Of a DNA stretch of 38,924 nt, positions 1-38,924 are shown piece after piece; within the stretch, counting starts at the first letter, position 1; each line of letters begins with the position of its first letter. Made by a program: the position numbers and the translations under genes. The notes beneath the pieces were generated by a model. It was not told the DNA's origin. It ran no database searches and was given only the letters and a program-made list of their open reading frames with translations. The DNA is from a virus (Duplodnaviria; Caudoviricetes), in IMG/VR virus record IMGVR_UViG_3300032257_000049, positions 1-38,924 of that record. One strand, given 5' to 3'.

Positions 1-834
1 AAACAGTTAGTCAATAAAATTGGCGTGCTGAATATTGAACTGAAAAAAGCCCGTGATGCATTAGGGGTTACAGGTAACGAGCCTGAATCATCAGACGGTC
101 CATCTCGGCAAGAATCGGACGCGCAAAAAGCACTAGAGGCACAGGCACATCAAAACCGCATGGCCGAGTCATTGGCGCGGTTGCACAATGAAAACCGTTT
201 GCAGGTTGTCAAAGAAGGTGCTGACCAGGAAGCACATATAAAGCGCCAGGGTCATGCACAAATGTTGCTGGATACAGAAGCAGCAGAGCGCACGGCAGCA
301 CAAAATTCACAGGCAGCATTGATGCAGCGTGTGGGCTATATGCAACAAATCATGGGCAACCTGTCCAGCTTGATGGGTTCCAAAAATGAACGTTTATGGC
401 GTTTAGGAAAAGCGGCGGCGTTAAGTGGTGCCATCATCAACACGTCTTTGGCTGTCACCAAAACCATGACAACCGTGCCTTATCCCTGGAACATTCCCCT
501 GGCCGTTGCGCAAGGCGCGGCAGGTTTGGTTCAGGTGGCAAATATTCGATCCCAACAATTTAGCGGCGCGCGTGAACACGGTGGTCCGGTCTCGGCAGGG
601 TCGTTGTATAAAGTGAATGACGGCGCGGGCAACGACATTGAATTGTTCAGGCCAAATTCATCAGGCCGGATTCTTAACAACAAAACAGTGAACAACAATG
701 GTGGTGAAAATAATTTCAACATGACCGTTGTGTTGGCACCTGATAGTCAGATTGAAAGCTGGTATCAACAAAACAAAGCCACGGTTTTTAATGGGTTTGT
801 AGACATGCTGAATGAGAGCGGCAGAACCATTTAA
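1..834 (+). CDS. Tape measure protein, C-terminal part (continues 38036..38924)
   Basis: Open from nt 1 (KQLVNKIG...); Ala/Gln-rich helical region, then the typical TMP C-terminal GAREHGGPV...YKVND...ELFRP motif. Confidence 0.9.
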   Translation, partial: KQLVNKIGVLNIELKKARDALGVTGNEPESSDGPSRQESDAQKALEAQAHQNRMAESLARLHNENRLQVVKEGADQEAHIKRQGHAQMLLDTEAAERTAAQNSQAALMQRVGYMQQIMGNLSSLMGSKNERLWRLGKAAALSGAIINTSLAVTKTMTTVPYPWNIPLAVAQGAAGLVQVANIRSQQFSGAREHGGPVSAGSLYKVNDGAGNDIELFRPNSSGRILNNKTVNNNGGENNFNMTVVLAPDSQIESWYQQNKATVFNGFVDMLNESGRTI

Positions 835-879
835 ACCGGCTGTATTTTTTTTATTTTTTTTTGAGTTTTATGAGGTGTT

Positions 880-1488
880 ATGAGCGGTCAATTTCCGGTG
901 TCTCCTGGGCCTAAAGATATTGAATGGGAATCTTTTCAGCCGGTCTTTTCAAAAACGTCCAGCAGCGGGCGACGTCATGCCAGAAAACTGGCAGGGCATT
1001 TATGGCGTCTGGTGTTGAATTTTGATTTGATGCGTCAATCTCAAGCCGCTCCCTTCATGGCATTTTATTTAAAAAATGATGCCTCTGAAAAATTTTATTA
1101 TCAGTGGCCGCGTGATAATAAAGGTGTTGGCTTAACGTCAGAAACCACGGCGGCTATTGATGCGGTTGGTGGTGTGGTTGCGGGTTCCGCCTCGTTTGTC
1201 ATTAAAAACTTAACGCCTAACGTTGTTGGAAAATTCAAAGCCGGTGACTGGATCAACATTGCGTCAACAGAAAAAGTTCACATGATCGTTGATGATGCTG
1301 ACACGGACGCACTGGGAAAAGTCACCGTGACCGTGAAGCCTGAAACCATTGACGCGTTCACTGATAATGATTCAGTGACAGTCAACAAACCAAACTTCAG
1401 CGTGTCGTTCATTGGTCCTGTTCATAAATTCAAAACGGGTTCTGATGGCGTGTATAGAATTGAAGCTAATCTTGAGGAAAGTCTCTGA
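880..1488 (+). CDS. Distal tail / minor tail protein
   Basis: 202 aa directly after TMP; SSSGRRHARKLAGHLWRLVL resembles Dit-like proteins; RBS GAGG. Confidence 0.7.
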   Translation: MSGQFPVSPGPKDIEWESFQPVFSKTSSSGRRHARKLAGHLWRLVLNFDLMRQSQAAPFMAFYLKNDASEKFYYQWPRDNKGVGLTSETTAAIDAVGGVVAGSASFVIKNLTPNVVGKFKAGDWINIASTEKVHMIVDDADTDALGKVTVTVKPETIDAFTDNDSVTVNKPNFSVSFIGPVHKFKTGSDGVYRIEANLEESL

Positions 1489-4400
1489 TGGCGCGTGGAT
1501 TTAGTTCAGAGGCTTTAACCGCACTTGCTAATGGTGCGACCACTTACCGGCTGGCGAAGTTCAATTTTTCAGTGCCGCTTTTTTTTACCACGGCGCAACG
1601 AAAAATATTATTCAATGGTGATGAATATATTCACAGCCCGATTCTGGGTGATCTGCCAACATTTACTGATTTGCTGGACATGGCACCTGGGTATATTGAT
1701 ATTCCTATGTCAGGCGTGTCACTGGCTGAACACGGTCTGGTTGAAACTGAAGATTATTTAAACAAAGAAGTCACGGTTTATTTGTACATTGAAGGCGTTG
1801 ATGAAGCGCAGATTATTTGGGAAGGCTACATTCAAAATGCGCCGTCTAAAGAAAATTGGAAAACCGGCAAAACATCTATAAATTGGAAATGCGCCAGCCA
1901 CTGGGCAAACTGGCAGCAGAAAAAAGGCCGCATATTATCACTGGAAGGTCAGCAGCAAACCAGCGGCAACCCCAATGATTTGTTTTTTGAATATATCGGT
2001 GTCACTGATGACCGGCTTGATGACTGGGAGGACGTGAATCAGGGGCTGACGGGTAACGCACTGATTGATGGTGTGGTTGATGCCGGTGTGGGTATTTTGG
2101 AAGCCGGTGTTGATCTGGTAGAAAACGTCTTTGACGGCTTAAGTAATTTATTTGGCGGCGGTGGCGGTGGCGGTCAAACGATAGCCAAAAAAGAAGCGGC
2201 TTACAACCTGATCAAATACCCGTCTGAATTTCGACGTCTGCCGGTGCTGTATGGCACCACTCGAACTAAAGGCATTCCGACGTTTCGACGTGTTGATGAA
2301 AATAACCAGGAACATTTATACGTGGTTTATTCATTGTCTGAAGGTGAATGTGATTCATTGGTGGATATTACATTTAAAAATGATGAACCCTACACCACCG
2401 GCACTTATTCAGGCATTGTGTCCGTGGTGGGTTTTTATTCAGGCGCGGCCACTCAGGTGGCTGACCCCACACTGATAGAAAAATTTCCAACGTTATGGAC
2501 GGCGAATCATACTGGTGATGGTGTTTGTTATATTGTTCTAAGATATACAAAGGATGAAACATGGTCTGGTGAACCAAAGCCTGCTTTTGTTGTTAAAGGC
2601 AAAAAACTTTATGATCCCAGAACCACGTTCACACAATGGTCAGCAAATTGTGCCCTGGTGGTTTATGATCTGGCAACAAACCTGATCTATGGTAAAGGAT
2701 TACCGGCCAGTAAAATTAATATCCCTGCTATCAACGCAGGGGCTGACCGCTGTGATGAACAAATCACGGACCATGACGGCACCGGCACGGGTGACAATTC
2801 TGAAACACCTGTCAGCATAAATCGTTATGAAGTGAACGGTGCTATGTCAACCGATAACGCCGTGATTGATAACATGAGAAAAGCGCTGTTCAATATGCGT
2901 GCTTATTTACCGCGTTATTCTGGCCAGCATCATTTGATTTTGCAGCAACCCAATGAACCGGTTGTTTACACGTTAGATGAAAGCAACACGGAAGGTGAAT
3001 TTTCTGTCATGCCGTTGTCAGCGACCGATAAAAACAACGTCATTTATTATGAGATTATTGACCCGCGTATTAATTATAGAAAAGCTAATTTTCAAATTGA
3101 TAACCCAGTTTACCTGACGCAGGACAACGGTATTGAATCAAGTAATGTTGTTAATAATATTTTTGAAAATAACCGATACAGAGCATTGCGCCACGGTGAT
3201 ATGATTCTGGATTCTGGCCGTACTAAAATACGTGTTGAAGATTCCTGTATAAAAGGTGATGCAGTTAATCTGACCGTTGGCAGTATTGTTGCTATTAACC
3301 GGATTCAGAAAGGCTGGATCAATAAACCGTTTCGAGTCATGAAAACGTCATTAGATAAAAATAACGTTGTGAAATTATTTTTGGAAGGTTACGTCAGCGA
3401 CAATCATGACGCGACATTGCCAAAAGAAAGAGTTCCCGCGAATGATAGTATTTTATACAGCCCGCTCAATGTTGAAGCGGTCACAGATATTGCGTTTACA
3501 TCAGGCACGTCAACGTTATTAAAGTTAGGTGACGGCACGATTATTTCACGCATTAAAGGTGTCATTGCCGTGCCTGCTGATGTGTATATCACTGGGTATA
3601 TTGTTGAGTATAAAAAAACAAGTGAAACTAATTACAGCACCCTGACCACGTTATATGGTCGCACTAATAATGAATTCATTATTGCACCGGCTGAAGACGG
3701 GCAAAGCTATACCGTCAAGGTCACGGCGTTTAATTCATTTTCAAGAAAGTCTGCACCCTTCACAAAAGCGCATGTGGTGGTGGGTAAAACGCAAGCCCCT
3801 GGATCGCCGTCAGGTTTGTCAGCGTTGTCTGGTGTCAACGCGGTGCATCTTGACTGGATCAATCCAACTGATCTGGATTTCTCGCACGTTGAAATTCATG
3901 CGGCCAGCACTAACAATTTTACGTTGTCAGCGATTGTGGGCACGGATAAAGGCGGTGAAGAAAGCGGTGTGAAAGTGGGCGCGTTCACGCACCCCACCAC
4001 GGCCAACAAATACTATTGGTTAATCGCCAGAGACACCACCGGCAACGGTTCTGATATTTTTCCCGTCAACCCGATTGGCGGTGTGCTGGGTTCACCAAAT
4101 CCGGTGGCGGCGGGTGATTTGTCAGGGTCTGTTGATTACAGCACGCAAGTGGGCGGGTCAACAAAACCAGATGATAATGCCACGGTGGGTTCAATGGCTG
4201 ATGTGGACATGTTTGATTCATCCGGCAATTTGATTGATACGGTGGATTATTTTTCAAACCCTGGTCTTTATTACCGGATTGATTATTTAACACTGGATGG
4301 TTTTTTATCAACCAATACAACACTGGATGAAGACGGTGTTCTGGTGTCGTCAACCAATACCAGCACCACGCAATATTTTGTCAAACCAGTTAGCGCCCGT

Positions 4401-4838
4401 GTGGTGCCGATTAATTTTGACAAAAAGATGGGGTTTAAAACGCGGGTAATATTTGACGGTTTAACTTCTGTTAATGATGGCTATATCGGCATAGGAAACC
4501 GCTATTCAGCGCTGGGTGGTTTCGGTATGGTGTTTGATTACGCTGGCGGGCAGTGCAGGGCGGGTGTGTGGAAAAGAACCAGCACGGCGTTATATACGTC
4601 AGCTTATTCAACCACTTTTGCAAACGGGGATGATCTGACTATTATTTGCGTGCGTGATGGCACTGTGATTACCCTGACCGTAATCAATAACACCACTGAC
4701 GTGACAACCACGATTGTTTATGATCAAGCGTCAATAATTACGGGTTCAACGGACTATGAGCAGAGTGTTTACATGCCGACATATTCAGCCACTGCCGCGC
4801 TTTTATTTAATGAATGGTATGTTTTCCAGGCACCTTAA
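1488..4838 (+). CDS. Tail tip / host-specificity protein (hub + gpJ-like + FN3 + C-terminal receptor-binding region)
   Basis: 1116 aa; LPVLYG, LSEGE, VKGKKLYDPR, WSANCAL motifs of J-like proteins; FN3-like region near aa 700-860. Confidence 0.85.
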   Translation: MARGFSSEALTALANGATTYRLAKFNFSVPLFFTTAQRKILFNGDEYIHSPILGDLPTFTDLLDMAPGYIDIPMSGVSLAEHGLVETEDYLNKEVTVYLYIEGVDEAQIIWEGYIQNAPSKENWKTGKTSINWKCASHWANWQQKKGRILSLEGQQQTSGNPNDLFFEYIGVTDDRLDDWEDVNQGLTGNALIDGVVDAGVGILEAGVDLVENVFDGLSNLFGGGGGGGQTIAKKEAAYNLIKYPSEFRRLPVLYGTTRTKGIPTFRRVDENNQEHLYVVYSLSEGECDSLVDITFKNDEPYTTGTYSGIVSVVGFYSGAATQVADPTLIEKFPTLWTANHTGDGVCYIVLRYTKDETWSGEPKPAFVVKGKKLYDPRTTFTQWSANCALVVYDLATNLIYGKGLPASKINIPAINAGADRCDEQITDHDGTGTGDNSETPVSINRYEVNGAMSTDNAVIDNMRKALFNMRAYLPRYSGQHHLILQQPNEPVVYTLDESNTEGEFSVMPLSATDKNNVIYYEIIDPRINYRKANFQIDNPVYLTQDNGIESSNVVNNIFENNRYRALRHGDMILDSGRTKIRVEDSCIKGDAVNLTVGSIVAINRIQKGWINKPFRVMKTSLDKNNVVKLFLEGYVSDNHDATLPKERVPANDSILYSPLNVEAVTDIAFTSGTSTLLKLGDGTIISRIKGVIAVPADVYITGYIVEYKKTSETNYSTLTTLYGRTNNEFIIAPAEDGQSYTVKVTAFNSFSRKSAPFTKAHVVVGKTQAPGSPSGLSALSGVNAVHLDWINPTDLDFSHVEIHAASTNNFTLSAIVGTDKGGEESGVKVGAFTHPTTANKYYWLIARDTTGNGSDIFPVNPIGGVLGSPNPVAAGDLSGSVDYSTQVGGSTKPDDNATVGSMADVDMFDSSGNLIDTVDYFSNPGLYYRIDYLTLDGFLSTNTTLDEDGVLVSSTNTSTTQYFVKPVSARVVPINFDKKMGFKTRVIFDGLTSVNDGYIGIGNRYSALGGFGMVFDYAGGQCRAGVWKRTSTALYTSAYSTTFANGDDLTIICVRDGTVITLTVINNTTDVTTTIVYDQASIITGSTDYEQSVYMPTYSATAALLFNEWYVFQAP

Positions 4839-4840
4839 AT

Positions 4841-5278
4841 ATGATAATTAACAAAAATGCAGATATACCAGTTGACGCTGTTATTGTCAGAGAGGTTGAA
4901 AACGGCTTTGATGTGACATTAAAAACTGATGCAAAGGGTCAGCTATTTATGCTGGATGATTTGCGTGTGCAAGCGGTGATGAAAAGTGAAAAGCAATATC
5001 AAAAGTCGTTAAAAAAACCGTTTGTTTCGGGTGGCTTTGAATATTCCGCTGATCCTGAAGACATTCAAGATTTAGCAAACGCAGTGATGACCGGAACCGG
5101 TCAAGAGTTCAAAACCGTTGATGGTGTGATCAGGCAATATACAGCGCCGGAAATTAAACAAGTTTTAATTGATGCCACGGCAATCAAGCTGGCGTTGGTA
5201 AAAAAAAGGGATCAGCAAAAGGCGGCCATTGTTGCCGCCACAACTGAGGCTGAAATTAATCAGGCGTTAGCTATTTAA
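4841..5278 (+). CDS. Tail fibre assembly-type protein (DUF4376-like)
   Basis: Follows tail tip; GFEYSAD and a C-terminal KAAIVAATTEAEI pattern typical of this family. Confidence 0.6.
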   Translation: MIINKNADIPVDAVIVREVENGFDVTLKTDAKGQLFMLDDLRVQAVMKSEKQYQKSLKKPFVSGGFEYSADPEDIQDLANAVMTGTGQEFKTVDGVIRQYTAPEIKQVLIDATAIKLALVKKRDQQKAAIVAATTEAEINQALAI

Positions 5279-5748
5279 ACACACAGCTCAAAATAAGCGG
5301 ATATATGTTCAGGGGATGACCAGCCAGTGAGCTGTTTTAAGATGTGGTGAACCAGTTCATGTTTTAACGCGGTGCTGGTCAGGGTGATGTGATACGGGCT
5401 GGATTTGTCCAATAAAACAATCAAGCTGGGGTTTGAATAATGCTGGGCTTCTTTGTTGGTGTTGCCAATTTGATGCACACTGACCACCATTAAATTAATC
5501 GGAAAACTGACGTCAGCGGGATTGGCAGGGGTGGTTGATTGGCCTTTGCTTTGTATGCAGTTATAGACCTGCAAAAACATTTTATTTAAAAATTCATCGG
5601 TCAATGCGTTTTCAGCATAGCCGTCATTGCGGTATTCAATCCCTAAATCTGTGATCCGGTCATAGTCATAACCATAGCCGTGGTTGTTTGTATCTATATC
5701 ACAGCCAGTGCCCATCAGGATCAGTATAACCAGCATTAAGTGTTTCAT
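5275..5748 (-). CDS. Predicted lipoprotein with HEXXH zinc-metallopeptidase motif
   Basis: MKHLMLVILILMGTG-C lipoprotein signal; ALKHELVHH motif; antisense to tail operon. Confidence 0.65.
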   Translation of the reverse strand: MKHLMLVILILMGTGCDIDTNNHGYGYDYDRITDLGIEYRNDGYAENALTDEFLNKMFLQVYNCIQSKGQSTTPANPADVSFPINLMVVSVHQIGNTNKEAQHYSNPSLIVLLDKSSPYHITLTSTALKHELVHHILKQLTGWSSPEHISAYFELCV

Positions 5749-5935
5749 TGTTCGTGTCCATTCATTGAAGTGTTAAATCATCATAGCGCGGCCATCTGGC
5801 CGTTTGTATGAAGCACGGTCTTCAGTATAAGTACACGTTTTAGTTGAATCAATCGCTTTGGTCGAATCGGACATGATACGGACGGTCAAAGATTATTACT
5901 GTTTATTTTTTTTACACAACCAAAGGGAAAGCGGC

Positions 5936-6271
5936 ATGAAGTTAATTTATTTAATAGGGTTAGGGGTGTTTATTTTTTATATTGCCTGGGTGCATTATCT
6001 GGCTATCATGAACCTGAAAGTCAACAAAGAGTATTTGTCAGAGCGGGTTAAAAAGCTGGCCAAGCCGGTGGTGTTTATTGGTTCGTTGTCCAATGTGCTG
6101 TTTAATTTTACAGTGGCTATTGTGTTGTTTCGTGAGCGGCCCCATGAATGGTTTTTCACACACCGTTGTCAGCGCCATCAGAGAGAATCAAGCGGCTGGC
6201 GATTGCAGCGCGCAAACTGGTGGTGTGCAAATATTTTGAACCCGTTTGATGTGAAGCGCGTGCATTGTTAG
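5936..6271 (+). CDS. Phage membrane protein of unknown function
   Basis: RBS AAGGGA before ATG 5936; two hydrophobic segments; C-terminal LNPFD..HC motif seen in genes after tail fibres. Confidence 0.6.
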   Translation: MKLIYLIGLGVFIFYIAWVHYLAIMNLKVNKEYLSERVKKLAKPVVFIGSLSNVLFNFTVAIVLFRERPHEWFFTHRCQRHQRESSGWRLQRANWWCANILNPFDVKRVHC

Positions 6272-6504
6272 GGCTTGTCAAAAAATAAGTCACCGGTCAG
6301 CCGCAAGGTGCTGATGCGTCTTGTGGCTTCAGAACAGGGTTCAATTTTATCTGTGGGTATGTGTGACCTGACAACCGATAAATCAATGTCACCGGTTTTA
6401 TATTCCATCAATCCCGCTTCAATAGAAGCTGCGGCCTGTGACAACGTTGCTGCTGTCTCTCTTAAAAGCTGTGCATAGTCCGGTTTGTTAGGCATGTTAT
6501 TCAC
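6268..6504 (-). CDS. Small hypothetical protein downstream of the Aca1/KorC-like gene
   Basis: 78-aa ORF, co-oriented with the accessory operon. Confidence 0.5.
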   Translation of the reverse strand: MNNMPNKPDYAQLLRETAATLSQAAASIEAGLMEYKTGDIDLSVVRSHIPTDKIEPCSEATRRISTLRLTGDLFFDKP

Positions 6505-6528
6505 TCTATTTTTGTTGGTGTTCTATGC

Positions 6529-6567
6529 GCGCCGCAGCCGCGCCTTCAGCAGTCCGGTTTATTTTTC
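6529..6567 (-). repeat. 39-bp repeat, copy A (inverted relative to 7502-7540)
   Basis: Reverse complement GAAAAATAAACCGGACTGCTGAAGGCGCGGCTGCGGCGC matches 7502-7540 at 37/39. Confidence 0.95.
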
Positions 6568-6908
6568 ATGATGCTTTTCAGTCCGTCACGCGCCGTCACC
6601 ACTCCTGCATAAATCAGCAATAAGCGCCACGCTGAATAAGGGATGGGCCGGTGTTCTTTTTCACCTTTGGCACTTTTCCATTTTCGGATTGTGCTTGATC
6701 CTTTTTTTGGGTTCCAGCTAACCCCCACCAGCTTGGCCGCGTCATTTTGTGACCAGCCTGCTAGATTGATTAATTGCCCCACCATTGCAGGTTCTGGCGG
6801 CAAATAGTTTTCATCAGTAAAAGGCAGCGCGCAACGCAGTTGTTCAAAGCCTGCCAGTGCCAGCGGCATGACTTCAGGTTTTTGATAATGGGCAGCGGTT
6901 TCATTCAT
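6546..6908 (-). CDS. Aca1/KorC-like HTH transcriptional repressor
   Basis: PEPAMVGQLINLAGWSQNDAAKLVG...TIRKW...RPIPYSAWRLL resembles IncP KorC (PIPYAAW) and Aca1 (AGISQRRAAELLG...RPAPY). Confidence 0.75.
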   Translation of the reverse strand: MNETAAHYQKPEVMPLALAGFEQLRCALPFTDENYLPPEPAMVGQLINLAGWSQNDAAKLVGVSWNPKKGSSTIRKWKSAKGEKEHRPIPYSAWRLLLIYAGVVTARDGLKSIMKNKPDC

Positions 6909-6925
6909 GGGTGTGGCTCCTGTTG

Positions 6926-6945
6926 GGGGCTGGCGGTCCAGCCCC
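6926..6945. other. GC-rich intergenic hairpin between radC-like and Aca/KorC-like genes
   Basis: GGGGCTGG-CGGT-CCAGCCCC. Confidence 0.7.
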
Positions 6946-6952
6946 GTGTTTG

Positions 6953-7399
6953 TTATAAAAGCCCGCGTTCAGCAAAAGACAGGGTATCATCAATGCCAAC
7001 AATCACATGATCAATCACCCGAACGTCAACCAATTCAAGTGCGTTTTTAATGCGGCTGGTGATGCGTTCATCAGCACTTGAGGGTGACACATCACCACTG
7101 GGGTGATTGTGCGTCAGGATCACAGCAGCGGCGTTTTGTTGTAGGGCTTCTTTAACGATTTCACGCGGGTAAACACTCGCGCCGTCAATGGTGCCTCTGA
7201 ACATTTCTTTTAAGCTGATTAAGCGGTGGCGGTTATTTAAAAACATGATTGAAAAAACTTCATGTTCAAGCCCTGCAAATCGTGTCAGTAAATAATCTTT
7301 AACAATTGCAGGGTTTTCAAAAAATTCATTCTGGTTAAGGTGGCCTTTTAAAATGGCTTTGGCTTGGTTGATGATCTTTTTTTCTTCTTTTGTGAACAT
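6953..7399 (-). CDS. radC: RadC-family JAB/MPN domain protein (short mobile-element form)
   Basis: EHEVF...FRGTIDGASVYPREIVKEAL...HNHPSGDVSPSSAD...DHVIVG...SFAERGLL. Confidence 0.92.
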   Translation of the reverse strand: MFTKEEKKIINQAKAILKGHLNQNEFFENPAIVKDYLLTRFAGLEHEVFSIMFLNNRHRLISLKEMFRGTIDGASVYPREIVKEALQQNAAAVILTHNHPSGDVSPSSADERITSRIKNALELVDVRVIDHVIVGIDDTLSFAERGLL

Positions 7400-7449
7400 G
7401 GTGTTTGCCTGTTGTTATTGGCTGGGCGGTTTGCCTTGCCGTTATGATT

Positions 7450-7478
7450 AATATACGCCACAGCGGGGCGGGTGTCAA
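7450..7478 (-). promoter_or_regulatory. Strong sigma70 promoter for radC-aca/korC with palindromic operator in the spacer
   Basis: Minus strand TTGACA-CCCGCCCCGCTGTGGCG (17)-TATATT. Confidence 0.85.
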
Positions 7479-7501
7479 CCCTGTGACACACTTTTTTTAA
7501 A

Positions 7502-7540
7502 GAAAAATAAACCGGTCTGCTGAAGGCGCGGCTGTGGCGC
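7502..7540 (+). repeat. 39-bp repeat, copy B (upstream of the radC promoter)
   Basis: GAAAAATAAACCGGTCTGCTGAAGGCGCGGCTGTGGCGC. Confidence 0.95.
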
Positions 7541-7560
7541 TGATATAACAGAAAATAAAT

Positions 7561-7833
7561 TTATGATTTATGGTGAAAGTGATTATCAATGGCCGTGGCA
7601 TAATCACGCGCGAGTTCTTGCGCGGCCTGATCATCACTATCAGCCACCGCTTCAAAGGCGGCGGTTAGATTCTGAAGCACGCCACGATCAGACAGGGCGG
7701 CATTGGCCAGCTGAACTGGGTCCTGCCCATAATTGCAGGGCACGTTTAGTTTTTCCAGAGCCGCCCTTGCTGCATGGCCTAGCGATTTATGCACACTGAT
7801 ACTTTGATCAGCGCCGTCTATAAAAAAATACAT
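7561..7833 (-). CDS. Small hypothetical protein (candidate anti-defence)
   Basis: 90 aa, RBS AAGGTGA, directly downstream of the ardC-like gene. Confidence 0.7.
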   Translation of the reverse strand: MYFFIDGADQSISVHKSLGHAARAALEKLNVPCNYGQDPVQLANAALSDRGVLQNLTAAFEAVADSDDQAAQELARDYATAIDNHFHHKS

Positions 7834-7858
7834 GGTGTCACCTTTGAAGGCTGGGAAA

Positions 7859-7878
7859 GCGGGGCCGGTTGGCCCCGC
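7859..7878. other. GC-rich intergenic hairpin
   Basis: GCGGGGCC-GGTT-GGCCCCGC between the ardC-like gene and the next ORF. Confidence 0.7.
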
Positions 7879-7884
7879 GTTTCG

Positions 7885-8175
7885 TTAAATGGTTTCGGTG
7901 TGGTCCTCATTAAAAACATACAGCGCTTTTAATACTTTTTTCTTTTTGTCTTCACCTGTTTTGTCGTCACTGTTTTTGTCATCTTTTTTCTTTTCGCATA
8001 CCATGAAAATCTTGCAACCCTTAGCGCCTTTTTTAACTTTACGACCTTTTTCTTTCCACTGTTTGAAACCGGCCCAGGCATCTGATTCTAGGTCATAGGC
8101 TTCTTTGTGTTCTTCTAAGTGCTGTTGATTGTTAGCTGAATAAATTGCATTGGTTACAGTGTTGAAGTTGTCCAT
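7885..8175 (-). CDS. ArdC-like N-terminal ssDNA-binding domain protein (stand-alone)
   Basis: NTVTNAIYSANN...WAGFKQWKEKGRKVKKGAKGCKI...LYVFNEDHTE matches ArdC-N/DUF1738; RBS AAAGGTGA. Confidence 0.8.
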   Translation of the reverse strand: MDNFNTVTNAIYSANNQQHLEEHKEAYDLESDAWAGFKQWKEKGRKVKKGAKGCKIFMVCEKKKDDKNSDDKTGEDKKKKVLKALYVFNEDHTETI

Positions 8176-8227
8176 TTTTTATCACCTTTCTGATTTAGGT
8201 CAGAGCCATTCCCTAACCGTTGAAAGA

Positions 8228-8257
8228 ATTATAACCCCCCAGTGGGGCGGCTGTCAA
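8228..8257 (-). promoter_or_regulatory. Consensus sigma70 promoter for the ardC-like operon with the same spacer operator
   Basis: Minus strand TTGACA-GCCGCCCCACTGGGGGGT (18)-TATAAT. Confidence 0.85.
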
Positions 8258-8302
8258 CTAATAATAGTGATTATTTTCATTTATTTTTTTTCATCCAAAC
8301 TA

Positions 8303-8323
8303 CTGAAGGCGCGGCTGTGGCGC
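8303..8323 (+). repeat. Partial repeat copy C (21 bp)
   Basis: CTGAAGGCGCGGCTGTGGCGC identical to 7520-7540, at a similar distance upstream of the -35. Confidence 0.9.
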
Positions 8324-8457
8324 GCAGATTAATAATCTGAATAAATGAATATTTATTGTATTTATCTTATCTGGTGTTTGTTTGAGTACCACAGCGAGTA
8401 CCCTTTAATATGATAATGATATATGCTATTGATATATATAGTTATTTGCTTATAAAG

Positions 8458-8479
8458 TCGAATCCCTCCCTCTCCGCCA
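8458..8479 (+). other. attP core = 3' end of a tRNA-Ser gene
   Basis: TCGAATCCCTCCCTCTCCGCCA (T-loop to CCA; G discriminator; acceptor stem pairs with GGAGAG, typical of tRNA-Ser); no 5' half present. Confidence 0.85.
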
Positions 8480-8490
8480 CCCACTATATT

Positions 8491-8517
8491 GAGGCCTTAC
8501 GAGGCCTCTTTTCTTTT
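8491..8517 (+). terminator. Intrinsic terminator after the att core
   Basis: GAGGCCT-TACG-AGGCCTC followed by TTTTCTTTT. Confidence 0.7.
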
Positions 8518-8647
8518 CCCCTAAAACCCGCATAATAGAAGCCTGACAAGGCCGTTAGTTTCCGAGCGCTTCCGATGCCTTATGTGTGAATTGCTGATCT
8601 GAATGAGTACCCATGTGAGTACCTGTCGGTCAGGGGGATGAGTACCA

Positions 8648-9784
8648 ATGTTAAACAACACCCAGATCAAACGTCTTAAGCCTAAAGAAAAGCGTTATCG
8701 CGTGCTGGATTACGACGGGCTGTATCTTGAAATCAAACCCAGTGGCGGCAAGTTCTGGCGGCTGCGTTTTATTAAGGCTGATGGCAAACCCACCATGAAA
8801 AGCCTGGGTGAATATCCTGGTGTTTCTATAGAGCAAGCCAGAACCGAACGCGATGATCAAAAGCGCGCCCATGACTACGAATCAACCACATTCAAAGAAG
8901 CGGCAAAGGCCTGGTATTTAACGCAGACTTACACATCAGAAAAAAATAAAAAGCAGGTCTGGAACATGATTGACCGTTATCTGATTCCGTCGCTGGGTGA
9001 TCTGAAAATGTCGATGATTAAAGCTGGCGATATTTTGCCCATCTTAAAAGGCATTGAGAAACGCGGAAAGCTGGAACAGTGCAAGCGGGTCAGAACAAAA
9101 GCCTCTCAAATATTCCGCTATGGTATTGCAAATTTAATGTGTGAATATGATCCGGCTTATCTGGTGCGTGATGCTACTGAAAAACCAAAGCCAAAAAGTC
9201 GGGCGGGGATTACCGATAAAAAACAATTCAAAGGTTTATTGGTTGCTATTGATCAGGCTGACACGTTAAACCTTGTCACTAAAATTGCGCTTCAATTATC
9301 GCCTTATGTATTTTTGCGTTCAGTTGAATTAAGAAGTATTACCGATGAGATGATTGATTTTAAATCAGGTCTTCTTACCTTGCCTGCAATTAATATGAAA
9401 AAGAAACGTGATCACGTTGTTCCGTTACATCCAACAGCGGCAGCCTTATTGAAACAAGCTATTGGCGTTCGTACTGAAGAAAGCAATTTAGTTTTCCCTG
9501 GGTTCCGAAAGGGTCGCTTGCTAAGTGAGAATACTTTTAACCAGGCATTAAGGGTGCTTGGCTATGATGGTGACACCCATGTGCATCATGGTTTTAGAAC
9601 TTCATTCTCAACACTGGCCAGAGAGGTTCACCGGTTTGAAAATGATTTAATTGAAAGGCAGCTGGCACATGTACAAAAAGATTCTACCCGCGCCGCTTAT
9701 GACCGGTCATACCGCCTTGAAGATCGTTCATCTATGATGCTGCAATGGGGTGATTATCTGGATCGGTTGCGCAAGACAAAGTGA
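8648..9784 (+). CDS. int: Tyrosine integrase, P4-like with N-terminal arm-binding domain
   Basis: DYDGLYLEIKPSGGKFWRLRF arm domain; catalytic R (LRSVE), K, HGFR, LAH, AAY. Confidence 0.95.
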   Translation: MLNNTQIKRLKPKEKRYRVLDYDGLYLEIKPSGGKFWRLRFIKADGKPTMKSLGEYPGVSIEQARTERDDQKRAHDYESTTFKEAAKAWYLTQTYTSEKNKKQVWNMIDRYLIPSLGDLKMSMIKAGDILPILKGIEKRGKLEQCKRVRTKASQIFRYGIANLMCEYDPAYLVRDATEKPKPKSRAGITDKKQFKGLLVAIDQADTLNLVTKIALQLSPYVFLRSVELRSITDEMIDFKSGLLTLPAINMKKKRDHVVPLHPTAAALLKQAIGVRTEESNLVFPGFRKGRLLSENTFNQALRVLGYDGDTHVHHGFRTSFSTLAREVHRFENDLIERQLAHVQKDSTRAAYDRSYRLEDRSSMMLQWGDYLDRLRKTK

Positions 9785-10091
9785 ATGCTTTTAATGCTTT
9801 CTCACTGATGTTTTGCTGGTGCTTATCAAGCTTTTTGTAAGTCTCTCTCAATTTTCGCAGCTGAACTTTTTGTTTGCAGATCGGCATTTTTTGAATAAAT
9901 GATTTGGTTGTTAAGTGGTGTTGTGTTTTTGCAAACGCAACAACGGGATCAAGCAAGCTGTCTATTTTTCGATCAAATTCACGGTCATAATGATCAGTAT
10001 CACTGAACAGTTTTTTGGCATGTCGAATGTTTGCCACTACTTCTGGTAATGTCATGGGGTTCTCTGTTTTAAATTTATTATTATTATTCAT
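9732..10091 (-). CDS. Hypothetical protein, convergent with int
   Basis: 119-aa ORF at the end of the leftward operon; 3' end overlaps int. Confidence 0.5.
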   Translation of the reverse strand: MNNNNKFKTENPMTLPEVVANIRHAKKLFSDTDHYDREFDRKIDSLLDPVVAFAKTQHHLTTKSFIQKMPICKQKVQLRKLRETYKKLDKHQQNISEKALKAFTLSCATDPDNHPIAAS

Positions 10092-10105
10092 TTTTGCGGG
10101 CGCGA

Positions 10106-10321
10106 TTATACAGTAGATAGCGGCTGGCTGTCTTGATCACTTGAAACTTCCGGTGAAAAAAACTGATCAATAAATTCATCAACGTCAGATTCCAACCAAT
10201 AGGGTATGTGTTTTTCATAGGTTGGTGACGGAAAAGAACCGTCATTAACCCGTTCATTTAATGTTGATGGTGAGTATCCGGTTTTATCCAGAACAGTGGC
10301 TTTTCTGATTCTGCGTTTCAT
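10106..10321 (-). CDS. AlpA-family excisionase / recombination directionality factor
   Basis: IRKATVLDKTGYSPSTLNERVNDGSFPSP...WLESDVDEFI. Confidence 0.85.
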   Translation of the reverse strand: MKRRIRKATVLDKTGYSPSTLNERVNDGSFPSPTYEKHIPYWLESDVDEFIDQFFSPEVSSDQDSQPLSTV

Positions 10322-11301
10322 GACTGATGATCTCCTGCCATTTCGTTTAATGCGTCATTGATATGAATGCATTTAATGTTTTCATTTTTTAGATGATTTT
10401 CAAATGATGAAGTTCTGAAATGTGTTAGGTGTAGCGCGTAGGGTGTTATTGGGTTAACCCACGGCATCCATTCTTCAATAATTTCAGAACAGTTATAAAA
10501 TACTTTTAGGTTTTCAGCGTGTAATGATTTGCCGGTGCCTTGATCGCAGTAAACAATAACGGCAACAGACTGTTCTTCGATTGGCACAGGCTCCAATTCG
10601 ATTGCCACATGTGGTGACAGCCAATTTTCTGTTAAATCAATAGCGGCCATTTTAGCTGCTTCACGATCAAGCACACAGGCATATTGAATTCTGTTACCGC
10701 ATGTACACGGGCAACCTTCATCAGAAAAGCGTTCAACATAATCGCGCTCACCGCGCGCGCCTATCATTACTATTCTTACTTTTTCGCTTTGATCAAGGCG
10801 GTATTGTTTTTCAATCAGTGCCCAGGCTTCATCATGAATCGACCAGTCGGCTTCAATCACAGCACATTCAAGTTTTCTTTTGCCGTCAGCTTTTCGCATG
10901 GTATTAATTTTGCTGTCTATATTGCAAAGTACCAGCAGTTCATCATCAGATAAATATTTAAGATCAGTGGCTTTTATGACGGTGTATCTTTTTTCACGTT
11001 CAAATTTATTAGCCATGCCACTGGCAGTCGGATCAACGCCCTGTGATTTTAATGCTGATCGGGTGTCATCAATGATTTTTTCTTTGTTGTTTTCAAATAG
11101 TCGGCTGGCTTCATCTTCTGGAATATTTGAAACCACCACTGGTGTTTTCAGTGATTCTTTTCTTTCAAAGGAATCACACTCATCAATAATTTGAGTGTTA
11201 TTGTGTGAGTGGCTTTTTATGATAACGTTTGAGCAATGACCAAATTCACGAATACATAAATGACATATTGATGTGTTTGATAATTCTTTGGAATCACTCA
11301 T
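10318..11301 (-). CDS. Mosaic hypothetical early protein
   Basis: 327 aa; Cys-rich N-terminus, central FEREKRYTVIK...CAVIEADW module, C-terminal P-loop-like YCDQGTGKS. Confidence 0.7.
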   Translation of the reverse strand: MSDSKELSNTSICHLCIREFGHCSNVIIKSHSHNNTQIIDECDSFERKESLKTPVVVSNIPEDEASRLFENNKEKIIDDTRSALKSQGVDPTASGMANKFEREKRYTVIKATDLKYLSDDELLVLCNIDSKINTMRKADGKRKLECAVIEADWSIHDEAWALIEKQYRLDQSEKVRIVMIGARGERDYVERFSDEGCPCTCGNRIQYACVLDREAAKMAAIDLTENWLSPHVAIELEPVPIEEQSVAVIVYCDQGTGKSLHAENLKVFYNCSEIIEEWMPWVNPITPYALHLTHFRTSSFENHLKNENIKCIHINDALNEMAGDHQS

Positions 11302-11618
11302 GGTAGTACCTTCACTTTATAATGCATGGCCATCAGGCAAGATTTAAACGCTGATTTTATTCTGCCGTTACCATAAAGTTTCATCAGGTTGTAATTGAAG
11401 CGCAGCTTGGTGAATAAAATATTGATTTTAATTTTATCGTGCGAGGTCAAATAGCGTGTGCCTTTGTACAGGTAAAATATTGTTTTATAATTGTCATCAA
11501 TAACAATTATTTTTTTGCCAAATAGCACAGCTTTCACCAGTGGCCACCATCCTGCTTTCAGTGTGTTAAACATCCCCTGAAGATTTTGGTCAAGTTGATT
11601 TTGTGTGGGTTCAGTCAT
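11298..11618 (-). CDS. Hypothetical protein
   Basis: 106-aa ORF with start/stop overlaps on both sides. Confidence 0.6.
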   Translation of the reverse strand: MTEPTQNQLDQNLQGMFNTLKAGWWPLVKAVLFGKKIIVIDDNYKTIFYLYKGTRYLTSHDKIKINILFTKLRFNYNLMKLYGNGRIKSAFKSCLMAMHYKVKVLP

Positions 11619-11964
11619 GACGGTTAACCATTGTTAAAGTGGCACCGGCTGGCAAGTTGTAAATATTAAAATTCATGATGCTATTTGTTTCACTGGCTGA
11701 CAGTCCGTTTGTTTTAATTTCTTTGACCTTCCAAGCGTATTTGTAAGGCTTAAAAAAATCGTTAAATCGTTTCACCAGATGTTTTCTGGTTGATCTGTTT
11801 TTGTAGTGTCTACGGTTATTTATAAATAATGGGTTGCACTCGCTTTCAATGATGATGGCTTTTTTATTATCCTTATCAATCTCAACGGGCAGTGTTAAAT
11901 TGTTGGTTAAAAATAATTCTTTAATGGCTGGTTTGCAGTTTGAAAAATTGATGATGGCTTTCAT
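11611..11964 (-). CDS. Hypothetical protein
   Basis: 117-aa ORF, RBS AAGGGG. Confidence 0.6.
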   Translation of the reverse strand: MKAIINFSNCKPAIKELFLTNNLTLPVEIDKDNKKAIIIESECNPLFINNRRHYKNRSTRKHLVKRFNDFFKPYKYAWKVKEIKTNGLSASETNSIMNFNIYNLPAGATLTMVNRHD

Positions 11965-11986
11965 GGTGTGGTTCCCCTTTTTATAA

Positions 11987-12172
11987 TTAGTGTTGCTGGT
12001 TAATGTTAATTTTTATTACGTCACGGGCACTGGTGGGTTCACCATCAATGCCAGAACGTGTGGCAATAACAAAGCGGTCAGTGGTGGATGATACTGACCA
12101 GCTGGCGTTATTTAATTCGAACTCAAAACCGACGTTCGGACGTTGTTGAAATTCATTATTATTAGTTGTCAT
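11987..12172 (-). CDS. Hypothetical protein
   Basis: 61-aa ORF tightly packed in the operon. Confidence 0.55.
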   Translation of the reverse strand: MTTNNNEFQQRPNVGFEFELNNASWSVSSTTDRFVIATRSGIDGEPTSARDVIKININQQH

Positions 12173-12174
12173 TT

Positions 12175-12363
12175 TTATGCCGGTGTAATGTTTGTGTTTA
12201 AGCGTCTGACCGTGCCGGTAAAACCAAAACGTTTGGCCACTCTTTTAAGTAGTATTTTTTCAAATTTGTACGCACTACCACTTTCAAAGGTTTCGACAAT
12301 TTCAGATTCTTTGCCTTTTTGATTGCCGTGCTGCCATTCAATTTGAATTTTATGAGCCATCAT
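12175..12363 (-). CDS. Hypothetical protein
   Basis: Likely start MMAHKIQ with RBS AGAGG. Confidence 0.55.
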   Translation of the reverse strand: MMAHKIQIEWQHGNQKGKESEIVETFESGSAYKFEKILLKRVAKRFGFTGTVRRLNTNITPA

Positions 12364-12376
12364 TAAAAGCCTCTGA

Positions 12377-12694
12377 TTAATCGTGTTGAAACATATCACC
12401 CTGATTTTCATCGTATATCGACAGATAGCCTTTTTTTCCAACATGCATGACGGTTTTTGTGGTTCTTTCTTTGTTGGTTTTTCCGGTGATGTCAGGCACG
12501 TTGAAAGTGAGTTTGTGTTTTATTTCAACTTGCTGGCTGGTGCCTTGTTGTTTAAAATCAAGTTTTATATTGATGCTGCCTGCCTTGTTAAAATTCACCA
12601 CGGCTTGTGATACTTCAGCCAGTGCTTCACCCAGTTTTTGTTCAAAAATACTGGCTTCCAGTTCTTCAATAAATTTTTGTACATCGGTTTTCAT
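12377..12694 (-). CDS. YfdP-like prophage protein
   Basis: TDVQKFIEELEASIFEQKLGEALAEV...HKL...TVMHVGKKGYLSI..QGDMF. Confidence 0.75.
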   Translation of the reverse strand: MKTDVQKFIEELEASIFEQKLGEALAEVSQAVVNFNKAGSINIKLDFKQQGTSQQVEIKHKLTFNVPDITGKTNKERTTKTVMHVGKKGYLSIYDENQGDMFQHD

Positions 12695-12709
12695 TTTGTA
12701 TTTTCCTTG

Positions 12710-13597
12710 TTAGTGAAACGATCTGATGAGTTTAAAATAGCGCTTGGCTTCATGACCAACCCATTCACCCACGGGAACTGAAACGCCATTGCCTATCATT
12801 GTATAAGCGGCTGTGTCCGTGCAGTTAAATTGAAATGAATCTGGCACGCCCTGAAGCCGTGCATATTCGCGCACACTGTAAGGGCGCACACCCATTGGAA
12901 AACGTTTGTCTTTAACTAAGCGCGTGCTTTTATCTTTACCGTAATGCGCCACGCAGGTTGGTGCTAAATCATTATTTTTAGGGTCTGAAATAATCGGTAA
13001 GTCACGGTATCCACCTTTCATGCGTTTCATTACATAAGGGGGAATAGTTATTTCTGGGTCACGCTCTAAAATACTTTTCAACGTTTTAGCTTTGACCTTT
13101 TTAGGTGGTCGCCAGTTGAATGGTTTTTTGCTGGCCATAATAATTAAGCGGTCACGTTTTTGTGGTAGCCATGTTTGCGACTGGATAGGGCAAAAGGTTT
13201 TTATAAAATAGTTTGGCAGCTTGGTCATGGCTTCCATCACTAACGGGAATGCGCGCATACCTGGCACGTTTTCAATCACATACATTTCAGGGCTGTGAAG
13301 TGCGATGTGTCTGAGCGCATGAAGAAATAATTCATCACCGGTGCGCGTGCCGTGAATGCTGGCAATGGTTGAATATTTAGTGCAAGGATAGGTGAACACC
13401 ATCACATCAGAAGGTGAGTCATTCAGTGCCAGTTTTTCTGATATATCAATGGGCTGAATGTTGTTTTTAAAATTCTTTCGCTGAACTTTGCAGGCGGTTT
13501 TATCCAGTTCAAATGATTGTTGAATATTTAAACCGGCTTGCTGCAAACCAATATCAAAAAGTCCTGCCCCTGAAAAATAACTGTTCACATTGATCAT
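12710..13597 (-). CDS. DNA (cytosine-5)-methyltransferase, orphan
   Basis: Motifs I (FSGAG), IV (TYPC), VI (IENV), VIII (QKRDR), IX (REYARLQG), X (IGNGV); no cognate restriction enzyme seen. Confidence 0.93.
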   Translation of the reverse strand: MINVNSYFSGAGLFDIGLQQAGLNIQQSFELDKTACKVQRKNFKNNIQPIDISEKLALNDSPSDVMVFTYPCTKYSTIASIHGTRTGDELFLHALRHIALHSPEMYVIENVPGMRAFPLVMEAMTKLPNYFIKTFCPIQSQTWLPQKRDRLIIMASKKPFNWRPPKKVKAKTLKSILERDPEITIPPYVMKRMKGGYRDLPIISDPKNNDLAPTCVAHYGKDKSTRLVKDKRFPMGVRPYSVREYARLQGVPDSFQFNCTDTAAYTMIGNGVSVPVGEWVGHEAKRYFKLIRSFH

Positions 13598-13887
13598 GCT
13601 GCTTTCCCCAATTTTATTTTTTTAATTAACTCGTCTAACCAGAATAAACCGTCTGTCGTCACCATTATTTTGGTGCTGATCTGTTCACCTAAAACATCAT
13701 GCTTCCAGCTGCTGTTTTTGGTGGTTAAATACCCCTGATCAACAAAGCGTGAAAAGGGCAGGTTGATATTGGTCTGTTTGTCTTTGTAAATAATTTTTTG
13801 ATCTTTTAATAAGGCAATGAATTTGTTTCTGCCCATGCCCAGCCGTTTGGCGGTTTCTTGCAGGGTGAGATTTTTTTGCCCGTCCAT
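13594..13887 (-). CDS. Phage antirepressor, KilAC/ANT domain
   Basis: LQETAKRLGMGRNKFIALLKDQKII...NLP...QGY...VTTDGLFWL. Confidence 0.82.
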   Translation of the reverse strand: MDGQKNLTLQETAKRLGMGRNKFIALLKDQKIIYKDKQTNINLPFSRFVDQGYLTTKNSSWKHDVLGEQISTKIMVTTDGLFWLDELIKKIKLGKAA

Positions 13888-13890
13888 GAC

Positions 13891-14130
13891 TCAAGCGATT
13901 GAATCAGGGGTAAGTGAAAAGGCGGGCTGGCTTCTGTTTTTTCGTTGATTCAAATGAATAACGTCACCGTGCATTTTTTGACAGGGCGGGTGCTGGTCTG
14001 TTGCCAGCAATGTAATGTCACCGTGATTGATTTGCAGCACGCAGTTTATTTTTTTAGCAAACAGGTCTAGTTCATAAAGCGACACATTCACCGGCATTTT
14101 TACGACTCTGACGGGGTGTTGTTTAGCCAT
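13891..14130 (-). CDS. Hypothetical protein, first gene of the pL operon
   Basis: 79 aa, directly downstream of pL. Confidence 0.6.
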   Translation of the reverse strand: MAKQHPVRVVKMPVNVSLYELDLFAKKINCVLQINHGDITLLATDQHPPCQKMHGDVIHLNQRKNRSQPAFSLTPDSIA

Positions 14131-14162
14131 TTCCAGTCACCTATGTGGATAAAAGATAAACA

Positions 14163-14192
14163 ATAATAAACATTAAGTTTATATACAGTCAA
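14163..14192 (-). promoter_or_regulatory. pL promoter with OL operator ATAAAC-N5-GTTTAT (14166-14182)
   Basis: Minus strand TTGACT-18-TATTAT; ATAAACATTAAGTTTATATAC (14166-14186) is identical to 16302-16322. Confidence 0.8.
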
Positions 14193-14282
14193 CTAAAAAG
14201 TTTATTTATGTGTATTTATCGGGCACAAAAAGCGCTGAATGACCAGATGTTTTGATGATGGGGTGGTGTGGTTAGGGCAGGC

Positions 14283-14305
14283 AAAAGCCCGCATTGCGGG
14301 CTTTT
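14283..14305. terminator. Bidirectional intrinsic terminator closing the immunity region
   Basis: AAAAGCCCGC-ATT-GCGGGCTTTT. Confidence 0.85.
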
Positions 14306-14312
14306 GAGGGGG

Positions 14313-14864
14313 TTACAGCTGGGCGCGTTTGTGCGACTGGGGGTTTTTATTGAGTATTTTGGTTAGCGTGTTGATTCGTGTTTTCAGTAGCAGGATGTCA
14401 TCACGGTTGCTTGTGGATTGTTTGACAGGGTGCGTGCGCCGCTGTTGTTCGGCCTGAATGTCCAGGGTTAGCTGATAGCGTTTTTCATCCAGTTTGAACT
14501 GACTAGCCTGTATGGTTTCCAGTCGGGTTTGTTGTTTTTCCAGCGCGCGCAGCTTGGCCATGACTTCGCTTTTGTGAAGCCTGCTTTCTTTTAGCATTTG
14601 GTCTTGTTTGGTGATGGTGGTGTTTAAGTCTTCAGGTATGGTTTCATATATATCCATACTGAATTCTAACTGGCTGATGCGTTGATCATTATTTTGTTCT
14701 GCTTGTAAACGGTTCAGCGTGGTGCCCAGGTAGGATGAGACCATTAATAAAATAGCGGCGGCCACTAATTTAAAGCCGGTTATTATTTGCCCCCTGGTGC
14801 TGCTGGCAATCAATGCTTTTTTTGCTTCTAGTTTAACGGTTTGAAGATAGCTTTCTGTTTCCAT
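14313..14864 (-). CDS. Single-TM coiled-coil membrane protein (immunity-region accessory)
   Basis: Hydrophobic LVAAAILLMVSSYL followed by a long Gln/Glu/Lys heptad-rich region; RBS AGGGG. Confidence 0.75.
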   Translation of the reverse strand: METESYLQTVKLEAKKALIASSTRGQIITGFKLVAAAILLMVSSYLGTTLNRLQAEQNNDQRISQLEFSMDIYETIPEDLNTTITKQDQMLKESRLHKSEVMAKLRALEKQQTRLETIQASQFKLDEKRYQLTLDIQAEQQRRTHPVKQSTSNRDDILLLKTRINTLTKILNKNPQSHKRAQL

Positions 14865-15025
14865 GAAATACCCCTAATTATTTATTTATTTTTTTTGTTT
14901 GCGCGGTGAACGTTATTTGATTAAAAGACTGGTGTGAAGCGGGGTCTCAAAATAGTCTTAAAATAATACTTTTGGGAATGCGGGCGCGGGTTGACGTGTG
15001 CGTTCTGGGAAAAAGTGAGACTGAT

Positions 15026-15718
15026 TTAATCAATTAATGATAATTGGTTGGCATTTTTTCGGCTTCTGGTGTCGTTACTCTGTGATGAAATGCCGATGAT
15101 GCGCAGGGGAATGGTGAAGTCATCAAATTCAGTGATGATGTAAGAAACGCGGAACTGATAACTGCCGTCATGTTTTAGAATTCGATAACTTAATATATGA
15201 ATAGAACCTGATAAATCATGCAGGCAATCTGACAGGGTATCCAGCACATTGTCATGGTCATCTTCATGAATATAATTTAGTAAGTCATCCAGGGGCACGC
15301 TGATGAAATCATCATGACTGGCAGACGGGTCAACGGTTAATTTTTGAAATGTAAACTGGCGGCTATGCACATCAATTTCCCATTCAAAAAACTTGAACAC
15401 TTCTTTTTGTAACTGCTGTTTTAATATCAAGGTATTGTTCTGTTTGAAATTGTCAGGTGACTGTTCGCGGCGATTTTCGCGCACAGAACCGGTGCCGTTG
15501 TAAATCCAGACCCAGTTAATGTGTTCATGCTCGAAAGCCAGCGCAATGCGTTTGGCGTTTTTCTCGGTGATGCGGTCAGCATTTTCCCAGCGATACAGTG
15601 ACGACTTTGCCAGCCGTTTATGCTTTGGATTGCCAGCGGTTGCCGTGGCCATGTCGTCAGGCGTATTAAAACCTAAAACTTCCCTGAGTTTTCGTATCCG
15701 ACGGGAGAAATCTTTCAC
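15026..15718 (-). CDS. XRE-type HTH fused to a C-terminal PAS (PAS_3/PAC-like) sensor domain
   Basis: N-term RIRKLRE...KSSLYRWEN...INWVWIYNGTG; C-term FEWEID...YIHEDD...YRILKHDGSYQF...PLRIIGI. Confidence 0.8.
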   Translation of the reverse strand: MKDFSRRIRKLREVLGFNTPDDMATATAGNPKHKRLAKSSLYRWENADRITEKNAKRIALAFEHEHINWVWIYNGTGSVRENRREQSPDNFKQNNTLILKQQLQKEVFKFFEWEIDVHSRQFTFQKLTVDPSASHDDFISVPLDDLLNYIHEDDHDNVLDTLSDCLHDLSGSIHILSYRILKHDGSYQFRVSYIITEFDDFTIPLRIIGISSQSNDTRSRKNANQLSLID

Positions 15719-15844
15719 AAGTATTTAACAGGACGGAATAATAAAGCGGTGATATTACTGGAAAAAAAGTCTTTATGTAACTTTTATCACGGGTTAAATG
15801 ACAGGCGTTGAATGTTGCGGGTTTACCCTAATTCAGATTGATCA

Positions 15845-16309
15845 TTAAGTGTTCAGAAGGGCGGCAAATCGCATGCCTTCCTTGATGGCTTTGGGGTTCA
15901 GTTCGTGGGTTTTCATCGCGTTTACATAGGCTTGTTTAGCAATTTTACCCAGCGCTTTGGCATCATAGCTTTCAGATAAAACACCTTCTTTGATCATTTC
16001 ATTTTGTGTTTCAATCAAAATTTCAACGATCTGGGCAAACACGTCTTCATCACCGTCACCGCTTAATGGTGTTGGTGGTGGGTTGTTTGTTCGGGTGGCC
16101 GGTTCAATACGGCCTTCACTGAGGGCTTCAAAATCCCAGTTCATGGCTTTGGCTATTGCTGACCGTTTATTGCTGGGCACACCGCGCGTGCGCCAGTTGT
16201 TATAGGTCTGGGGTTCGGTTTGGATGCGTTCACAAAATTCACGCTTGTTCAATCCCAGGCGGTCAAGTTCGGCTTCAATGGTTTTTATTAGTGCATCAAT
16301 CATAAACAT
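15845..16309 (-). CDS. CI-like repressor lacking an S24 autopeptidase domain
   Basis: HTH LGLNKREFCERIQTEPQTYNNWRTRGVP; divergent from cro; short helical C-terminus with no Ser/Lys peptidase motifs. Confidence 0.8.
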   Translation of the reverse strand: MFMIDALIKTIEAELDRLGLNKREFCERIQTEPQTYNNWRTRGVPSNKRSAIAKAMNWDFEALSEGRIEPATRTNNPPPTPLSGDGDEDVFAQIVEILIETQNEMIKEGVLSESYDAKALGKIAKQAYVNAMKTHELNPKAIKEGMRFAALLNT

Positions 16310-16391
16310 TAAGTTTATATACCTTGTTTCGTTAATCAATATACAAAGTGTTTCAATTGTGTAGACTTTGAATAAACAATATGTTTATAAT
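16302..16391. promoter_or_regulatory. OR region: operators at 16302-16318 and 16372-16388; pR TAGACT-18-TATAAT (16362-16391)
   Basis: Palindromes ATAAACATTAAGTTTAT and ATAAACAATATGTTTAT; degenerate copy at 16339-16355. Confidence 0.8.
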
Positions 16392-16396
16392 TGTTT

Positions 16397-16663
16397 ATGG
16401 ATCAGCTAACAGAAAAAGAAGCACTTGAAAAAGCCATTGCCTTTTTTGGTGGGCGGGGCGCAAAAAAACGCTTTGCCCTGGCAATGAATGTGTCAGACAT
16501 GGTGGTGAGCAACTGGCTAAAACGCCAGCTGCCTGCTGATGAGGTGCTGACGGTTGAGCGTGTGTGCGGCTATACCGTGTCACGCCATCAATTGCGGCCT
16601 TCATTGTATCCGCTGGATTTTGATTGTCAGTGTGTGGCCTGTCAGCAAAAAAAGGCGGCGTGA
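16397..16663 (+). CDS. cro: Cro/YdaS-like repressor
   Basis: ALEKAIAFFGG..FALAMNVSDMVVSNWLKR.LPA...VSRHQLRPSLY. Confidence 0.85.
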   Translation: MDQLTEKEALEKAIAFFGGRGAKKRFALAMNVSDMVVSNWLKRQLPADEVLTVERVCGYTVSRHQLRPSLYPLDFDCQCVACQQKKAA

Positions 16664-16951
16664 TCATAACCACAACGCCAGCTGACTGAAGCCGTGAAGG
16701 GCGTGGTCTTCAGAGAGTTCAAATATTTGCACCCTGTCAGCATCGGTTAATAAATGCTGGTTCAGGTGCTTAAGAATTGCGGCGGCGTGGTCATCGGTTT
16801 TAAGGCATAGGCTGATACTGCGATCTGTCACAAAGGCTGGATAAAACCGGCCTAATGGTTTGACCGCTGTTTTCAATGCATCGCCTTTACGGATTAAATG
16901 CGCGGGCGTTGGCACAGCAAAATGAATGATGAGAATAAACGTTTTATACAT
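16664..16951 (-). CDS. Small antisense protein between cro and cII (possible Cas2-like ferredoxin fold)
   Basis: 95 aa exactly filling the cro-cII gap; alternating beta/alpha pattern ending DRVQIFEL...GF...WL. Confidence 0.55.
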   Translation of the reverse strand: MYKTFILIIHFAVPTPAHLIRKGDALKTAVKPLGRFYPAFVTDRSISLCLKTDDHAAAILKHLNQHLLTDADRVQIFELSEDHALHGFSQLALWL

Positions 16952-17008
16952 GATCTGGCTTTTGTTATTTAAGTTGAATTAAGTGTAAACAAACTGGGGA
17001 AAAAGAAA

Positions 17009-17578
17009 ATGAAGACTGGTATTCATGAACCGCGCAGCATGACCATCAAACGCCATGTGAATGACTATATGCTGAACACAAATATCAGTGAACAGACGTT
17101 TGCTGAAAATGTAAAAACCATTTATCACGACAGGGTACCTGATCCTGATGACCGCGTGATTAAATTTCATGAAGGCCGTGATGCCTATGAAGACATGAAG
17201 TCAAACGGTCAGCTTTTATTTCGCATGATGAAAGCGCACGTCAAATTCCCGTCTGATATTGAAGAACCGGTTGTGCTGGCTTTGCCAGATAAAGAACAGC
17301 GTAATTTAAGAACAGCACTGGCCGCCCGTTATGATGAATTAGCGGTGCCGATTCCACACAATGAGCCAGAAGAAAATATTTATTCTTTATCGGTCTTATT
17401 AAAAACCACCGGTGCCACCATTGAAAGCCTTGCGCCTATTCTGGCAGACAACAAAATTGATGAAGCGGATATTCCGCACGCTAAAAAAGCATTGCAGGGC
17501 ATTAACCAGTCAATGGCTGAATTAATACGCTGGCAAAAAGCCATCACAGATATTTTTCCAGATAAACACGACAATTAA
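17009..17578 (+). CDS. CII-like phage regulatory protein
   Basis: Position after cro; C-terminal LADNKIDEAD motif typical of CII-like/YmfL proteins. Confidence 0.65.
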   Translation: MKTGIHEPRSMTIKRHVNDYMLNTNISEQTFAENVKTIYHDRVPDPDDRVIKFHEGRDAYEDMKSNGQLLFRMMKAHVKFPSDIEEPVVLALPDKEQRNLRTALAARYDELAVPIPHNEPEENIYSLSVLLKTTGATIESLAPILADNKIDEADIPHAKKALQGINQSMAELIRWQKAITDIFPDKHDN

Positions 17579-17592
17579 TAAGGGGGATTAAT

Positions 17593-17814
17593 ATGGCTAT
17601 TTTAAAATTGTATCAAGTGAAAGAACGGATAAAAAACGCAGAACCAGAATCACCGGTAGCGGTGTTTCATGTGGAAAAAAACACTTATGAAGTGTTGTTT
17701 GCAACCACGGTGTTGACAGCAAAAAGAATTGAACTGGGTGAAGCCGATTACATGGGCAGCTTTCACGGTAAGTCAGATCCTAAATTGATTCGTCACGTAT
17801 TTGGTGGGTTGTAA
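17593..17814 (+). CDS. Hypothetical protein
   Basis: 73 aa, RBS AAGGGGG. Confidence 0.65.
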   Translation: MAILKLYQVKERIKNAEPESPVAVFHVEKNTYEVLFATTVLTAKRIELGEADYMGSFHGKSDPKLIRHVFGGL

Positions 17815-17815
17815 A

Positions 17816-18022
17816 ATGGATGAAAAAATTATTGCTATTTTAAATATTCTGGTTGTAAAGCCTTTACGGTTTGAACCGTTGTTTGAAGAAATTAATAAAA
17901 CATATTCACTGCACCGTGACGGGCTTGAAAGTATTTTGCAGGTGATGACAAAAGAAAAGTTTGTGGTGGTTAAACATGAAGTCTGGTCTGTTAATAAATG
18001 GCCAGATAAAAAAGCCGCTTAA
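17816..18022 (+). CDS. Hypothetical protein (possible winged helix)
   Basis: 68 aa from ATG 17816. Confidence 0.55.
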   Translation: MDEKIIAILNILVVKPLRFEPLFEEINKTYSLHRDGLESILQVMTKEKFVVVKHEVWSVNKWPDKKAA

Positions 18023-18032
18023 TAAACCGGTC

Positions 18033-18248
18033 ATGGCCATGCAGATTGAATTGAATGAAATTAGTTCTGACCCTGAAGCAAATCATTTGTTTCGTGAGCG
18101 CGTCACATTGAAGCATGAAGAAGGCTGTAATGTGTGCGAGTTCCGATATAAAGAAAAAAGTTTTGCTGGGGTATCAATTTGCAGTGACAATTTTAAGAGG
18201 CCGTTAAGCGGGCAAAAATATTGTCATCACTGGCAGCTGGAAGGGTAG
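18033..18248 (+). CDS. Small Cys-rich hypothetical protein
   Basis: CNVC...C...CHHW. Confidence 0.55.
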   Translation: MAMQIELNEISSDPEANHLFRERVTLKHEEGCNVCEFRYKEKSFAGVSICSDNFKRPLSGQKYCHHWQLEG

Positions 18249-18255
18249 GGAAATA

Positions 18256-18405
18256 ATGAATATTAAAAATATTATTGATGGGGCGGCTGAATGTGGGTCA
18301 GCTTTTATTGTGATTATTGTTTTGCTTATTAGAAGTGTTTTTGATCCGGTGGTGCTGTTTGGGATTGCTGCAATTTTCTATCTTATACATTCAACGGGCT
18401 ATTAG
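18256..18405 (+). CDS. Small membrane protein (49 aa, not in ORF track)
   Basis: MNIKNIIDGAAECGSAFIVIIVLLIRSVFDPVVLFGIAAIFYLIHSTGY; RBS AGGGA; stop abuts primase ATG. Confidence 0.5.
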   Translation: MNIKNIIDGAAECGSAFIVIIVLLIRSVFDPVVLFGIAAIFYLIHSTGY

Positions 18406-18406
18406 C

Positions 18407-19456
18407 ATGAAAGAGTTTTTTTCAATCGACCTGAACAAGGCCGCTGACGCGCTGACGTTTATTGATTCAACAGACCGTGAAACGTGGGTGGCTATGGCAG
18501 GGGCAATGAAGTCTGAATTTGGTGAAGCCGGTTTTGATACCTGGGATTACTGGTCATCAGGTGCCAGCAATTACAATAAGAAAGCAGCCTTGTCCGTCTG
18601 GAAAAGTATCAGGCCGTTTGGCAGTGATAAAACAGCCACCATTGCCAGTCTTATTTATTTAGCAAAAGAAAGCGGTTTTGAAATTGAAGCCGATGCATTG
18701 ACTGATGAACAAAAAAAACAACATCAAAAAGCCCGTGAAGAAAAACAAAAGCTGCGTGAAAAAGAATGGCAGCAACAACAAATAATCATTCAACAGCAAC
18801 AACGACAGACCGCGCAGCTGGCACAAACGATCTGGCGGCACCACACATCAAAAGGTGGCCAGAGTGAATACTTAGATAATAAAAAAGTCAGGCCATTTAA
18901 TATTCGTTTTATTGCCAATGCATTGATTGTGGTTAACCGTGAAGATGATCAGCGATTGATTCAGGGGTCAGCCAACGTCAGTGCGTTTTATAACAGTGAA
19001 GACAAAGATGCGGGCGGGTTCCATCATTTTAAATCGGGCTGTTTAGTGGTGCCGATGTTTGATGAAACTAAAGAGATTCAGAACCTGCAAATTATTAAAC
19101 CATCGGGCATAAAAACCTTTTTAAAAAATGGCCGTAAAAAAGGCTGCTTTCATGTCATCGGTGACATATCAAATTCAAAGGTTATTTTATTTGCAGAAGG
19201 CTATTCAACCGCCGCGTCATTACATCAGGCCACTGAATTGCCGGTGGTCATTGCCTTTGATTCTGGGAACCTGCCACCGGTGGCTAAATCCATTAAAAAA
19301 TTATTTCCTGATAGCGGCTTTGTGGTTTGTGGTGATGATGATGTGGACAACGAAAAAAACCCAGGCAGAAAAAAAGCATTAGCCGCCGCTGAAGCCATTG
19401 GGGGCGTGGCTGTTTTTCCGTGCTTTACATCGCAAGGGGTGTGTGCTGATGAGTGA
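18407..19456 (+). CDS. Primase: PriCT-2 + Toprim domain
   Basis: DRETWVAMAGAMKSEFG..FDTWDYWS (PriCT-2); FAEGYSTA, VIAFDSGNL, CGDDD (Toprim). Confidence 0.88.
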   Translation: MKEFFSIDLNKAADALTFIDSTDRETWVAMAGAMKSEFGEAGFDTWDYWSSGASNYNKKAALSVWKSIRPFGSDKTATIASLIYLAKESGFEIEADALTDEQKKQHQKAREEKQKLREKEWQQQQIIIQQQQRQTAQLAQTIWRHHTSKGGQSEYLDNKKVRPFNIRFIANALIVVNREDDQRLIQGSANVSAFYNSEDKDAGGFHHFKSGCLVVPMFDETKEIQNLQIIKPSGIKTFLKNGRKKGCFHVIGDISNSKVILFAEGYSTAASLHQATELPVVIAFDSGNLPPVAKSIKKLFPDSGFVVCGDDDVDNEKNPGRKKALAAAEAIGGVAVFPCFTSQGVCADE

Positions 19457-20882
19457 TAACAAATCAACACCGACTGACTTTAATGATTTGCATTTATCGC
19501 ATGGCATTGATGCGGTTCAGCAACAAATTTTTTCATCGTTAGATTCTGCACAGACCCCCGCACGGCGCGAGCCTTTTTTAGGGGGGGAAGACCTTAGTCA
19601 ATACCCCCCAGAACAAGCTGCGCCGCCAGATGATAGCTGGCAGCAATTGGTTTTACGCACTAAAGACGGCGTGGTTAAAGCCTGTTCAGGCAATGTGGAA
19701 TTGATCTTAAGAAATGATGAGCGCTGGAAAAATGCACTGGGCTATTGTGATTTTTCTTATCGGGTGATCAAACACCATGCCCCCATGCCAGATATGCAGG
19801 CCGGTGAATGGGAGGATGCCGACACCGCCCGCGTTATTATCTGGCTGGCTCATAATTTCCGGTTAACGGTATCAAAAAACCATGTGCAGGAAGCACTCAT
19901 TGTGGTCGCACAAAAAGCCCGCTTTCATCCGGTCAGGGATTATTTGTCAGGGCTGGTTTGGGATGGCCGGTCAAGATTAAATGACTGGCTTAAAAAGGCT
20001 ATGAATTCCCCAGTTGATGAAGAATATCTGGCGCTGGCTGGTAAAAAGTTTTTAATTGGCGCGGTGGCCAGAGTTATGCACCCTGGCTGCAAAATGGACA
20101 ACGTGTTAATTCTTGAAGGTGAACAAGGCAAAGGAAAATCAACCATTGTAAGTATTTTATTTGGTGACTGGTATTCAGATGCACCGTTGCCGCTGGGTGA
20201 TAAAGATGCCTATCAAAATATTCAGGGCGTGTGGGGTGCTGAACTGGCTGAACTCGATAGTTTCAACAAAGCCGAAAGCACCACGGCCAAAATGTTTTTC
20301 TCTCAGGTCAGGGATCGTTACCGGCCTTCTTATGGTCACACCGCACAAGACTTTCCCAGACAGTGTGTGTTTATCGGCACCACAAATCAGGAAGAATACT
20401 TAAAAGACTACACGGGCAATCGGCGTTATTGGCCGGTCACATGTTTGGCGCTAAATACTAAATGGATCAAACAGCATCATGATCAGTTGTGGGCAGAGGC
20501 TTTGCATTTTTATCAAGCCGGTGAAAAGTGGTGGCCAGATGATGATGAGGTGAAATTGTTTATAGAAGAACAAGACAAGCGATTACAAATTGACCCGTGG
20601 CAATACCCAATTGAGTTTTATTTGCGCAGTGTTGATCAATCATGGGTGACGGCTGACATGGTGCTGGTTGGTGCTATCAAAAAAGACAACGGCACGCACA
20701 CGCGGGCTGATCAAAATAGACTTGCACCTATGATGAAATTAATAGGCTGGCATAAAAGACGCAAAACCGTTGTTGATATTGACGGAAGCCGTCGCCAACG
20801 GCACGTATATGTCAGACCCAATGATTGGGATATGAACAAAAAAGAAGGTCAGCAAGAACCGATGATGCCCGATGATGAATAA
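19449..20882 (+). CDS. VapE-family (virulence-associated E) NTPase/helicase
   Basis: FHPVRDYL, Walker A GEQGKGKST, ELAELD, GTTN, GNRRYWPV; RBS AAGGGG. Confidence 0.9.
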   Translation: MSDNKSTPTDFNDLHLSHGIDAVQQQIFSSLDSAQTPARREPFLGGEDLSQYPPEQAAPPDDSWQQLVLRTKDGVVKACSGNVELILRNDERWKNALGYCDFSYRVIKHHAPMPDMQAGEWEDADTARVIIWLAHNFRLTVSKNHVQEALIVVAQKARFHPVRDYLSGLVWDGRSRLNDWLKKAMNSPVDEEYLALAGKKFLIGAVARVMHPGCKMDNVLILEGEQGKGKSTIVSILFGDWYSDAPLPLGDKDAYQNIQGVWGAELAELDSFNKAESTTAKMFFSQVRDRYRPSYGHTAQDFPRQCVFIGTTNQEEYLKDYTGNRRYWPVTCLALNTKWIKQHHDQLWAEALHFYQAGEKWWPDDDEVKLFIEEQDKRLQIDPWQYPIEFYLRSVDQSWVTADMVLVGAIKKDNGTHTRADQNRLAPMMKLIGWHKRRKTVVDIDGSRRQRHVYVRPNDWDMNKKEGQQEPMMPDDE

Positions 20883-20896
20883 ATCATGCGTTTATT

Positions 20897-21116
20897 TGCC
20901 GACCTTGCCAACCTGTTTTTTGAGGTTGTCTAAGGTTACAGGTTGCCTGATTGCGGGGTTTGCCAACGTGCCGACCTTGCCAACGGGTCATCATGTATAC
21001 GCGCGCGCACTCGTTCATTTGTTAATAATATTAATTAGGTTAACTAACTTAATAAAACATTTTCAAATCAATCAGTTAAACATAGCCAACGTAAAAAAAA
21101 GGGTTGGCAAGGTTGT
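20897..21116. repeat. Probable replication origin (iterons, AT-rich core, IHF site)
   Basis: TGCCGACCTTGCCAAC at 20897 and 20969, inverted GGTTGGCAAGGTTG near 21102, AT-rich tract about 21016-21080, IHF consensus AATCAATCAGTTA at 21066-21078. Confidence 0.7.
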
Positions 21117-21119
21117 CTT

Positions 21120-21365
21120 ATGAAGTGGAAGCGAATAAACAGGGTCAGAAGTTTGTCATCATGTGGGTACGTGATTGAAGCGCTGGGTGATCACCGGCCT
21201 TATGTGTACGTGATATGGCCACCAGTTAAACCAGGGGATGTGATGTTTAAATTTCCGCACAGAGTCATTCAGGTGTTCGGTGATGGTTCTGAAAAAGAAA
21301 AAGTTGAAAAAGCCAAACTGTTTTGTGAACAACATTTTATTGAAGGGGAAAAAGATGCCGCATAA
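21120..21365 (+). CDS. Hypothetical protein
   Basis: 81 aa; MKWKR...AKLFCEQH pattern common in phage nin-type regions. Confidence 0.65.
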   Translation: MKWKRINRVRSLSSCGYVIEALGDHRPYVYVIWPPVKPGDVMFKFPHRVIQVFGDGSEKEKVEKAKLFCEQHFIEGEKDAA

Positions 21366-21729
21366 CACACTGAATGAAACCAGAAAACGTTTAAGACGCT
21401 GGGGGGCTTATATGGATAAGCCGTCAGGTGCTGGCGGTTGTTTGGATATTCCTAAAAAATCAGCGTTATTAAATATTAATACCACGGGCAGTAAACCGGC
21501 TTTTTATGATGACCCTGATGCATGGGAAATTGAATCGGTTCTTATCCGGTTAAAGCAAAAAAATAAACCGTGGTATCAGTCGCTGTTGTTTACTTATCAA
21601 TACAATGAAACCAACACGCGTGGTGCTGAATTGCTGAAGGTGAGTTTGGCCGCTTATAAGATTATAAAAAATAACGCGGAAGCCTGGGTTGATGGCCGAC
21701 TGGATGCCATGAAAGAAAAGGCGGCTTGA
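21355..21729 (+). CDS. Late antiterminator Q-like protein
   Basis: LRRWGAY...DDPDAWEIE...AEAWVDGRL; followed by a pR'-like promoter and terminators. Confidence 0.8.
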   Translation: MPHNTLNETRKRLRRWGAYMDKPSGAGGCLDIPKKSALLNINTTGSKPAFYDDPDAWEIESVLIRLKQKNKPWYQSLLFTYQYNETNTRGAELLKVSLAAYKIIKNNAEAWVDGRLDAMKEKAA

Positions 21730-21769
21730 TGCGTTTTTTGAACTTTCGTATCGGATGTTGTTTTTAGGG

Positions 21770-21798
21770 TTGACTGGCTAGCCGCTAACTATTATAAA
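21770..21798 (+). promoter_or_regulatory. Late promoter pR'
   Basis: TTGACT-17-TATAAA downstream of Q. Confidence 0.75.
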
Positions 21799-21828
21799 TA
21801 GGTTAGCTTGTTATTGTTGCCAATTGAG

Positions 21829-21861
21829 AAAGCCCAGCCACCCCAGCTGGGCTTTTTTATT
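21829..21861 (+). terminator. tR'-like terminator
   Basis: AAAGCCCAGC-loop-GCTGGGCTTTTTT. Confidence 0.8.
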
Positions 21862-21916
21862 GCCAATGGTTTTTATGGATGACGACAGATAACAAGCGTT
21901 TCATATTTTTGTGGTT

Positions 21917-21947
21917 AGCCTGCTGATGAAAGTCAGCGGGCTTTTTT
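21917..21947 (+). terminator. Second late-leader terminator
   Basis: AGCCTGCTGA-TGAAAG-TCAGCGGGCT-TTTTT. Confidence 0.75.
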
Positions 21948-21971
21948 ACATCAATGAAAGGAACCTGAATC

Positions 21972-22112
21972 ATGACTGCATTAGTAGAATTTTTCTCCTG
22001 GCTGTTTAACTGTGATTTCATTTCTGACGTTGATGATGATAATGAAACCGAAATTGAAGCCAATGCCATGATCAGCCAATCTGCTATTGCTGAAAGTTTA
22101 AAAGACCATTAA
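21972..22112 (+). CDS. Small acidic protein (46 aa, not in ORF track), first late ORF
   Basis: MTALVEFFSWLFNCDFISDVDDDNETEIEA...; RBS AAAGGA. Confidence 0.45.
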   Translation: MTALVEFFSWLFNCDFISDVDDDNETEIEANAMISQSAIAESLKDH

Positions 22113-22132
22113 TTATTTAATACGGATTTTAT

Positions 22133-22387
22133 ATGTCAAACGCCGCGAGTGTTTCACAATACACAGGGTCAACCATTGTGGTGGTTGCCGGATTCACGCA
22201 ACACGAATGGTCTGTCATTGCTATCTTTTTTGGCTTTGTTTTGGGTGTCGCCGGTTTTTTAGTTAATTTTTATCATAAAAAACATATTCGTATTAATGAT
22301 GAAATTCATAAAAAAGCCATGTTTGAACAGGACAGAAAACACAAAGCACAGTTGATTGAAATAGCTAAAATAAAAAATGACAGTTAG
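22133..22387 (+). CDS. Holin (HP1/phage 21-like)
   Basis: SQYTGS...EWSVIAIFFGFVLGVAGFLVNFYHKK with a basic C-terminal tail. Confidence 0.75.
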   Translation: MSNAASVSQYTGSTIVVVAGFTQHEWSVIAIFFGFVLGVAGFLVNFYHKKHIRINDEIHKKAMFEQDRKHKAQLIEIAKIKNDS

Positions 22388-25300
22388 TGTTGAAAAATAC
22401 GCTGATCCTTTGGCCGTTGGTGATGGTTCAGGGTTTAATTTTGCGAATGCTTACACCAGCTTAGATGCCGCATTAATTGCAGAATGCGCCAGTGGTCAGG
22501 TTTACGCGAACATTAATGAAGTCACTGTTTCTGTAACAACGGAATTTACAACACCAAATCAGACATTAAATTTTTCAGGCTCTGGCGCTACCGCAAGATT
22601 TATTTCTTTAGTCGGTACTACATTGCAATATGAAGTAACTAGCGGAACCCCTGCACAATTTGATGTAATAACGGGAGCCATTGAAGGTGAGGCTAATTTA
22701 GCAGCAATCACGGACGATACAGGCGGAACCGTTACTATTAATCATCGGGGCAATGATACAGTCATAGTGACTACAGCGGCGGCAACAACAACAGCAATTC
22801 ATAAATTAATTATTCAAGGTGATTTTGCAGCAGCAAAACTTGATGCTACCAAATCACGAATTAATGTAGGTAATGCAACCGCATTAACTTTAGCGGCAAA
22901 CCATATTGATATAAAAGGAATTCAAGTTTTATGGCAGCCTGCCGCTAATTCAAAACGCGGCATTACCTGGACGGGCACAGGATTATTAACAACTGATTCT
23001 GTTATTTTAAAATGTGCGGCTACTGGTGGTAATTATATTCGCGGCATTGTTGCTGATGGTGATTTAACGCTGAAGAACACTATTGCCATAGATATAAAAC
23101 GCAGCTCAAATGATTACATCGCTTATTATGTTAGCGGTTCAAAAACGTTAAAAGTGTATAACAGTATTTTAGATAACTGTTATCGTGGGGTATGGAATAA
23201 TTCAACCTCTCCCGCAACAGTTAAAAATAGTGTATTAAATTGCAATGTTGTCAGCGGCGGAACAGGTGCCACTAATTTAGATAATTGCGCAACCTCTGCC
23301 GGTCTTGGGGCAAATCCGGTAATAGTAACAGACTGGAATGATGCGAAATTATTTTATAATCGCTTTCTTGGGGATTATCAGACCGCATGGGATTCTGTAT
23401 TATTAAATGCGGGTATTGGCTCAACGGTTGATGCAGAAGTCCCAGCTAATGATATTTTTGGTAATGCAATACCAGTAGCAGCGACAACAGATATAGGGGT
23501 GCATTATGATGTTGCACTTCATCCAGTAGCAACAGACCCGCGCATTGAATACGGTTTTTCAGAATCATCAGGGTTGGTGTGTGAAAACAATTACAACAGC
23601 CGGTTGAATGGTGTTATTGGTGAGCTGTTAACGGTTACTGATAACGGTGCGCCTATAACAGAATATCAAGGTTATAGTGCTGATGGTGTTAATCATCTTG
23701 TAACGTATGGCACGGCCTCTCCACTGATTACAAAATGGAATACTGACTATAGTGTTGTCATAGATCAAAATACAACACCCTATAGCGGTTATTCAACCAC
23801 CCCCAATACATTGGGCGGCTGTCAGGTTTACAACAATAAATTATATGTAAGCGCTGAAAATATATCTAACTGTCAAAGCTATACGGCTTTTATTGGCATT
23901 TATGATTTATCAATAGCGGGCTTTCCATTAGACAGTTATATTGATTTATCAGCTGAAGGTTTTGAAGTTGGCGGTGTCGCTGTTAATGCGGGCGCTGGTT
24001 ATATTTACGCCGTTTCGTTTTGTGTTTCTAATCGTGTATGGATTTATAATTTATCGTCTCCGCACAATTTTATTGGTTATATAGATTTAGATCATAGAGT
24101 TCATTGTAATGGTATTTACTATGATTCAGTTTCAGATTCATTATTTTTGGTAGCTAAAAATCAAGGGTCAAGCACCGGTTGTGAACGGATATTTAATTTT
24201 AGTTTAACCGGTCAGCTTTTGGGAAGCTGGGCACCGCCCGATATATCTGAAATTGAAGACATCGATGTGAGCACGGGTGATTTCAGATATAACTGTTACC
24301 CTAACGCAAGAATAAGAACGGCGACATATCCGACGGCACCGGTTAGAACCGTTAACAGTATTCACCTAAATAACAAATATTACATTGATGTAACTGATGA
24401 CATTACTGATGAAACGACGTTTGTTTTCGGTATAAAAGCCACGTCATTTTTTTCAGGTAATACGGTTTTTGATAGCAATCTAAGCACCACGCAATGGAAA
24501 GGTGATATTGATGCGGCGGGGTTGTTTAGTTTTAATATTGATGGCGTAAACCCTGTTACTTACACGCTGCCAAGTGCCACGACTCAATATAAGGCAGCCA
24601 TCACTATTGCCGGTAGTGGGGCAACCCGAACCGTTAAATTATATATTGATGATGTTTTGCAGGACACGCAAACACAGGACTGGATTGATCCACCAGAGGA
24701 GCGTTTTGCGTTAGGTGCTGGCAACACGGCAAACACGGCCAGTGATTGTGAATTTTTCTATTTTACCAAATTTGATTATGCGTTAAGTAGTACAGAGCTG
24801 ACGAACTACACGCCGCCCGCGCCACTGTCAATATTATTGACAGTGCAAAATAGTTTGTCAGCGCAATCACTTGATAATGTGGTGTTAACACAAGCAAACG
24901 TTCTTTCTGTTAATGGGTCGTTGTCCACACAGACAATAGATAACCTGGCGTTAACACAAGCCAACACCATTGCGATTGATTCAATGTTATCAGCACAGGT
25001 GATTGACAATATTGACTTAACGCAGGCCAATATTTTAATAATTGATGACAGCCAGTCAGCACAGTTGCTTGATGATCTGGTTTTATCAATAGCAAGCCAG
25101 CTGACAATTCAGGAAAGTCTGTCTTCACAAACAACTGACAATATTGACTTAACACAAGCCAACACCATTGCGATTGATTCAACGTTATCAGCACAGTTGA
25201 CTGACAATCTTGAATTAACGCAGGCTAACATTTTAATAATTGATGGCAGTCAGTCAGCGCAGTTGCTTGATGATCTGGTTTTATCAATAGCAAGTCAGCT

Positions 25301-25520
25301 GACAATTCAGGAAAGCCTGTCTTCACAAACAACTGACAATATTGACTTAACACAATCAAATACACTGGTGATTGATAACACGTTATTGATTCAGCTGTTG
25401 GATAGTTTATTTATTAATAATGGCGTGAACGTGCCCACGGGTGATCTGGTGTTGCTGATCAGTGATGAAGGGCGTTTATTGGTCGTTACTGATGAGCATA
25501 AAAAAATGACGATTCATTAA
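22377..25520 (+). CDS. Large fibre/adhesin-like protein (beta-helix, beta-propeller, LamG-like domain, 22-aa stalk repeats)
   Basis: 1047 aa; Asn-ladder region, propeller-like blades, LamG-like KLYIDD...FDYALSSTE, C-terminal repeats. Confidence 0.7.
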   Translation: MTVSVEKYADPLAVGDGSGFNFANAYTSLDAALIAECASGQVYANINEVTVSVTTEFTTPNQTLNFSGSGATARFISLVGTTLQYEVTSGTPAQFDVITGAIEGEANLAAITDDTGGTVTINHRGNDTVIVTTAAATTTAIHKLIIQGDFAAAKLDATKSRINVGNATALTLAANHIDIKGIQVLWQPAANSKRGITWTGTGLLTTDSVILKCAATGGNYIRGIVADGDLTLKNTIAIDIKRSSNDYIAYYVSGSKTLKVYNSILDNCYRGVWNNSTSPATVKNSVLNCNVVSGGTGATNLDNCATSAGLGANPVIVTDWNDAKLFYNRFLGDYQTAWDSVLLNAGIGSTVDAEVPANDIFGNAIPVAATTDIGVHYDVALHPVATDPRIEYGFSESSGLVCENNYNSRLNGVIGELLTVTDNGAPITEYQGYSADGVNHLVTYGTASPLITKWNTDYSVVIDQNTTPYSGYSTTPNTLGGCQVYNNKLYVSAENISNCQSYTAFIGIYDLSIAGFPLDSYIDLSAEGFEVGGVAVNAGAGYIYAVSFCVSNRVWIYNLSSPHNFIGYIDLDHRVHCNGIYYDSVSDSLFLVAKNQGSSTGCERIFNFSLTGQLLGSWAPPDISEIEDIDVSTGDFRYNCYPNARIRTATYPTAPVRTVNSIHLNNKYYIDVTDDITDETTFVFGIKATSFFSGNTVFDSNLSTTQWKGDIDAAGLFSFNIDGVNPVTYTLPSATTQYKAAITIAGSGATRTVKLYIDDVLQDTQTQDWIDPPEERFALGAGNTANTASDCEFFYFTKFDYALSSTELTNYTPPAPLSILLTVQNSLSAQSLDNVVLTQANVLSVNGSLSTQTIDNLALTQANTIAIDSMLSAQVIDNIDLTQANILIIDDSQSAQLLDDLVLSIASQLTIQESLSSQTTDNIDLTQANTIAIDSTLSAQLTDNLELTQANILIIDGSQSAQLLDDLVLSIASQLTIQESLSSQTTDNIDLTQSNTLVIDNTLLIQLLDSLFINNGVNVPTGDLVLLISDEGRLLVVTDEHKKMTIH
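24835..25410 (+). repeat. Coding 66-bp (22-aa) tandem repeats with a higher-order 198-bp duplication
   Basis: About 9 units of L.(I/V).(D/N)S.S.Q..DN..LTQAN; TTAACACAAGCCAACACCATTGCGATTGATTCAA at 24951 and 25149. Confidence 0.9.
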
Positions 25521-25531
25521 AGGGGTTAACT

Positions 25532-25765
25532 ATGCAATTTAAAGTAATTATTGAAGGTGGTTTTCTACATGGAACCAATAAATTTGAACAGAACAACACG
25601 CATGATTCAGATAATTTTGATGACATGACGGATACTGATGTTGATGCCTATCACAAAGCAGGCTTCATCAGTCTTGATGGTCTGGATGATCAAGCGCCAG
25701 TTGTTACCAATGCCACGCTGTCAATTGACAACGTTTCACAGTCTTCAGACGCAACAATTAAATAG
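25532..25765 (+). CDS. Small acidic protein of the fibre module
   Basis: 77 aa, RBS AAGGGG. Confidence 0.7.
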   Translation: MQFKVIIEGGFLHGTNKFEQNNTHDSDNFDDMTDTDVDAYHKAGFISLDGLDDQAPVVTNATLSIDNVSQSSDATIK

Positions 25766-25776
25766 AAGGTTAAGTC

Positions 25777-26136
25777 ATGGGTAAGAAAATGGACGCGCCA
25801 TTAATTGATGGCGGCTTAACAGCAATATCTGGTTGTACCTTGCTTTCAATTTGTTCAGCGGAACCAGCCAACAAAGCAGCAGTTGCAGGCTTAACGCTGG
25901 CCAGTGTGGTGATTAATGGCACTGATTTTGCTATTGCTAATGGTGATACGTCAGGGCGGAAAGTAACGGTTGCCCAGCAAACGGACATGTCAATAACAGC
26001 ATCAGGCACCGGCAATCATGTAGTGATTGATAACGGCACTGATCTTCATGTTACGACATGCACAAATCAAGTGCTGACATCTGGCGGCACGGTCACGGCA
26101 CCTGCCTATGATCATGAAATTGCAGCCCCTGTTTAA
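25777..26136 (+). CDS. Small beta-rich virion protein (fibre-associated)
   Basis: 119 aa; ANGDTSGRKVTVAQQ motif recurrent beside phage fibre genes. Confidence 0.6.
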   Translation: MGKKMDAPLIDGGLTAISGCTLLSICSAEPANKAAVAGLTLASVVINGTDFAIANGDTSGRKVTVAQQTDMSITASGTGNHVVIDNGTDLHVTTCTNQVLTSGGTVTAPAYDHEIAAPV

Positions 26137-26138
26137 TC

Positions 26139-26516
26139 ATGGCCTTGCCCGTTATAAGCATTGGTGATGACACCGGTAAAACTTACACGGTGTTGCGCGG
26201 TGGTGTAGCTGTACCTATTAATGCCAGTGCCACGGTGCGTGCCGCGATTGTCACCAAAGATAAAAAGCAGCGCATGTCAGTGGTAGTGGAGTTAGTGAAC
26301 ACTGACCCTGGTAATGACTGGGCTAATGGTGTGATCCGTGTAGTTATTCCGGCAGCATCACAAAACACAACAGAGACTGAAGGCGGTGGTGTTAAAAATA
26401 TTGTGTCCGGTGCGGCCATGATAGAGATTGAAATATATGATGAATCACAGTCTCCTGGTAATAAGTTAAACAGCTGGCATGATTCAGTGTTGATTGAAGA
26501 CGCGGCCATTTCTTAA
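26139..26516 (+). CDS. Small Ig-like/adaptor-type virion protein
   Basis: 125 aa beta-rich; IGDD...DWANGVIRVVIPA. Confidence 0.5.
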   Translation: MALPVISIGDDTGKTYTVLRGGVAVPINASATVRAAIVTKDKKQRMSVVVELVNTDPGNDWANGVIRVVIPAASQNTTETEGGGVKNIVSGAAMIEIEIYDESQSPGNKLNSWHDSVLIEDAAIS

Positions 26517-27065
26517 ATGCTGGATTTATCTATTCTGCTAGATACCAGTAGTGCGCGGCAGTATGTCAAAAAGATTCAGAAACAGGTGGTGCCCAAAGCC
26601 ACGGTCCGGTCTATTAACAGGACACTTGATCAGGTGAATGTCAGGGTGGCCCGTATCATCGCCAAAGAAATGGGCATGAAGGTTGGTGCAGTTAAGAAGC
26701 GCCTAAAGAAAATAAAAGCCACTCGCGGCAGGTTTGTTGCAAAGCTTAGACCGCATCATTGGACACCAAATTTAATAGAGTTCGGCGCAAGGTCACTGAA
26801 GAATAAAGGCGTATCACATAAAGCGTGGGGCAACAGACAAAAGACGCGCGGTGCCTTTATTGGTAAAGGCAGAACATCAGGCAAGCGGCTGGTGTATGCC
26901 AGAACGACAGAGAATCGTTATCCTATTAAAGCGCTCTACGGTCCGACACTAAGAAAAACATTTATAGAAGACCGCATCATGAAGGTCATGAAGATGATGG
27001 CAAAGGGTAGGTTCCCGAAAAACTTTAACGCTGACTTCAGGTATTACTTAAGCAAGGTTAAGTAA
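26517..27065 (+). CDS. Lambda gpZ-like minor tail protein
   Basis: Basic; RSINRT...GAFIG...VYAR...RYPIKALYGP. Confidence 0.75.
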   Translation: MLDLSILLDTSSARQYVKKIQKQVVPKATVRSINRTLDQVNVRVARIIAKEMGMKVGAVKKRLKKIKATRGRFVAKLRPHHWTPNLIEFGARSLKNKGVSHKAWGNRQKTRGAFIGKGRTSGKRLVYARTTENRYPIKALYGPTLRKTFIEDRIMKVMKMMAKGRFPKNFNADFRYYLSKVK

Positions 27066-27083
27066 AATTTATTTGTTTTGTTT

Positions 27084-27188
27084 GGGTCCTTACGGGGTAG
27101 TTGCCAACTAGAGGGGGCGCAGCACGCGGTTTTCGTTCAGATTTCCGGCTCTATAGGGGGCTATAGTTATAGTGCTAAGTGGTTGATT
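27084..27188 (+). other. cos site (cosQ, cosN, IHF site in cosB)
   Basis: GGGTCCT at 27084-27090 equals lambda cosQ; 23 nt later GGGGCGCAGCAC-GCGGTTTTCG aligns with lambda GGGCGGCGACCT-CGCGGGTTTTCG; IHF consensus on minus strand 27176-27188. Confidence 0.75.
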
Positions 27189-27294
27189 TATATTGTTTTT
27201 ATATAATCATCAAAACCACTTTTTATATTGGCACATATCTGATTTATTTTTGGTAAAAACTGGATCGTTTTTTTAAGGTGTCTTGTGACTGGCT

Positions 27295-27801
27295 ATGAAT
27301 GAATTTGATTGTCTTAATGAAAAAGCAAACCAGTCTTCATTCGGCAGGTTAGTTGGTATCAGTCAGCCCAGTGTTAAAGAGTTTTTTGATAAAGGTGTTC
27401 TGGGTCCTGATCAAACACTTAAACAATGGCTGCTTGCATACACTAAAAGAATGCGAGACCAAGCCGCTGGCCGTGGCGGTGATGATCAATTTAATTTGTC
27501 AAAAGCACGGGCTGAAGAATCCATTTTAAAAACTGCAAAGCTGCGCCTTGAATACAATCGTGAAATTGGTGTCACGGTTGTAGCTGAAGACGCTGCTGCC
27601 GTGATCACTGACTGGTGTCGTTTTGGCAACCGCGAATATTCACAAGGGATCAATAGACTTGTGTCCGAAATTCAAAATCAATATGGCATCACGATTGATA
27701 ACAAACTGGTAGAAAGCATTGCTGGACCTACAACCGAACGAATCAAAGATCATGCAGAAAAACTTGGCAGTGATCTTGTCTCGCGCGGCGAACACGTTTG
27801 A
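27295..27801 (+). CDS. Terminase small subunit (Nu1-like)
   Basis: N-terminal wHTH QSSFGRLVGISQPSV; coiled coil; overlaps TerL. Confidence 0.85.
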   Translation: MNEFDCLNEKANQSSFGRLVGISQPSVKEFFDKGVLGPDQTLKQWLLAYTKRMRDQAAGRGGDDQFNLSKARAEESILKTAKLRLEYNREIGVTVVAEDAAAVITDWCRFGNREYSQGINRLVSEIQNQYGITIDNKLVESIAGPTTERIKDHAEKLGSDLVSRGEHV

Positions 27802-29788
27802 AAAACCAATTAATGAACCAACCGATGAAATAATAAAGAAAAATTTTAATTTACCTTCGGTGAGTGGCGATATAAACGGGCTGTATGATTTCTACTACAC
27901 GCCGTACTTTTTAGGGGTTGCGGCGGCGTTAGATGATCCTGATGTTCAGGAAGTAGATTTGATGAAAGCCTCTCAAATAGGCTGGACCTACTTTTTAATT
28001 GCTTACATATTTACAAGGATATTAAAAGCGGCCACCGGTAAACAGTGCCCCATCATGATGCTGTTTGCTAAAGAAAAAGACGGCAAGTCTTTTCATGATG
28101 AAAAGCTGGCACCATCCGGTGAAGCTAACCGCTGGCTGAATGAGCTGGTTGACTTTTCAGCCTCAAAAAAGTCAGGCAATAGCTGGTGGTTTAAAAACTT
28201 TGTAAATGGGTTTTTAAAAATCGTGGGTGGTAATTCACCAGGTAATATTAAGTCAACGTCTTCAGTAGCGCTGGGTGTGGTTGAAGAACCGGATGACACT
28301 AGCGTTGACGTGCGTGGTCAGGGTAGCGCGATTGACAGCCTGACAGAACGTCTGAAACGATATATCGGTTCTATGTTAATTGTTGGTGGCACACCAACTG
28401 TTGATGGTGTTTCCATTATTCAGCAACGACTGAAAGTATCAGACGCCAGAGTGCTGCCGATAAAATGCCATGACTGTGGTGGTAAACATGTTTTAGATTT
28501 TAAGTATGTGGAATGGATCGGCAAACACCCTGATGAAAAACTGGATGGTCCGGTTCATGAAGTGTATGGACAAGCCAAACCAGAAAGCGCCATTTATACA
28601 TGCCCTGAATGTGGTTCTGTTTGGGATGATTACCAGCGCCAGAAAAACATTCGTGAAACGTGTTATGAAGCAAAGGCCAGTGGTGATAAAAACTGTGGCT
28701 GGGTTGCCACCAAACCATTCAGTGGCAAAGCTGGTTTTCAAAACTTAGGTGAAGTGTATACCTGTATACCTGGCACCACGATGACTGAAGTGGTTCAGGA
28801 ATATTTAGAAGCTGAATATTTATCTTCAATTGGTGATGAATCAAAACGCATTAAATTCATCAATCAAAAAGAAGGCAAGCCCTATCAATATAAATCTGAT
28901 TCATTAAGCGCTGACGTGCTGCGTGAACGTTGTGAAGATTATCAGGAATTAATTATTCCTGATGGCGGTCTGGCTTTAACGGCTGGTGTTGATATTCAGC
29001 TGGCTGGCCGTATCGCTATAAAAATAAAAGCCTATGGTCGAGGTGAAGAAAGCTGGGTAGTGTATGCCGGTGAAATATACGGTGACGTGACTGACAAAAA
29101 AGATCCTGTCTGGAAAGAATTAGATAAATTTTTATTCACACCGATTGAACATGAAAAAGGTTTTAGATTAACCATTGAAGCCATCAGCATTGATTCATCA
29201 GATGGCCAGACGTCAGACGCGGTTTATCATTATGTAAGAACGCGCCAGCGAAAAGGCGTCAACCTGATGGCCATTAAAGGTTCATCAAATGATTACGGTA
29301 GCAAAGAAATATTCAGCCGCCCACGGTCCATTGAAACCCGTGGCCGTAACAATACCAAAGCTGCTAAAAGCGGGTTGCATGTGTTTATAGTTGGAACACA
29401 CAGAGCCAAAGAATTAATTTCAAGCCGGATAAAGTTAACCGGTAAAGGCCCTGGCCGGATGCATTGGTATACCGGTATTCGTGATGATTACTTTAAGCAG
29501 ATGACCGGCGAGGTTAAAGCGCCCAATAAATTAGGGCGTTTTATTTACCAACAAAAAGCAGGCGTTGCAATTGAATTTTGGGATTGTGAGGTGTATAGCC
29601 TCCATGCATGTCGCGCCAATAAACTGCATATCCGTACTGATGTTCAATGGGATGCATTAGAAGCGAAGTTAAAACAGGGTGATTTATTTCATCAACCTGC
29701 AATCAGGGCCCCAGAAAAAGCAGCTGATATAAAAATAAAAAGCAGTGATAAAAGTTCACTGGCCGAGCTGGGCAGACAGTGGGATTAA
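27752..29788 (+). CDS. Terminase large subunit (GpA family)
   Basis: TPY, KASQIGWT, VEEPD, GGTPT, CHDC/CPEC zinc finger, LTAGVDIQ, IDS, EFWDCEVY. Confidence 0.93.
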   Translation: MQKNLAVILSRAANTFEKPINEPTDEIIKKNFNLPSVSGDINGLYDFYYTPYFLGVAAALDDPDVQEVDLMKASQIGWTYFLIAYIFTRILKAATGKQCPIMMLFAKEKDGKSFHDEKLAPSGEANRWLNELVDFSASKKSGNSWWFKNFVNGFLKIVGGNSPGNIKSTSSVALGVVEEPDDTSVDVRGQGSAIDSLTERLKRYIGSMLIVGGTPTVDGVSIIQQRLKVSDARVLPIKCHDCGGKHVLDFKYVEWIGKHPDEKLDGPVHEVYGQAKPESAIYTCPECGSVWDDYQRQKNIRETCYEAKASGDKNCGWVATKPFSGKAGFQNLGEVYTCIPGTTMTEVVQEYLEAEYLSSIGDESKRIKFINQKEGKPYQYKSDSLSADVLRERCEDYQELIIPDGGLALTAGVDIQLAGRIAIKIKAYGRGEESWVVYAGEIYGDVTDKKDPVWKELDKFLFTPIEHEKGFRLTIEAISIDSSDGQTSDAVYHYVRTRQRKGVNLMAIKGSSNDYGSKEIFSRPRSIETRGRNNTKAAKSGLHVFIVGTHRAKELISSRIKLTGKGPGRMHWYTGIRDDYFKQMTGEVKAPNKLGRFIYQQKAGVAIEFWDCEVYSLHACRANKLHIRTDVQWDALEAKLKQGDLFHQPAIRAPEKAADIKIKSSDKSSLAELGRQWD

Positions 29789-29830
29789 TATTAATTAATC
29801 GTTTTGTTATGTTCTTAAAAGAGGTGATAA

Positions 29831-30016
29831 ATGATCAATAGTTTATTAAAAGCTGCTGTGGGTGTTGCGGTAGATTTGCCGGTCTCAACACTTAAAGACG
29901 TGGCCACGTTGGGCGGTTCGTTGACCGATGATGAAAGCGCGGTTGCTAAAAGCCTGGGAACCATCGGTGATAACTTAGAAAAAGCGGTTGATCCTAAAAC
30001 ACCGTTTACTGAATAA
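29831..30016 (+). CDS. Small hypothetical protein between TerL and gpW
   Basis: 61 aa, strong RBS GAGGTG. Confidence 0.7.
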   Translation: MINSLLKAAVGVAVDLPVSTLKDVATLGGSLTDDESAVAKSLGTIGDNLEKAVDPKTPFTE

Positions 30017-30026
30017 AGGTTTTAAC

Positions 30027-30242
30027 ATGGCAACAGATTGTGCAACAAAACTGACACAAGCTAAAGACGCATTACACGCGCTGTTAATTGGTGAACAAAT
30101 TGTTTCAGTAACTGTTAATGGTCGCGCGACTTCTTACGGACCATCAAACATTTCGATGTTGCGTCGATACATTGCAGAGCTTGAAACTGAATGTGGTAAT
30201 ACCACGAAAGGCCATGCCGGTCCCATTAGTTTTCACGGGTAA
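30027..30242 (+). CDS. gpW head-tail joining protein
   Basis: LTQAKDALHALLIGEQIVSVTVNGRATSY...LRRYIAELE. Confidence 0.9.
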   Translation: MATDCATKLTQAKDALHALLIGEQIVSVTVNGRATSYGPSNISMLRRYIAELETECGNTTKGHAGPISFHG

Positions 30243-32138
30243 ATGATGAAACCAGAAACAACACCACAAATTCTTGATCCGCGCGGAAACCCGATTTCAA
30301 TGAGCGGTTTCCGTGGTGGCCAGACCACCCGTGAAATGTTGAGCTGGAACCCGCCCGTGCGTTCGGCTGATGCTGAATTGTTACCAGACATAAAAGGTTT
30401 AATGGGTCGCGCTTACGATCAACAGCGCAATTCCGCCATGATTTCTGGTGGTCTTCAGATTCATTTAGATAATGTGGTTGGTGCAGGTCTGCGGCTTTCA
30501 TCCAAACCCGATTATAAAGCACTGGGGCAAGATGCAGACTGGGCAGCTGAATGGTCACGCATTGTTGAACGAAAGTTCAGATTATATGCTGATGATCCAG
30601 ATTGTTATATTGACGCAGGCCGTCGCAATACATTTGGCTCGTTAATTGTGCTGGGGTATCTGCAATATAAAACAGCTGGCGCAACACTGGCCACCGCTGA
30701 ATGGTTGCCGGATCGTGCGTGCAAATATTCAACCGCTATACAGATGGTAGATGCCGCGCGCCTTTCAAATCCGCACGGCATGATGGACACCGCGCGTTTG
30801 CGTGGTGGTGTTGAAATGGACCGGATGGGCGCACCTACTGCTTATCATTTCAGATCAGCTTTACAAAGTGATAGCCGCTTTGCCGGTTCTAACACTTACG
30901 ACTGGAAACGTGTTGAACGTGAAACGCGCTGGGGCCGTCAAAAAGTTATTCATTTGTTTGAACAAAAGCGCCCTGGTCAAAGTGTTGGTATTTCCAGCAT
31001 GGCCCCTATCATTGCCAATAGTTTCAAACGTGGCAAGTTGCAAGACGTCAGCATGGATGCCGCCATTCTCAATTCAATGTATGCGGCTATATTAAAAACT
31101 GACATGGATTATGCGCGTGCCGCTGATACGTTGGGTGCTGGTGAAGTGCCGGATTACACAGAAGCGATGCTGAAAAGCGGCAATGAATTTTATGGTGATC
31201 GTGGCGTTCAAATGAACGGCACTAAAGTCTTGCGATTGTTTCCAGGTGATGATTTTTCATTCACCACGTCTGATCACCCAGGCCCAAACTTTGTTGAATT
31301 TGAACGTTCGTTTTTACGTGATCTGGCTGCTGGCTGGAACATGACGTATGAACAACTCGCGCGTGATTACACCCAGACCAATTACAGTGGTGCGCGTGCA
31401 GGCTTGATGGAATCATGGAAACACATGATGGCGCAACGCCAGCTTTCACCGGCAAAGTTAGCGTCATCAATTTTTGCGTTGTGGTTAGAAGAAGCGATTG
31501 ATAAAGGTGAAATTGAATTGCCACCTGGCGCGCCAGATTTTTATGAAGCAAAAGCGGCGTATTGCAAATGCCGCTGGATCGGTCCACCGAAAGGCCAGAT
31601 TGACCCGCTTAAAGAATCCAAAGCTGATGAACTTGAAATGGACATGGGCACGTTAACGTTTGAAGATGCGTGTGCCTCTCGCGGTCTTGACTGGGAAGAA
31701 CAGCTTGAACAGATTGCGCGCGAGACAAAACGTAAAAATGAACTGGGTTTAAGGCGTGCAGATAATCGCGGTTATATGGTGCCTGAAAGTGATGATTCAG
31801 ATGCAGTGGATAGTCAGGTTAATGCGGTTGATGATGAGCCTGAAGATAAAACTGAAAATGAAAATAAATCAGACCCTGATACGATTAAAAAACAGGCTGA
31901 TGCTTACGGCGTTAGTGTTCGCGCTGGGGCATTAACACCGCAACCGGAAGACGAAAAACAATTTAGAAAAAATGCGGGCCTGCCAGAAATGTCAACAGAA
32001 GTACAAGCGTCATGGAAGCAAGCCGGTAACACCCGTCATCCGATTACATTACAAGACGGTAAAACGGTTAAAGCAAATCAGGATATTGCTATTGATAATG
32101 CTGATGGCAATGATGAAGACAAGGAAATTGAATCATGA
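30243..32138 (+). CDS. Portal protein, lambda gpB family, with C-terminal extension
   Basis: NVVGAGL, GGVEMD, HLFEQKRPGQ, NYSGARAGLME, IDPLKE. Confidence 0.93.
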   Translation: MMKPETTPQILDPRGNPISMSGFRGGQTTREMLSWNPPVRSADAELLPDIKGLMGRAYDQQRNSAMISGGLQIHLDNVVGAGLRLSSKPDYKALGQDADWAAEWSRIVERKFRLYADDPDCYIDAGRRNTFGSLIVLGYLQYKTAGATLATAEWLPDRACKYSTAIQMVDAARLSNPHGMMDTARLRGGVEMDRMGAPTAYHFRSALQSDSRFAGSNTYDWKRVERETRWGRQKVIHLFEQKRPGQSVGISSMAPIIANSFKRGKLQDVSMDAAILNSMYAAILKTDMDYARAADTLGAGEVPDYTEAMLKSGNEFYGDRGVQMNGTKVLRLFPGDDFSFTTSDHPGPNFVEFERSFLRDLAAGWNMTYEQLARDYTQTNYSGARAGLMESWKHMMAQRQLSPAKLASSIFALWLEEAIDKGEIELPPGAPDFYEAKAAYCKCRWIGPPKGQIDPLKESKADELEMDMGTLTFEDACASRGLDWEEQLEQIARETKRKNELGLRRADNRGYMVPESDDSDAVDSQVNAVDDEPEDKTENENKSDPDTIKKQADAYGVSVRAGALTPQPEDEKQFRKNAGLPEMSTEVQASWKQAGNTRHPITLQDGKTVKANQDIAIDNADGNDEDKEIES

Positions 32139-32350
32139 GTGAAAAGAAAACAAAGGTCATAAAAAATCAGGTTAAGAAACAATTAAAAATAAACCTGAAA
32201 GAAGTGGCGGTAAGTTTTCAGAATTTGATTTTAAAATTCACATTAAAGAAACGATTGAAAATTGCCTGGGCTATTGTTCAGGGTAAACCGTTTTTAGAAG
32301 GTCTGGATATACCGGAAGAAAAACAAACGTTAAACAATAAAAGCAGCTAA
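32135..32350 (+). CDS. Small basic hypothetical protein
   Basis: 71 aa, start overlaps the portal stop. Confidence 0.55.
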   Translation: MSEKKTKVIKNQVKKQLKINLKEVAVSFQNLILKFTLKKRLKIAWAIVQGKPFLEGLDIPEEKQTLNNKSS

Positions 32351-32366
32351 CAGGCTGCTTTTTTAT
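32341..32366 (+). terminator. Intrinsic terminator before the protease gene
   Basis: AAGCAGCT-AAC-AGGCTGCTTTTTT. Confidence 0.6.
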
Positions 32367-32379
32367 TGGGTGAAAACTT

Positions 32380-33693
32380 ATGTATGAAATGATTTCAGGT
32401 CGTGTATTCAATACGCCGTTATTAATTGAACCGTTCAAACTGGATGCCATCGCCGCCGTTGTCATGGCACGTCAGGGTTTTGATATTGACATGTCGGCCA
32501 ATGATAAAGAAATTGCGGTTTCACCAATGGCATGGAGCATGACTGACAGTGCTGTTTATAGTGACAACGGTTATCACATTGATGAAGGTGTGGCCATCAT
32601 CCAGCTGAACGGTTCAATGGTTCACCGTGGCGGCTTCATGAATGCCATGTCTGGTATCACCAGTTATGACGCTATATCACGTCGTTTTGAACGCGCCATG
32701 AATGACCGAACGGTTAAATCTATTTTAATCATCAGTGATACACCAGGCGGTGAAGTGGCCGGTGCGTTTGACTTGTCCGATAAAATTTATAAGGCACGCG
32801 GCATCAAACCGATTGAAGCCATCAGTGTTGACCGCATGACGTCTGCTGGCATTTTAATTGGTTCATCAGCTGACAATGTTTACACCACCCAAACGGGCAG
32901 TGTCGGTTCAGTCGGTGTGGTCATGAAACATTTAAACATTGCAAAGTGGAATAAAGAAATTGGTCTTGAGCCCACTTATATTTTTGCAGGTGATCATAAG
33001 ATTGATGGCAATCCTGATGAGCCGTTAAGCCCAGAAGTGAAGGCGCGTTTTCAGTCTGAAATAGATAATCTTTATTCAATGTTTGTGAATGTAATTGAAC
33101 GCAACATGGCAATAAATTCTAAATCCATTATTGAAACGCAGGCCGGTGTTTATCTCGGTCAGGACGCGGTTGACATTGGCTTTGCAAAAGCTGTGACCAC
33201 TGCTGATCAATTACTGGAAGATTTAAAAGGCAGGGCGGGTTTCCGTTCTGTTTCATCAACCGTCAATATGGAGAGTGAAACCATGACAGACGAAGTTCAA
33301 GAGCCGGAAAAATCAGCGGCTACCAAAGGGGCAGACACAGCTTCAGCTGCAAGTGAAAGCGCGGCTGTTGATGTTGATGCAAAATGTTCTGAGGCGCGCG
33401 CCGATGAACGACAACGTATTGCAACAATTATGAAAAGTGACGAAGCTGCGGCCCGTTCTTCTTCTGCGTTGCACATGGCTACTGAAACAGACATGGCGGC
33501 TGATGCTGTCATTTCAATGTTAGGTGGTCTGCCGGTGGATGCAAAAGGAACATCAAAACTTGATGCTGCAATGGACACTGAAAAGCAACCTGAAATGGGA
33601 GCTGAATCAGAAGGTGACGCTGATGTGTCAGCGGCGCAACAAATCTTAAACAATCACGCTGCTGTTACCGGCAGAAAAACAGGAGCTAAATAG
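32380..33693 (+). CDS. S49 head maturation protease (gpC) with nested scaffold (Nu3-like, internal ATG 33283)
   Basis: DTPGG, TSAG, GSVGV, GDHK; in-frame internal ATG with RBS GGAGAG. Confidence 0.92.
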   Translation: MYEMISGRVFNTPLLIEPFKLDAIAAVVMARQGFDIDMSANDKEIAVSPMAWSMTDSAVYSDNGYHIDEGVAIIQLNGSMVHRGGFMNAMSGITSYDAISRRFERAMNDRTVKSILIISDTPGGEVAGAFDLSDKIYKARGIKPIEAISVDRMTSAGILIGSSADNVYTTQTGSVGSVGVVMKHLNIAKWNKEIGLEPTYIFAGDHKIDGNPDEPLSPEVKARFQSEIDNLYSMFVNVIERNMAINSKSIIETQAGVYLGQDAVDIGFAKAVTTADQLLEDLKGRAGFRSVSSTVNMESETMTDEVQEPEKSAATKGADTASAASESAAVDVDAKCSEARADERQRIATIMKSDEAAARSSSALHMATETDMAADAVISMLGGLPVDAKGTSKLDAAMDTEKQPEMGAESEGDADVSAAQQILNNHAAVTGRKTGAK

Positions 33694-33695
33694 TC

Positions 33696-34052
33696 ATGAC
33701 AGCTGAATCAACAACAACAGTTTATTCGCCAGACAATTTGATTGCTGGTAACAACCCTGAACCGGCAACGGACGCAGGTACTTTAATCACGGGTCAGAAC
33801 TTGGCGCGTGGTGCTGTTTTGGGTCGTATCACGGCCAGTGGAAAATTCACACTGGCAGTTGATACAGCGGTTGACGGCAGTCAAACACCCGTGGCCATTC
33901 TGGTTCATGACATTGACGCAACCGCAGCTGACAAAGCTTGTCAGGTTTATATTGCGGGCGTGTTCAATAACGATGAACTAACCTGGGATGCAAGCTACAC
34001 AGCAACAGAACAGCTGAGTGAATTTGACGGCACACCAATAGTCACCCGTTAA
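33696..34052 (+). CDS. Head decoration protein (gpD-like)
   Basis: LARGAVLGRITASGK...DGSQTPVAIL...YIAGVFN..LTW. Confidence 0.9.
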   Translation: MTAESTTTVYSPDNLIAGNNPEPATDAGTLITGQNLARGAVLGRITASGKFTLAVDTAVDGSQTPVAILVHDIDATAADKACQVYIAGVFNNDELTWDASYTATEQLSEFDGTPIVTR

Positions 34053-34100
34053 TTGTTTATCACTCACTAACTTTATTTATTAATCTGGGAGTAGAAAAAA

Positions 34101-35105
34101 ATGCCTTACGATACTGAAACGATAGTTGGTGTCATCAATGGAATGGACCCGTTTGAACCGTTCTTATTGGCGATGTTTTTTCCGTCTGTTATTACTTTTG
34201 AAACGTCTGAAATTGATATTGATGTGGTTGCACCTGACACAGGTCTGGCACCATTCGTATCACCTTATGTGGCCGGTAAAGCTGACAAAGCAAAAGGTCA
34301 TTCAACCAACAAATTCAAACCGGCTTATGTCAAACCCAAAGACGTGGTTGATCCAGAGCGCGTTTTAAAGCGTCGCCCTGGTGAAAATGTTTCTGGTGGT
34401 TTAACAGCAGCCCAGCGTCATGACGCTATTGTTGCGGATATTTTTGATAATCAGCGTAAAAAAGTTTTTCGCCGTTTAGAATGGATGGCCGCACAAGCCA
34501 TGCTGACCGGTAAGGTGCTGGTTTCTGGTGAAGATTATCCAACGGTTGAAGTGGATTTTCAGCGCGATGCTGGCAACACCATCACACTGGCGGGTCAGGA
34601 CGTTTGGTCCGATACAGTCAACGCCACACCATTGCAGGATTTGGAAGACTGGAACGCGTTATCAGAAGCGCCTATCACTGATTATGTGATGGACTCATTG
34701 GCGTATACCAAAATGATTGCATTTCCTGAAGTCAAAGAATTGATGGATACACGCCGTGGTTCTGAATCGAATCTTGAAATGGGTCCAGACAATGCACAGT
34801 GGGTTTCCTTTAAGGGTTGGTTGGGTTCATTCCGTATCTGGGTTTATAAGGGTTACTACACTAACAGTGCAGGCGCTAAAACAAACTATATCCCAGACAA
34901 CACGGTGATGGGCGCTTCAGTAGCGGTTGAAGGTGTGCGCGCCTTTGGTGCCATTCTGGATGGTGAAGCCGGTTATCAGGCAATGGAAATGTTCCCTAAA
35001 AACTGGCAGAACCAAGACCCAGCTGTTGAATATGCCATGACGCAATCTGCGCCACTGGCTGTACCTGCACGCCCCAACGCGGTGGTTTCAATTACTGTTG
35101 ATTAA
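34101..35105 (+). CDS. Major capsid protein (lambda gpE family)
   Basis: LAPFVSP, FKPAYVKPK, RRLEWMAAQA, TQSAPL. Confidence 0.95.
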   Translation: MPYDTETIVGVINGMDPFEPFLLAMFFPSVITFETSEIDIDVVAPDTGLAPFVSPYVAGKADKAKGHSTNKFKPAYVKPKDVVDPERVLKRRPGENVSGGLTAAQRHDAIVADIFDNQRKKVFRRLEWMAAQAMLTGKVLVSGEDYPTVEVDFQRDAGNTITLAGQDVWSDTVNATPLQDLEDWNALSEAPITDYVMDSLAYTKMIAFPEVKELMDTRRGSESNLEMGPDNAQWVSFKGWLGSFRIWVYKGYYTNSAGAKTNYIPDNTVMGASVAVEGVRAFGAILDGEAGYQAMEMFPKNWQNQDPAVEYAMTQSAPLAVPARPNAVVSITVD

Positions 35106-35135
35106 TTTTTATTAATTAATTTCATTAACTAAATA

Positions 35136-35167
35136 AAATAAAAACCCGAACGTTCGGGTTTTTATTT
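35136..35167. terminator. Terminator after the capsid gene (perfect 32-bp palindrome)
   Basis: AAATAAAAACCCGAAC|GTTCGGGTTTTTATTT. Confidence 0.85.
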
Positions 35168-35180
35168 GGGAGCAATAAAA

Positions 35181-35561
35181 ATGGCTAAAGTATTAAAGCT
35201 GACGGGCCGCGTGAAAGTCCGTGTCAATAAAAAAGCAACTTATATTGGCGCGGGTTCTGATGTAACGGAAATAGCAAAAGCTGATATGAACAAATACGGT
35301 CTGAAAGAAAAAGACATTGATCGAATTGTAAATTCTGGCTGTGGATTTATTCACGATGATGATGCTGTTCCGATGCCACGCATCAATGTATTAGTTGAGG
35401 CAATACACGCGCTTGATCGTGAAAACGAAGATGAATTCACTGAATCTGGTGTGCCTGAAGTGGCGGTACTTAAAGAGCTTACAGAAAGTCAGGTGACTGC
35501 TGTTGAGCGTGATCAGGCATGGGAAGAATATCAGCGCCGTTATCCAGAAGCAGCTGAATAA
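35181..35561 (+). CDS. Packaging/head accessory protein (gpFI position)
   Basis: After MCP; C-terminal FTESGVPEVAVL...VTAVERDQAW small helical domain. Confidence 0.6.
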   Translation: MAKVLKLTGRVKVRVNKKATYIGAGSDVTEIAKADMNKYGLKEKDIDRIVNSGCGFIHDDDAVPMPRINVLVEAIHALDRENEDEFTESGVPEVAVLKELTESQVTAVERDQAWEEYQRRYPEAAE

Positions 35562-35584
35562 TTTTCAGTTAAATTAAGTAAAGC

Positions 35585-35611
35585 AAAAAAGCCCGCAGTG
35601 CGGGCTTTTTT
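35585..35611. terminator. Intrinsic terminator
   Basis: AAAAAAGCCCGC-AGT-GCGGGCTTTTTT. Confidence 0.85.
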
Positions 35612-35625
35612 ATTGGAAAAAAATC

Positions 35626-35916
35626 ATGCCGAAAAAAGGTGATGACCTCGATGCATTAACAGTGAAGACTGTTATTGAACATCATTCAAACACTGAAGTA
35701 ATGATTAATAATATTTTAGTGGATGCGATCTTTGACCATGCAGAAATAATTGAAAATGATGTGCTGGTGGAAAGACCTGTTTTAACAATTGCAACTGATG
35801 ACACGTTAGGTTTATCTAAAGATGATCCGGTGGTTGCAGGATCAAAAAAATTTACTTATTCCTATCAAAAAGATGACGGCACAGGCATGACCATGATTGT
35901 GCTGAAAGGTGCGTAA
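35626..35916 (+). CDS. Head-tail joining protein (gpFII-like)
   Basis: 96 aa; AIFD...DDGTGMTMIVL; synteny. Confidence 0.7.
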   Translation: MPKKGDDLDALTVKTVIEHHSNTEVMINNILVDAIFDHAEIIENDVLVERPVLTIATDDTLGLSKDDPVVAGSKKFTYSYQKDDGTGMTMIVLKGA

Positions 35917-36356
35917 TGGCTGACTTATTTTCAGAACAAATTCTGGAACGAATTGCGGTGTTATTAAAAACCACCACAACCGCAGGTGATGACGTGGAAC
36001 GTGACCGTGATGTGCCGGTTGATAGTGATAACAGTTTGACTATTGAGCAAGGTGAAAACGCACCACTGGATATTCAGGGCAATGCGTTTGTTGATTCTAA
36101 AATTAGCGTGTCAATCGTGGCGGCGGTTAGAAAAAACAAAACCTACAGTTCACAAATTAATCTGATCAAAAAAGAAGTTTACGCGGTGCTGATGACTTAC
36201 CCGCGAAACATTGGCCTTTCAAATATTGTTTCAAACGTGATGTGGGAAGGTGACGAAAAACCAGAAGTACATGGTGACGGTAATAAAACCGTCATGAAAA
36301 TGTCCATTAATTTTGACGTTTATTATCAACATTCAATAGCTGATGCGGGTGCATAA
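35916..36356 (+). CDS. Tail terminator (gpU-like)
   Basis: 146 aa; EQIL..I...; precedes the tail tube gene. Confidence 0.65.
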   Translation: MADLFSEQILERIAVLLKTTTTAGDDVERDRDVPVDSDNSLTIEQGENAPLDIQGNAFVDSKISVSIVAAVRKNKTYSSQINLIKKEVYAVLMTYPRNIGLSNIVSNVMWEGDEKPEVHGDGNKTVMKMSINFDVYYQHSIADAGA

Positions 36357-36357
36357 C

Positions 36358-36498
36358 ATGCCTAAAAAAGACAAAGAAAAACCCAAAGCAAAACGCGTTA
36401 CCTTAGCCAAAAGAAAAGGCGGGTCAACTGTTGTGAAGTCTGACAACAATCAGACTGAAAATTCAAAACCAGTAACCGTGGAGAAAGACAAATCATGA
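36358..36498 (+). CDS. Small Lys-rich protein (46 aa, not in ORF track)
   Basis: MPKKDKEKPKAKRVTLAKRKGG...; fills the gap with an ATGA overlap into the tail tube gene. Confidence 0.5.
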   Translation: MPKKDKEKPKAKRVTLAKRKGGSTVVKSDNNQTENSKPVTVEKDKS

Positions 36499-37433
36499 TG
36501 ACCATAAGTGAACTTATTCTGGCAAAAGTTGAAGCCACAAAGGGCGTGAATTCCACACCAACTGAAGCGGCTGATGCAGTGCTGGCGTCAGGGTTGAGCT
36601 GGAAACTTGAAGACCTGGGAATGATTGACCAGGCCGCTGAAATGGGATCTGGCACCGGTGCTGATCGTCAGTCTATTTTTGCTAACTATTTAAAAACTGT
36701 GACCTTTGATGTCAAATTGAAAGGTTCTGGTGTGGCGGGTACACCGCCAGAAGTGGCGGCGTTATTGCGCATGTGTGCAATGGCTGAAAATATTGTGCCC
36801 GCAACGTCAGTGACTTATCTGCCAGTCACTGATTTTGATACACAAGAAACTGGAACTTTGGTTTTTCAACATGAAGGTCTGCGTCACACCTTGACCGGTG
36901 CGGTGGGTACATACACGGCCAACTTTGAAACCAACAACGCCGTCATGTTGTCATTCACTATCACTGGTCACAGCACCAAACCGGTTGATAATGCGTTTAC
37001 ACCTGGCACCTATAACAACACGGTTCCACCTGTTGTCAGCGGTGCCGGTTTTAGTGCGGGAGGTTACGCGGCAGTGATCAGTTCACTGGCGTTTGATTAC
37101 GGTGCGAACGTGGCCAAACCAAAAGACATGAATCAGGCTGATGGCTTTGGCACGTTAGGGCTTTCCAAGTTCAGCCCGAAAGGTTCGTTTGATCCGTTAA
37201 TGGTCACGGTGGCGGTGAATGATTTCATGGGTGATCTTGAAGCGGGCACAAACATGGCGATGGATACCGGCCCCATTGGTGCAGACGCTGGCAACCGGAT
37301 ACGACTTCTTATGCCTGGTATTTATTACATGGATGCATCCCCTGGTGATCGTGAAGGTTTCAGAACCTATGAAATACCAATAGGTGCCACCGACGTGACC
37401 GGTGACGACTTCGCTTCATTTATTTTCACTTAA
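36495..37433 (+). CDS. Major tail tube protein
   Basis: ILAKVE...LKGSGVAGTPP...LLRMC; followed by chaperone and TMP. Confidence 0.8.
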   Translation: MMTISELILAKVEATKGVNSTPTEAADAVLASGLSWKLEDLGMIDQAAEMGSGTGADRQSIFANYLKTVTFDVKLKGSGVAGTPPEVAALLRMCAMAENIVPATSVTYLPVTDFDTQETGTLVFQHEGLRHTLTGAVGTYTANFETNNAVMLSFTITGHSTKPVDNAFTPGTYNNTVPPVVSGAGFSAGGYAAVISSLAFDYGANVAKPKDMNQADGFGTLGLSKFSPKGSFDPLMVTVAVNDFMGDLEAGTNMAMDTGPIGADAGNRIRLLMPGIYYMDASPGDREGFRTYEIPIGATDVTGDDFASFIFT

Positions 37434-37444
37434 GGATATTTATC

Positions 37445-37774
37445 ATGCCTGCTGCTTTACCTTCAATTGTTAAATCACCGTATGTTTCAAAACTTGAAAA
37501 AGACACACCCAAAGAAGACCAGACAACGTGGATGCTGCAACCGCTGAACGGTTTGCAGCGCATGGAAATTTCATCAATGGGGTTCACCGATTACACCGCC
37601 GCGCTGATGCTGGGTCTGGTGGGCTGGGAAAACTTTAAGGATGAAAACGGCGTTGAAATGGAATTCACCACCGAAAACATGAAAAGAGTGCCCGCGCTTT
37701 ATCTTCAAGATATTGCACTGGAACTGATCAAGCGTTCTGATCTGGATGAGGAAAAAATAAAAAACTCACCATAG
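37445..37774 (+). CDS. Tail assembly chaperone G
   Basis: LVGWENFKDENG motif; ends at the slippery site. Confidence 0.8.
   Translation: MPAALPSIVKSPYVSKLEKDTPKEDQTTWMLQPLNGLQRMEISSMGFTDYTAALMLGLVGWENFKDENGVEMEFTTENMKRVPALYLQDIALELIKRSDLDEEKIKNSP
37759..37765 (+). other. -1 programmed frameshift site A AAA AAC giving the GT fusion (37445..38046)
   Basis: In-frame X XXY YYZ heptamer; the -1 frame is open to TGA at 38046 and contains the 37864..38046 ORF. Confidence 0.85.
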
Positions 37775-38035
37775 CAGTTGAGGTTTATAACAATGCCAAA
37801 GAGTTTGACTGCGGCTCTTGTACACACCGGCATTGTGATGAAAAAAACCCTGGTCCACCTGGCATGTTCAACATCAATGATGAGATTTTTTCTAATACCT
37901 GTTTTCTGCCAATGATCACAGCTGAATCCCATTATTACATTAAATTCCACAAGCATTATAAGAACGGAATTTTAGTGATGCCTGGTTCACTTTTGGAACA
38001 ACCCAATGCATACCTTGAAGCAATGGAATTAATAG

Positions 38036-38924
38036 ATGGCCAATGAAGCTGAATTTAAAGTTAAAGCCGATGATAAAACGCGCGCTGCTTTTGAGGCGGT
38101 TGACCGTCGATTAAAGGAAACGGAACACCGCACCAAATCTTTGCGGAAAGAAATGGCCAACACGTCTGCGCAGGGCGGCACGCTGGTTTCAAATTTTGCA
38201 AAAGTGGGCACGGCTTTGTTGGCACTCACGGCAGGTGTTGGCGGATTAACTGCCACGTTGGGCGCGACGTCTGAATATGAAAAGTTAAATGCCCAGCTGA
38301 TTACGGCAACCGGATCAACTGAAAATGCCAGCACGCGTTTTGAACAGCTAAACGCACTGGCCACCACCACACCATTTGTGATCAATGAAGTGGTTGGCTC
38401 TTTTATAAAACTTAAAAATCTTGGTCTTGATCCGTCTGAACGATCATTGCGCAGCTATGGAAACACAGCGTCTGCAATGGGCAAAGATTTGGACCAGCTG
38501 ATTGAAGCGGTGGCTGATGCTAGCGTGGGTGAGTTTGAACGATTAAAAGAATTTGGTATTAAAGCGCGTTCACAAGGTGAAAACGTTTCCTTTACTTTTA
38601 AAGGCATGGAAACAACTGTTGCAAAAACGTCTGAAGAAATTCAGGGGTATTTGTTGGGGCTTGGTGAAACTGATTTTGCCGGTGCAATGGCTATTCAGTC
38701 AGACCATTTGGCCACGCGTTTTTCAAATCTGGAAGCGGCCACTGATCGTTTATTAATTAAGTTTGGCGAATCATCCGGTTTAACGCTGGCAGCAAAACAG
38801 AGCGCGTCAGGTCTGACGAATTTGTTCAACACAATGGCCGGTGGTCATCGGTCCATTGAAACCATTAAAACAGACATTACTGCGTTAACGGCGCGGTTAA
38901 GTGGTGTTGGTGCCCACATTCAAA
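38036..38924 (+). CDS. Tape measure protein, N-terminal part (runs off the window end)
   Basis: ATG 38036 open to the end; TPF...GNTASAMGKDLDQLIEAVADASVGEFERLKEFGI tape-measure domain. Confidence 0.92.
   Translation, partial: MANEAEFKVKADDKTRAAFEAVDRRLKETEHRTKSLRKEMANTSAQGGTLVSNFAKVGTALLALTAGVGGLTATLGATSEYEKLNAQLITATGSTENASTRFEQLNALATTTPFVINEVVGSFIKLKNLGLDPSERSLRSYGNTASAMGKDLDQLIEAVADASVGEFERLKEFGIKARSQGENVSFTFKGMETTVAKTSEEIQGYLLGLGETDFAGAMAIQSDHLATRFSNLEAATDRLLIKFGESSGLTLAAKQSASGLTNLFNTMAGGHRSIETIKTDITALTARLSGVGAHIQ

What the first reader, a model, noticed from the sequence alone, without database searches (positions are those of the whole stretch)
14283..15718. XRE-HTH/PAS one-component sensor plus a membrane coiled-coil protein in the lambda rexAB slot
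Seen: two genes lie co-oriented downstream of cI, between OR (16302) and OL (14166), and are closed by a terminator. One is a 230-aa XRE HTH joined to a PAS_3/PAC-like domain (FEWEID, IHEDD, YRILKHDGSY, PLRIIGI). The other is a 183-aa single-TM coiled-coil protein. Established: lambda keeps the lysogen-expressed RexA/RexB pair in this slot; PAS domains bind small ligands or cofactors; phage VP882 uses a PAS-LuxR receptor (VqmA-phage) to tie lysis to a host autoinducer. Inference: this is a different architecture (XRE-PAS) that may let the prophage sense a metabolite, redox or quorum cue, and either steer lysis-lysogeny or control a membrane exclusion/abortive effector. Best candidate here for an undescribed system.
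Basis: partly seen in the sequence, partly recalled or inferred. Interest (0 to 1): 0.82.

Follow-up and report, generated by a model that had tools for sequence, protein, structure and literature searches.

The report
Prophage HTH-PAS regulator with clamp-binding tail
A temperate phage carries, beside its repressor, a conserved two-gene cassette: a predicted DNA-binding sensor protein whose tail matches the motif that docks proteins on the host's replication clamp, and a predicted membrane protein that it likely controls; if so, the prophage would tie a likely defence function to both a chemical cue and DNA replication.

Summary
Two intact genes (15026-15718 and 14313-14864, minus strand) lie between the cI-like gene and OL and end at a terminator. 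The first is a cI/XRE-like HTH plus a PAS domain (AlphaFold pLDDT 81; PAS Z 11). The second is one hydrophobic segment plus a long helix. I found 7 distinct loci, the window included (27-70% identity). The membrane gene follows the HTH-PAS gene in 7 of 7 (one weak match). A cI-like gene precedes it in 5 of 6; in one phage the pair sits away from cI and keeps its upstream element. New: all 7 proteins end in a beta-clamp-binding-type motif (window QLSLI; 5 of 7 strict, 7 of 7 with Ile allowed; 0 of 125 control PAS proteins) in a predicted disordered tail. The spacer before the membrane gene holds ~10-11-bp-phased repeats. It is not RexAB, VqmA or MmyB by defining features. Best reading (0.38): a mobile lysogenic module in which a ligand- and clamp-coupled regulator sets the level of a membrane exclusion/defence protein. 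Ligand, clamp binding and output are untested. New variant of a known kind.

The parts
14163..14192 (-). PL-like promoter (TTGACT-18-TATTAT) with operator OL (14167-14181) between the hexamers
   Evidence: conserved in L012
14282..14306 (.). intrinsic terminator-like hairpin closing the cassette
   Evidence: 12-bp perfect arms; similar hairpin after the membrane gene in 5 of 6 testable loci
14313..14864 (-). 183-aa protein: short N-terminal helix, one hydrophobic segment (aa 27-45), long helix/coiled coil, conserved EQxRR motif (aa 139-143)
   Evidence: family length 76-190 aa; codon-position identity to L012 0.63/0.68/0.47
14944..15011 (-). spacer direct repeats: TTCCCA at 15011 and 14978, TTTTRARAC at 14963 and 14952; candidate regulator sites
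   Evidence: TTCCCA 2-3 times in 4 related spacers, 0 of 1000 shuffles; motif chosen after looking, loci related
15026..15718 (-). 230-aa HTH-PAS protein (HTH aa 1-75, linker, PAS aa about 112-214, disordered tail)
15032..15046 (-). C-terminal QLSLI, a beta-clamp-binding-type motif (aa 225-229)
   Evidence: motif definition from PMC11139829; tail pLDDT under 50
15725..15735 (-). CGTCCTGTTAA element just upstream of the HTH-PAS start, kept in L008 where no cI precedes
   Evidence: 5-12 of 1000 shuffles
15776..15791 (-). GTTACA-containing element resembling a CRP site (consensus recalled), at -73 to -61 in 4 of 6 loci
15845..16309 (-). cI-like repressor: HTH plus helical C-terminal domain with no peptidase hit; this domain was found only beside the cassette
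16303..16387 (.). OR region, two operators (16303-16317, 16373-16387)
16391..16663 (+). Cro/YdaS-like gene

Best explanation
This is a conserved, movable two-gene accessory module of a lambda-like temperate phage, in which an HTH-PAS protein likely acts as a one-component regulator of the neighbouring predicted membrane-protein gene, is likely tuned by a small ligand in its PAS pocket and is predicted to dock on the host beta sliding clamp through its tail, with the membrane protein most likely serving exclusion of or defence against other phages. Shown: gene order, linkage in 7 of 7 loci, both domains, the tail motif, the terminator, and the upstream and spacer elements. Inferred steps: (1) the lysogen makes the regulator by read-through from the cI promoter and from its own promoter; (2) it dimerises through PAS and binds the phased repeats in front of the membrane gene; (3) a polar ligand or cofactor shifts this binding; (4) the tail couples its activity to clamps loaded on replicating DNA, as for Mu MuC; (5) the single-pass protein, with its helix probably outside the inner membrane, carries the output.
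For: Linkage to the membrane gene in 7 of 7 loci at 27-70% identity, including L008, where the pair follows a RadC gene and a homologue of window 6546-6908, not cI. The CGTCCTGTTAA element moves with the gene. No strong hairpin between cI and the cassette (best -1.9 to -4.8 kcal/mol in the 5 loci with cI), but a strong one after it in 5 of 6. Tail motif in 7 of 7 (5 strict), 0 of 125 control PAS proteins, 27 of 10219 control 15-mers. It was first seen in 2 proteins and then found in the other 5; it occurs in pentamer and hexamer form and was not part of the search pattern. Family-specific invariant PAS residues: H167, R190 and S211 occur in only 8, 8 and 12% of 226 control PAS domains. Spacer repeats at 10-11-bp period differ by lineage, as do the recognition helices. 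Precedents read: MuC needs clamp-binding motifs to activate transcription (PMC12867686); RexAB and BstA occupy this slot (PMC11077077, PMC8585504).
Against: No function was measured. The defence role rests on position alone; PADLOC gave only weak HTH-region hits in 1 of 14 proteins. The window's own motif ends in Ile, outside the strict consensus. The 7 loci are related, about four lineages from three dataset prefixes, so they are not 7 independent trials. XRE dimers usually bind palindromes (recalled), so direct repeats may belong to a host regulator; no single spacer shows a significant 6-mer repeat on its own (64-1000 of 1000 shuffles). The L008 membrane ORF matches the family profile only at E 0.076. 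The hydrophobic segment is moderate (1.65-2.24) and its topology is untested. L004 and L006 lack the upstream element, and L004 lacks the terminator.
Confidence: 0.38

Rival explanations
1. Lysis-lysogeny sensor: the HTH-PAS protein reads a cue and acts on the switch, by contacting the non-cleavable cI or by controlling an antirepressor, as the RecA-independent trigger of this phage.
For: cI has no peptidase domain hit. Its C-terminal domain was found only next to this cassette, even where its HTH has diverged (L006, 19% identity overall). No LexA-type box lies in the control region (one match at 6098, chance level; consensus recalled). A KilAC antirepressor gene lies at 13594-13887. TF-smORF modules and VqmA-phage do this in other phages (PMC10432266, PMC8284805).
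Against: In L008 the pair lies away from cI. Paired TTCCCA repeats occur only in the spacer, not at PL, PR or ant. The constant partner is a predicted membrane protein, not a small soluble antirepressor. The cI searches were narrow and found few members, so co-occurrence may be shared ancestry.
Confidence: 0.25
2. Rex-like direct sensor-effector pair: the soluble protein detects replicating foreign DNA through HTH plus clamp tail and activates the membrane protein by contact, giving abortive infection without a transcription step.
For: Soluble DNA-binding protein plus membrane protein in the rexAB slot; strict pairing; BstA from the same slot localises to phage replication sites (PMC8585504 abstract listing).
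Against: One hydrophobic segment, not RexB's four (PMC11077077). Only about 25 residues precede the segment. The spacers are 112-204 nt with their own repeats. The conserved EQxRR motif lies on the far side of the segment from the N-terminus.
Confidence: 0.15
3. Ordinary moron: an autoregulated HTH protein whose PAS domain only dimerises, with a tail that is not a clamp ligand (for example a proteolysis signal), and a membrane protein serving lysogenic conversion.
For: PAS domains can serve as interaction modules (PMC10468136). HTH+PAS proteins are common (Atlas clusters of 51-796 members). No known cofactor motif was identified.
Against: The tail keeps Q, the aliphatic residue, L and the last hydrophobic residue in two known motif forms while its flanks drift by indels. 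Family-specific polar residues are invariant in PAS.
Confidence: 0.22

Closest known systems
Lambda RexA/RexB
   Same: Slot between cI and PL; soluble DNA-binding protein followed by a membrane protein; probable lysogenic expression.
   Different: RexA is an RdgC-like non-specific DNA binder and RexB has four predicted helices (PMC11077077). Here there are an HTH+PAS protein and a single-segment helical protein, long spacers, and a module that also sits elsewhere.
Phage Mu Mor/MuC activators
   Same: Phage transcription factor with a terminal beta-clamp-binding motif (PMC12867686).
   Different: Mor/MuC are lytic middle/late activators without a PAS domain. This protein has a sensor domain and lies in the lysogenic slot; its clamp binding is untested.
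MmyB/MltR family
   Same: N-terminal XRE HTH plus C-terminal PAS-related ligand domain (PMC3406030 abstract).
   Different: No MLTR_LBD hit in any family member scanned; the domain is PAS_3-like, close to kinase PAS repeats; phage-borne; one member lies in a Gammaproteobacteria MAG, whereas MmyB is mainly actinomycete.
VP882 VqmA-phage/Qtip and TF-smORF modules
   Same: Phage-encoded PAS-containing or XRE transcription factor paired with one target gene.
   Different: VqmA is N-terminal PAS plus C-terminal HTH; its targets are divergent small soluble antirepressors on linear plasmid phages. Here the order is reversed and the partner is co-oriented and predicted to be membrane-bound.
BstA (Salmonella BTP1)
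   Same: Defence gene downstream of the repressor; acts at replicating phage DNA.
   Different: Single gene; no PAS, regulator or membrane partner described in the passages read; homology not tested directly.

Membership tests
PAS domain (PAS_3-like) | PAS fold | tested here: met
   Model pLDDT 80.7; 3h9w Z 11.3, rmsd 2.9 over 102 residues; Foldseek 3mr0 E 1.3e-5; Pfam just under the cut-off for the window, over it for P0010 and P0011
PAS domain (PAS_3-like) | Binds a ligand or cofactor | not testable with these tools
   Invariant H167 (end of the predicted F-alpha helix), R190 and S211 are rare in control PAS domains; no LOV-type cysteine motif (recalled) is seen in the alignment
cI/XRE-like HTH | Helical HTH domain homologous to phage repressors | tested here: met
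   4 of 7 members hit phrog_8, 3 of 7 phrog_4, the window protein none; hhalign to the cI HTH 74%; repressor HTH rows in BFVD; no sensible PDB sequence hit
Beta-clamp ligands (CBM) | Q-phi-x-[LM]-[FL] or Q-phi-x-[LM]-x-[FL], Ile tolerated in the last place (PMC11139829) | tested here: met
Beta-clamp ligands (CBM) | Motif in an exposed tail or loop | tested here: met
   Residues 215-230 have pLDDT under 50, beyond the last PAS strand
Beta-clamp ligands (CBM) | Physical binding to DnaN that depends on the motif | not testable with these tools
   Needs two-hybrid, SPR or ITC
RexAB | Position directly downstream of cI | tested here: met
   5 of 6 loci with visible upstream DNA
RexAB | RexA-type (RdgC-like) soluble component | tested here: not met
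   The protein is accounted for end to end by HTH, linker, PAS and tail
RexAB | Four-helix membrane component | tested here: not met
   One hydrophobic segment is evident in the 6 aligned members
RexAB | Phage exclusion | not testable with these tools
   Needs plating assays
VqmA-phage / TF-smORF | N-terminal PAS with C-terminal HTH | tested here: not met
   Order is HTH then PAS
VqmA-phage / TF-smORF | Divergent small antirepressor ORF as target | tested here: inconclusive
   Upstream is an 81-126-nt spacer and then cI; short antisense ORFs were not screened for conservation
MmyB/MltR | XRE N-terminal, PAS-like C-terminal | tested here: met
MmyB/MltR | MLTR_LBD profile (PF17765) | tested here: not met
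   No hit in 6 full-length members scanned; PAS_3 in 4 of them

The most novel reading that the evidence does not exclude
A prophage one-component regulator that reads two inputs at once, a small ligand or redox cofactor in PAS and loaded beta clamps on DNA (host replication state, or an invading phage's replication), and uses them to switch on a membrane defence protein or to tip a RecA-independent lysis-lysogeny switch. It would be a clamp-tethered sensor acting in lysogeny; none was found in the literature searches run.
Probability: 0.2. Interest if true: 0.85.

Novelty: new variant of a known kind. Interest (0 to 1): 0.62.

Why it matters
Clamp use by a transcription factor working with the E. 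coli clamp was shown only recently, for Mu's lytic activators, whose authors expect it to be more widespread (PMC12867686). A ligand-sensing regulator with the same tail in the lysogenic slot would extend that to prophage decisions or defence, and would give a direct way for a prophage to sense replication without RecA. The prediction is cheap to test with two tail mutations. The family is small so far (7 loci), which limits its reach.

Tried and rejected
Complex prediction of the PAS+tail (aa 100-230, alignment A6) with a Gammaproteobacterial beta clamp (A7): no answer, score 0.14 against a mark of 0.32, controls not folded; this is no evidence either way. No RNA holder listed for the region; not evidence on expression. 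Word-index protein searches found only the protein itself, or 3 of the 6 aligned members. No tblastn match for the HTH-PAS protein in phages or plasmids or for the membrane protein in phages. Single-sequence viral scans found nothing; profile and pattern scans found only one relative. Of the 12 pattern matches, L005, L009 and L013 were dropped as non-members (no profile hit; tblastn E 2.4 or none), L007 is the window, L003 duplicates L012 and L014 duplicates L004. Membrane profile in 97 genomes of G001's order: 1 real hit and 3 weak ones with stops. cI profile in 400 class genomes: only G001 for the C-terminal domain; 5 HTH-only hits. PDB sequence searches gave nothing significant. VIA-align rows were all PAS-region matches, so the HTH was barely tested there. 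SlyX (E 0.001) and GspL (E 0.04) hits to the membrane family were taken as coiled-coil noise. The QLALWL tail of ORF 16664-16951 is QLAVWL in both relatives, so it was rejected as a conserved clamp motif. Earlier scan findings: none returned. The membrane model was not sent to a fold search (single helix).

Full report
Context. The window is a 38.9-kb virus record with integrase, lambda-type head genes, primase/VapE replication genes, a Q-like gene, a C5 methylase and a KilAC antirepressor. The control region is lambda-like: cro (16391-16663), cII-like (17009-17578), a cI-like gene (15845-16309) and three exact operators TAAAC-N5-GTTTA at 14167, 16303 and 16373. The cI has an HTH but no peptidase hit. 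The host is not known; one relative lies in a Gammaproteobacteria MAG, which is binning, not proof of host.

Observation. Codon-position identity to the L012 orthologues is highest at position 2 and lowest at position 3 (0.55/0.64/0.42 and 0.63/0.68/0.47), as expected of conserved protein genes. GC content (0.43, 0.45) matches the genome (0.43). One contig of a public run that may be the source spans the cassette without difference.

The soluble protein. An AlphaFold model from 6 sequences (pLDDT 80.7) shows a helical N-domain, a flexible linker, a helix, a PAS sheet and a disordered tail from residue 215. Foldseek and VIA-align give PAS domains (3mr0 E 1.3e-5; 3h9w Z 11.3, rmsd 2.9, 102 residues). 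The N-domain is cI/XRE-like by family hits in relatives and by profile alignment. Of 130 hits among 1.84 billion representatives, 5 are of similar length and match both domains (the window included); the other 125 are longer proteins matched almost all over the PAS part, and the four of them scanned are multi-PAS proteins. The Atlas holds other HTH+PAS_3 clusters, among them one of 796 members with Phage_CI_repr on 58%, so the architecture alone is not unique.

Related loci. A pattern for WEID...HDL...YR gave 12 matches in three collections. After dropping 3 non-members and 2 duplicates, 7 distinct loci remain, the window included, at 27-70% identity. The pattern fixes those residues by construction; the six proteins aligned beforehand already had them. 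The membrane gene follows on the same strand after 112-204 nt in 7 of 7. L010 is cut after 50 codons. L006 (114 aa) matches a leave-one-out profile at E 1.5e-10; L008 (76 aa) matches only at E 0.076, though it is the best of the non-profile ORFs among 653 and has the EQxRRT motif. A cI-like gene with the same C-terminal domain precedes the pair in the window, L012, L010, L004 and L006; L011 is cut. In L008 the pair follows a RadC gene and a homologue of window 6546-6908. The loci come from three dataset prefixes and about four lineages.

The tail. The C-termini are QLSLID, QLDLLTD, QMELLDD, QLELLQEE, QMELEISETS, QIKLKL and QIPLNF. The review read defines clamp motifs as Q-phi-x-[LM]-[FL] or Q-phi-x-[LM]-x-[FL], tolerates Ile in the last place and notes acidic flanks (PMC11139829). 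Five of 7 fit strictly (counting Met as aliphatic) and 7 of 7 with Ile. None of 125 control PAS proteins has it in the last 15 residues; 27 of 10219 internal 15-mers do. Among 35 window genes one other has it, and among the 190 locus ORFs of 100 aa or more one non-member. Homologues are not independent, but the motif persists in both forms across 27-45% identity. Mu MuC needs such motifs to bind the clamp and activate transcription (PMC12867686). Binding here is untested.

Cis elements. CGTCCTGTTAA just upstream of the start and a GTTACA element at -73 to -61 are shared by the window, L012, L010 and L008, but not L004 or L006. As L008 lacks cI upstream, these likely belong to the gene's own promoter. 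No strong hairpin separates cI from the cassette, so read-through is also open. The second spacer has TTCCCA 2-3 times in four related loci, mostly 10-11 bp apart (33 bp in the window), TTYTCGGA four times in L008 and TTCGCTC once each in L004 and L006. The joint statistic beat 1000 of 1000 shuffles, but the motif was chosen after looking, the loci are kin, and per-spacer repeat tests were not significant. These are candidate sites only.

The membrane protein. About 25 residues, one segment of moderate hydrophobicity, then a helix of variable length (5-96 residues) before an invariant EQxRR and a short terminal helix. No family match of weight in Pfam, PHROGs, NCBIfam or PADLOC. An outward-facing helix is inferred, not shown. 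The tolerance of large deletions suggests a spacer stalk carrying a conserved tip.

Mechanism. The simplest reading that uses every feature is a regulator-effector module: HTH-PAS controls the membrane gene, with PAS ligand and clamp tail as inputs (0.38). Defence or exclusion is the favoured output only because RexAB and BstA hold this slot. A switch-controlling role (0.25) gains from the non-cleavable cI whose C-domain was seen only beside the cassette, and loses from L008. A direct Rex-like pair (0.15) and an ordinary moron (0.22) remain.

Literature seen. PMC12867686: abstract, introduction and start of results (part 1 of 7) plus passages. PMC11139829, PMC8284805, PMC11077077, PMC8585504, PMC10468136, PMC10432266: passages. 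PMC3406030: abstract and outline. Searches listed no description of a phage XRE-PAS regulator with a membrane partner or clamp tail; I saw only listings for the other papers, subscription journals are largely absent, and no supplements were read (the Mor/MuC alignment and the PAS cluster tables could bear on novelty and ligand). LexA and CRP consensus sequences, the LOV motif and the palindrome preference of XRE proteins are recalled.

Verdict. A real, conserved, rare and apparently undescribed module built from known kinds of parts; new variant of a known kind; interest 0.62.

Noticed in passing
window 16664-16951 (-): 95-aa ORF antisense between cro and the cII-like gene, about 60% identical in L012 and L010, no Pfam or PHROG hit; a conserved gene in an unusual place.
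   Followed up: partly
window 15845-16309 (-): cI-like repressor with a helical C-terminal domain of no known family and no peptidase; the operator overlaps its probable start codon, suggesting a leaderless or short-leader message.
   Followed up: partly
window 12377-12694 (-): phrog_204 protein ends QGDMFQHD, loosely like a clamp motif; its L006 homologue has QTQMF near the end.
   Followed up: no
window 22377-25520 (+): 1047-aa protein between the Q-like gene and the head genes, no Pfam hit, with C-terminal repeats shared with L012; looks like a large surface or fibre protein.
   Followed up: partly
L004 3304-3903 (+): 199-aa probable lipoprotein inserted head-to-head after the membrane gene, in the same slot; no NCBIfam hit.
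   Followed up: partly
L006 2007-2192 (+): 61-aa ORF that looks like a CsrA homologue (recognised from memory, not scanned) in the early-left operon.
   Followed up: no
window 6546-8175 (-): RadC-like JAB gene, ArdC N-terminal fragment and a 120-aa HTH-like gene near the integrase; RadC and the 120-aa gene are 64-71% identical in L008 and L012 and flank the moved cassette in L008.
   Followed up: partly
window 15818-15827: GGGTAAACCC near-palindrome just after the cI stop, kept in L012 and partly in L010.
   Followed up: no
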